From contig NC_057719.1 in the NCBI RefSeq assembly GCF_004010195.1, positions 13,381,904 to 13,445,903 of the forward strand: a stretch of DNA of 64,000 nucleotides. The letters run 5' to 3'. Below, piece after piece: positions 1 through 64,000 of this stretch. Both the position numbers and the translations under genes were made by a program. The notes under the pieces were generated by a model, which was given only the letters and a program-made list of their open reading frames with translations, searched no databases and was not told the origin of the DNA. Position 1 is the first letter of the stretch. The number at the start of each line of letters is the position of its first letter. The stretch comes from Chiloscyllium plagiosum (taxonomy: Eukaryota).

Positions 1-1615
1 CAGTTTTTACTGTGGAGAAAGATATGGAAGCTAGGGAACTCAGGGAAATAAATAGTGATGTCTGAAAAGAGTCCACATTTCAAACAAGGAAGTGCGGGAG
101 GTCTTAAAACACAGATAGACAGATAAATCTCAGGGCCTGACCAAGTGTATGCCAAGACATTGCAGGAAGCTAGGGAAGAAATTGCGGGGCCCCTAACAGA
201 GATATTTATATCATCGACAGCCATGGGTGAGGTGTCCGAATACTGGATGGTGGTTAATGTTGTGCCATTACTGAAGAAAGGCAACAAGAAGTCAGGCATC
301 TACAGACCGGTGAGCCTGACATCAATGGTAGGTAAGTTGTTGGAGGGGATTTTGAGAGACATGATTTACATACACTTAGAAAGGCAAGGACTGATTAGGG
401 ATAGTCAGCTTGGGCTTTGTGCGTGGGAAATCATATCTCACGAACTTGACTGAGTTTTTTGAAGAGGTGACCAAGAGGACGGATGAAGTCAGAGTGTTAG
501 ATGTCTACATGGACTTTAGCAAGGCCTTCAACAATGTTCTGCATAGTAGACTGGTTAGTAAGATTAGATCACATAGGATCCAGGGAGAGCTGGCCAATTG
601 GATACAAAATTGGCTTGACAGTAGGGACAGAAGGTGGTGGCAGCGGATTGTTGTTCACACTGGAGGCTGATGACCAGTGGTGTGCCGACAGGATCAGTGC
701 TGGGTCCACTATTCTTTATCATTTATATAAATGATTTGGATGAGTATATAGGAGGTACGGTTAGTAAGTTTGTGGATCACACCAAATTTAGTGGTACAGT
801 GGACAGTGAAAAAGGTTATCCGAGAGTACAACGGGATCTTGATCAAGTGGGCCAGTGGGCCAAGGAATGGCTGAGGGAGTTTAGATTAATGCGAGCAGTT
901 GCATTTTGGTAAGACAAACTGGGGAGGACTTACACAGTTATTGGTACAGCCCCTGGGAGTGTTGTCAAACAGAGAAATCTAAGGGTGCAGGTACACTGTT
1001 CCTTGAAAGTGGTGTCACAGGTAGATAGGGTGGTGAAGTAGGTGTTTGACACAGTTGCCTTTATCGGTTAGTGCATTGAGAGTGCAGGAGTTAGGATGTC
1101 AGCTCTACAAGACAACCACTTTTGAGTACTACATACAATTCTGGTCATCCTGCTATAGGAAGGATGTTATTAAACTGGAAAGGGTGGAAAAGAGATTTGC
1201 AAGAATGTGACCGAGGGTTTGAGGCTGAATAGGTTGAGATGTTTTTCCCTGGAGTGTAGGAGGCTGGGGAGGTGACCTTACAGAGGTTTATAAAATCATG
1301 AGAGATGTAGATATGTCAAGGTATTTTCCCCAGGATGGGGGAGCTCAAAACTAGGGGGCATAGATTTAAGGTGAGAGGAGACGGCTATAAAGGGGACCTC
1401 AGGGGCAACTTTTCCACACAGAAGGTGGTGTGTATATAGAAGGAGCTGCCAGAGGAAGTGATAGAGGTAGGTACAAATACAACATATGGATAGGTACATG
1501 GATGGGAAAGATTTGTAGGGATACCGGCCAAATGGGATTAGTCCAGTTTAGGAAAACTGATTGGCATGGACAGGTTGGACCAAAGAGACTGTTTCCCTGC
1601 TGTATGGCTCTATGT
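1..1615 (+). mobile_element. CR1-clade LINE, degenerate ORF2 (RT) through 3' end
   Basis: Frameshifted motifs YRPVSLTS, DFSKAF, GVPTGSVLGPLFFIIYINDL, SKFVDHTK, followed by the CR1 3' tail (ggttggaccaaagagactgtttccctgctgtatggctctatg). Confidence 0.92.
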
Positions 1616-1933
1616 TGAGGATCCCACGTGTGAGTTAACAATGGAAAACAGCTATTCTATCTGAAAGACTTGTCAAAGATATTCTCTTAACATCCTGAAT
1701 GAGCTGGGTCTAAACAAATCACTGTGGGATAACTAAATATGCATCCACTTGTACATGAAAGTCTGAGTGAAAGCAATCTAAAATATTTCATATCATATTC
1801 TCTAATTCCCAGAAAATTAACAACTATTTGGGACAAAATTTTTCACCAATGTGAATTTTCAGAGGAAGTTCCCTTATTTTTCACTATCTTGCATTTGTGT
1901 GTGTGTTGAGGTTTTTTAGAGGGTAATTTAGAC

Positions 1934-2640
1934 TGTCACAACTCACTGGGGTAATGTACTGGAAATGAAGTCCCACTGTTCCCACAGTCATCACATATGT
2001 GAAAGATTTCATCCAACTTTTCAATGTACCCAACTTGTCTGATTGACTGATGCAGGTTAAAAGAAAACACTCATTAGGTTTTAGTAATAAACAAGAACAC
2101 AGTTCTGTATTGCAAACTGTTGGTTTATAACCAATTGTAGAAATGAAAGATGAATTATTAACTTATTAATTTCTCTAACTTACTAAACCCCCTTTATAGA
2201 TAAAACCACTCAAACAGAGGCACAGGAAAAGAGACAAGACACTAATGTTACCGTGAGGAAAAAACAAAATAAGGAGCCAGTGAAATACACATCTGCCATC
2301 AGTCTGGACTAAAGGCGATGAAATGTTTTCTTTCAGTTCTGTTCCTCTTCCTTTCGACTCTTTGGTGGGGATTTGCTTTGAGTGATAGTTAGAGAGGACC
2401 GCACGTTTCTGAATCAGTACAAGAAAGAATGAGACAGCTACTTCACGAAGAGCAAGAGAGGCAGCAATTTCAGCAGATAAAACCTGTTAACAGACAGTTC
2501 TTTTCAACACACTTGTAACAGCCAAAGTGTGACATGGACATGAAAACAGGTGGGTGATTCCTGGTTATTTCTTCTGTCTCTCTTGATTGGCCAAGCATCT
2601 TAAATCAGAAGGTGTTGCTGCAGTTGAAGTGTGCAGTTAA
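1934..2640 (-). mobile_element. Possible solo-LTR-like repeat
   Basis: Reverse complement ends ...cattaccccagtgagttgtgaca, resembling ...cactaccccagtgattttgtaaaac at ~7570-7596; similar AT-rich body. Far boundary uncertain. Confidence 0.3.
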
Positions 2641-3265
2641 GAAGTTCACCTTTGAAACTGTTAACCTGCAAACTAATTCATAAGCATACAGATGGCTGCG
2701 AAGGTGATGTGTTGCAGCTGTAGCATGTGAGAGCGAGTGGATCCCAATATGGCCACATTTGCAGCAAGTGCAGGCAGCTCCAGAAACTCAGGCTCGGAGT
2801 TGATGAGCTGGAGTCCGAGCTGTACACTGCAGAAGGGAGGGAGAGAGGTACCCGGACACTGGGTTTCAGGAGATACTCACACCCCTTTGATTAATCACAT
2901 CAAATATGGCCCATGATCAGGAAAGGAGGGTGTGACTGTAGGTTAGGCATGCATGGCGATCCAGAATGTAGCTTTAAGGACCTTCAGTATGTATGAGGCT
3001 CCAGTTCCCAGTGTCGATGAGTCCACAGTCGGCAAGCAGAATGAGCGAACTGACTAGAGCACTGTGCTGAAGTGGGGACAGGCAGAGAAATGCAGGAGCT
3101 CTCGTGGAAAACATACTTAGGGGAATCAATCTTGTTCTGTGCAGCAAGGCGTAGAGTCCTGAAGGTTGTGTTGCCAAGGCTCAGGACTTTTTTCTAATTG
3201 GATTTGCTTTTGTTATTGTCAAATGTGCCTTTTGTGTGCAGTACAGGCGGATCATGCCATACAAA

Positions 3266-3465
3266 GGTGCTGGTGTTGGACTGGGGTGGACAAAGTTAAA
3301 AATCACACAACATCAGGTTATAGCCCCCAACAGGTTTATTTGGAAGGAAAAGCTTTCAGAGTGCTGCTCCTTTGTCACGTAGCCAGTGCTGGAATAACTC
3401 CCTGATGAAGGAGCAGCGCTACGAAAGACAGTCCTTCCAACTAAACCTGTTGGACTATAACCTGG
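3266..3465. mobile_element. Fold-back Penelope-derived short element (family 2) with hammerhead-like core
   Basis: Imperfect inverted arms ~3314-3376 and ~3403-3464; CTGATGA-AGGAGC-AGC-GCTAC-GAAA starting at 3402. Confidence 0.7.
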
Positions 3466-3617
3466 TCATAGAGTCATAGAGATGTACAGCATGGAAACAG
3501 ACCCTTCGGTCCAACTCGTCCATGCCGACCAGATATCCCAACCCAATCTCGTCCCACCTGCCAGCACCCAGCCCATATCCCTCCAAACCCTTCCTGTTCA
3601 TATACCCATCCAAATGT
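3466..3617 (-). mobile_element. CR1 3' tail fragment
   Basis: catagagtcatagagatgtacagc...gacccttcggtccaac, reverse complement of the tail seen at 1500-1615 and 29900-30040. Confidence 0.8.
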
Positions 3618-5439
3618 GTGATGTTTAACTTATACCATACAAAGTGCATTAGAGTAAGAGAACAGAGTGAGGAATACAATGTTATGGCTGCAGAGAAAGT
3701 GCACAGAGAACAGGGTCAACATTAAATGCAAAATTTATGATATCCATTCATAAGTCTAATAACAGTGGGGAAGAAATTGTTTTTGAATATGTTGGCATGT
3801 ATGTTTAAGCTTTTTGTGTCCGATGGAAGAGTTTGGAAGAGATTATAACTGGGGTGGGAGGGGTCTTGGAGGAGGCAGCAAGTATAGATGGAGTCAGTGG
3901 GTGGAATGCTTTTGAACTGCAGATGAACTTAGAGCAGGAGGAAGCATCCAGACGCTGTGGTTCACGTATGCAGCAACATTAAGGAATGAGGTTCTGCTGA
4001 GGGATATGAGCAGTTAGTAGCTAAATTACAAAGCAGGCCCATTCAGGCAATAATCTGAGTCACGTGAAAGTTGGCATAGGGTAAATAAGATGAGAGAGAT
4101 AAAAGCCTGACATAAAGATTGGTTTTGAGGACAATGGGCATCTGCTTCATGGGACAAGTGACACCAAAACTTGGGAAACAGAGAGCTGTTTTACCTGTGT
4201 GGGCTTCATGTGAACCATGCTGGTAGCCCACTCCTATGGAGTCATATAACTGGGGTGGGACAAACAGCTTTAAACTCAGTTGTGGGGTAGGAGTGGGGAA
4301 TAATGAGGGAAGGGAAGTTTAAAAATAAAAAAAAAGAAATGACAGAGGAGAGGTCACGAAGAGGTGAGTGGTAAAATGTGACAGGAAATGGTGGAAAATA
4401 TAAGCAAGAAAAGTGCAGCAGAAATTAATGTAAAACATTTAAGGCTTTTTATTTGACTGCATGTAGCATTTGTAGCAAGGCAGGTGAGTTGATGGCACAA
4501 TAGGAAATAACCGAAATGGCTGGAAAGTTATTTGTGGAGACGTGGTTGCAGGGTGACCAAGACTGGCAATTTAACAGCCAAGTGCATTCGATGTTCTGAG
4601 AAAATAGGCAAAACAGAAGAAAAGGTGGTGGGGTAGCTTTGTTAAAAAGGAGTGTATCAGCGAGATGTTGAGTAGTGATATGGGTGCAATTAGCAGACCT
4701 CATGCCCCAGTGGAACCAGTAGTCATGTTCCCTTAGTATATCAGTCAGGAAACTACTCCCGTTCTCATCTGCAGGTACAACAGTGAACTGGGGCGATTGT
4801 TAGTCCAGGCACTTAAGTGTCCATTAATCAACAACTTAAGAGACTTATTTATTGGTGGGTTAGGAAATACCTAAGAGACCCTCTCACTCTTCGGAGGGGC
4901 TGTGAGAACAAGGCAAGTATCTCACCAAGGCTGACTTTCCCAATTATTTCCGTTTCTTCTCCTTATCTTCAGGAAGGGGAAATTCCACCTATAGTGTGTA
5001 ATAAAAATATAAATGCATAGGTGTGGACGGAGAAAAGGGTGTGGTGTTCAGGATATCTGCCCCTGCTGATGCCAGGGGAACGCCACAGTCTATTTACTCC
5101 CTGAGGGAGGGTGTAGGAGATCTTGTGGTGCAGTGGGTAGTGCCCATGCCTCTCAGCCTAAAGCTCCGTGTTGGCCTGGAAGTCACATTCATGCCACATG
5201 TTGAGTCCATTCAGCTCACTCTAAGAGCAGGAGGTAAGATTGGGAGAAACTCTGGTTGGCAACATGAGCCTCTACCAACACCAAACATAGCTCCACGCTA
5301 CATTACCCAAATGCCCTTCCCATATACAATCCCAAAATGTATGTCACCATAGCAGCTTAGACCCCATGGGTGGACCGGTTGGCTGGACAGCTAATGTAAA
5401 TCAGATTGGCATCTATAACTGATGAGTTGAACCTCTCTT

Positions 5440-6172
5440 TTTTTTATTATTCATTCACAAGATGAAGGTTTCACGGGCTGGGCAGCATTTATTGTCCATC
5501 CCTAATTGCCCAGAGGGCAGTTAAGAGTCAAATCACATTGCTGTGGGTCTGGAGTCACGTGTAGGCCAGACCAGGCAAGCTTGGGAGAAAGTATGGACTG
5601 CAGATTAGAATTGAAAAGTGCGGTGCTGAAAAAGCACAGCTGGTCAGGCAGCATCCGTGGATGAAGGTGGGGGGGTGATGGTGATAGGTGGGAAGGGAGG
5701 GTAGAGCAGATAGGTGGGAATGAAGATGGACAGGTAGGACAGGTCACGAGGGCGGTGCCGAGTTGGAGGTTTGGATCAGGGATAAGGTGGGGGAAGGGGA
5801 GATGAGGAATCTGGTGAAATCAACATGGATTCCGTGTGAATGGAGGGTCCCCAAGTGGAAGATGAGGGATGAGGCATTCTTCCTCCAGTTGGCGGGTGGC
5901 TAGGATTTAGTGGTGCAGGAGGCCCAGGACTTGCACGTCCTTGGTGGAGTTGACTGGGTAAGGATGGCAGCTTCCTTCCTTAAAGGACATTAGTGAATCA
6001 GATAGGTTTTTCCAACAATTGACAACAGATTCATGCTTAACATGAAACTCTTAATTCCAGATATTTACTGAACTCAAACTCCACCATCTGGCGTGGCAGG
6101 ATTTGAACCTGTGAACATTATCTGGGTCTCTAGTTTAACAGTCCAGCAATAATACCACTAGGCCATTGCCTC
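5440..6172 (-). mobile_element. tRNA-derived SINE with L2-like tail (family B), interrupted by a Penelope fragment
   Basis: cagcatttattgtccatccctaattgcccagagggcagttaagagtca...ccactaggccattgcc; reverse complement of the intact copy at 31862-32175. Confidence 0.8.
5583..5951 (-). mobile_element. Penelope-like element 3' fragment
   Basis: Begins ggagaaagtatggactgcag...aaagcacagctggtcaggcagcatcc; the G-rich body matches the reverse complement of the C-rich 3' region at 9710-9990. Confidence 0.7.
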
Positions 6173-6719
6173 TACTATCTAGGCAGCTTCAGGATCTGCC
6201 TACTTGCCCCTTGCCCTTGGTAGAGGTCATTAGGTTTTGGGTCGGATCTGCCTTCACACAGGGAACTGAAGGAAGGTTGAATATTTCCAATAAAAATGGC
6301 TGGAAGACAACACAGTGGACATTGGCTCTTACAAATAAATAAGCTAAAACGGATAGTGAGAAATCAATTGAATGCTGACCACCACCATCATTGAACACCA
6401 TCAAATTACATTCCATGCACACAGACTTCAGAACAGGAAGCACCATTACTCAGCTGTAGGTGATCATCAGTGCCACCACTTTCCCTATAATAATTGCAGG
6501 TCTGAGCAGAAGCAGTGATTGTAGAAGTCATTGACACGCCTACATCTCTTTCCCTCTCAGCATTTCGTTCCTCTTCAGAAATTGCTAGGTTGCTCTTGGT
6601 AGTTCTGTCATCAAGCAGGTAAAATACATTCATAGGTGCCATTTGAGAGGAGCATGTCTTTTTATTTTGTCCTGTTTTTTTATAAAAAACTCATGTGGAC
6701 TGAAATGAGAAAGAACTGC

Positions 6720-7596
6720 TGTAAAACCAATGTTTGAATGCATAGCGGTATTTTTTTTTAAAGTAAGTGAACTCACACCCATTGCAACCATTGTCTAAAC
6801 AATTGTTTGAACATGTAGTCATTGAAATTAGAGTTGTAGGTGATTGGGAGCTGAGGGGAGTATGGATGCAGTGTTTGCTGGCAACAAAACGTTATTTGGT
6901 CAATGTGCTAGTGACCAGTTATCAATGACAGACACCTTTTTATCTGCTGACAGCTGTGTGATTGGCTCTGAGGTAACTGAACAGTTTGGAGCTGGGAACA
7001 TGTGGCAGAGAGAAAGAAAGAGAAAGAAGTATTCAATTCTTCTCTAGCTCAAGAGTGACCTCTCTGTTCTCTGCAGTCAAAACTCACTGTCAAGCTGCAG
7101 AAAACTAGTTTGTCTTCCCTGTAATATTTGTTGCAAGCTGTGACTTTGAACTCATAAATCAATGGCATTTTATTAGTGAACCAGCCACCTTGTCTCCCTC
7201 ACCAACCAGTGGAAGCATCTAGAGAAAGATAACTGAAGCAACAGCAGGAGAGTCATAAAGATCACCTCAACATCAGAACCTGGGAACAATGACAACTGGT
7301 CTGTCTTTCCAGTTTTACCCCTCTGTCCAGAGCCACTTTACTCTGTCTGTGTGTGGAAGGGCAAGTTTATAAAGGGATTAACATTTTAATTAGTAGTGTC
7401 TTATGTTAATTCTTTTTAAAACTGTTTACCTGTAGCTGGAGTCTAATTGCTTGTAATAAATAATGATCCTTGTTCATGCATTCAACCTGGATCTGAAAGT
7501 CAGGTAAATTGGGGAACTTTTCATAGTTTGTAAAAGTTTTAACTTCTGTGATGTCTTGGAATCTAATGCACACTACCCCAGTGATTTTGTAAAACG
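6720..7596 (+). mobile_element. Possible solo-LTR-like repeat
   Basis: Starts tgtaaaac, has aataaa near 7455, ends taccccagtgattttgtaaaac; related to 1934-2640. Confidence 0.3.
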
Positions 7597-7861
7597 TTTA
7601 AAAGAAGCATTGCACTGCATGAAACGTCCAATACTAAGGAAATATGACCTGGTGTTATTTCATTCCACCCATTGTACAGTGAGGTTAGTGAAGACAGATC
7701 CCCCTATTGAAATACCCCTGAACTGCTGTTAGGTATCAAGGCAGAGGCAGAGTGGGCCCAAGGTCAGGTATTGTAGCTCACAGCTCTTACTTGTGGAGAT
7801 GCTGGTGTGAACAAAGTCAGAAGTCACATGACAATAGGCTAAAGTCTAACATGTTTATAAA

Positions 7862-8228
7862 TCCCTACAGTATGGACATAGGCCATTCAGCCAACAATTC
7901 CACACCAGCCTTCCAAGAAGGTTCTCACCCAGACCCACTGGTGGTGGGGTCCGTTTGGAGGTAGCGGAAATGACGATGGATGATACAATGTATATGGAGG
8001 TTGGTGGGGTGGTAGGTCAGGATTCAGTATCCTATAATCCTGAATTTCCGATGACCAATCCACCTAACCTGCACATCTTTGGACTCTGAGAGGAAACCAG
8101 AGCACCCGGTGGAAACCCACACAAACACAGAGAGAATGTGCAAACACAGACAGTCAACCAAGGCTGGAATAGAACCCATCTCCCTGGTGCTGTGAGGCAA
8201 TGGTGCTAACCACTGTACCACTGTGCCA
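7862..8228 (-). mobile_element. HE1-like V-SINE, carrying a Penelope fragment (~7939-8020) and itself inside a family-2 Penelope-derived element (~7793-8328)
   Basis: Reverse complement of the gtggttagcac...ctcacagc...tttgcacattctc...tttcctctcagagtccaaagatgtgcagg SINE consensus. Confidence 0.8.
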
Positions 8229-8687
8229 GCTGATTTAAAATCACAAGCTTTCAGAGCACTGCTTCTTCATCGGGTGATTTTAAACAAGCCTGTTGGACGA
8301 TAACTGGGTATTGTAGTTTTTCTGACTTTATTAAGACAGTGAAACTGCTGTGAATCTTGGGTTCCCTCTGTATGTATCAGATCTCTACAGATGCCTTCAT
8401 TTATGAAGTTACTCAGTTATTCATTTCATGTCTTTTTCTGGAAGAACATTAATTCCTGTTACAACGTTTAATAGTCTTTAGATGTTGTGTTGCAATCAGA
8501 GTTTATTAATTTCATTTCGGAAATGGACAGGATTGAAGCAGGACATTCAAACAGAGCTTTGATAGTTCAGTCAGTTATTCATATGAAGGACAGAACTGTG
8601 CATGCAAACATTTTAAAAATTTCACAAATACTCTGCTTAATGAATATTTCATGGTTAACAAAACAAAGTATTTTCTATCTTGAGACA

Positions 8688-9987
8688 TCTCTCCCACGAG
8701 GAGGTTGAACAGTTCATCCACTTTACTAACACCTTCCAGCCTGACCTCAAATTGGGCACTTGCATGGGCCCCAGCTGTGCCTGCCTCTTCGTAGGATATG
8801 TGGAAAAGTCCATCTTCCGCAGCTACACTGGCACCAACCCCCACCTTTTTCTCCGCTACATCGATGACTGTATCGGCGCTGCCTCGTGCTCCCACGTGGA
8901 GGTTGAACAGTTCATCCACTCTACTAACACCTTCCACCCCGACCTCAAATTTACTGGACCATCTCAGACTCCTCCCTCTCCTTCCTAGACCTCTCCATTT
9001 CTATCTCGGGGGACCGAATCAACACGGACATTTACTATAAACCGACCGACTCCCACAGCTACCTAGACTACACCNNNNNNNNNNNNNNNNNNNNNNNNNN
9101 NNNNNNNNNNNNNNNNNNNNNNNNNNNNNNNNNNNNNNNNNNNNNNNNNNNNNNNNNNNNNNNNNNNNNNNNNNNNNNNNNNNNNNNNNNNNNNNNNNNN
9201 NNNNNNNNNNNNNNNNNNNNNNNNNNNNNNNNNNNNNNNNNNNNNNNNNNNNNNNNNNNNNNNNNNNNNNNNNNNNNNNNNNNNNNNNNNNNNNNNNNNN
9301 NNNNNNNNNNNNNNNNNNNNNNNNNNNNNNNNNNNNNNNNNNNNNNNNNNNNNNNNNNNNNNNNNNNNNNNNNNNNNNNNNNNNNNNNNNNNNNNNNNNN
9401 NNNNNNNNNNNNNNNNNNNNNNNNNNNNNNNNNNNNNNNNNNNNNNNNNNNNNNNNNNNNNNNNNNNNNNNNNNNNNNNNNNNNNNNNNNNNNNNNNNNN
9501 NNNNNNNNNNNNNNNNNNNNNNNNNNNNNNNNNNNNNNNNNNNNNNNNNNNNNNNNNNNNNNNNNNNNNNNNNNNNNNNNNNNNNNNNNNNNNNNNNNNN
9601 NNNNNNNNNNNNNNNNNNNNNNNNNNNNNNNNNNNNNNNNNNNNNNNNNNNNNNNNNNNNNNNNNNNNNNNNNNNNNNNNNNNNNNNNNNNNNNNNNNNN
9701 NNNNNNNNACCTTGTCTCAGTCCCAACCCTCGAACTCAGCACCACCTTCCTAAGCTGCAATCTTCTTCCTCCCGCCCCCCCCCCATTCTGGCCTATCACC
9801 TTAACCTCCTTCCACCTATCGCATTTCCAACGCCCCTCCCCCAAGTCCCTCCTCCCTACCTTTTATCTTAGCCTGCTTGGCACACTTTCCTCATTTCTGA
9901 AGAAGGGCTCATGCCCGAAATGTCGATTCTCCTGCTCCTTGGATGCTGCCTGACCTGCTGCGCTTTTCCAGCAACACATTTTCAGCC
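8688..9987 (+). mobile_element. Penelope-like retroelement, 5'-truncated: RT fragment, gap, 3' end with hammerhead core
   Basis: GTCMGPSCACLFVGYVE...LFLRYIDDCIG...FLDL...DIYYKPTDSHSYL is Penelope-type RT. CTGAAGA-AGGGC-TCAT-GCCC-GAAA-T-GTC at 9897-9924. ctatcttgaga is duplicated at 8675-8685 and 9988-9998. Confidence 0.88.
9075..9708. other. Assembly gap (N run)
   Basis: Run of n. Confidence 1.
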
Positions 9988-10289
9988 CTATCTTGAGATA
10001 AAACCTATTGTTATTCACTGTTGCCTACCTGCCCCAGTCTGGTCATCTGGCTTCTCCAGTCAACTGTTTTAGTTTCAATTTTAATTTCCTTGTCGTGTTT
10101 TAGAAAGGACCATTTATGCATTTTTCTTGCCTTTTCTCCCCACTCCCCCACAACAAAAAGGAAGTTAGAAAGGTAATAATCAGTGACGACGTTACTTGCG
10201 GGCTTCAGTAGGATATACATAGAGTAATGAAATGGGCAGGCAAATGTCAGATCAAATTTAATTAAAACATTATAAAATATAACAAACCT

Positions 10290-10500
10290 GGAAATTCTTG
10301 ACCACAGAAGGCTGTGGAGGCCAAGTCACTGAATACATTTAAGAGAGGGAATAGATACAATTTTAGATTTTAAAGGCATCAAGGGATGGGAGCGACAGCA
10401 GGAAATTTCATTGAGACAGAGATTCAGCCATGATCATGATGAATAGCACAGCAGGCGTGAAGTGCTGAATGGTCTTTTCCTGCTCCTAGCTTCTTTGTTT
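10290..10500 (+). mobile_element. Old CR1 3' end
   Basis: ccacagaaggctgtggaggccaagtcactgaat...gctgaatggtcttttcctgctcct. Confidence 0.65.
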
Positions 10501-10639
10501 CCAATGTGCATACTTATGAAATTGTCCATTCTGGGAGCTGGAGCAATATAAACAAACTGGTATAATATTAATGTTATGATCTGGAATGTATAACTTGAAA
10601 GATTGGCAGAAACTGATTCAATAATGAGTATTTAGAATC

Positions 10640-10910
10640 CGAGAAACATAAAAAACAGCAGGGGTAGGCCATTTGACCCATCAAATCTGCTCCACCATTC
10701 AATATGATCATGGCTGACCATCCAACTCACTCCCCTATTTTAGCTTGCTACCCCAAATCTTTTGACACCTTTAGCCCTAACAAGTATATCTAACTCTCTA
10801 GTGAAAACCTTCAATGTTTTGACCACAACTGCTTTCAGTGGCAGAGAATTTCCGAGACTCACCACGGTGAAGAAATTTCTCCTAAATAGTCAACCCTGCA
10901 ACTGTAGACT
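10640..10910 (-). mobile_element. Old CR1 3' end
   Basis: gtaggccatttgacccatcaaatctgctccaccattcaatatgatcatggctga. Confidence 0.65.
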
Positions 10911-11085
10911 GTGGCTGTACTTAAAGAGAATTGGATAGATGGATAGATTGGAGAAATGGGCAGAATGAATGGTTTTAAAAAGGTCTAGTACAGGCATGAT
11001 AGGCCAAATGGCCACCTTCTGGGCTGTAAGACTTGATTATTGTAGGAGTCAAAGCTGAATAGGCCCCGAACAATCTTTGTCATGG

Positions 11086-11247
11086 AGGTGAAAGTGAGGA
11101 CTGAGGATGCTGGAGATTGGAGTTGAGAGTGTGGTGCTGGAAAAGCACAGTAGGTCAGGCAGCATCCGAGGAGCAGGAGAATCAACGTTTTGGGGATAAG
11201 CTCTTCATCAGGAATTCCTGATGAAGGGCTTTTGCCTGAAATGTCAA
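11086..11247. mobile_element. Fold-back Penelope-derived short element (family 1)
   Basis: Perfect 24-bp palindrome cttcatcaggaattcctgatgaag at 11203-11226 joins two oppositely oriented hammerhead-like cores. Confidence 0.75.
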
Positions 11248-11519
11248 ATCTTTCTCACATGCCAATTATTCATGTGAGTGCCTGAATGCCAGGTGTTGGA
11301 TGGCTGTTCAAATCCACTGCAGAGGGATCAGCCCAATTCTGCTTTCAGTGATAACATTAACAGGAGGAGAGGCCCGATATTAATTAAGAGCAAGAATGCT
11401 GTTGGAAAGACTTCTCCCCAACTCAGAAACAATGAATGCCATTTGTTGCCTGTCTAACCCTCTGCTGTCCAGACTATCTGGCACCAATTCAACTCAGTTA
11501 CAATGAAATATGATGTAAT

Positions 11520-12025
11520 CTTAGGAGATAGGCTCACTCCCAAGATTTAATCAAATTTGTCCAGCTTATCTTCCCTTCACAAATCCATGTTGACTACTCT
11601 GGATTAATTGTGTGTCTCCAAGTATAGCTATGTTCCTTCAGTATGAGATCGCTGTAATAACTTCCCAGCGACTGGAATTAGGCTGAGTGGGCTGTTATTT
11701 CCCAATCTACCTCTTCCTTCCTTTTTTGAATATGTGGACAATGCTGAAGTCCTCTGACCCTCAGGCACCTCATCGGCAGCCAGAGAGGATTCGAAGATTG
11801 CTGCCAGGATGTCCAGTATCTCCTCCCTTGTCTCCTGGGATACATCTCACCCCCACCCTGCTTTTAGTTGCATTAATTTTTCCAGCGCTATTATTTCACT
11901 CATACCAATTTCCTTTAATTTCTCCTTCCAAAGGATATTTGCTTCCCTCACATTTTGGGGAAGGTTTTTGTGTCTTCTCCTCTGAAGACAGAATCAAAGT
12001 AGCTGTCTAATTGTCCTGCCATTTG
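11520..12025 (-). mobile_element. Ancient CR1 fragment
   Basis: ttcccttcacaaatccatgttgact and ttcccagcgactggaattaggctgagtgggctgtta (reverse of a YRPVSLT-type region). Confidence 0.55.
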
Positions 12026-12237
12026 TATTCCCTAAAGGCATTGTGGGTAAACCCACAGCTGGTGGACAGCATTGGTTTACGAAGACAGCTCACAACCACC
12101 TTCTCAAGGGCAATGAGGGATGGACAATAAAGGCTGGTGAAATTTTTTAAAAATAAAAGGATGGAATAGTACAGTGAGCTATTTACAGAGCCTGGCTGTC
12201 ATAAGTGTGTAACGTACTCTCATAACCATGGGCCTCA

Positions 12238-12332
12238 GTCAAAGAGTGTGCTGCTGGAAAACCACAGCCAGTCAGGCAGCATCTGAGGAGCAGGACAGTT
12301 AACATTTTGAGCATAAGCTCTTCTTCAGGAAT
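12238..12332 (-). mobile_element. Penelope-derived terminus (family 1)
   Basis: gctggaaaaccacagccagtcaggcagcatctgaggagcagg...gctcttcttcagga. Confidence 0.7.
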
Positions 12333-12551
12333 ACAACAGGCCGATTAACCATGCCATAGTCCCTCATCCGTCCTAGAAGTTGCTTTTTTAAAGATCTTGT
12401 GCAGTGAGGTTTCAACTTGCTTCTTCTGGATTATTAATTACCACGGCGACAGAGGAACCTCAAATATCTCACAAACACAGCCACCTTTTTTTTTAAAGGA
12501 AGAGCTTACAGCTGTGAATGTAATTTTAATGACTGCCTGGAGAGAGGGATG

Positions 12552-12695
12552 ATGTGGAGGAGCCGATGTTGGACTGGGGTGGACAAAGTTAAAAATCACA
12601 CAATACCAGGTTATAGTCTAACAGGTTTATTTGAAAGCACTAGCTTTCGGAGCGCTGCTCTCTCAGCATGTAGCTGTGGAGCAGGATCATAAGAC
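12552..12695 (-). mobile_element. Penelope-derived terminus (family 2)
   Basis: ggactggggtggacaaagttaaaaatcacacaataccaggttatagtc...cactagctttcggagcgctgctc. Confidence 0.7.
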
Positions 12696-13049
12696 AGAGA
12701 GAGAGAGAGAGAGAGAGACTAGAATGTCACATGATGAATTGTCAGTGATGTCCCAAAGGGTTGGACTTAAAACAGGGAAATACAAATTAAACTGAAACTG
12801 CCTGAAAGTTATTTCAGATTATGAACATAATGGGGGAAAAGACTGCAGTCTGAGTGAGAGACATGTTTTATGTTTTCTCCTTTCAAGAAAACTGAAAAAC
12901 AACCACATCAATGTAATTGACTCTGAAGTGACCCAGCAAGCTGCTTCGTTTATCAATCACGACAAAGTCTCAAAAAAGGCATGGAACTGGACTGACCATC
13001 TGACATTGACCTTGACAATGGCAGAAACAGCTTTGAGATACATCTGCAC

Positions 13050-13248
13050 CTATCATTTATTCGTCCGCCCATCCTAAGCATATATACTCATCTTTTCCTC
13101 GCTACACTCAGTTCTGAAGAAGGATCACTGGATCCTAAATGTTAACTCTGCTTTTTCTCCCCAGATGCTGCCAGGTCTGTTGAGTTTTCCCAGCAATTTC
13201 TGTTTCTGTTTCTGATTTCCAGCATCGGCAGGGTTTTGGGTTTTTATT
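13050..13248 (+). mobile_element. Penelope-derived 3' end (family 3) with mutated hammerhead core
   Basis: GTT-CTGAAGA-AGGATC-ACTG-GATCC-TAAA-TG-TT-AAC at 13111-13146, then cagatgctgccaggtctgttgagttttcccagca. Confidence 0.65.
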
Positions 13249-13628
13249 TACACCTTGTAGATCCTTACCTGAACAGAGGATGGTTGCAGCAAATCGACCC
13301 CAATACTAATAATTCCCATTAGTGCAGGCAGCCTCTTGCAGCAGAGTGGTATGCAGTGAGGATTGCTCATACAACACCACCCTCTAAGTGGGACTGCTGT
13401 TTAGGTGAGTATTGAATTGGTGCCTATCTCTGTGTATTTGAATAACAGCAATAAAATTAGGCTACATGGAAGAGGTGCAAGAACATTTCTGATAGGATCT
13501 GTACTGTTTAATCTCATGCTAATGTGCCAATTCTTCCATTTACACATCTCCTTCCATCAATACTCAGCAAACAACATGACTGTTGCAACTTGTTCATCGT
13601 GACATAAATGCATGCTCAAGAATGACGT

Positions 13629-13990
13629 ACACACACAGAGATACACACATAGACTCTGTCTCTCTCTCTCTCACACACACAGACACAGATACACACACAC
13701 ATAGACACACAAACATATACACACAAAGACACACAAATACACAAACAGACACATACACACAAACACGGACAGGTACACAAACACACACACACAGATACAC
13801 AGAGAAAGACACGCACACACACACACACAGGTATACAGACACACATACACAGATACACACACAGATACACACAGACACATAAACACAAACAAATACAGGT
13901 ACACAGACACAAAGACACACACACACATATATGCACACATACACACAATACACATCTGTGAACATAGACATGTGCATGCACACACACATG
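13629..13990 (+). repeat. Degenerate (CA)n-rich microsatellite
   Basis: acacacacagacacagatacac... over ~360 bp. Confidence 0.95.
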
Positions 13991-14045
13991 CCTATATCAT
14001 CCTGCCTGATGGTCATATGAAGAAACAAAACCGTACACGTCTTAC

Positions 14046-14183
14046 CCCTTGGGAGAAGTAGAAAGCAGCAATACCCAGAGGCCAGAAACAGCACAGCATG
14101 GAGAAGATGGCCAGACCCAGGTGGTCACGTGGAGGGATCATAATAAAGTTGTCTTCACTATCGCTGTCACTTGAGCAGTCACT
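14046..14183 (-). CDS. SYNDIG1L: Internal coding exon of a synapse differentiation-inducing gene 1-like (SYNDIG1L/capucin, CD225/dispanin family) gene
   Basis: Minus strand reads cttctcctgtttctctctag|AGT...CAAGGG|gtaaga (polypyrimidine acceptor, canonical donor). 138 nt, 46 codons, no stop: [70 protein letters not shown] is the SYNDIG1-family motif; the YFSQG ending matches SYNDIG1L rather than SYNDIG1 (YLSHE) or TMEM91 as I recall them. Confidence 0.92.
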
Positions 14184-14391
14184 CTAGAGAGAAACAGGAG
14201 AAGAATGATTGAGTCCATCAGCGGCAGCTCAACACTGATTTTCATTAATAGCACACAAGTAGATAAAAGACTGAATTACCAAAGCCATTAGGAAAACATT
14301 CCCAGTAATCTCATCAGATCACACAATGAAGAGAAATACTAGCTAGGAAGAAAATATAGGTCATGGCCTTGGGGAAAAGCATGTAGAACAC

Positions 14392-15030
14392 TGTGTGTAA
14401 ATCTCTGTCTCTGTGTGTGTGTGTATCTGCATGTGAATTTATATATACATGTCTTTCTACGCTTGTGCATGGGTCATTTGTGTGTCTCTGTGTCTTGTAG
14501 TATGCCTGTGTACTGTTTGTCTGTATCTGTATGTGTGTTGCTATGAATGTTTATATATGTATGTCTGTATTGGTGCTTGTACGTGTATGTGTGCGCGTGT
14601 TTCAGTGTTTGTGTGCTTGTGTGTGTGTGTGTGTGTGTGAATATGAGTGTGTATGTCTGTAAGAGACAGTGTTTATGTGTATTAGTATGTGTGATTGAGT
14701 GAGTGTGTGTGTGTGAGTGAGAGTATGAGAGAGCGTGGGTGTGTCTGAGTGTGTGTGTATATGTGGTGAGAGAGTGTGTGAGAATGAGTGTGTGTGTGAG
14801 TGTGTGAAAATGTATGTGTGAGTGTGAGTCTGTGTGAGAATGAGTGCATGAGAGAGTGTGAGAAAGTGTGTCAGTGTGGGTGTTTGTGCTAGAGTAAGGG
14901 AGAGTATGGTGTATATGTGTAAATGAGAGAGAGTAGGAGGGAGAGAGAGAGGGAGTGTGTGTGTGTATGAGAGAGAGAGAGAGGGAGACAGAGTGTGCAT
15001 CTGTCTGTGTGTCTACATGTGTGTATGTAA
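14392..15030 (+). repeat. Degenerate (TG)n/(GA)n-rich microsatellite
   Basis: gtgtgtgtgtatctg...gtgtgagagagtgtg over ~640 bp. Confidence 0.95.
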
Positions 15031-15416
15031 ACATCAGTGAATTAAAAGTTCTTTTCTGCATATTATCTCTCAATCATCGTACATAATTATTTCTGGGTAT
15101 CTCTCGATTGTATACTGCAATGACTCTCCATATCATGGTGAGATGTGTGAGTATAAAACTAGCAAAGCTGCAGCTAAAAAGCAGAGAGAGACAGTGAGAG
15201 CCTATGGAATCACTCTTTCAAAGAGGTTTGACAGGTCAAATGGCCTTTTCCTGTGGAACAGAGTCCTATGAATCTGAAACCAGAAAAAGTAGCGACAGGA
15301 CACCAGGAGAGAAAGTGAATCAAGGGCCAGAAGGCAAGCTCCCACCATTTCCAGGGGGACAGCTTCTTATGAAAGTTCCACATGTGCAAGCAGCAATCTA
15401 GAGCCTGGAGCAGGTA

Positions 15417-15730
15417 AGAATCATAGAATCATCCAGTACAGAAAAAGTCCTTCTGCCCATCGTGTGTATACTGCCAAAAATACACAACAGCCCCACATTC
15501 CTGCAGTCAGCACTTAGCCTTATCTAAATACTTTTTAAAGGTTGTGAGGTTTCCTAGTATTCTCTGGGTGAAAGCATTTTTCCTCAAATCCCCTACCTTT
15601 CACTTTGAAAGGGTGCCCCCTTGTTCTTGATCTTTCGTCTAAGGGAACAACTGCTTTCTATCCTGTCCATGCCTCTCGTAACCTTGTACACCTCGATCAG
15701 ATGTCCCCCCTCAAGCTTCTGTTGCTGATA
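15417..15730 (-). mobile_element. CR1 3' fragment
   Basis: agaatcatagaatc...ctctgggtgaaagcatttttcctcaaatcccc...ttgtacacctcgatcagat. Confidence 0.65.
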
Positions 15731-16262
15731 AAGTTAAATTGAAAGGAATGGGGAACCTAGGGGGACTAAAATACTCTTTGAAAGGTCAGCTGAATCCATC
15801 AGCAGCTTCCGCCAAGCTGAACAATTGGGGAACTATGAAGAGACACACACAAACATTGAAGAGTAAAGTTCGCATGAGTTCCAAAATATTATCCTTGTGG
15901 TGCCGAGTTTCTGGTGGCTGGCCCAGCAAATTGCATATCAGAATCGATTTCCAGTCTATATCCCCCTGTTATTTATGATGCATTTGGTGTGAAATGAGGA
16001 GAATGGTTTCACACATTCGCCCCATTGAAAGAAATCTCCCAACAGTCCAACTCCGCTGTTTTCTTGCCATCAGTCCTGTTGATCCCTTCCCGAGTGAATA
16101 TCCAACGCTCTTTTGAAAGTTACCATTGAACACAATCTTATTAAGCTCAAACTTCACCATCTTGTCTGGAGGGACTTGAACCCGTGACCCCAGAATTTTA
16201 GCAGGAGGGGTCTAGATTGCTAGCCCAGTGATATTACCACTACCTACTCACTTATTGCAACT

Positions 16263-16550
16263 AGGCAAAAGTGAGGACTGCAGATGCTGGAAACCAGATT
16301 TTAGATCAGAGTGGTGCTGGAAAAGCACAGCAGGTCAGGCAGCATCCGAGGAGCAGGGAAATCTGCATTTCAGGCAAAAGCCCTTCATCAGGAATAGAGG
16401 CAGGAAGCCTCCAGAGTGGAGAGACTTCCCCCCACCCCCATTTATCTCTCCACCCTGGAGGCTCCCTGCCTCTTTGCCCGAAATGTCGATTTTCCTGCTC
16501 CTCGGATGCTGACTGACCTGCTGTGCTTTTCCAGTACCACTCTGATCTAA
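16263..16550. mobile_element. Fold-back Penelope-derived short element (family 1) with 14-bp TSD
   Basis: Inverted arms ttagatcagagtggtgctggaaaagcacagcagg... / ...cctgctgtgcttttccagtaccactctgatctaa; actcacttattgca at 16246-16259 and 16551-16564. Confidence 0.85.
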
Positions 16551-17806
16551 ACTCACTTATTGCAGTTGTATCCTCCATTGTTACTCTGACTGAAGGTCAA
16601 CAATTACATTCAAGGCTGTGAACAGAGGAATGCTGCACACATGCAATACCTATGTATCTGCCAAACTACAAACAGTTTTCCGAACATATTATGTAGGCAT
16701 TTACTCATACTGGTGGTTCAACAATGGCTTTGAGCTACCATTTTGACAGCTGAAGATTACAATGACAGGTCAATTCAGCTGTCAGGCTTGTTCACAGTGA
16801 TACCCACGAGGTGTGTTCATGATAGCAGCACGGGTCTGCCTTTGTAATCTGGAGTTTTCATTGTCAGGCTCGTCCCTGTCACTCTTTTCGAAAAGCCAGC
16901 TTTGAATATCCGCCAAAGGGATTAACTGTCTTCCACATTTTAACTGGATGGAAGGAGTCAACAGAATTACAAAGTTCAAAGATCAGTAGATGTAATCTCA
17001 AAGATAGAATTTGATGTCATTCATTTCAGGCTACATAAGAATAAAACTAAATCTGAATATTGCTGCAGTAAGTTTGAGTTCAGGTGTATTGAACGACAGG
17101 AGAGGCTGATTCTTCCCGACAGTCTGGCTGGCCCAGGAGTGTCTGATACAAGAATAGAGAAAACCTACTTCATTCACTACCAATGGCATCCCTCATTTTG
17201 ATGAGAAAAACCACCCCACTTCACGATTTATTGATGCTGGAAACCATGAAACAGCTTATAATGTCGCATGAACCTTCTCCAATGGAATGAATATTCATTG
17301 GGTTAACTCCCCTCGCACAGTAGGGGTACAGGATTGAGCTAATTTATCAAATTAAGTGCCAGCGAGTCAGTGCAATTGCAAGACTTTATGTTGTGATGAG
17401 TCTAATGACTGACTGAGATAACAGGCAGACAACCTCAAATTAACCCATTCACTCAGGCAGTTGCAACCAATGGACTTTGTCCAATATTTAGATTTTGGAT
17501 CCAAATGCCTTTTCATTTTATTTTTTTGCCTGTCATCTCATGAGCAACATGTTGCTGGCAGGAAAGATTAATCTTAAATGGAACTTCAAAGTGTAGCAAT
17601 GATAATATAAAGAATGTTGCTTCTCTTTCTACTTCTCTGTTCCTACAAAGCAGTTTCAGATTTGGTCTGCAATTCCTGCTGTCATAAGAAGTCAGCTGTT
17701 TCCCGATCTATCAATACAATTTAATTTATAAAAGTACTTCTCATGGTCCCATTATCAACATGATCTTGTGGGATGGTAAAACTGGGAGACACAGGCAAAG
17801 GATGAA

Positions 17807-19640
17807 AACATAACATAAGAACATAAGAACCAGGAGGAGGCCTCGAGCCTGCTCCACCATTCAATTAGATCATGGTTGATCTTTTTTGTGTCCTCATCTC
17901 CACTTACCCACCCTCTCACCATATCCCTTAATTCCTTTACTGTTCAAAAATTTACCCGTCTTTACCTTGAAAACATCCAACAATGTAGCCTCAACTTCTT
18001 CACTGGGCAGGGAATTCCACAGGTTCACAACCCTTTGGGTGGAGAAGTTCCTCCTCAGCTCAGTCCTGAATCTGATCCCCTTATTTTGAGGCAATGCCCC
18101 ATCGTTCTAGTTTCACCCACCAGTGGAAACATCTCTCTACTTCTATCTTATCCATTCCCTTCATAATTTTATATGTTTCAATAAGATCCCCCCTCGTTCT
18201 TCTAAATTCCAATGAGTATAGTCCCAGTCTACTCAATCTCTCCACCTAAGGCAACCATTTCAATTCTGGAATCAACCTAGTGAACCTCCCCCTGCACCCC
18301 CTCCAGCGCCAGTATATCCTTTCTCAATCATGGAGACCAAAACTGTGCACAGTATTCCAGGTGTGGCCAAACCAGCACCCTATACAACTGCAACATAACC
18401 TCCCTGTGTTTAATGTCCTTCTAGCAACTAAGGACAATGTTCAATTTACCTTCTCAATTATCTGCTGTACCTGCAAATCAACCTTCTATGATTTTTGCAC
18501 GAGGTCAGCCAGGTCCCTCTGCACAGCAGCTTTTCACAATTTAAATAATAGTCCATTTTGCTGTCATTCTGACCAAAATGGATGACCTTGCATTTATCAA
18601 CATTGTACTCTATCTGCCAGATCGTTGCCCACTCACTTAACCTATTTACAGAGGAACCTCGATTATCCAAACGAGATGGGTGGGCACCATTTCGTTCATA
18701 TAAGTGATTATTCGGTTAATTGATTCAATGCCTCTCCTCAGGGGTTTGGCATTTTCTGAACTTTCCTTTTCCCTTGCTCTGCCTGCCTTGCTCCCTCTCT
18801 CTGTCTCAGGGTTTGTTTCTGAGCAGAGACATACACTTGTGTATAAGGGACCTGCAGCATTGCTGAATGCTTCACTTCAATGGTATTTGACACAGCGAGC
18901 ACTTTCTAAGTCCGCTTCCCATTCAATAGACTAGACAGCAGTACACCGTGCACGGGCCCCTGCGACTGGACACCAACAGCAAGACTGCTGCTGCCTTTAG
19001 GGAGGTGAGTCTCCAAATAGCGCACACACACACAGACACACACAGACACACACACAGACACACACACACACTGACACACACACAGACACACACACACAGA
19101 CACACACAGGCACACACAGACATACACAGACACAAAGACACACACACACAGCCACTTACACAACATTTTATTGCAACCTTTTGAGAAGTTTCCACTCTGC
19201 CCTGTACTTGACAATGTTGGAGAGATTATTTGGGGGAAGGGGGGTTTAGGATACACCTCTGTGTAGAACTCCAGGGAAAGTGTGGGAAGAGAGAGAGGGC
19301 GGATGGTCATTCATCTGGAGACGGTGCCTGGGCTCCCATCAATGTCCAGGAGGTTCTCAGCAGCATTTCAGTAAGTGTTGAATCATTGCAAACAAATGGC
19401 ATGATCAGTGTTGGAAACACCTCTTTGATGTAATGTTTCTATCAGGACCTCAAGATCTCCTTCAGATAATCCGATATTTGGATAATTGATATTCGGATGA
19501 TTGAGGTTCCTCTGTATATCCCCTCCAGAGATTTTCAGTGTCCTCTGCACACTTGCTCTACCACTCATCTTAGTGTCATCTGTGAACATTGACACACTAC
19601 ACTTGGTCCCCAATTCTAAAACATCTATGTCAATTGTAAA
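17807..19640 (-). mobile_element. CR1 3' portion split by a DNA transposon at 18649-19514
   Basis: aacataagaacataagaac tail; FSTQRVVNLWNSLP; WQIEYNVDKCKVIHFG; resumes with SMFTDDTKMSG after the insert. Confidence 0.85.
18649..19514. mobile_element. Non-autonomous Tigger/pogo-like (Tc1/mariner superfamily) DNA transposon
   Basis: TIRs cagaggaacctcgattatccaaa (from 18649) and ttcggatgattgaggttcctctg (to 19514), TA on both sides; no transposase ORF; internal CA microsatellite at ~19021-19150. Confidence 0.85.
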
Positions 19641-19809
19641 CACCTTTAGGACACCTTTAGATACAAGGAAAAGTTTTTTTCTCTCTCAGAGAGTCACTCG
19701 AGTATGGAATCTTCCTATCAGAAGGACATGGAGGCTGGACTGTTGAACTTATTTTGGCTAAATTCCATTGATTTTTGATAGATGAGAGGTCAAGTGTCTT
19801 GAGAGTTGA

Positions 19810-20100
19810 GGCCATAACCAAATCTGCCATATTGATTGGTTAAATAATGGGCAGAAACTGGGAAAATGAAGTATAAAGTGGGAAAATGGGAAGCTGTTCA
19901 GTTTGGAAGGGGGAACAAAAGAGCAGGGTATTATTTAAATGGCGGAAAACTGTGGAAAGCTGCAAGAAACTTGTTCATCAAACATAGAAAGCGAGCACAC
20001 GGGTGCAGCAGGTAATCAGGAAGGCTAAGGGAATGTTGGCCCTTATTTCAAGAGGGTTACAGTATAATAGTGGGGAAGTCTTGCTGAAACTGTACAAGGT
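19810..20100 (+). mobile_element. CR1 ORF2 C-terminal fragment
   Basis: gtgcagcaggtaatcaggaaggctaagggaatgttggcc...gtcttgctgaaactgtacaagg. Confidence 0.65.
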
Positions 20101-20784
20101 AGGGCACGCTTAAACAGGCGAACAGAGTAACCCTGCTCCAACGTTCCTCTCTTTGTATCCTCAAGAATTAAGCACACGTCAACCCTGAATTTCCTCAGCA
20201 TACACAGATCCCAAATTTCCTTGTGAATTATAGAAATTCTGAATTTCCTCATGGATCATTGACAGTGATCCTGAATGCCCTCAGAGATGATACAAACGGT
20301 GAATCTTGAATAACACTGTACCTCCCTATGAAGGCAAATCTGTGATGTTGCCAGTGAGCCAATCTCAAGCTGAAGAAAGTTCCCATTCATTTCAGAATCA
20401 GCCATTTTCTATTTTGGGACAGTTTGGTCTTTTCTAAGTTAGATGTCTCAGATGCCAAGAGAATGAATTTGCACAGTAACTTGCAAATTGCGAGTACATA
20501 TGTGGTTGTGGAATATCCCAACGGTCCAGCAATAAAGGGAATGGAAATATTACCAGGTAAAATAACAGGGAGAGACCCAATATCAACATCTCCGGTCCCA
20601 ATCTCCATAAATATCTCTCACGAGCAGCGAGACATCGCACTGAAGACGTGAAAATGCTCACATTCAGAGATTCCTGCTACTGCCTCCTATCTCTACACAT
20701 CATCTGTGAGCTGGGGTCTAGAGTTTCCTCCATCCACTCAACACTGACCATGCCTTCCTTGAAACAGACTTCTATAGTGTGCTG

Positions 20785-20870
20785 TCAAAAAGTGTGGTGC
20801 TGGAAAAGCACAGCTGGTCAGGCAGCATCCGAGGAGCAGGAGAGTCGACGTTTCAAGCATAAGCTCTTCA
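20785..20870 (-). mobile_element. Penelope-derived terminus (family 1)
   Basis: gtgtggtgctggaaaagcacagctggtcaggcagcatccgaggagcaggagagtcgacgtttc. Confidence 0.7.
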
Positions 20871-21975
20871 AAGAACAAAGAGCAAAGATTATCACAGCAC
20901 AAGAACAGGTCCTTTGGCCTTCCAAGCCTGCGCTGATCCAGATCCTCTATCTAAACCTGCCGCCTATTTTCTAAGGATCTGTATCCCTCTGCTCCCTGAC
21001 CATTCATGTATCTGTCTAGGATACATCTTAGATGACGCTATTGTTGCCAATCGTACCACCTCAGCTGCCAACACATTCCAGGCACCTACCACCCTCTGCG
21101 CAAAGAACTTTCCATGCATATCTCCCCTTAACTTTTCCCCTCTCACTCTGAACTCATGACACCCTGAGTAATTGAGTCCTAGGCTCTGGGACAAAGTTTC
21201 TAGCTATCCACCCTGTCTACAGCTCTCACGATTTTGTAGGCCTCAATCGGGTCCCCCCTCAACTGCCTTCTTTCCAATGAAAACAATACTAGTCTACTCA
21301 ACCTCTCCTCCTAGCTAGCATCCTCCATACCAGGCAACATCTTGGCAAACCTCCTCTGCACCCTCTCCAAAGCATTCACATCCTTTTAGTAATGTGGCGA
21401 CCAAAACTGTACGCAGTATTCCAAATGTGGCCAAACCAAAGTCTTATGCAATTGTAACATGACCTGCCAATTCTTGTACTCAATACCTCGTCCAATGAAG
21501 GAAAGCATGCCGCATGCCTTCTTGACGATCCTACTGACCTGCGTTGCCACCTTCAGGGAATAATGGGCCTGAACGCCCAGATCTCTCTGTATATCAGTTT
21601 TCCCCAGGACTTCTCCATTTACTGTATAGTTTGCTCTGGAATTGCATCTTTCAAAATGCATCACCTCTCATTTGTCCGGATTGAACTCCATCTGCCATCT
21701 CTCTGCCCAACTCTCCAATCTATCTATATTCTGCTGTATTCTCTGACAGTCCCCTTCACTATCTGCTACTGCAAACTTGCTAATGAGGCAGCCTACACCT
21801 TCCTCCAAATCATTTATGTATATCACAAACAACAGTGGTCCCAGCACGGATCCGCGTGGGACACAACTGGTCACAGGTCTTCATTTAGCGGAGCTCCCTT
21901 CCATGACTACTCTCTGTGTACTGTTGCCCAACCTGTTCTCTATCCATCTAGCTAGAACACCCTAGATCCCAGGTG
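20871..21975 (-). mobile_element. CR1 RT-to-3' end
   Basis: VPRGSVLGPLLFVIYINDL, WQMEFNPDK, PHLEYCVQFWSP, FFAQRVVGAWN. Confidence 0.9.
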
Positions 21976-22394
21976 ACTACACCTCTTATTCAGGAATATG
22001 CCGTTTCATTCATTTGATTGACAAAATTCCTGAAATATATTCAGTTCCTGTCCTCAGATTAGTTACTCTCCTGTGTATCAGGCATTGAGGGACATGACAC
22101 AGAGCAGTTTTTAACACAGAGATACAGTCATAAATTTGGTGCAAGTGGGAATTTCAATTTGAAAATTATTTTAACACCAAGAATTTGACCTGTAAATTCG
22201 AAACTGAAAGGGACTCCTGCAGAGTTGACTGGCAATCAGTAGAAATCAGTTGTTTAAATTCATATTTGCTTGCATTTGATGAAACTGATTTAGGAGCTCT
22301 AACCTACTAGGAAGGCAATGGTGTTGACAAAAGTAAGCTGTGTGACCTATTTCACAAACTGTGAATTGGTGAATGTGTGAATGGGTCAGTCCAG

Positions 22395-25300
22395 AACAGA
22401 ATGCAATGATAATGAAAGAGTAAACCAGTAACAGAGTGCAGTGAGACTGAATGAGTGAATCAGTAACAGTCTGCAGTGAGAGTGAATCAGTGAATCAGTG
22501 AAAGTGTGCAGTGAGTGTGAATGAGTGAATCAGTAACAGTGTGCAGTGAGTGTGAATGAGTAAATGAGTGAGACCGTGCAGAGAGTGAAAGAGTAAATCA
22601 GTAACAGAGCACAGTGACTGTCAATGAGCAAATCAGTAACAGAGTGCAGTGAGAGTGAAAGAGTGAATCAGTAGCAGAGCGAAGTGATTATGAATGTGCA
22701 AATCAGTAACAGATGCTGTGGATGTGAATGAGTGAATCGGTAAAAGTGCGCAGTGATTGTAAATGAGTAAATCAGTAACAGTGTGCTGTGGATGTGAATG
22801 AGTATATAATTAATACAGTGCAGTGATTGTGATTGATTAAATGAGTAACAGTGTGCTGTGGATGTGAATGAGTAAATCAGTAACAATGTGCAGTGACTGT
22901 TAATGAGTAAATCAGTAACAGAGTGCAGTGATTGTGAATGAGTAAATCAGTAACAGTGTGCAGTGGCTGTGAATGAGTGAATCAGTAACAGAGTGCAGTG
23001 ATTGTTAATGAGTGAATCAGTAACAGAGTGCAGTGAGCACGAATGAGTGAATCAGTAACAGAGAGCAGAGATTGTGAATGAGTAAATCAGTAACAGTGTG
23101 CAGCAGCGATTGTGAATGAGTGAATCAGTAACAGAGTGCTGTGAGTGTGAATGAGTGAATCAGTAACAGTGTGCAGTGAGTGTGAATGAAAGAATCAGTA
23201 AAAGAGTGCAGTGATTGTGAATGAGTGAATCAGTAACAGAGTGCTGTGAGTGTGAATGAGTGAATCAGTAACAGTGTGCAGTGAGTGTGAATGACTAAAT
23301 GAGTGAGACCGTGCAGTGAGAGTGAGAGTAAATCAGTAACAGAGCACAGTGACTGCGAGTGAGCAAATCAGCAACACAGTCCAGTGATTGTGAATGAGTG
23401 AATCAGTAGCACAGTGCAATGATTGTGAATGAATAAATCAGTAACAGAACAGTGATGGAATGAATGAATCATTAACTGATGCTGTGATTGTGACAGAGTG
23501 AATCAGTAACAGAGTGCAGCGATTGTGAATGAGTGAATCAGTAACAGAGTGCTGTGAGTGTGAATGAGTGAATCAGTAACAGTGTGCAGTGAGTGTGAAT
23601 GAAAGAATCAGTAAAAGAGTGCAGTGATTGTGAATGAGTGAATCATTAACAGTGTGCAGTGAGAGTGAATGAGTGAATCAGTAACAGCGTGCAGTGAGCG
23701 CGAATGAGTGAATCAGTAACAGAGAGCAGAGATTGTGAATGAGTAAATCAGTAACAGTGTGCAGTGGCTGTGAATGAGTATATAAGTAATACAGTGCAGT
23801 GATTGTGAATGAGTACATCAGTAACAATGTGCTGTGGATGTGAATGAGTATATAAGTAATACAGTGCAGTGATTGTGAATGAGTAAATCAGTAACAGTGT
23901 ACTGTGGAGGTGAATGAGTAAATCAGTAACAATGTGCAGTGACTGTGAATGGGCACATCAGTAACAATCACTGCACTCTGTTATAGACTTAGTCATTCAT
24001 TCTCACTGCACCCTGATAATGATTCACTAATCGACAATCACTGCACTCTGTTACTGATTCACTCATTCACAATCACTGCACTCTGTTACTGTTTCACTCA
24101 TTCACTCTCTCTGCACACTGTTAATGATTCACTCATTCACAATCGCTGCACTCTGTTACTGATTCACTTATTCACTTTTACTGCACACTGTTAATGATTA
24201 ACTCATTCACAATCACAGCACTCTGTTACTGATTCACTGATTCACAATAGCTGCACTCTGTTACTGATTCACTCATTCACAATCGCTGCACACTGTTACT
24301 GATTCACTCATTCACTCTCACTGCACACTGTTACTGATTCACTCAGTCACACTCACTGCACATTGTTACTGATTCACTCAGTCACACTCACTGCACACTG
24401 TTACTGATTCACTCATTCACAATCACTGCACTCTGTTACTGATACACTCAGTCACAATCACTGCACTCTGTTACTGATTCACTCATTCACGCTCACTGCA
24501 CTCTGTTAATGATTCACTCATTCGCAATCACTGCACACTGTTACTGATTCACTCAGTCACAATCACTGCACTCTGTTACTGATTCACTCATTCACGCTCA
24601 CTGCACTCTGTTAATGATTCACTCATTCACAATCACTGCACTGTGTTACTGATTCACTGATTCACACTCACTGCCCACTGTTACTGATTCACTCATTCAC
24701 TCTCACTGCACTCTGTTACTGATTCACTCATTCACAGTCACTGCAAATGTTACTGATTTTCTCATTCAGTGTACAGTGAGAGTGAATGAGTACAAGTGTG
24801 GCGAGATTGTAAATGAGTGAATCATTAAAACAGTGCAGTGAGAGTGAATGAGTAAATAAGTAACAGAGTGCTTTGATGGTGAATGAGTAAATCGGTAACT
24901 GTGTGCTCTGAGAGTGAATGCGTGAGTGAGTACCAGTGTAGTGAGAGTGAATGAGTGAATCAGTAAAAGGATACAGTGATTGAAAATGAGTAAATCAGTA
25001 ACAGCATGTAGTGATTGTGAGTGAATAAATCAGTACCAAACTGCAGTGATTGTCCATGAGAAAAGCAGTAACAGAGTTAAGTGAGAATGAATGACTAAAT
25101 CAGGAACAGAGTGCAGTCATTGTGAAGAAGTAAACCAGGAACAGTGAGCAGTGAGAGTGAATCAGTGAATCAGTAACAGTGTGCAGTTATTGTGAATAAC
25201 TGAATCAGTAACAGTGTGCAGTGAGTGTGAATGAGTGAATCAGTAACAGAGTCCAGTGAGTGTGAATGAGTGAATCAGTAACAGAGTCCAGTGAGTGCGA

Positions 25301-27890
25301 ATGAGTGAATCAGTGAAAGTGTGAATGAGTGAATCAGTAACAGTGTGCAGTGAGTGTGAATGAGCGAATCAGTGAAAGTGTGAATGAGTGAATCAGTGAC
25401 ANNNNNNNNNNNNNNNNNNNNNNNNNNNNNNNNNNNNNNNNNNNNNNNNNNNNNNNNNNNNNNNNNNNNNNNNNNNNNNNNNNNNNNNNNNNNNNNNNNN
25501 NNNNNNNNNNNNNNNNNNNNNNNNNNNNNNNNNNNNNNNNNNNNNNNNNNNNNNNNNNNNNNNNNNNNNNNNNNNNNNNNNNNNNNNNNNNNNNNNNNNN
25601 NNNNNNNNNNNNNNNNNNNNNNNNNNNNNNNNNNNNNNNNNNNNNNNNNNNNNNNNNNNNNNNNNNNNNNNNNNNNNNNNNNNNNNNNNNNNNNNNNNNN
25701 NNNNNNNNNNNNNNNNNNNNNNNNNNNNNNNNNNNNNNNNNNNNNNNNNNNNNNNNNNNNNNNNNNNNNNNNNNNNNNNNNNNNNNNNNNNNNNNNNNNN
25801 NNNNNNNNNNNNNNNNNNNNNNNNNNNNNNNNNNNNNNNNNNNNNNNNNNNNNNNNNNNNNNNNNNNNNNNNNNNNNNNNNNNNNNNNNNNNNNNNNNNN
25901 NTGCAGTGATTGTGAATGAACGAATCAGTAACAGCGTGCAGTGAGAATGAATGCGTGAATCAGTAACAGAGTGCAGTGATTGTGAATGAGTGAATCAGTA
26001 ACAGATTGCAGTGATTGCGACAGAGTGAATCAGTAACAGAGTGCAGTGATTGCGAATGAGTGAATCGGTAACAGTGTGCAGCGACTGTGAATGAGTGATT
26101 CAGTAACAGTGTGCAGTGATTGTAAATGAGTGAATCAGTAATAGAGTGCAGTGATTGTGAATGTGTGAATCAGTAACAGAGTGCAGTCATTGTAAATGAG
26201 TGAATCATTAACAGTGTGCAGCGATTGTGAATGAGTGAATCAGTAACAATGTGCAGTGATTGTGAAGTAGTGAATCAGTACCAGAGTGCAGCGATTGTGA
26301 ATGAGTGAATCAGCAACAGTGTGCAGTGATTGTGAATGAGAGAATCAGTATCAGAGTGCAGTAATTGTGAATGTGTGAATCAGTAACAATGTGCAGCGAT
26401 TGTGAATGAGTGAATCAGTAACAGAGTGCAGCGATTGTGAATGTGTGAATCAGTAACAGAGTGCAGTCATTGTAACTGAGTGAATCATTAACAGTGTGCA
26501 GCGATTGTGAATGACTGATTCAGTAACAGAGTGCAGTGATTGTGAATGAGTAAATCAGTAACAGTGTGCAGTGATTGTGAATGAGTGAATCAGTAACAGA
26601 GTGCAGTAATTGTGAATGTGTGAATCAGTAACAACGTGCAGCGATTGTGAATGAGTGAATCAGTAACAGAGTGCAGTGATTGTGAATGAGTAAATCAGTA
26701 ACAGTGTGCAGTGAGAGTGAATGAGTGAATCAGTAACAGAGTGCAGTGAGAATGAATGAGTGAATCAGTAACAGAATGCAGTGATTGTGAATGAGTGAAT
26801 CAATAACAGAGTGCTGTGATTGTGAATGAGTAAATCAGTAACAGTGTGCAGTGATTGTGAATGAGTGAATCAGTAACAGAATGCAGTGATTGTGAATGTG
26901 TGAATCAGTAACAATGTGCAGCGATTGTGAATGAGTGAATCAGTAACAGAGTGCAGTGATTGTGAATTAGTGAATCAGTAATAGTGTGATGTGATTGTGA
27001 ACGGGTTAATCAGTAACAGAGTGCAGTGATTGTGAATGAGTGAATCAGTGACAGAGTGCAGCGATTGTGAATGAGAGAATCAGTATCAGAGTGCAGTAAT
27101 TGTGAATGTGTGAATCAGTAACAGTGTGCAGCGATTGTGAATGAGTGAATCAGTAACAGAGTGCAGTGATTGTGAATGAGTAAATCAGTAACAGTGTGCA
27201 GTGATTGTGAATGAGTGGATCAGTAACAGAGTGCAGTGAGTGTGAATGAGTGAATCAGTAACAGAATGCAGTGATTGTGAATGAGTGAATCAGTGACAGA
27301 GTGCAGTGATTGTGAATGAGTGAATCAGTGACAGAGTGCAGTGATTGTGAATGAGTGAATCAGTAACAGAGTGCAGCGATAGTGAATGAGTGAATCAGTA
27401 ACAGAATGCAATGTGAGTGAATGAGTGAATCAGAAACAGAGTGCAGCGATTTTGAATGAGTGAATCAGTAACAGTGTGCAGTGATTGTGAATGACTGAAT
27501 AAGTAACAGTGTGTAGTGAGTGTGTGTGTGTGAATCAGCAACCGAGTGCAGTGTTTTTGAATGACTAAATCAGTAACTGACTTCGGGGATAGTGATTAAG
27601 TAATTCAGTACCAGAGCGCAGTGAGACTGAATCAGTTTATCAGTAACAGTGTGCAGTGATTGTGAATGAGTAACTCATTAACAGCATTGTGATAGCTAAT
27701 GAGTAAATCAGTAACATAGTTCTGTGTGATCGTGAATGAGTAAATCAGTAACAGAGTCCAGTGACTGTGAATGAGTGAATCAGCGACAAAATGCAGTAAT
27801 TGTAGATGTGCAATTCAGAACCAGAGTGCTATGATTCTAAATGTGTACATTAGTAACAGAGCTGAGTGACTGTTAATGAGTACATTAGTT
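22395..27890. repeat. 35-bp satellite array with an inverted block and a gap
   Basis: Unit gagtgaatcagtaacagagtgcagtgattgtgaat; reverse-complement units at ~23965-24768; degenerate edges. Confidence 0.95.
25402..25901. other. Assembly gap (500 N, probably an unsized placeholder)
   Basis: Round-number N run inside the satellite. Confidence 0.95.
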
Positions 27891-28418
27891 GTGTGCACCT
27901 TGGCTCTTACAGGATATTCGTAGCTTATGCGGCAATGCACTTGTTAGTTCCAAGAATATGGTATCAAAAGGTGCAACAAACATTCATTGCAATCCTCGGA
28001 AATATACAGGTACTAGGGGGACCCCTTATGTGGTGCATTGGTTGTGTCCCTATCCCTGGCCCTGGAGGCCTGAGTTGAAGTCCCACCAACTCTAGAGGTG
28101 TGTTATAACATCTCTGATCAGGATTATTCCAAAACTAGGCAGACGTGTTTCAGCGTATGCACTTCGTTTCTGATCTGAAATGAAACGTTCTGTTGAAAAC
28201 AAGCTGCTCTTTCTAACTGTGTTGTTTCTTCAAGTAACCCCCAGTTAAATTTAGTTTGATAACTCAATATCATAATGCATCATTCTATAATGTAGTGATG
28301 TCATCATGAGCATTTCTCTTAAAGATATACCAACTGTGAAACATAACAGCTTAATTTTTCCAAAGATGAAAACTTACAGAAACTCATAAAATTCCAACAG
28401 GCTTAGAGAGGTGAGCTG

Positions 28419-28641
28419 GATTAGTGGTGCTGAAAGAGCACAGCAGTTCAGGCAGCATCCGAGGAGCAGTAAAATCGACGTTTCGGGCAAAAGCCCTGCT
28501 GTGCTCTTCCAGCAACTGATGAAGGGCTTTTGCCCGAAACGTCGATTTTACTGCTCCTTCGATGCTGCCTGAACTGCTGTGCTCTTCCAGCACCACTAAT
28601 CCAGAATCTGGTTTCCAGCATCTGGAGTCATTGTTTTTACT
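28419..28641. mobile_element. Fold-back Penelope-derived short element with 16-bp TSD and intact hammerhead core
   Basis: ttagagaggtgagctg at 28403-28418 and 28642-28657; CTGATGA-AGGGC-TTTT-GCCC-GAAA-C-GTC at 28516-28543. Confidence 0.88.
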
Positions 28642-28713
28642 TTAGAGAGGTGAGCTGCAGGAAATATGTACCTGTTGACTTGGGGTGTCCAGAGCCAGGG
28701 TTCACAGTGTAAA

Positions 28714-28990
28714 GTGGCACAGTGGCTCAGTGGTTAATACTATTGCCTCACAGCTCCAGTGACACGAGTTCATTTCCAGACTCGGATGACTGTCTGTGTG
28801 GAGTTTACCCATTCTCCCTGTGTCTGCGTGGATTTCCTCCGGGTACTCTGATTATCTCCCATAATCTAAAGGTGTGTAGGTTCGGTGGATCAGCCTGGGA
28901 AATGCAGAGTTACAGGGATAGGGTGGGATGCTCTTCAGCGAGCTTGAAGGGCTGAATGGGCCGGCTTCGATACTGTTAAAGTTCTGTGAT
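28714..28990 (+). mobile_element. HE1-like V-SINE (diverged)
   Basis: gtggcacagtggctcagtggttaatactattgcctcacagc...gactgtctgtgtggagttt. Confidence 0.8.
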
Positions 28991-28999
28991 ATAGTACAA

Positions 29000-29245
29000 A
29001 CTATTTAGGACTGAGATGAGGAGAAACCTCTTCATTCAAAGAGGAATGAGCCTGTGGAATTCACTACCACAGAAAGGGCCAAAACATTGAATAATTTCAC
29101 AAAGGAGTTGGAAATCACACGTGGGGTTAAAGGGATCAAAGGGTTTAGGGGGAAAGTGGGAAGTTGCTATTGAGTTGCATGATCTGAATGAATGGACGAA
29201 CAGGCTCAAATGGCCTACTTCTGTTCCTATTTTCGATGTTTTTAT
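29000..29245 (+). mobile_element. CR1 3' end
   Basis: tttaggactgagatgaggagaaac...ctgtggaattcactaccacag...tggcctacttctgttcct. Confidence 0.7.
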
Positions 29246-29624
29246 GAGTGCTATCCTCCCCATTGTTGGACTCTTCACCCTCTATAAGCGATATGGTTGA
29301 GTACTGGCATTTACTCTCATAATCAATTCTAGAGAAACGTTGATCACCAACGCAAATAGAACTGCTCGATGTCGAGTGAAGTGTGTGATGTGATTGAGAG
29401 ATTGTGATGTTGGTAGCTCACACTACACTCCAGCCAGAGACGAGTGGGTTGGAATTTAAATATTCATTCTTCAGAATGATTCAATTGAACTGTAAGTAGT
29501 GTGGTAGCACAGTGGAGACCTCTCAAAGCTGTTTTTATCCTAACTTGGTAATTACCCATTACCTTTTCAACTCCCTCCCTCTCTGAAATTGGATGAAATG
29601 TAAAGTACTTTTTGGAATTTAGCA

Positions 29625-30042
29625 TGACGAGGCTGAATAGGCTGGGACTGTTTTCCCTGGAACATCGGAGGCTGAGGGGTGGCCATATAGAGGTTTATAA
29701 AATCATGGGGTGCGTAAATAGGTAAATAGACAAGGTCTTTTCCCTGGAGTGGGGGAGTCCAGAACTAGAGGGCATTGGGGTGAGAGGAGGAAGATTTAAA
29801 AGGGACCTAAGGAGCAACTTTTTCACACAGAAGGTGGTGCGTGTATGGAATGAGCTGCCAGAGAAAGCGGTGGAGGCTGGTACAGTTACCAACATTTAAA
29901 AGGCATATGAATAGGAAGGGTTTGGCGGGATATGGGCCAAGTGCTGGCAAATGGGACTAGATTGGGTTGGGATATCTGGTGGGCATGGACAAGTTGGACC
30001 GAAGGGTCTGTTTCTGTGCTGTACATCTCTGAGACTCTATGA
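29625..30042 (+). mobile_element. CR1 3' end
   Basis: gaggctgaataggctgggactgttttccctgg...ttggaccgaagggtctgtttctgtgctgtacatctctgagactctatg. Confidence 0.85.
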
Positions 30043-30691
30043 TCCCAGTTGTAGAGCACAATCAACGACACTTCAACAGCACAAGAGAAGATTTTTTTCC
30101 AGTTATTGCCCCTTGAAGTCTGAACACAGAATGCAGATGTTTACTGCCCACTTCGGGGTTTTGGGGTTTTTATTTCAGTGTCTGTGCCCTTGTCCTGTAA
30201 GTACACTCTGGGGTGGGATTATTGGGTTGTAATTCTTTGCCCCCAAGGGTAATGGAGACTCAGTTGTTGAGTGTGTTCAAGTCTGAGATCCATAAGTTTC
30301 TACATATGAAACAAAACCAAGTGATCTGGAGATAGTTTGGGAAACTGGTGGAAGATCAATTGTGATTGTATGGAATAGCAGAGGCTGAATGGCCTATATC
30401 AGCCCTAATTGTATGTTCCTGCATATCCAGTGTGCAGTTATCTTCCAGAGCCTACACCCTACTAAATCCGATCCAATAATTTGCTTTATCCTGAGCATCA
30501 AAAGGTTACCTTCAGACACCAGGTTCCAGAAGATTCTCATCTCTTTTTACTGAAGAAATTTCTTAACATTTCAGTTCTAAATAATCAACCCTTTTCTCTC
30601 AGCCTTTTAGCCCCCTGTTCTCGATTTCATAGCTTTGGGGAAAAATGTTATCTCCACAGTTAATGCTTTTAAGGTTTTGCTATGTTTCTAC

Positions 30692-30825
30692 CAAGTTAAA
30701 AATGTCACAACACCAGGTTACAGTCTAACAGGTTTATGTGGAAGCACTAGCTTTCGGAGCACTGCTCCTTCATCAGCTACCTGTTGATTTTTAACTTTAT
30801 CCAGCCCAACACCAGCTCCTCCATA
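30692..30825. mobile_element. Penelope-derived short element (family 2) with partial fold-back and TSD
   Basis: Minus-strand CTGATGA-AGGAGC-AGT-GCTCC-GAAA-GC-TA at ~30748-30776; ctatg(t/c)ttctac at 30680 and 30826. Confidence 0.75.
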
Positions 30826-30959
30826 CTATGCTTCTACAAGTTTACCTCACATTATTTTAAACACTGAGCATCAATGGCTTAGTCCACTCATGAATTCTGT
30901 GAGGTGCTGGAAGGATTGCCATGAGGACAGGAAAGAGTGTGAAGTTAAACTAAAGAACA

Positions 30960-31024
30960 AGTATAGTGGTTAGTATCCCCGCCTGTCACGCGGGATACCA
31001 GGGTTCAATTCCCCGCCCGGGGAG
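30960..31024 (+). pseudogene. 5'-truncated tRNA-Asp(GTC) pseudogene
   Basis: agtatagtggttagtatccccgcctGTCacgcgggataccagggttcaattccccgcccggggag matches vertebrate tRNA-Asp, but the 5' acceptor strand (tcctcgtt) is absent and the T arm carries substitutions. Confidence 0.85.
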
Positions 31025-31036
31025 GCTGTGGTATTT

Positions 31037-31344
31037 GGGCGGCACAGTGGTTAGCACTGCTGCCTCACAGCGCCAGAGACTCGAGTTCAATTCCAGCGTC
31101 GGGCAACTGTCTGTGTGGAGTTTCCACATTCTCCCTGCATCTGTGTGGGTTTCCTCCGTCTGCTCTGGTTTCCTCCCACAGTCCAAAGATGTGCAGGTTA
31201 GGTGAATTGGCCATGCTAAATCGCCTGTAGTGTTAGGAGAAGGGGTAAATGTAGGGGAATGGGTCTGGGTGGGTTGCTCTTTGAAGGGTTGTTGTGGACT
31301 TGTTGGGCTGAAGGGCCTGTTTCCACACTGTAAGTAATCTAATC
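31037..31344 (+). mobile_element. HE1-like V-SINE
   Basis: tRNA-like head gtggttagcactgctgcctcacagcgccagagac, V-domain, and CR1-like tail gggctgaagggcctgtttccacactgtaagtaatctaatc. Confidence 0.9.
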
Positions 31345-31506
31345 AAACAATTCGCATTTATACTGTTCCTTTAATGGGCCAAAACACTCCAGAGGAGAGT
31401 TATCTAATGAAATTTGACAATGAGGGCATTATTGGTCAGGCCAGTATTCGTAAACATCTAGAAGTGAAAAGTGTTTTGTTGCCACAAGCTGCTGCCATTT
31501 TGAGTT

Positions 31507-31806
31507 ACGGTGGCACAGTGGTTAGCACTGCTGCCTCACAGTGCCAGAGACCCGGGTTCAATTCCCGCCTCAGGCGACTGACTGTGTGGAGTTTGCACGT
31601 TCTCCCCGTGTCTGCGTGGGTTTCCTCCGGGTGCTCCGGTTTCCTCCCACAGTCCAAAGATGTGCAGGTCAGGTGAATTGGCCATACTAAATTACCCGTA
31701 GTGTTAGGTAAGGGGTAAACGTAGGGGTATGGGTGGATTGCGCTTCGGCGGGTCAGTGTGGACTTGTTGGGCCGAAGGGCCTGTTTCCACACTGTAATCT
31801 AATCTA
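31507..31806 (+). mobile_element. HE1-like V-SINE (young)
   Basis: Near-identical to 60746-61051 over the head and V-domain. Confidence 0.9.
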
Positions 31807-31861
31807 CTCTAATAAAATGAAATTCCACAAATACAGTTCATCTTTTGTACAATGGAGAGAG

Positions 31862-32175
31862 CGGGCAATGGCCTAGTGGTATTATTGCTGGACTGTTAAT
31901 CCAGAGAACTAGGTATTGCTGTGGGAGCTTAGATTCAAATCCTGCCACAGTAGATGGTGGAATTTGAATTCAATCAAAAAAAAATCTGAAACTAAGTGTC
32001 TAACGATGGCCACAAATTGTTCACCAATGCTCCTTCAGGAAAGAAACTGCTGTCCTTACCTGGTCTGGCCTACATGTGACTCCAGACCCACAGCAATGTG
32101 GTTGACTTTTAACTGCCCTCTGGGCAATTAGGGAAGGACAATAAATGCTGGCCTAGCCAGTAACATGAATGAATT
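31862..32175 (+). mobile_element. tRNA-derived SINE, family B (full length)
   Basis: A-box-like tggcctagtgg, B-box-like gattcaaatcc, tail aataaatgctggcctagccag...tgaatgaat. Confidence 0.8.
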
Positions 32176-32656
32176 ATAAAAAGAAAGGGGTCTTCAAACA
32201 CAGCTCCAAGGCTTCTGCAAGGTGTCCTTGGCCTCAAGAAGTCCCCGCTCAACAACAACCCCACCAAGAGTTCCTGTTCCTGTCACTGTCACAGCAAAAG
32301 ACCTGTAGGTCCCCAGGTCCATGTGCTAGGCCTACCACAGTTGCGAGTCCCTGCTCCAGGCACCTCCTCCACCGCAGTAAATCACCGCTGCCAAGAGCCC
32401 AAATTCTGCCACAGCCAAAGACCCATTGAATCCCCAAGTCCAGGTTTCAGGCCTACTATACCCAGGAGTTCTCACTCCGGGCACTGCCGAAGCCAATGAC
32501 CCACTGACCCTGCACTAGAGAGAGAGAGAAGGATGAGGCTAGCCTGGAGTGGACAGGCTCAGGAGTCCAAACACTACGTACAATGCTGGCATCACCATAT
32601 TGTGAGTAAAAGATTAATTGTTTTCAGGAAGGTCATGACGAGTGCCTTCAAGAACC

Positions 32657-32957
32657 GTAGGGACACCTACAGTCTTTGTTCTGTGGGGACACCTATGGTA
32701 CTTGTTGTTAGGGACACGTAATGTGCTTGTTGTGTAGGGACACGTAATGTGCTTGTTGTGAAGGGACACCTACAGTCCTTGTTCCGTATGGACACCTACA
32801 CTCCTTGTTGTGTAGGGATAGCTACAGATCTTGTTCCGTATGGACACCTACAGTACTTGTTTGTACGGACACCTACAGTCCTTGTTCCGTATGGACACCC
32901 ACAGTCCCTGTTTTGTAGGGACACCTACAGTCCTTGTTGCTGAGGGACACCTACAGT
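32657..32957 (+). repeat. 26-bp minisatellite, about 11.5 copies
   Basis: Unit gggacacctacagtccttgttccgta with variants. Confidence 0.92.
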
Positions 32958-33299
32958 CGTATTATGGAGAGAATTCCAGGATTTCGAACCAGTGATGCTG
33001 AAAAATGACATATTTTCAAGTCAGGCTGGTGGGAGTGTTGGAGAGGAACTTATAGGTGGTGGTGTTATGTGTTGGATCACATCTAGGCCAGATCACATTA
33101 TAGACTTCTTTCCCTAAAGGATTTGGGGAACCAGTTAAGTTTTTATGGCAGTATAATCCAGAGTTTTACATTTTTATCATCTGCTATGGTGGGATTCAAA
33201 CTCCTGTCCTCTGAACATTAACTCAGGATTCTGAATTACTAGCCCAATGATAATAACCCCATGCCAAACCTCTCTAATGGGATACAACCCGGTAAGTGA

Positions 33300-34120
33300 C
33301 TTTGTATTAGATGGTATCCGAGATGATTATTTGAGAGTGTAATTGGAGCTGTACTCATTCAAACTAGTGGGGAGTATTCCAATACACTCCTTACTTATGT
33401 CTTGTGGATGGTGGACAGACATTTTGGAGGCAGGAAGTCAGTTACTCACTGCATAATTCACAGCGCCCAAACTGCTTTTGTAGTCACAGTATTTACAGGA
33501 CTAATCCAGGGTGTTAATACTAGAGGATTTAATGACAAGCATAAAGAGGCTTTGGTTAGATTTTTTCTTGATGGACATGGTCACTGCACAGCACTTGTGT
33601 AATATTAATGTTACTTGCCACTTATCATTTCAAGCATGGAGGTTGCCCAGTTCTTGCTGCGTATGGACACCTCTTGCTGAGGTGTTACAGATGGTCTTTA
33701 ACATTGTGCAATAGTCAGACTATTTCTCATTTATAGAGTCAAAGAGTCATCGAGATGTACAGCACAGTAACAGACCCTTCAGTCCAACTCATCCATGCTG
33801 ACCAGATATCCTAACCTAATCCAGTCCCATTTGCCAGCACTTGGCCCATATCCATCCATCCAAACCCTTCCTATTCGTCCAGATGCCTTTTAAATGCTGT
33901 AATTTTACCAGCCTCCACCACATTCTCTGGTAGCTCATTCCATACACGTACCACCCTCTGCGTGAAAAAGTTACCCCTGAGGTCCCTTTTATATCTTTCC
34001 CCTCTCACCTTAAACCTTATGCCCTTTAGTTCTGAACTCCTGATCCTGTGATGGAGGGAATGTCACTGATGAAGCAATTGAAGATGGTTGGGCCTAGAAC
34101 ACCACACTGAGGAACTCTCC
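33300..34120 (-). mobile_element. Old L2/CR1-group LINE RT fragment interrupted by a CR1 3' end (33733-34040)
   Basis: Reverse of 34058-34117 encodes VPQCGVLGPTIFNCFISDIP (GVPQGSVLGP motif). Confidence 0.6.
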
Positions 34121-34654
34121 AATCCTGCATGTTGTGTTATATCACATGGGTGATATGCAGCATGACTTTAATAGACATCCTTGTGATATCATCACCAGGC
34201 AATAGCATGTGACCTGAGGATATAGAGTTCTCCATCTTAACTGGAGACACCTGAAACATGATATGTTGATACAGGCATGTCACTGTTGGTATCTGAATAA
34301 CGTAATATGGACCCTTATCTTGGAGTAGTTTCATTCGTAAGATTCAAACCATACCCACTGTGGTGGACCGATGTGGTGCGATAAACCAGTCAACAATCCC
34401 AAACAGCGTTAGCTACACCATTTTGACATGCTCAGCAGTTTCAGGGAAGATACAATATCACATCTCAAGGTCAATGATATTTATTGATCTTCCAGTGTGC
34501 AAATTCAGGAGAAGCTTTGAGTGAAACAGAATGAAATGGAGTGCAAAGCTACAATTCTGAAAGTTGACTATCACACAGACTGGTGTAGCTCCAACACGTG
34601 TATCTCGAAGTAAGGTGTCACGATAGAAGTAGGCCTAGATCTGAGATGCTTCAA

Positions 34655-35013
34655 CCCTTCATTCCAAAGGCCTCCACATAAAGTATCAAGAAGAGCTAAA
34701 TCCTATTGGTAGATGAATCTCAAGAGCTCAGAACATTTAGGATACCATTTGGATGATCCTATTTCTCATAGTTAGGCTATCGATAAGCCAAGGTCTATTC
34801 CGACAGGACATTGGAATAGACTTCTTCGAGGAGAAAGTGAGGTCCCCTTCATTCCAAAGGCCTCCACATAAAGTATCAAGAAGAGCTAAATCCTATTGGT
34901 AGATGAATCTCAAGAGCTCAGAACATTTAGGATACCATTTGGATGATCCTGTTTCTGAAAGTTAGGCTATCGATAAGCCAAGGTCTATTCCGACAGGACA
35001 TTGGAATAGACTT
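34655..35013 (+). repeat. 169-bp direct duplication with a 21-bp spacer
   Basis: 34655-34823 vs 34845-35013, three substitutions seen. Confidence 0.95.
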
Positions 35014-35487
35014 TGCAAGAATGCAGCTGACTGTGTTGGCATAGTTGGCAATATTTGAGTTATGGTTACAACCACAGCCTTCGCACAGTGATGCTAGCAG
35101 TATAAAACCAAGAATTAGTATTTAACCAGCATTACGCCCTGCTTCAACATCAGCCAGATAAACATTTCTGTGTTCATTCTCTCCGCAAACGGAATCTGGC
35201 CTGATGCAAATGAGATCAAGGATGTTAACCAAGTGACCAACCCCCAGAATAAAGGGGATCTCTGATGCCGCCTTGAATCTTCCAACCTCTTCTCGCTAAA
35301 TATTCTCATCTCTGTGGAAAAGGTGAGAGAACTGCGTAAGTAGGATGTCCCCTGTGTGTAGCAAAACACAACCACCAAAACGTCTTTGCTTCCCTTGTGC
35401 GAGTTCTGCAATACTGCAATCACAGGGAAAACAATTCTGGAAGTGGACATATCATCAAATGGTCCAAGCTTGTGTCTTCTACAAGAT

Positions 35488-35910
35488 ATAGCTTCTAATT
35501 TTACTGAGGAGCTTGGTGCATGATACCTTCCCAAATACTTTCTGGAAATCTAATACATTACATCCATGGATTCTTCTTTATCTATTCTGCTTGTTACCTC
35601 CTCAAAAAATTCTGTTAAATTTGTCAGGCATGGTTTCTCCTTCATAAAGCCAAGCTGTCTCTACATGATATATTCTGAATGCTCTGCTATTACATCCTTT
35701 ATAATAGACAGTAAGTAACATTTTCCCAATAACAGATGATAAGCTAACTGACCTATAGTTACTGCTTTATTGTCTTCTTTCTTTTTGAATATATGTGTTA
35801 CATTAAGAGTTTTCTAATCTTCAGACACTTTTTCAGAATCTAAGAATTCTTGGAAGATTGCTACCATTACACTCTATCTCTGTAGCTACTTCCTTTAATA
35901 TTCCAGGATA
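35488..35910 (-). mobile_element. Old CR1 RT fragment
   Basis: Reverse reads NYRSVSLSS...TNLTEFFEEVTSRIDK...DFQKVFGKVSCTKLLSKIRS. Confidence 0.75.
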
Positions 35911-36065
35911 CAGAGTGCCATTGAGTCACATAGCAACGAAACAGACCCTTGGGTCCAACCAGTCCACGCCAAACATAATCCCAAACTAAACTAGTCCCAC
36001 CTGCCTGCTCTAAGCCCATATCCCTCCAAATCTTTCTTATTCATGTGCATATCCAATTGTCTTTT

Positions 36066-39000
36066 TTTTAAAATGTATTTTTGTTGAAAAATTGATTTTT
36101 TAATCTTACAACAAATGCAAAACAATACAAAGAAAGAGCCAAAATAAAATTGTAAAAAACCCAAACCGCCCTCAGGTACAAATGTATAAATATGTATAAA
36201 AAATATATATTAAAAAAAAACTCAACTAATTACTTAACTAAATGAACAACAAACCAATAAATAATAATAATACAACTCAGCTAAACAAAACACTAGCTCT
36301 CGAATATCAAGGGCATTAATTTTCACATATTCATGCATTCACAGTTTCCCTCTCTGGATATTCTGGATATTGGACTCGTAAAGCATAATCGTTATGGTTA
36401 TATAAAAGCCCTTATTAATGTGGCAAACAAATCTGTGTCCGTATCTTCCCATGCCTCTGAGAAGACCTCAATGCCTAGCTCTCTCTCCCACACCCTGCAG
36501 AGTCAATCAAACTCATCTGAGGGGCCGCACCCCCCCAATTGATGATATAAAGTGCTGACAGAAAATGTACTCTTAGCACTGAGCACCCTCCTCTCTATGT
36601 TGGATTTGTAGGGATCAGTCAAAAGTATAGTCTTTTATTGAATAAAATCCATAAATTGAAAAAAAAACGAAAGAGGTCCCTGCTAGATAGCTCATACTTC
36701 CATGCTAACTAACCAAAAGACATCATTGTGCTTCCCTCAAATAAATCCTCCATGCAAGATACACCCCTAGCTGCCCAATGTTTGAATCCTGAATCCTGAA
36801 TCCCCGGTTGAAAACCCGGCAGACCCATTATGTGACCACTTAAATGGAAATTGAGATTCACCCTCAAACCTAGCACCTCCATAAGACAACCCATAAATAT
36901 AGCCTCTGATTTTGCAAAATTAATCTTGTACCCCAAAAAGGTGCCAAACGAGCTGATGCATTGTATCAGGCGAGACACTGAAACGGCTGGATTTAACAAT
37001 GAGGACATTGTCACGTACAACAAAACCTTCTGTAATTTTGATCCCACTTCTGGAGCCAATGAATTAGGATCCCTCTGGATGGCCTCCGCCAACGGTTCAA
37101 TCACCAATGTAAAAAACAATGGTGAAAGGGGACAGCCCTGCCGACTGCCCCTAAAAAGTATTAAAATGGCTGGGTCATACCCCATTGGTGATGACTGCAG
37201 CAAGAGGGTCACTATAGAGAACCTTTACCCATCTTATAAAGGCTTCACCCAAGGCAGACTGCTCCAGAATATAAAAAAGGTATGGCCCCTCAACTCGGTC
37301 AAATGCCTTCTCTGCATCTGCAGAAAACACCAATCCCTATATTGACTGTTGTTGACACGCTTGAATTACATTAAGCAGCTTCCTAACGTTATTGGAGGAT
37401 CTGCAGCCTCTATGAAGCCTGTCTGGTCCTCTTTAACAATAGAAGGGACACAGTCTCCAGTCTTAATGCAAGAATCTTAGAGAGGATTTTAAAAGTCCAC
37501 ATTTAAGAGTGAAGTGGGCCTGTAAGAAGCACAGTCCTCCAAAACCATCCTTTTTTTTAAGAATGAGTGAAATATTGGCCTCTCTTAGAGATGGTGATCC
37601 AGACTGTTCGAGTCATTGAACATGTTGAGCATCGGGCCTGACAGCATGTTTATAAATTCCTTATAGAATTCACTGGGAAGTCCATCAGGACCGGGCGCCT
37701 TTCCACTTTGAAGCTGCTTCACAGCCTCCGGCACCTCTCGCTCTGATAAGGGGAGCATTGAGAAAGGACTGTTGTTCAGGGGTCACACCCAGGAGCTTCA
37801 GATCCTTGAAAAAAGACTCCATCTTGGCCCGCCCCTCCTCACAACCCTCAGATTGGTGCAATTCAGAGTAAAATCTCTGGAATGCTACTTTAATCTTTTT
37901 TGGAATTGCATGTTAGTTTCCCAGACCCTTCCCTAATTGACGTAGTGGCTTGAGTGGTGAGTACACTCGGTACCTGCCTGGTTTGTCACCATGCTCATAT
38001 AACCTTTGCTTTGCAAAAGTAAGCTCCTTCTTTGCTGTCTGCGTGAGCATGGAATTCAATGCAGACCGCAGCACCATAATCCTCTGTAGCTTGGCCAACG
38101 AGGGTCTGTCAAAGTAAACCTCCTCAGCTGCTTTCAACCATGCTTCGAGGAGACGTTGCAGCTCGCCCTTCTGCCACTTCCTACTGGCAGAGTAGGAAAT
38201 AACTAACGCCTGGCATAGGCTTTGGCAGTTTCCCAAAGGATGGATGGGCGACCAACTGAGCCTGAATTAATGTCTATGAACTCCCTAAATTCCTTAGAGA
38301 AGTACTCCACAAAGTTATCATCCCTAAAGATAAAGGGATCCATTCGCCAGTGCCTCGGGCCCGCTATAGGTAAACTGGAGCGTGATCGGAGATGGTACTA
38401 TTACCAATCGTACAAGATGCCACTAAGTCCAGGTTGCCATGGGGGTCAAACAAAAATCAATCCTATGTGACATCTGTGTGAATTGGAAAAATACTGTAAA
38501 ATCCCTGCCTGTAGGGTGGAGACCCCTGCAGATGTCCACCAACCCTATCTCCACACATAGATCCACTACAGAAAATAATCAGCCTGGAGTCCAGTTACTA
38601 GTGGTGTGCCACAAGGATCTGTTTTGGGACCATTGCCGTTTGTCATTTTTATAAATGACTTAAACGCAGGCATAGGTGGATGGATTAGTAAATTTGCAGG
38701 CGACACTAAAGTCGGTGGAGTAGTGGACAGTTTGGAAGAATGTTACAGGTTGCAGGGGTCTTGGATAAACTGCAGAATTGGGGTGAGAGGTGGCAAATGG
38801 AGTTCAGTGCAGCTAAATGTGAGGTGATGCACTTTGGGAAGAATAACAGGAATGGGTCAATGGAAAGATTCTTGGTAGTGTGGATGTGCAGAAGGATCTT
38901 GGAGTCCATGTGCATAGATCTCTGAAAGTTGCCACCCAGGTGGATAGTGCTGTTAAGAATGCATATGGTGTGTTAGGTTCCATTGGTAGAGGGATTGAGT

Positions 39001-41711
39001 TCCGGAACCGCAATATCATGCTGCAACTGTACAAAACACTGGTGCGGCCGCACTTGGAATATTGTGTACAGTTCTGGTCACCCCATTACAGGAAGGCTGT
39101 AGAAGCATTGGAAAAGGTGCAGAGGAGATTTGATAGGTGCAGAGGAGGTGCAGACCAGGATGTTGTCTGGTCTGGAGGGAAGGTCTTATGAGGAAAGGCT
39201 GAGAGACTTGGGTCTGTTACAAGATGATCAGAGGATTAGATAGGGTAGACAGTGCAAGACTTTTTCCTAGGATGATGACGTCACCTTGTACGAGAGGGCA
39301 TAACTACAAATTGATGGGTGATAGATTTAAGACTGATGTCAGAGGCAGGTTCTTTACACAGAGAGTGGTAAGGGTGTGGAATGCCCTACCTGCTAATGTA
39401 GTCAACTCAACCACATTAGGGAGATTTATATAATCCTTAGATAAGCACATGGATGATTTTGGGATAGTGTAGGGGGACGAGCTGAGAATAGTTCACAGGT
39501 CGGCGCAACATCAAGGGCTGAAGGGCCTGTTCTGCGCTGTATTGTTCTATGTTCTATGTTCTAATTGTTTAGTTTATACAGAGAGTATTGGGGGGCCTTT
39601 GGGCAACCTGTCTACTGTGGGATCCATGAAACAATTGAAGTCCCCCCCTGAAATGATAAGCCAGGACTCAAAACCTTTCAGCTTAGAGAACCCATCTACC
39701 AGAAATTTGAGGGGATAGGCCGGAGGGCAGCAAACATTTAAAACACTATATTCTTCCCCTTTTATCAAGGTTTTCAGGATTACAAACCTCTCAAGTGTGT
39801 CTTTAACACAGTCTAATAATTTAAATGAGTCCTCTTAACCAATATAGCTGCTCCCCTACTTCAGGTACTAAAAGATGAAAAGTAAACCCGATCAAAGCCA
39901 TCCTGGTGTAGTTTCAAATGCTCCCTATTATCCAAGTATGTCTCCTGTAATAAAGTAATATCCACCTTTTCCTTTCTAAGACTAGAAAGTACCTTCTTCC
40001 ACTTAATTGGTGAGTGACTCTCCTTGATGTTCCAGGTACATCATTTAATCAAGTCATTAGCCATAACCTTCTGCAGTAACAGTTAGATTCCAGAGAGGAG
40101 GAACTCGAATTACAAATCGCCGAGTCTTAGTGTCGCAAGATCCATCGAACATAAAAACTACATCAACTACAACCATGATAGTTAACAAACCAACAAAGCT
40201 ATTAAAGACTATATACAACAAAAACCAAGACACAAACCAACATATAAAGTGTCAACAGCACTCAATAGGAGAACCCATCCCCTGCCCAAAGGGGGCATCT
40301 ACATATCCCAGAACCCACTTCCCATCCCCCTGCCAATACAGCAGCCAGGGCATTTAAATACCTGAACTGGGCATAAACTGCCCATAAGTAGGCATCTAGC
40401 CATCCCAATCGTTTTCCCTCCTCCGAGCTAGAGCCGCACCACAAACACAAGCAGAAAAGAAAGAAAATATATCATGGAATAGCAATGTGAATAAAGACAT
40501 TTTGAAAAAAAAGGGTAAGTACCCCACCGATCATTTGGTGCAACTTAACTGAGAAACTGAAAGTACACATCCCTACTGTTCCCAAGCATAGTTTAGACCA
40601 GATTATTACCAATAATAAAAATAAGGAAAAGAAAGCCCCAACTGGACTTCCTCTGTTTTAAAAGAAAAGTTGAGACATACCCAAACTACACTACTATTTG
40701 TACATACTATTGTTCAGATTAAGTTAATTTGTCCACAAAGTCTCTTGCCTTCTCTGATGTGTCAAAGAGATGTATGGATCTATCTAAGGTGATCCAAAAC
40801 ACTGCCGGATACCTCTGAGTACTGGATCCCAAGCTCCCTCAGTCTTCTCTTGACGCCGTCATAGGATTTTCCTTTTTGGATCACGGCCGCTGAGGAGTCC
40901 AGGAAGAACACGATCATAGAGCCCTCATAAAGTAGGGCCTTTGGATCCTTGCCCTGGATTCTGGAAGCTTCCATGATTCTCTCCTTATCTCTATAGTAAT
41001 GAAACCGCACCAAGATACAATGAGGACGTTGATCCAGACCCGATCTCCGCGCAGTGACCTGGTGAGCCGTCTCAATCTTCAAGCTTCCCACTCCAGCCTC
41101 CAAGTTAAGAAATTTTGGGAACCAGTCCTCAAGTTCCACCAGCCGCTCACTCTCCTTACCCTCTGGCAGACCAACAATCTGAATATTTTTTCTCCTGCCT
41201 CTGTTGTCAAGGTCATCAACCTGGTCAAGCAAATTATGGACCTGTGTCTCCAGGGCTTGGTTCCTATCCTTGGAGGAATCAGTATCACCTTCCACCACTG
41301 TGACTCTGTGTTATACCTCACCCGTCCTTTTCTCCAGATCTCCCAGTGGCTGTTCATGCTTCTGCAGCATGAGAGAGATCGGGGCCAGCTTCTCCTCTAC
41401 TTGCTTGCCCAACATCTTGTGAGATTTCGCGAGCTCCTTCACCAGGATGTGGTAGGAAATCGAGTCTGAGGATCCTGCATTCTGGGCCGCAGGCCCGGCC
41501 TCAGATGTACCTCCTCCTTTCTTTGGCATCCCTGGACAATGAAAACCAAAGTAAGTTGATCCCTGACCATTTCCTATGACTCCACGATCTTTCCAGAGTC
41601 CCAGGATATCACAGTGGTCTGGGAAGGGTGGGCTAGGACTTCATCCCCCTTGAGATGTGGTGCGGAGCTCTGCAATGCGATTTTCCTGGATCGCTGCCAT
41701 CTTGGATTCCC
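36066..41711 (-). mobile_element. L1-clade LINE with both ends, degenerate and internally deleted
   Basis: ORF1 (~41529-40750): DLDNRGRRKNIQIVGLPEG...ILVRFHYYRDKERIMEASR. ORF2 from 40064: MANDLIK*CTWNIK..., GGDFNC, RGSRQGCPLSPLFFTLVIEPLA, GYKINFAKSE. A-rich 3' end near 36066; 5' end ggggaatccaagatggc. Confidence 0.9.
38581..39562 (+). mobile_element. CR1 3' portion inserted into L1 ORF2
   Basis: PQGSVLGPLPFVIFINDL...PHLEYCVQFWSP...FFTQRVVRVWNALP; tail (tatgttc)n. Confidence 0.9.
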
Positions 41712-42816
41712 CTCAATGTCTTTTAAACTTTGTAACTGTGCCCACGTCCACCATTTCCTCAGGAAGTTCATTCCACACATGAACCACCCTCTGTGTAAAA
41801 TCTTTGCCCCCATGCCTTTTTAAAATCTCTCTCCTCTCACCTTAAATATGAGTCCCCTGGTCTTGAAATCCCTCATCCTAGAGAAAAGGCAACTAAGCCT
41901 ATCTATACCTCTCATTATTTTATAAACTTCTCTAAGGTCGTCTCTCAACCTCCTATGCTCCAGTGGAAAAAGTCCCATCTAATCCAGCCTGTCTTTATAA
42001 CTCAAACCTCTCCTACTGGACAACATCCTGTAAATCCGTTCTTAACCCTCTCCAGTTTAATAATATCCTTTGTGTAACTGGATGACCCCCAACTGCACAC
42101 AGTATTCCAGAAGAGGCCTCACCAATCTTCTATACAGCGTCAAGCATTTTAGGCCCAGTGTGTGTATATCTGTCTTTAGCCCCATTATTTTCCCCATTAC
42201 TTTTTAATCCAGTGACAGCTAATATATTTATTTCCTTTCCCTTGATTCAGTATGTTTGGAATGCTGTTAGTATTTATTCAACTGCCTGTTCCTGGTTCCC
42301 CATTATTATTTCCTCATCCCGATTCTCTAAGGGGCCTATTTTCACTTGTCTCAAGAAGAAACACACTCGACAAGAAATATTAACTCTCTCTCGACAGATG
42401 CTGCCAGATGCTCCTCTACATGGCGGCTGCTCCCATCAAAGGCCCCAGCCCCTTTCCAGGTGTAACCACCCTTCAGTCAATCTCACACCCCCCTGGCCTT
42501 TCTTCTTGAACCCCCACCCCGTCCCCTCACGTCCACCCACAACAAACCACTCCTCCTCCCTGGGGCCAGTTTATTTGATACATGACTGAATTGTTGGCCC
42601 AGATCCAGTACAGCATGTCTCCTGAAACCCCAAGTGCAGTACCAGCTGTGGCCACCATACATGGTGTCACTATGGGACAGTCATCATTCTGCTGGCATGA
42701 TCACCTTGACATATCCACTGACACCACAGGAACTAGGTATTCTGTTAAGACCAGCCAATTGGAGGAAAAAAACTTCATTTACATAGCACTTTTCATAATT
42801 GCAGGCTGTCCCAACG

Positions 42817-43707
42817 GTTCTATCTTCCTATTCATATACCCATTCAGATGTTTTTTAAATGTTGTAACTGTCCCATCTTCCACCATTTCCTCTGACAGCT
42901 CACTCCATTCACACACTGTCCTTTGCGTGAAAAAAGTTGCCCCTCTTACCCTAAACCTATTACCTATACCCTCTAGGTTTGGACTCCCCGACCCCAGGGA
43001 AAAGACCTTGTTTATTTATCTTATCCATGCCCCTCATGGTTTTATAAACCTCTGTAAGATAACCGCTCAACCTCTGACGCTCCAGGGAAAACAGCCCCAG
43101 CCTACTTAGCCTCTCCCTTTAGCTCAAACCCTCCAACTCTGGCAACATCCTTGCAAATCTTTTCTGAACCCTTACAAGTTTCACAACATCTTTCCGATAG
43201 GAAGGAGACCAGAATTGCACGCAATATTCCAACAATGGCCTAACCAATGTCCTGTACAGCTGCAACATGACCTCCCAACTCCTATACTCAATACTCTGAC
43301 CAATAAAGGAAAGCATATCAAACGCCTTCTTCACTATTCTATCTACTTGTCATTTTACTTTCAAGGAGCTATGAACCTGCACTCCAAGGTCTCTTTGTTC
43401 AGCAACACTCCCCAGGACCTTACCATTAAGTGTATAAGTCCTGCTCTGATTTGTTTTCCAAAATGCAGCACTTCGTATTTATCTGAATTAAACTCCATCT
43501 GGCACTCATCAGACAATTGGCCCATCTGATCAAGATCCCATTGTAATCTGAAGTAACCTTCTTCACTGTTCATCACACTTTCAATTTGTTGTCATCTGCA
43601 AACTTACTAACTATACCTCCTATGTTCATATCCAAATCATTTATATAAATGACGAAATGCGGCAGACCCAGCACCGATCCCTGTGGCACACCACTGATCA
43701 CAGACTT
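42817..43707 (-). mobile_element. CR1 RT-to-3' portion
   Basis: RPLLEYCVQFWSP, QMEFNSDKYEVLHFGK, and gtgccacagggatcggtgctggg on the reverse strand. Confidence 0.88.
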
Positions 43708-43711
43708 ACAT

Positions 43712-43908
43712 CCCTGCTCTTCCTCAAAATAAGAGCATGGGATTTTTCACATATATCTAAGAAGTGAATGGGGCTTTGATTTAATGTCTCATCCAGAATA
43801 CAGGACTTCCAGCAATGCACAGAAGTGCCAACCCTTAATTTCTCTCCTCCAGTCCCTAGAGTGGGATTTCAAACCTGAGTCATATTCTGAGTCGTGAGAG
43901 CGGCCATT
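43712..43908 (-). mobile_element. SacSINE1/Deu-SINE-like element (head plus Deu domain); possible tail at ~42765-42815
   Basis: ccctgctcttcctcaaaataagagcatgggattttt...tttaatgtctcatcc resembles the reverse of the Deu-domain core. Confidence 0.6.
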
Positions 43909-44164
43909 GAAGACAAAAGTAGCATCCAGTTCCCAGAAACAAGCTGCATGTCAGTGACCATGCTCTACAGGCAAGTCACCTTAAGCACTCTGGTGATCTT
44001 CCTTGCACTTGCATTCAATAATAATCTGGAAAAGGCAAAAAAGCAAAACAAAGGATGGAAGAGGAACAAAATTCTCTATTTAAAACGAAAGGAATGTAAC
44101 TTGATGATGTCTAGAGTGATTCAGATACTTTTTGTGTCATTGCATTATACTATTCATAATTTTG

Positions 44165-44312
44165 ATGGAGAGGTGCTGGTGTTGGACTGAAGTGGACAGA
44201 GTCAGAGGTCACATGACACCAGGTTTTAGTCCAACAGGACTCAATCACAAGCTTATTTAAAATCACAAGCTTTTTGAGCGCTGGTTCTTCGTCAGGTGAA
44301 GTGACTTCTGAC
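44165..44312 (-). mobile_element. Penelope-derived terminus (family 2 variant)
   Basis: Reverse TCAC-CTGACGA-AGAACCAGCGCTC-AAAA-AGCTT-GTGA, a mutated hammerhead core. Confidence 0.6.
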
Positions 44313-44364
44313 TACATGGTACAAGGGCACTGATTGGGTGTCTACTTGATGACAGTTTTTAAAA

Positions 44365-44675
44365 TTAATTTATGGGATAAGGGCTGGCTGGCTAGACAGC
44401 ATTTATTGCCCATCCCTAATTGCCCAGAGAGCAGTTAAGACTCAATCACATTGCTGTGGGTGTGGAGTCACATGTAAGGATGGCAGCTTCTCTCCTTAAA
44501 ACACATTAGTGATCCAGATGGGTTTTTCCAACAATCAGCAATAAATTGATGGTTATCATTTGGCTCTTTTATCCACATAACTATTCGATTTCCACCATCT
44601 GCAATGGCAAGATTTGAACACAAATCTCCAGAGCATTATCTTGGTCTGGATTAGCAGTCCAGTGGTAATACCACT
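44365..44675 (-). mobile_element. SINE family B
   Basis: cagcatttattgcccatccctaattgcccagagagcagttaagactc. Confidence 0.75.
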
Positions 44676-45000
44676 TGTCCAAGGTATCAAGGTATCTGCT
44701 CCACCTATGGAGCCTGGGGCAGTTGTCCCCCAATGTTTGGTTAAGTTAACAAAGACACAATGTTTGTTTTGTGTTTTCACATGTTGCTTATTTTTGCAGA
44801 GGACAGGTCCTTGTGTAAGAATTTATTTCACTTCTAAAAGTGCACATAATCTAAAATTGGCTGTTCATGTAATTCTTGGCACAATCTTTCCAACAACTAT
44901 CCTTTCTCAACCAGAATATGTTGAGATTTATCTCCGAGGAGTTTAGTTCCTTACTTTATTAACTCATTCCCCAGGGGGATATTGTTTATTTCTGCCCCTT

Positions 45001-45426
45001 ATGGAGTCATAGAGATGTAAAGCATGGAACCAGACCCTTCAGTCCAACCCGTCCATATCCCAATCCAATCTAGTCTCACCTGCCAGCACCCGGCCCATAT
45101 CCCTCCAAACCCTTCCTATAATGTTGCAATTGTACCAGCCTCCACCACACCCTCTGGCAGCTCATTCCATACATGTACCACCTTCTGAATGAAAACGTTG
45201 CCCCTTAGGTCTCTTTTATATCTTTTGCCTCTCACCCTAAACCTATGGCCTCCAATTCTGTACTCCCCGACCCCAGGGAAAAGACTTTGCCTATTTACCC
45301 TATCCATGCCCCTCATAATTTTGTACACCTCTATAAGGTCACCCCTCAGCCTCTGACGCTCCAGGGAAAACAGCCCTAGCCTGTTCAGCCTCTCCCTATA
45401 GCTCAAATCCTCCCACCCTGGCAACC
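45001..45426 (-). mobile_element. CR1 3' end
   Basis: LSYRERLNRLGLFSLERQRLRGDLIEVYKIM. Confidence 0.88.
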
Positions 45427-45429
45427 AGT

Positions 45430-45721
45430 GGGTGGCACGGTGGCACAGTGGCTAGCACTGCTGCCTCACAGCACCAGAGACCCGGGTTCAATACCCGCCT
45501 CAGGTGACTCTCTGTGTGGAGTTTGCACGTTCTCCCCGTGTCTGTGTGGGTTCCCTCCGGGTGCTCCGGTTTCCTCCCACAATCAAAAAAAAATGTGCGG
45601 GTTAGGTGTATTGGCCAGGCTAGTAGTTTTAGGTGAAGGGGTAAATGTAGGGTGGGGGTCGGTTGTGTGTCGGTGTTGACTTGTTGAGCCGAAGGGCCTG
45701 TTTCCACACTGTAAGTAATCT
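45430..45721 (+). mobile_element. HE1-like V-SINE
   Basis: Same consensus as 31507-31806. Confidence 0.9.
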
Positions 45722-46549
45722 TCTGACACTGATTTTGCCTCAATATGTTCACCTCCTTAAGAGTTTAGTTCTAATCACTGTCTGTGCACCAACTTCTCAA
45801 ATATCAAAATTCAAGCTTCTTCAGGTATCTCATCCCTCTTCCTTTTAATACCTAAGCATAGCATCATAGAATAGCTACAGAGTGAGGAATTTATCAGGGT
45901 GAGGGATTTTTGATTCCCTGGTGATGCCACTTTTGATTCTCTGGTGATCTTCCTTACACTTGCATGCAACATATTTCTGGCAAACATCCAAAGATAAGAC
46001 CAAACCAATGGATGGAAGAGGAAGATAATTCTCTAATATAAAAAATGAATATAATTCAATGATGTCCAGAATGATCTGGGAAATTTCGTTTTGTCTAATT
46101 GTGTTCCATGCCATTCATAATTTTGTGAAAAGAACTGAGATAAATCCAACTGACAGGGTCATTAAATCTGAAATAGCACTGGATAAATTGAGGTGGGAAT
46201 GCTCAATGATTAGAATTTTAATTTGTAAGTAATGGATATTGTTATTGAGTTTACACTTAAGTGAATATACACAGTGAGTGCCTTGCAATATACTTCTCTC
46301 AATGCAAACATAACAGTGAAATTAAATCTCCTTATGCAATGAACCTCACGCTTCCTTCAATCTCATCAAATTGCCAAAGGTCTACTTCCACACCAGTTAT
46401 GCAGCAGGACATACCATTCCGTTTAACTTCCCAGCTATATCTTTCACTGGGCCAAGAAATCACTCTCTTCCGGTCCAACATACAAAATTGAAAACAAACT
46501 TGAGTGAAGCCTGCTTTATCACAGTCAGAATCAGAATTGAAGGAGTGAA

Positions 46550-48055
46550 CAACAAAGAGATCAAAGAACAAAGAACAACACTGCACAGGAATAGCCTTCA
46601 AAGCCTGTACCACCACATTTTGCCCTTCCATATTTAAAACTGTCTTCACTTACAGAATCCATATCCCTCTCTCCCTTCCTATTCGTCCAGGTACTTAGAC
46701 TATAAGACAAAGGAGCAGAAATTAGGCCATTCAACCCATTAAGTCTGCTCCATCATTCATTCATGGCTGATAAGTTTCTCAACCCCATTCTCCTGCTTTC
46801 TCCCCGTAACCCATGATCCCCTTTACAATCAAGAACCTATCTACCTCAGTCTTAAAAGCACTCAATGACCTGGCCTCCACAACCTTCTGTGGCAATGAAT
46901 TCCATAGATTCACCATTCTCTGAAGATGTTTCTCCTTACCTCCATTTTAAAACGTCTTCCCTTTACTCTAAGGCTGTGCCCTCAGGTCCTAGCCTCTCCT
47001 GCCAATGGAAACATCTTCCCAACATCTACTCTGTCCAGGCCATTCATATTCTGTAGGTCGCACACCCCCTCCCATCCTGTTTCTTGAATTTTGTCTGCTT
47101 CCACCACTTCCTCTGGAAGCATGTTCCAGGCACTCACCACTCTTTGTGTGAAAAACATGCCTCGCACATCTCTTTTAAACATTCCCCGTTGCATCTTGAA
47201 CCTGTGTCCCCTAGTAATTGACCCCTCCATCCTGGGAAAAAGCCTCATAATTTCTACTTTATCCATGTCATTCACAATCTCATAAAATTCTATCAGATTG
47301 CCCCTCAGCCTCCAGTGAAAACAATCCCAGTATATCCAATCTTCCTTCATAGCTGAAAATCCTGTACTAGGCAACATCCTGGTAAACCTTTTCTGTACTC
47401 TCTCCAAAGCATCCACATCCTTCTGGTACTGAGGTGACCAGACTGTACACAATATTCCAAGCCTGGCCCAATTAAAATTCTATAAAGCTGCATCATAACT
47501 TGTCTATCCTCATATTCAATTACGTTTCCAATGAAGGCAAGTATGCCATAAGCCTTTTTTACTCCCTTATCTACCTGCACTGCCTCATTCAGTGGTCTGT
47601 GGACCTGCACACCCAGATCTCTCTGTATATCAATACTTCTCCAAATCAGTTATGCAGACCACGAACAGCAAAGGTCCCAACACTGATCTTTGTGGAATGC
47701 CATTCAGCACAGCCCTTCATTCTGAAAAGTATCCTTCCACCGCTACCCTCTGCCTCCGATAACTAAGCCAGTTCTGTATCTATCTTGCCAGTTCACCCGT
47801 GATACCATGTGATACCTTTTATACCAGTCTGCCATGAGGGACCTTGTCAAAGGCTTTATGGAAGTCCATGTAGTCAACATCAACCACTTTTCCCTCATCA
47901 ATCATCTTTGTCACCTCCTCAAAAAGCTCGATCAAGTTAGTGAGGCACAATCTCCCTCACACAAAACTGTGCTGCTAATCGCTAATGAGTCCATTTGTTC
48001 TAAATGGACAGAGATCTGGGTCCTTGAGAATCTTTTCTAATAATTTCCCTACTCA
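46550..48055 (-). mobile_element. Stacked/nested CR1 fragments
   Basis: Two tails (~46550, ~46695); FFTQRVVSAWN, LEYCVQ, and gacttccataaagcctttgacaagg on the reverse strand. Confidence 0.8.
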
Positions 48056-48672
48056 TCTTGAGGGACGAGAAGGTTGGATCGAATGGAAAAAAGTGTTTCC
48101 CCAGTTGGAAATATTCAGAGTTTTATAAAATATTTTCACTTGCACTATCTTGAAGCATGCAGTTATAGGAAATGACAGTCACACTGTCGACTCTCCTGGG
48201 TATGTTCTCCAGTCAGTAAACGGGAGTGAAGAGTTGGCACCAGCATTAATGCGTCCTCAATTTATTGGGGCTCTGTAACTTGCTGAACCAAGCCAGTGTC
48301 TCAGTCTCGAAATTGGCTTCAAGCTTTTTGATTGCATCAGCTACCTTCTAGTGACCAGGGAAATAAAGATGTGATCTATGAATGTAATACGCAATTTAAT
48401 ACAAAAACCACTTAAGAAAATGCTCCATCGTATAGTAAACTGAAAAAATAACTATTTCCCAAGTGTTCTTCCGTTCCCATTGCAAGCCTGAAACCATTTG
48501 ACAAGTCAGTTAGATGCAGAAGGACACCCTTACTGAATGTTAATAAGATATACCATGACCCTTGACTAAGGGGAAAGACGGACATGGGTCTGAAGGACAG
48601 CAGATTTTTTCAGCTCCAGGCAATTCTGTTGATGTCACCTTGGCTAAGTAAGAGCATCTTGTTTCTAAGTTA

Positions 48673-48973
48673 GGGGTGGCTTGGTGGCTCAGTGGTTAGC
48701 ACTGCTGCCTCGCATCACCAACATCCCAGGTTCGTTTCCAGCCTCAGGCACCTGTTTGTGTGGAGTTTGCACTTTCTCCCCATGTCTGCATGGGTTTCCT
48801 CTGGGTGCTCCGGTTTCCTCCCACAATCCAAAGATGTGCAGGTCAGGTGAATTGTCCATAGTGTTAGGTGCATTAGTCAGAGGGAAATGGGTCTGGATGG
48901 GTTACTCTTCAGAGGGTCGGTGTGGACTTGTTGGGCCGAAGGGCCTGTATCCACACTGTAGGGAATCTAATCT
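48673..48973 (+). mobile_element. HE1-like V-SINE
   Basis: Head, V-domain and tail as in the other copies. Confidence 0.88.
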
Positions 48974-49002
48974 TAGAAAGTTGGGGGTTCAAGTTCCAAT
49001 AA

Positions 49003-49815
49003 GAATGGAGGAGTGGCAGATGGAGTTTAATTTAGATAAATATAAGGTGCTACATTCTGGAAAGGCAAATTTGACCAGGATTTATACACTTAATGGTAAG
49101 TTCTTAGGGAGTGTTCCCGAACAAAAACACCTTGAGGTGCAGGTTCATAGTCCCTTGAAGGTGGAGTCACAGATAGACAGGATAGTGATGAAGGCATTTG
49201 GTATGCTTGCCTTTATTGGCCAGTGCATTGAGTTTAGGAGTTGGAAGGTCATGTTACGACTGTTAGGCCACTTTTGGAATATTGCATTCAATTCTGGTCT
49301 TCCTGCTATAGGAAAGATGTTGTGAAGCTTGAAAGGCTTCAGAGAAGATTTACAAGGATGTTGCCAGGGTTTGAGGATTTGAACTATAGGGAGAGGCTGA
49401 CTAGGCTGGGGCTGTTTTCCCTGGAGTGTCGGAGGTTGAGGGGTGACCTTGTAGAGGTTTATAAAATCACAAGGGACATGGATAGGATAAATAGATAAGG
49501 TATTTTTCCTGGGGTGGGGTGTCCAAAACTAGAGGGCATTCATTTAAGCTGAAAGGGGAAGGATTTAACAGGGACCTAAAGGGAGACTTTTTCACACAGA
49601 GGGTGGTGCGGTTATGGAATGAGCTGCCAGAAGAAGTGATGAAGGCTGGTACAATTACAGCATTTAAAAAATATCTGGGTGGGTACATGAATAGGAAGTA
49701 TTTAGAGGAACATGGGCTGAGTGCTGGCAAGTGGGACTACATTTATATGGGATATCTGGTTAGCATGGATGATTTGGACCGAAGGGCCTGTTTCTGTGCT
49801 GTACATCTCTATGCC
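49003..49815 (+). mobile_element. CR1 3' portion
   Basis: WQMEFNLDKYKVLH, RPLLEYCIQFWS, FFTQRVVRLWNELP, plus tail. Confidence 0.9.
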
Positions 49816-50049
49816 TGTATTACAAAGCCTGAGAATAGGGTTCTGAACTAAGGGAATGCACAAACGGTTGGAAGCTTTTTTACAACTTCTTGTGTGGGAT
49901 TTCGGTGTCCCTGGCAAGGCTGGCATTTAAAGCCTCCCCTAGTTGCCTTTGAATATTAACCTTGGGTTGCTGGATTACGAGCGCAATGGTGTTACGACCA
50001 TATCATTATCTCATCTTACCAACTTTCAAGTCACATGCTAAGCTAACAT

Positions 50050-50320
50050 TCCAACAGCTGTATAGCCGGATAGAAAACATCCCATGACAATGTTTAAAGA
50101 GTAACGATGAAGTCCTCTGTAGCCATCCCCACCAACCAAACTAACTGGTTGGCTGCCATTCGTGCAATGCTGCTTGTGGGATCTTGCTGTGTGTGCAAAT
50201 GTGGTTGCCACGCTTGTCCTGAAAGCAATTACTACACACCAAAACATTACCTGTTTGCAGGTAAAACACTTTGTGCACTGAGGATGTGAAAGGGGACTGC
50301 ATAACGCAAGTCATTCTTTG
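50050..50320 (+). mobile_element. Ancient Deu-SINE-like 3' half
   Basis: gctgcttgtgggatcttgctgtgtgtgcaaatgtggttgcc...tgaggatgtgaaagg...gcaagt. Confidence 0.55.
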
Positions 50321-50384
50321 TTACATCTACAAATTGTGCAGAGTGCAAGATTTCTTCATACAGTTACCTGTTGTCTTTGTTTCT

Positions 50385-50705
50385 ATTCGTTCACTGGATG
50401 AGGCATTGACCATCCCTAATTGCCCAGAGGGCAGTTAAGAGTCAAATACATTGCTATGGGTCTGGAGTCACGTGTAGGCTAAACCAGGTAAAGGATGACA
50501 GCTTCCTTCCCTAAAGGACATTAATGAACCAGATGGGTTTTTCAGAACAACTGATAATGGATTCATGATCATCACTAGACTCTTAATTCTATTTTTTTAT
50601 TGAATTCAAATTCTACTATCTGCAATAGCGGGAATCGAGCTCAGGTCACTACTTCAGTCTCTGGATTAACAGTCCTGTGATAATACCACTCGGCCATCAC
50701 CTCCT
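50385..50705 (-). mobile_element. SINE family B
   Basis: catccctaattgcccagagggcagttaagagtca...taataccactcggccatc. Confidence 0.8.
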
Positions 50706-51737
50706 CCACTAGTCTCCCGGTAGCTTTGGTTTCTCAGGTCCAATTAACCTTGGGTGCAACTTCCTTTCTTTTGAGAATATGTGTGGTGCAGGAGAGACTT
50801 CCATTTTTGAGGGGTGGTGATGGGTCAGGTATATCTACTCGCTAATGTTCTTCTGAGCCCAATATACCATCATGCACAGGTAAGATGGACCAAAGGGCCT
50901 CTTTTTGATTGCCTTATTCTATGATTCTATTATCTGGTAGTTTTTCACTGAAGGCTTGAATGGAACAAGCACATTTCTGTAAAAGATAACCATTTGATTT
51001 CAGATCCCTGGTCTATTCCGGTCAGGTTTCTCAGTGTGGCTGCTTTTATTGGACAGCCTTGTTGGCTTGATCAGGCATCACCCCGGGCAGTTAGTAACAA
51101 TGCTCCAGATTGCATATGGCTGAGACTTCTAATGAGCTGATTAACATGGAAAGGCTTCACCTCAAATACTGTGCTGTAAGTTTTAGCACAAGGAAATGCC
51201 TTATTTATGAAGGAACCAAGTAACTGAAGATGATTGTACTCACAGGAGGGAGAAGTTGATCCCATTAAGAACACACTTTAGATATTAGCTGTGTTTGTGA
51301 ACATACATGTTATCTGTTTTTACCTCAGAGGATTGCCTCCATGAATGTAAATCCAGCAGACTGGTATTTTAGCAAGAATTTATGACATACTGATGAACAG
51401 AAAACAGGTTTCCAACAAAGTATGCAATGCCAACCTCCATGAAACATCCTGAGAATTTAGTTGCAAAATGTTTACCCCCTGCCTGGGAACAGGACCTTTT
51501 GCTTCCCCATCAATTAAGTTCCCTCACCTGTCCTTCTAAAAGCCTGGAAATTTCCATCCTTTATATCTCTCGTGCATCACTTTAGGTGTACTGAAGGCTT
51601 CTATTGAAGAGTTGCCTCCCAGTTTTCTCTCCTTGAGATGCTGTGCTACTAGGCAGAGGGAGCCCTCTACTCAACATGTGTGAGTTCAGATATTCAGGGT
51701 CTGCAGTGTATTCTATCACATACCACCTCAGCATTTA

Positions 51738-52050
51738 GTGGGTGGCGTGTTGTCTCACAGCACCAGGGACCCAGGTTCGATTCCAACTTCGGGCGACTGT
51801 GTGTCTGGAGTTTGGGCTTTCTCCCAGTGTCTATGTAGATTTCCTCCCACAGTACAAAAATGTGCAGGTCAGATGGATTGGCCATGCTAAATTGCCCATA
51901 GCATCCTGGGATGTGCGGGCTAGGTGTGTTAGCCATGGGAAATGCAGGGTTATTGAGTTAGAATGGGTCTGGGTGCGATGTTCTTTAGAGGGTTGGTTTG
52001 GCCTGGGCAAGCTGAATGGCCTGCTTCCACACTGTAGGGATTCTATGATT
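51738..52050 (+). mobile_element. HE1-like V-SINE (diverged)
   Basis: ctcacagcaccagggacccaggttcgattcc...ggccatgctaaattgccc. Confidence 0.8.
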
Positions 52051-52669
52051 CAATACCAAGCCTAATCCCATGCAATTAACATAGGCACACTATTCCAGAA
52101 GGGGAGAGGTGGACTAGAAAGCAGTTGGGAATGAAACTAATTTTTCCCTTCCCCAAACTAAGAAACAAGGAGATTTACTGGAACTCCAGAATATTACAGT
52201 TACTGAGGTGGACTGATTTTAAGAAAGATTTGGAATTAAATCAGGGCCTTCTGCTCTTGGAGTTATCAACATGCACTAAGTAGTACATTTATCACTAGAC
52301 CGATTAGTATTGATCTCTTGTCTCATCATTTTAATCAACATTAATATCTTGCTGATCTGTGGTTTATACATGGGCTTTGGCAGAGCAGATAAAAAAAGGA
52401 ACTGTTCCCACTGGCAGGAGTGCTGATTACAACAGAAGATGCAGGTTTAAGACAAATAGGCAAAAAAAATCGAAACGTTGAGGAGAATTTTTTTAATGCA
52501 GGTAGGAATGACGATTATGACTCACCTGGGTGGTAGAAACGGATTCCAGAAAAAAAATTCCAAAGGGAATTGGTGTACATGGAAATGATGAAAATATACA
52601 GGACCATGGGAAAGAATATAACTCTTTCAAAGCACTGACACAAATTCAGTGGATTGAATGGCCTCTTGT

Positions 52670-53460
52670 ATTTTCATTCATGGGAGTGTGGGCTAGGCCA
52701 ATGTTTATTGCCCAGAGGGCAGTTAAGAGTCAACCACATTGCTGTAGGTCTGGAGTCACATGTAGGCCAGATGAGGTAAGCATGGCCGATTCCATCCGTA
52801 TAGGGCATTGGTTAGTTTTTCTAACAATCTACTACTTCCAGATTTTTACTGAGTTCAAATTACACCATCTGCTGTGGCAGGATTTGAACTCAGGACCCTA
52901 GAACATTACCTGGGTCTCTGGAATAACAATCTAGCAATTATACCATTAAGCTATTGCCTCCCCAGAGTTAAAAATCACACAACACCAGGTTATAGTCCAA
53001 CAGGTTTAACTGAAAGCACTAGCTTTCGGAGCGCCGCCCTTTCATCAGCCCTCCCCAGAGGGTAGTTAAGAGTCAACTACATCACTGTAAGTCTGCAGTC
53101 ACATGTAGGGGCTTTTGTCCGAAGCTTCGAATTTCCTGCTCCTCGGATGCTGCCTCTCCTGCTGTGCTTTTCCAGCATCACTCTAATCTAGACTCTGATC
53201 TCCAGTATCTGCAGTCCTCACTTTCGCCTAGTCACATGTAGGCCCCATCAGGTAAGGGCAGCAGTTGCTTTCCCTAAGGGACATTAGTGAACTAGATATA
53301 TATCCCCCACTCACAATATCAGACTTGCATTCTTAATTCCAGACTATTTTTACTGATTTCAAATTCCACCATGGTAGGGTTTGAAGGTGGGTCCCCAGGA
53401 CATTACCTGAGTCTCTGGATGATTAATCTAATGATAATATCACAAGGCCCTTGCCTCCCC
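52670..53460 (-). mobile_element. Two family-B SINEs with two Penelope-derived inserts (52968-53049 and 53110-53229)
   Basis: TSDs cctccccagag (52957-52967 / 53050-53060) and agtcacatgtagg (53097-53109 / 53230-53242). Confidence 0.8.
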
Positions 53461-54264
53461 TTTCTGTCTATGAGAGTACGTCAGTGTTGATGTTTGAGGT
53501 TCTAACTCATATTCAAGTTTAGTCTAGAATAAAAGGTTTACAAAATAGGAGCACAATAGACTATTTGAGCCTGTTCCACTAATCAGGGCAATCATTATTG
53601 ATTTTGAGATCCAACTCTATTTTCCTGCTTGCTCCCCATTCACAGACATAGTCATAGATGTCTATAGCACAGAAAAAGGTCCTTCAGCCCTGCAAGTCTG
53701 TGCTGGGTGAAAACAATCATCTAACTACTTTAATCCCAGTCGCCAGCACTTGGTCCGTAGTCTCGTATGCCTGAGCATCGCAAGTGCATATCAAAATACT
53801 TCTCCAATGCTTCCATCACCCTTGTAGGCAGCGAGTTCCAGATTCCTACCATCCTCTGGGTGAAGACGTTTTTCCCCACATCTCCTCTCAATCTGATGTT
53901 GATGTGGTGTCGAGCTGCCTTCTTGAACCATTGCAGTCCATTTGGTACAGGTAGACATGCAATGCCATTAGAGAATTACTTCCAGATTTTGTTTGTCAAA
54001 ATACTAGAAATCAATCCATGATACTTTGGGTCTACCTATACCAAATGCATTGCAGTGGTTCAACAAGGCATCTTCTTGAGGGCAACGAGGAATAAGTGAT
54101 ACATGATGGTCCAGCTAGCAATACTGTTATTCCTGTGAGGGAATAAAAATTTCCTTGATGATTTCTTCTGACTTACCTTCCACTTTAGCTACTCTCTTCC
54201 TTTTTATTTGCTTATGAGTGCTCTTAAATTTGTTTTTACATTCCTGGCTAGAGTTACACTGGAT

Positions 54265-54960
54265 TGATGCCAGAGATGAGGGGTTTGTCTTCTGGAGAGA
54301 TTGAACAATTTAGGCCTGTGCTCTCTGAAGTTTAGGAGATTGAGAGGAGATCTAATTGAGATATATAAGATGCTAAAATAGGTTGACAAAGTCGACATGG
54401 AAAGGTGCTTTCTCAGTGGGCTAGTCTAATCTAGCCCACTGAGACTCTATAAGGAATTAAGTGAAAAATCACACAACACCAGTTTATAGTCCAACAGATT
54501 TATTTGGAAATAAACTGCTCCTTTGTCAGGTAGCTAGTGGGGCAGGATCATAGGACCCAGAGTGTATAGCAAAAGATCATATTTGCTAGATCTTCTTTGG
54601 GCTGTATGTATGACACAATGATCTTTGGACTATAACCTGGTTTCACATGATTTTTAACTTTGTCCACCCCAGTCCAACGTCGGCACCTCCACATCTATAA
54701 GAGATAACTGATTTAAATCTGACCTGATGAGAAATTGCTTCTTTCAAAGAGTTGTGAATCTGTCAAATTCATTACCCCAGAGTGCAGTAGTGGTCAGGAC
54801 ATTGAATAAAGGTAAGTTAGAGATAGAGTTTTAATTAGTAATGGAGAGTGACCAGGAAAGAGGAGTTGAGGCTGAGAGGAGACCAACCATGATGATATCA
54901 AATGGCAGAGTAGGCTCAAGGGCTGAATTACCAACTCCTGATCCTAGTTCTTATGTTCTC
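54265..54960 (+). mobile_element. Old CR1 3' portion containing a fold-back family-2 element (~54464-54694)
   Basis: Reads ERLNNLGLCSLKFRRLRGDLIEIYK; the insert has aaaaatcacacaacaccagtttatagtcc and its inverted copy ggactataacctgg...tgatttttaa. Confidence 0.7.
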
Positions 54961-55198
54961 CTTATATTTTACTTCTTTATAAATGTTTCGGTGGCTGTTC
55001 ACTGATTTCTAAAGCACCCCAATCCTCAGGCTTACTTCTGTGCCTTGCAACCTTACAAATCTCTTATAATTTAAACTTATCCTCGACCTTCTTCATAAGC
55101 CATGTATTTCACTTGTTTTTTTTGTTGAAATGTATTTCTTATTAAGCACATTGAGTCATTTAAATATTTCCCACTTCATGTTTACTGCAATAAATTTT

Positions 55199-55430
55199 AG
55201 CTGAAAATGTGTTGCTGGAAAAGCGCAGCAGGTCAGGCAGCATCCAAGGAACAGGAGAATCGACGTTTCGGGCATAAGCCCTTCTTCAGGAATCAGCCCA
55301 ACATTCCTGAAGAAGGGCTTATGCCCGAAACATCGATTCTCCTGTTCCTTGGATGCTGCCTGACCTGCTGCGCTTTTCCAGCAACACATTTGCAGCTCTG
55401 ATCTCCAGTATCTGCAGACCTCACTTTCTC
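55199..55430. mobile_element. Young fold-back Penelope-derived element with 16-bp TSD
   Basis: ~95-bp near-perfect inverted arms (55199-55293 / 55303-55397), 9-nt loop cagcccaac; ctgcaataaa(t/c)tttag at 55185-55200 and 55431-55446. Confidence 0.9.
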
Positions 55431-56282
55431 CTGCAATAAACTTTAGTCTACTTACCCAATCAGCCTTAGCCAGCTCTCAACTTGTATTGATGTAATTGAC
55501 TTTGTTTGGAACTTGGTTGTGTTTGGAATATGCCATTTTCAAAGTTAAGTGTGGAATTCAATTCTGTTATGATCACTATTTTCCCCGTGGATCTTTTACA
55601 ACGATTATTGCATGGTAGTAGGCCTACAATAACTTTATCTTCAGTTGGTTCCATAATACATTGCTGCAGCAAACTACTCTAAAAGCATGCTACAATTACA
55701 TCTTTCATATCACCTTTGCCAATCAGTCAAGAAATCAGAATATGGAAAGAGAGTTGATGTCTTGTTGTAATCGGTGTTTCTCTGGTCAAAACCCTGTATG
55801 TCCAAGCTCAGTGTCTCAAGCAGGGAATGGGCCACCCTGGCTTTGTGTGGAGCAATTTATTCACTGGCTTTTACAGCTCACATCTAACACAAGCAGTGAA
55901 ACGTACCCAAAGAAGATAATGCCATAGAAGCACTAGATTTGCCCTTGTCATGTTCCTTATTTCATAACAAGTTTATGTCAGTAAGATTTGAAAGGTGCTG
56001 CTTTGTATGCTATCAACAGTTCTGATATGCACTGACAGACAAGATTAAGAGATTACTTTGCCCTTGAAGCCTTTTTGGAAAACAAGGACATTTATATGGT
56101 AATTCTTTTTTATCTTTCCCGATCATAAGCAAAAACACAACAGCGTCTTTTGATGGCTGTTGAGTCTGCTTTTCATTCCACTGACGGTACCCTGACATTT
56201 GACTCAATCCATTTGCAAGACTGCTTCCCCAGCAATTTTGTGCCAGGAAATGAATTAAGAATCCCCTTAAAAGTCAGAGAGT

Positions 56283-56630
56283 TAGAGTCATAGAGTCATA
56301 CAGCATAGACACAGGCCCTTCAGCCCACTACGTCCATGCTGACCAACAAATACAAAAATACACTAATCCCATTTACCTGCACTTGGTCAAAATTCCCTGT
56401 TCATCCAAATGCTTCTTAAATGTAGCTAGAGTATGCGCCTCCACCACCCTCTCAGGCAGCATGTTCCATATTTTTACCACCCTCTGGGTGATTTTTTTTT
56501 TCCTCAGATCTCCTCTAAACCACTGACTACTTATCTTAAACGTATGCCCTCTGGTCTTAGACATGTCAGGAATGAGGAGTCGCTTCTCATGAACGACTCT
56601 GTCTATGCCTCTGACAATTCGGGATACCTC
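56283..56630 (-). mobile_element. CR1 3' end
   Basis: TRGHTFKI...ITQRVVKIWNMLPERVVEA; tail agagtcatagagtcata. Confidence 0.8.
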
Positions 56631-57299
56631 AAAGAGGTTTTGAGAATATAAGACAAGTCCCTGTTCATCGGAAATTAGAAGGGGATTTACTAGCATTCAA
56701 ATGTTCGCTAAAAAGCAGGAGAAAAGACACTTTCTCAAAAATTAATGAACCTCTAAATGAAACTGCTGGAATGCATGACTCTCAAAAGTACCATTCCGGA
56801 GAATGGTGTTTTAATTAGCAGCGATGGGGAAAGCTGCAGCAGGTCATGGTACACGTGCAATGATGATCTTATAACTTTCCTCAAAACAGCTAATGAGTCA
56901 CTTAATTGGTACAAATGTCGAAAAGGTTCAGCAATCCAGCTGTGAGGTGCACGGTCGCCGAGGACAGGGTCTTAATGCTAGTGAAAGGAAACAAAAAAGA
57001 AATCAATGGGGCCTCACAATTGCTGCTACCCGCTGCATGTTATGAATGAAAGAACACAGCCAGTTTCTGATGAGAGCCACTATCATAATGAATGGTGGTG
57101 CTGGCTCGAAGGGCAGAATGGCCTACTCCTGCACCTATTGTCTATTGTCTCTTGAAAGGGAATTAAACTCTTTGTGTGCACAAAGACAGCAATGCCTGAT
57201 AGCATCATTCTGAACCCACTGATGAGGAGGGTTTCTACTGAAGGCCAGAAGAGGTGGTAGAGCACCTGTAATGTTTATTGCAAAGGAAAAGCACATAAT

Positions 57300-57622
57300 T
57301 TAGAATGACAGAATCCCTATAGTGTGGAAGCAGGCCATTCGGTCTATCGATCCACACGAACCCTCCAAAAAGCATCTCACCCAGCCCCCTACCTTGTCCC
57401 TACAATGCTGCATTTCCCATGGCTAACTCACCTACCCTGCACATCCCTGGACACTACAGACAACTTTGCATGGCTAAGCCACTTAAGCTGCACATCTTTA
57501 GATTGTGGGAGGAACCGGGATACCCAAAGGAATGGGGAGAATGTGCACACAGACAGTAACCCCAGGCTGGAAGCGAACCTGGGTCTCTGGCACTGTGAGG
57601 CAGCAGTGCTAACCACTGAGCC
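57300..57622 (-). mobile_element. HE1-like V-SINE
   Basis: Reverse complement of the consensus (ctgtgaggcagcagtgctaaccactgag). Confidence 0.85.
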
Positions 57623-57855
57623 CTTGATCTATGTAAGAAAATATGCTTAGTTAACAATACAGACAAATCACATGATTTTACAACTGAAGTGATTAGCATA
57701 GAAGTTCTTTTCAATGTACAATGTAGTTTGAGCAGGCAAATGGAAAGGTCCCCACAACCTGCCTGGAGAAGTCAAGACAAATCATGGGAGATTCCGACTG
57801 GTGACTGCTCCGAAAGGGGAAAGCTCACCTGAGAAGGCAAATATCGAGGGACTTT

Positions 57856-58071
57856 AGGCAAAAGTGAGGACTACAGATGCTGGAAACCAGAGTCTAGATT
57901 AGAGTGGTGCTGGAAAAGCACAGCAAGTCAGGCAGCATCCGAGGAGCAGGAAAATTGATGTTTCGGGCAGGAGCACTTCATCAGGAATGAAGGGCTTTTG
58001 CCCGAAACGTCGATTTTCCTGCTCTTCAGATGCTGCCTGACCTGCTATGCTATTCCAGCACCACTCTAATC
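57856..58071. mobile_element. Fold-back Penelope-derived element with 14-bp TSD
   Basis: Arms agattagagtggtgctggaa... / ...ttccagcaccactctaatct; tatcgag(g/a)gacttt at 57842-57855 and 58072-58085. Confidence 0.88.
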
Positions 58072-58118
58072 TATCGAGAGACTTTGTCAGGAATGTCTGG
58101 ATAGAGCGTTGACAATGT

Positions 58119-58432
58119 TTAGATTAGATTCCCTACAGAGTGGAAACAGGCCCTTTGGCCCAACAATCCACACCAACCTTCCGGAGAGTAACCCACCCAG
58201 ACCTATTTCCCTCTGACTGATGCACTTAACACTACGGGCAATTTAGCCTGGCCAATTCACCGGGCCTGCACATCTTTGGACTATGGGAGGAAACCAGAGC
58301 ATCCGGAGGAAATCCACGCAGACACGAGGAGAATGTGCAAACTCCACACAGACAGTCACCCGAGGCTGGAATCGAACCTGGGACGCTGGTGCCATGAGGC
58401 AGCAGTGCTAACCACTGACCCACTGTGCCAGC
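58119..58432 (-). mobile_element. HE1-like V-SINE
   Basis: Reverse consensus with an (attag)n tail. Confidence 0.88.
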
Positions 58433-58439
58433 CACGTTG

Positions 58440-59100
58440 TGCCAACATGATGCCAAATTAAACGAATCCCTTTGGCCTGCCCTTGGTCCACATCCCTCCA
58501 TTCCTTGCATATTCATGTACTGATCTAAAAGTCTCTTAAACACTCCTAAGTATCTGCCTCTACCACCACCCTTGGCAGTGCGTTCCAGACTCCTACCACT
58601 CTCTGGGTAACAGACTTGCCCCTCACCTCTCCTTTGAACTTTTCCCCTCTATCCTTAAATTCATGTCCCGAGCATTAGACATTTCAACTCAGGGGAAAAA
58701 AAATGCTGATCGTCAACCCTATCTATGCATTTCAATATTTTACAGATTTCTATCGACTTTCTCCTCAGCCTCCGTCGCTCCCAAGAAAACAACCCTAGTT
58801 TGTCCAGTCTCTGCTTCTAGCTCATACCCTCTACTCCAGGCAGCATTCTGGTAAACCTCTCCTGCACTCTGTCCAAAACCTCCATATCCTTCCTGTAATG
58901 TGGCGACCAGAATTGAATGCAATACTCCAAGTGTGGCCTAACCGGAGTCTTATAAAGCTGCAACACCATACCCTGACTCTTGTACTCAGTTCCCTGACCA
59001 ATGAAGACAAGCATGCCAAATGCCTTCTTTACTACCCTATCTATTTGCATGGCTGCTTTCAGGGAGCTATAGACTTGAACCCCAAGATTCCTCCTCTTTA
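58440..59100 (-). mobile_element. CR1 3' portion
   Basis: RPHLEYCIQFWSPHYRKDM. Confidence 0.85.
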
Positions 59101-59559
59101 TGTAACCATATCTGAAATCATTGAGACGTGAGTGGGAGTGTGTTTCCCTCATCCGAAGGGAATGCCTAGGGGAGAGTGCAGGAAGCAGGGGAGAAAGTGA
59201 TCTGACAGCAGGACTGTGAGATTTCAGGAAAACCCTGCTGGGATGCACGTTGGGCAGAGTTGAGGAGACTTGACCCATTTCCCAGGGTCATGTATGCATT
59301 AGTGGAAAACCTACATCAGATAGAGAGGGAGAGATTTAATTGTGGGACCTTGTAACAGCATGGGGGGGGGGGGAAGGGAACTTAATGTTAAAGGGAGCAA
59401 GTAAAACATCTTTTTCCCTGTTGTGTCAGTTTTGAAAGGAATTTATGAATTTAAATTGTATGCCTACCTTTAGCACTTCTGCTCTCACCAGGGGCATACA
59501 GGCAATCTTCCAAACTAGCTGGAGTTTATGTTGTATACTATATGTCTTTGACTTTTTTT

Positions 59560-59872
59560 TGATGTTCATTCACAAGATGAGAGTGTCACTGGCTTGGTCA
59601 GCATTTATTGCCCATCCAATGGGGCAGTTAAGAGTCAACCACATTGCTTTGGGTCTGGAGTCCCATGTAAGCCAGACCAGGTAAAGATGGCAGATTTCCT
59701 TCCCTTAAGGACATTAATGAAACAGATGGGCTTTTCCTGACAATTGATAATGGCTTTGCATCTTCTTTAGACTCTTAATTCCAGACTTTTTATTGAACTC
59801 AAATTCTGGATTCGAACCTGGGTCCTCTAGATTAACAGGCTATGATAGTGCCACTAGACCATTGTCTCCCCT
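59560..59872 (-). mobile_element. SINE family B
   Basis: cagcatttattgcccatcc...gcagttaagagtcaaccacattgc...ccactagaccattg. Confidence 0.8.
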
Positions 59873-60534
59873 ATGCCTATAAAACATAGACAATATTCAG
59901 CTGGGTGTAATGTGTAACCTGATGATGTTTGGCAGTTGTTGGAAATGCAATCAGGGTCTGTGTTAGCCAGCACACTGCCTGGTCCTCCTTTTATTGCCCA
60001 GTGGAAACCTCTAGGTCAACCACCTGGGAGGGTGGGGTGGGGGGGAATGGAGAAGGAGGATCTAGTACATCCAGCATCAGTGTGAATCAACCTGCTTCCC
60101 AGCCAACTATGAAATGAGTCTGAAATAATGACACCAACATATGTTCCAATTTCGTGCTGAACATTCCACAGATAGCATACAAGGCAACAAACACTTTGGA
60201 TAAGAGAGCCATGTTAACCAAATACTGTGCTCTTTCTCATTTCGTCCCAGGATATATTGTCATTCATTAGATGGCGTCCCATTTCTTCCTTCAGTTAACA
60301 ACGCAATGCCCTTTTCAGTGTGGCAGAGAGTGTCTTCTTGTATAAATTACTGAATCTCAGAATGGGGCTTGAGTCTCTGCGTGTTTTGACCTCTGGTTTT
60401 GAGCTGCCTACCACTTGGAGAACAGTCTGGAGTCTCCTCACATGTATCTCGCTGCTGCTGTAACATGTTCGGGAGTGTGAGGCACTCACATCTCGAGGAC
60501 ATTTACTGCAGAGGACCATATAACCAATGTCATA

Positions 60535-60735
60535 AAAACCTGTCTGGTTCCCTAATGTCCTTGGGGTGAAAATCAGAGCCTATGTGACTCCAGACCCACA
60601 GCAATGTGGTTGACCTGCTATCTGCCCACTGAAATGGCTCTATCGAACCACCTAGAGCAAGGGGCAATTAGGGATATGATCACGTTAGAATAAATGCTGG
60701 CCCAGCCAGTGACATCCACATCCCGTGAATCAATT
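60535..60735 (+). mobile_element. SINE family B, 3' half
   Basis: gtgactccagacccacagcaatgtggttgac...aataaatgctggcccagccagtgacatccacatcccgtgaat. Confidence 0.75.
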
Positions 60736-60745
60736 CAATAAAATT

Positions 60746-61051
60746 GGCGGCACGGTGGCACAGTGGTTAGCACTGCTGCCTCACAGCGCCAGAGACCCAG
60801 GTTCAATTCCCGCCTCAGGCGACTGACTGTGTGGAGTTTGCACGTTCTCCCCGTGTCTGCGTGGGTTTCCTCCGGGTGCTCCAGTTTCCTCCCACAGTCC
60901 AAAGATGTGCAGATTAGGTGAATTGGCCATGCTAAATTAGGTGAAGGGGTAAATGTAGGAGAATGGAGTCTGGGTGGGTTCCGCTCCGATGGGTTGGTGT
61001 GGACTTGTTGGGCTGAAGGGCCTGTTTCCACACTGTAAGTAAACTAATCTA
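60746..61051 (+). mobile_element. HE1-like V-SINE (young)
   Basis: ggcggcacggtggcacagtggttagcactgctgcctcacagcgccagagacccaggttcaattcc... Confidence 0.92.
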
Positions 61052-61139
61052 AAAAAAATTTCCTTTCAACCAGTTCAAAGTTCAGGCAGTGGGCTCTGCA
61101 TCTGATAAGCCGAATTGCTCATAAAATCCATGAAAGAAT

Positions 61140-61350
61140 TCACTTAGATTACTAAAGCACCTTTCACAACCTTAAGCTGCCCCAAGGGGTTTTTACAGTT
61201 AATTAGGCCTTTACCAAAGTATAGTTGCTGTTTCAATGTCAGATGCACAGCAGTCAATTTGTGCAGAATACAAACAGCAATGAGATAACAAACAGATCAC
61301 CCACTCTTTTAATGATGCTGTTTTGAGGAATAAATGGTAACCCAGACACT
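61140..61350 (-). mobile_element. Ancient Deu-SINE-like 3' half
   Basis: gcacctttcacaacc...caatttgtgcag...caaacagcaatgagataa, reverse of the tail at ~50170-50310. Confidence 0.5.
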
Positions 61351-61560
61351 ATGGGCTCGTTATCATCTCCACTACACAAGATCTCCTGTTCATAATTGTA
61401 TTCTACTCATTCTCCCTTTTAAAGAAACAGTCTAGGGTGTTAAATACATCTCTTCTCAACTCTGTTACCCTCTCCATTCTGAAAAGTCCAATTTTGATAA
61501 GTACAGCATGTTAACATTTCACAACAGTATTATGACAGGGTTTGTCTGGTCAGATAAATT

Positions 61561-61784
61561 CAGTGGTTAGCACTGCTGCCCCCTAGCACCAGGGGCCTGG
61601 GTTCAATTCCAACCTTGGGTGACTGTCTGTATGGTGTCTGCACCTTATCCCTGTGACACCTTATCCTCCCACTGTCCAGTTATTGCAGGTTAGCTGGATT
61701 GGTCATGCTAAATTGTCTGTGGTATCCAGTGATGTGTAGGCTAGGTGGGTTCGCCATGGTGAAAGCTGGGCTACAGAGAAAGCT

Positions 61785-61817
<33 letters not shown>

Positions 61818-61900
61818 TTGGGTCTAGGTTCGTGTAGGACATTCTTCTGAGAGTCAGTGCTCAATAGGCTGAAGAACCTATTTCCAAATTGTAGGGATTC
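61561..61900 (+). mobile_element. HE1-like V-SINE containing a 28-nt poly-G run
   Basis: cagtggttagcactgctgcc...; G run at 61785-61812. Confidence 0.8.
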
Positions 61901-62815
61901 CAGTTGTCGGAGCCTGGATTTTGGTTTGCATATCCTTCCAGATTCTTCTAGTGTCTCCCAGACTGAAAGACGCATCCATTTTGAGCACTGCTGCTTGCAA
62001 ACTGGGACAAAGTGGAATTCACACTGTTGTGAAAGGGAATGGTTTTGAAAGAGTTAATATTCTTGTTGATCTCTTCAGATCATGTCGCACAATGGGTGGA
62101 AATAGTGAATTGGCCACTTGCCTTTCTAAGGAACAGATGTATTCTGCACAGCTCCTAGGAGTCCTTAGCAATTATTCTGGAATAGAAATGTGGCTGTTCT
62201 TATTGCTATCATACAATTAACAATCTTGTTAACAAATAACAGTGCTACTGTTATTTAAATTTAGGGGGTTCAGTTCTATTTTAAGGCTTAGTTGAGGAGG
62301 TTTTTTTTCTTTCTCAGAGTGTAGTATGTCCTCCAGCAATGATCTTGTGACAGGCTGCAGAAAAAGTACAGGCAAAATAGGATTGGTGGCATTGAGCTGC
62401 CTCAAAACAAAAACCTTACTCTGAAGCATGTATTGGCAGCAGATACCACGGGGTGTCAGGAGTGGCAGTTAGAATAATACCACGTTGGCCTTTGCCATCT
62501 GTACCGGTATAGTTTCTTCACCTGCTCATTGATGGTCTTCTGAATCTGTGAAATCTTACACCACGACTGTGACCAGAGGTACTCAACTGTTGGGATCTGA
62601 CCTTTTATAAAAGTCTAGGCGCTCGCATCTGGACATTGCAGCCTCACAAGGGAGTCACACTCACAAAGAGTTGTGCCGTGGGGTGGAGCAGGTACATCCC
62701 AGCTTGCCCCTGACTCCAGGAGAGAAGACATATGAGGTGCTAGTTAAGAAAATAAAGCTTCTTGTTGAGCTGCCGTTTCAAAGAAACTCAGTCAAACAAT
62801 TGGTTGGTCAGGCAA

Positions 62816-63065
62816 AGGGGTTCAGTTAGTTCAGTTGGCTGGATGGCTGGTTTGCAATGCAAAGTAATGCCAACAGAGGGATAGGGTTCAATTCCTAAAC
62901 TGACTGAAGTTACCTCGAGCGTCTCTCTTTCTCAACCTCTCCCCTTGCCTGTGACATGGTGACCCTCAAGTTAAACCACCACCAATTGTCTCTATCTCCC
63001 TCTCTCTCTCGCTCTCTCTCTCTCTAATGAGAGACCAGCCCTCTGGACTTTACCTTTTACTTTGT
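62816..63065 (+). mobile_element. tRNA-derived SINE (another family)
   Basis: A-box-like tagttcagttgg, B-box-like ggttcaattcc, tail actttaccttttacttt. Confidence 0.55.
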
Positions 63066-63189
63066 GTTTGGTCAGTGTGCAATATTTGAGAGGAGCAAAA
63101 TTCACGTTGTACCAGACTAGGGGATTTTGATGAGCAGTCAATGCTGGTCAAAAGGAGAGGGAAAGACAAGGGTGGAGTTATTCATAACA

Positions 63190-64000
63190 ACGAAGAACAA
63201 AGAACAGGCAGGAACAGACCCTTTGGCCCACCAGGCCTGTGCTGACACATGATGCGTTTCTAAACTAAAAGCCTTTTGCTTCTACACACTCCTTTTCCTT
63301 CTGTTCCCTGCTTATCCATGTATTTGTGAAGATGCTTCTTAAATGTTGCTTTTGGATATGCTTGTATCACCAGCACATTTCAGGCACTTACCATCCTCTG
63401 TGTGAAAAACCCAGCTCTGACATCTCCTTTAAACTTTCTACTTAGACCTACGTCTCCTAGTAATTGACATTTCTACCTTGGGAAAAGGACTCAGACTATC
63501 CATTCTATCCAGGCCTCTCATAACTTGGTAAACTTCTGCCAGGTTGTTCCTTGTCCTTCGACATTCAAGTGAAAGCAAACAAGTTTGTCCAATCTGTCCT
63601 GATAGTTAATTCCCTCTAAACCAACCAATATCCCAGTAAACTGCTTCTGTACTCTCTCTAAAGACTGTACATCCTTCTTCTAGTGTGGCAACCAGAACTG
63701 TATACAATATTCCAAATGTGGCTTAACTAAAGTCCAAACAGCTGCTACATGACTTGCCGATTTTTATACTCTGTGCCCTGACCAATAAAGGTAACATGCC
63801 ATATGCCTACTTGACCACTTTATCCACTTGTGTTTCAGTGAACAGTGAACCTGTATGCTTGGATTCCTCTGTACGTTATCGTTTCTAAGGGGTCTGCTAA
63901 TTGGTGTACACTTCCCTTTTGCATTAGCTCTTCCAAAATGCATCAACTTGGATTTGTCTGGATTAAATTCCACCTGTTATTTCTCCAAACAAGTTTCCAG
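63190..64000 (-). mobile_element. CR1 3' portion (runs off the window)
   Basis: gaacaaagaaca tail; MEFNPDKSKLMHFG; catttggaatattgtatacagttctgg on the reverse strand. Confidence 0.85.

Follow-up and report, generated by a model that had tools for sequence, protein, structure and literature searches.

The typical insertion unit of a Penelope-like element (PLE) consists of a pseudo-LTR (pLTR), an adjacent inverted and 5'-truncated copy, a tail of 30–40 bp and a target-site duplication (TSD), as set out in the available text of PMC3846280 and PMC8557442; the same unit is given in the available part of a curation guide (PMC8969392). Minimal hammerhead ribozymes (min-HHRs) of metazoan PLEs are treated in the accessible portion of PMC4209133, where truncated elements carry dual min-HHRs on opposite strands, 100–700 bp apart, and where monomers are reported to be inactive and dimers weak. 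In work on PAc, a Poseidon element of Anolis, the element's protein nicked both strands of the target and extended them, two internal starts of reverse transcription bounded the tail, uncut RNA was the dominant template, and a shortened 5' end of the template gave shorter products (PMC11167929).

We analysed a stretch of 64,000 nucleotides from Chiloscyllium plagiosum (the window; positions are counted from its first letter), and in it an insertion lying within 55185–55446. All four features of the EN+ (endonuclease-bearing) PLE unit were found there, namely a PLE end, an inverted truncated copy, a one-sided tail and a TSD. As in the units described in the available text of PMC3846280 and PMC8557442, the pLTR pieces are inverted head to head, a 35-bp tail is present on one arm and the end is shared with copies bearing a reverse transcriptase (RT); the insertion differs in that its parts are only 93–128 bp long, without an ORF body, and in that its TSD is 16 bp, compared with 8–10 bp in the rotifer examples. 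The hammerhead motifs agree with the min-HHRs in the accessible portion of PMC4209133 in the CUGANGA stretch, an extra nucleotide before G10.1-C11.1, a palindromic 15.2-16.2, the lack of loop 3 and a weak helix I. Helix II, however, has 4 bp here and 7–8 bp in the Schistosoma families, and unlike the pairs described there the two cores sit within one perfect hairpin, separated by only about 45 bp. PAc also has two discrete 3' ends that bound the tail, keeps an uncut hammerhead in its insertions and possibly has its ORF start inside the pLTR; it belongs to another clade, whereas the relatives of our insertion carry a Neptune-type linker, and the main text of PMC11167929 is silent on the formation of inverted junctions. 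Non-LTR retrozymes, as far as they are described in the available text of PMC7229834 and bioRxiv 10.64898/2026.07.22.740005, are likewise short, non-coding and PLE-related and have a type I hammerhead, but they form head-to-tail tandems with same-strand ribozymes and circles, whereas the present element is a single head-to-head insert.

Structure and affiliation of the insertion

The insert proper spans 55201–55430 and is bracketed by direct repeats matching at 15 of 16 positions (Table 1). In a control of 300 random boxes of equal search size, the best match was 11, seen once, and 12 was never reached. The initial annotation had described an insertion of about 230 bp with inverted arms of about 95 bp, and this description holds: the insert is 230 bp long and the arms are 93 bp each, or 95 bp if the bases shared with the left repeat are included, differing only at 55332/55264 and 55392/55204. 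The reading frame from the ATG at 55352, a candidate ORF start, is open through the tail. The predicted fold of the insert is very stable (-192 kcal/mol, z = -27 against 200 shuffles). The 9-bp junction sequence occurs once within the window. The contigs that enter the insert at this site share just 22 and 20 letters with it, fewer than the 31 that the tool requires. Four public sequencing runs gave roughly 6,900 joints and 8,200 loose ends, a set dominated by repeat-derived contigs, and the best-ranked ones listed included no joint of the empty site.

The nearest relative of the arms in the window is the end of the RT-bearing copy at 8688–9987, to which they are 96% and 92% identical, the other arms being 75–86% identical. 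When 62 columns were compared outside CpG, there were 2 differences from this copy and at least 6 from the others. The RT fragment of this copy shows 87% identity with a protein of Chiloscyllium punctatum and 80% with proteins of Rhincodon and Stegostoma. The whale-shark homologue P0029 carries RT and GIY-YIG domains with a CX4CxxC linker; in homologue P0034 the linker is also present, and the sequence reads past the endonuclease into a translated hammerhead region. In the 8688–9987 copy the GIY-YIG part falls in an assembly gap, and the linker was read in these two homologues only. A CX2-5CxxC linker between RT and endonuclease is given as the mark of Neptune/Nematis in the available text of PMC8557442, and the parent element may be of Neptune type, judging by the linker motif of its relatives.

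Because the RT-bearing copy ends in the same arm and its homologues carry RT and GIY-YIG domains, the arm can be taken as the pLTR end of a shark endonuclease-bearing PLE, and the Penelope derivation claimed in the initial annotation is thereby upheld. We consider it highly probable (about 0.87) that the element arose by truncated, inverted PLE insertion and that its hammerhead motifs are passengers. It was likely dead on arrival, a heavily 5'-truncated EN+ PLE insertion made of two head-to-head pLTR ends. The TSD, the one-sided tail and the copy-specific junctions bear out one of the two options originally put forward, that of a stereotyped product of truncated, inverted insertion.

Table 1. 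Parts of the insertion and related PLE copies in the window (coordinates of the window)
Feature	Position	Strand	Remarks
Left TSD, 16 bp	55185-55200	+	15/16 match to 55431-55446
Short tail-less inverted arm (PLE pLTR piece)	55201-55293	-	begins 4 nt before hammerhead core
Junction filler (spacer), 9 bp	55294-55302	no strand	found in no other window copy
Long arm	55303-55395	+	mirrors short arm; 91/93 identical
PLE tail, 35 bp	55396-55430	+	on one arm only, without mirror
Right TSD	55431-55446	+	pairs with 55185-55200
Minimal type I hammerhead core	55289-55262	-	intact ACGU helix III and GUC; ends CGTC
Second hammerhead core	55307-55334	+	ends CATC; G-to-A at 55332
Longer 5'-truncated PLE insertion	8688-9987	+	12/13-bp TSD; RT fragment (YIDD), assembly gap, ORF end, same arm
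Fold-back	11083-11251	-	AT overlap between the arms; short arm of about 38 bp
Fold-back	16260-16550	-	arms longer by about 35-40 nt on the upstream side; most of core absent from short arm; 14-bp TSD
Fold-back	28419-28641	+	19-nt filler copied from inside element (28496 = 28574); 17/18-bp TSD
Fold-back	57855-58073	-	arms overlap at AT; short arm begins inside core; 13/14-bp TSD
Single tail-less arm	12238-12333	-	begins at -4/-5
Single tail-less arm	20784-20870	-	begins inside core; without TSD
Single tailed arm	53109-53229	+	begins in helix II; 13-bp TSD

Hammerhead cores and their predicted folding

Both arms contain the core CTGAAGA-A-GGGC-TTAT-GCCC-GAAA, one on each strand. The minus-strand copy ends GAAACGTC and the plus-strand copy GAAACATC; the G-to-A change in the latter, of the CpG-decay type, breaks the palindrome of helix III. 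GUC is retained in the minus-strand core only, as had been noted from the sequence, and the characterization of the motif as a minimal hammerhead with a tiny palindromic stem III is also correct. The minus-strand copy shows every mark of the PLE min-HHR, with the core, the additional nucleotide after A9, G10.1-C11.1, the palindromic 15.2-16.2 and NUH, and hammerhead numbering would place its cut between 55262 and 55261.

The hammerhead scan suggested in the initial annotation gave a split result. No Rfam hammerhead model matched the element at E≤1, whereas a structure-aware descriptor requiring helix II detected 8 motifs in the window, compared with at most one per shuffle (none in 92 and one in 8 of 100 shuffles). 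Seven of these motifs are PLE copies and the one at 55029 resembles a chance match. Covariation in stems I and II, proposed at the same time as a check, did not exceed that of shuffles within the family: among 9 copies, 87.5% of cells were paired with one compensatory pair, and 125–446 of 500 shuffles were as high. A metagenome scan for the hammerhead core gave no matches. We also considered a miRNA hairpin and rejected it, the mir-680 matches (37 bits against a gathering threshold of 104) merely reflecting the hairpin.

At equilibrium, helix II is predicted to pair with a probability of about 0.9 in a single arm. For the fold-back the value is 0.0 on both strands, and the predicted penalty for the ribozyme fold within the fold-back is about 40 kcal/mol. 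Nascent prefixes of the fold-back likewise gave a predicted helix II pairing of 0.0, because the antisense arm is always transcribed first. Since each strand has one sense core only, a dimer in cis is impossible; for the isolated minus-strand core, folding predicts intermolecular pairing at the palindrome. The hairpin is thus predicted to suppress the ribozyme fold in read-through RNA, and the ribozyme would belong to the cycle of the parent element and be silent in this stub.

Related copies, arm ends and junctions

A BLAST search of the window with the insert revealed 14 arms in 9 insertions of the same family, in addition to a copy at 5597–5960 and a distant relative at 13164. TSDs with at least 12 matches were found in 6 of the 9 insertions (chance 0/300), and their length across the fold-back family is 11–18 bp. 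The architecture described for the insertion at 55185 had been said to recur at other positions. Four more fold-backs indeed exist (at 11083, 16260, 28419 and 57855), but a whole core on both strands is present in only one of the five, the insertion at 55185 itself. The copy at 5597–5960, on the minus strand, is a longer PLE end that includes the endonuclease C-terminus and a tail but has its hammerhead region deleted. At the 5' end of the RT-bearing PLE copy (8688–8955), a 63-bp copy (8691–8753) of the inner stretch 8889–8951 forms a template-switch-like junction.

Of the 5 tailed arms, 2 keep the frame from the candidate ORF start open and 3 carry a stop in it; one predicted protein begins there. 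The arms at 16260–16395, 53109–53229 and 57855–57988 represent a variant with an in-frame stop where the tailed arms at 55303 and 11083 stay open. This variant, which also has a different upstream sequence, is possibly a non-coding PLE subfamily or uses another ORF start.

We also noticed a second hammerhead family (3296–3464, 30695–30778 and 52966–53049), which differs in helix II, with 5 bp, and in the helix III palindrome, AGCT. Its copy at 3296 is also a fold-back, its arms likewise begin at the 5' edge of the core, and an 11-bp TSD is present at 52957/53050. A third, decayed hammerhead-like PLE end with another helix II lies at 13108–13231 and is distantly similar to the main family.

The 3' ends of the arms fall into two classes, 66–78 and 104–112 nt past G12, as measured on 12 of the 14 arms (the 38-bp arm at 11214 and the arm at 20784 that lacks a TSD were left out). 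All four fold-backs with two long arms have one arm of each class; among single-arm insertions, three use the short 3' end and one the tailed end. At the other side, counted from C3 of the core, six arms begin at -4/-5 and five at +1 to +9, while two begin about 35–40 nt upstream (the 16260 copy) and one far upstream. Thus 11 of 14 arms begin within -5 to +9, six of them at an initiator-like A, and none begins at the predicted cut site (after +28). These starts point to a strong hot spot and not to random truncation.

Comparison of inversion points had been proposed as a way to tell the two options apart, and among the copies in the window all five junctions differ, which argues for formation anew at each insertion. 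The junction at 55294 has a filler of 9 nt, that of the 28419 copy a filler of 19 nt from inside the element, and the 16260 copy is a long variant; in the two AT-overlap junctions, one has both arms starting from -4 and the other has one arm starting from +4. Public contigs and reads beyond 55293 were heterogeneous, with an agreement of 0.39 for 173 contigs, 0.38 for 193 contigs and 0.62 for 171 reads. Their consensus starts as the upstream sequence of the RT-bearing copy and not as the 9-bp spacer.

Origin of the fold-backs

The clustered arm ends may be accounted for as follows. The GIY-YIG endonuclease would nick both target strands about 16 bp apart, giving rise to the TSD, and each 3' end would prime reverse transcription of uncleaved PLE RNA at one of two internal starts about 35 nt apart. 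The outer start would yield the tailed arm and the inner start, on the other strand, the tail-less arm; both cDNA copies would stop after about 95–130 nt, at or just inside the 5' edge of the hammerhead, and their ends would be joined by microhomology or with filler. The twin-priming step is modelled on in vitro work with a different (Poseidon) element. The A at -4 lies within TCATTC/CTATTCC, which we take to fit the initiator consensus YYANWYY. Since this A is initiator-like and the transcription start of Penelope falls in its pLTR, the arms may be run-off copies reaching the 5' end of the RNA. This position of the start is given in the available text of PMC8557442. That the stubs are fossils in which both nicked strands primed at two starts and ran off at the A before the core is a tentative proposal, to which we give somewhat less than even odds. 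Stalling at the ribozyme structure is an alternative reason for the arm stops, and a fixed short template RNA could also yield clustered 5' ends.

Self-priming, in which a hairpin folds back on the antisense template or the nascent cDNA of the same PLE, would leave the origin of the insertion unchanged and differ only in how the inversion arose. It has been proposed for palindromic head-to-head PLE junctions (PMC3846280, in the text available), and both the perfect AT-centred overlaps at two junctions in the window and the private change common to both arms at 55185 are in keeping with it. Gene conversion or self-priming could explain the high identity between these arms together with that change. 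Self-priming alone, however, does not account for a second arm that stops exactly at a second fixed 3' end used by single arms too, and the junctions with filler (9 nt and 19 nt) resemble end joining; we regard it as the less likely of the two, but a fair rival for the inversion step. We rejected a miniature inverted-repeat DNA transposon (MITE) or fold-back family, given the five different junctions, the asymmetric tail and TSDs of 11–18 bp.

The other option of the initial annotation was a non-autonomous retrozyme-like family. Its fold-backs would be transcribed and then re-inserted whole by PLE enzymes. This option could draw on the similar size of the fold-backs (170–290 bp) and their tightly clustered inversion points; moreover, sequence other than their own can be mobilised in trans by PLE ends (PMC3846280) and retrozymes have been proposed as PLE derivatives (bioRxiv 10.64898/2026.07.22.740005), according to the available text of these sources. 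Comparison of the copies does not support it. The five junctions differ and the fold-backs stem from different sequence variants, each arm pairing with its own partner or with the RT-bearing copy; four of the five lack a whole core on one strand, and the same ends occur in single arms and in long RT-bearing copies. Retrozymes are recognized by at least two head-to-tail units with same-strand hammerheads, and at 55185 we found no tandem direct repeats and one core per strand. Because an inverted truncated copy with tail and TSD and opposite-strand min-HHRs are published PLE features, we do not assign the insertion to a retrozyme family, an origin that we consider very unlikely. A self-propagating hairpin retrozyme would, if real, be of greater significance, but the evidence speaks against one. 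A chimera of assembly or library is hardly credible. The junctions have no bridging of at least 31 letters in public contigs, but the insert has a TSD, its one-sided tail ends at a boundary shared across the family, its arms differ at two positions, and the four sister fold-backs have TSDs of their own.

It had further been claimed that the host pre-mRNA would contain candidate self-cleaving motifs in double-stranded hairpins. The stability of the predicted fold and the occurrence of related copies in a polyA RNA run fit a hairpin that acts there either by self-cleavage or as dsRNA, through editing or small RNAs. The claim is not supported: each transcript would have one sense core, which is predicted to be sequestered by the preceding antisense arm at the cost given above. 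In addition, metazoan min-HHR monomers were uncleaved in vitro (PMC4209133, accessible portion), the PAc hammerhead required its protein (PMC11167929), and the cores show CpG decay and no sign of constraint. No host gene is established in the window: 63 non-repeat frames of at least 75 aa gave one sub-cutoff Pfam match, a search that short exons would escape. We consider such a role very unlikely indeed. That match, to KRAP_IP3R_bind at 36297–36539 (E 9e-5), yielded no homologues when searched and is probably due to chance. The RNA data were a 2% sample from a single polyA single-cell run, in which depth was zero over the unique flank bins at 55492–56239, too little to judge expression. In the same sample no read-end pile-up was listed, which cannot speak to cleavage, and A>G/T>C changes numbered 37/36 against 42/43 for G>A/C>T, which cannot speak to editing. 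Elsewhere in the window, arrays of a 35-bp satellite at 22376–27881 switch orientation several times (at about 23960 and 24775), creating large inverted repeats, and a tRNA-like fragment at 30960–31015 (Rfam tRNA, 32.5 bits) is possibly a SINE head or a tRNA pseudogene.

The interpretation as truncated PLE stubs is based on 5 fold-backs and 14 arms in one window, and a high-copy fold-back subfamily may be present elsewhere in the genome. The origin of tandem and inverted PLE structures is called undefined in the available text of PMC8557442; the listings of open-access papers that we searched contained none that deals specifically with fold-back PLE stubs of sharks, with transcription starting at the edge of the hammerhead or with twin priming in PLEs. 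The insertion at 55185 is a clean example of the published PLE insertion pattern and useful for repeat annotation, and it cautions that most hammerhead motif matches in sharks represent dead PLE ends. That the arms start in a cluster just before the ribozyme, and not at its cut, offers a cheap genome-wide handle on the origin of PLE tandem and inverted structures. If the run-off interpretation is true, the very many copies in sharks would locate, to the base, both where PLE transcription starts and where the inversion takes place.
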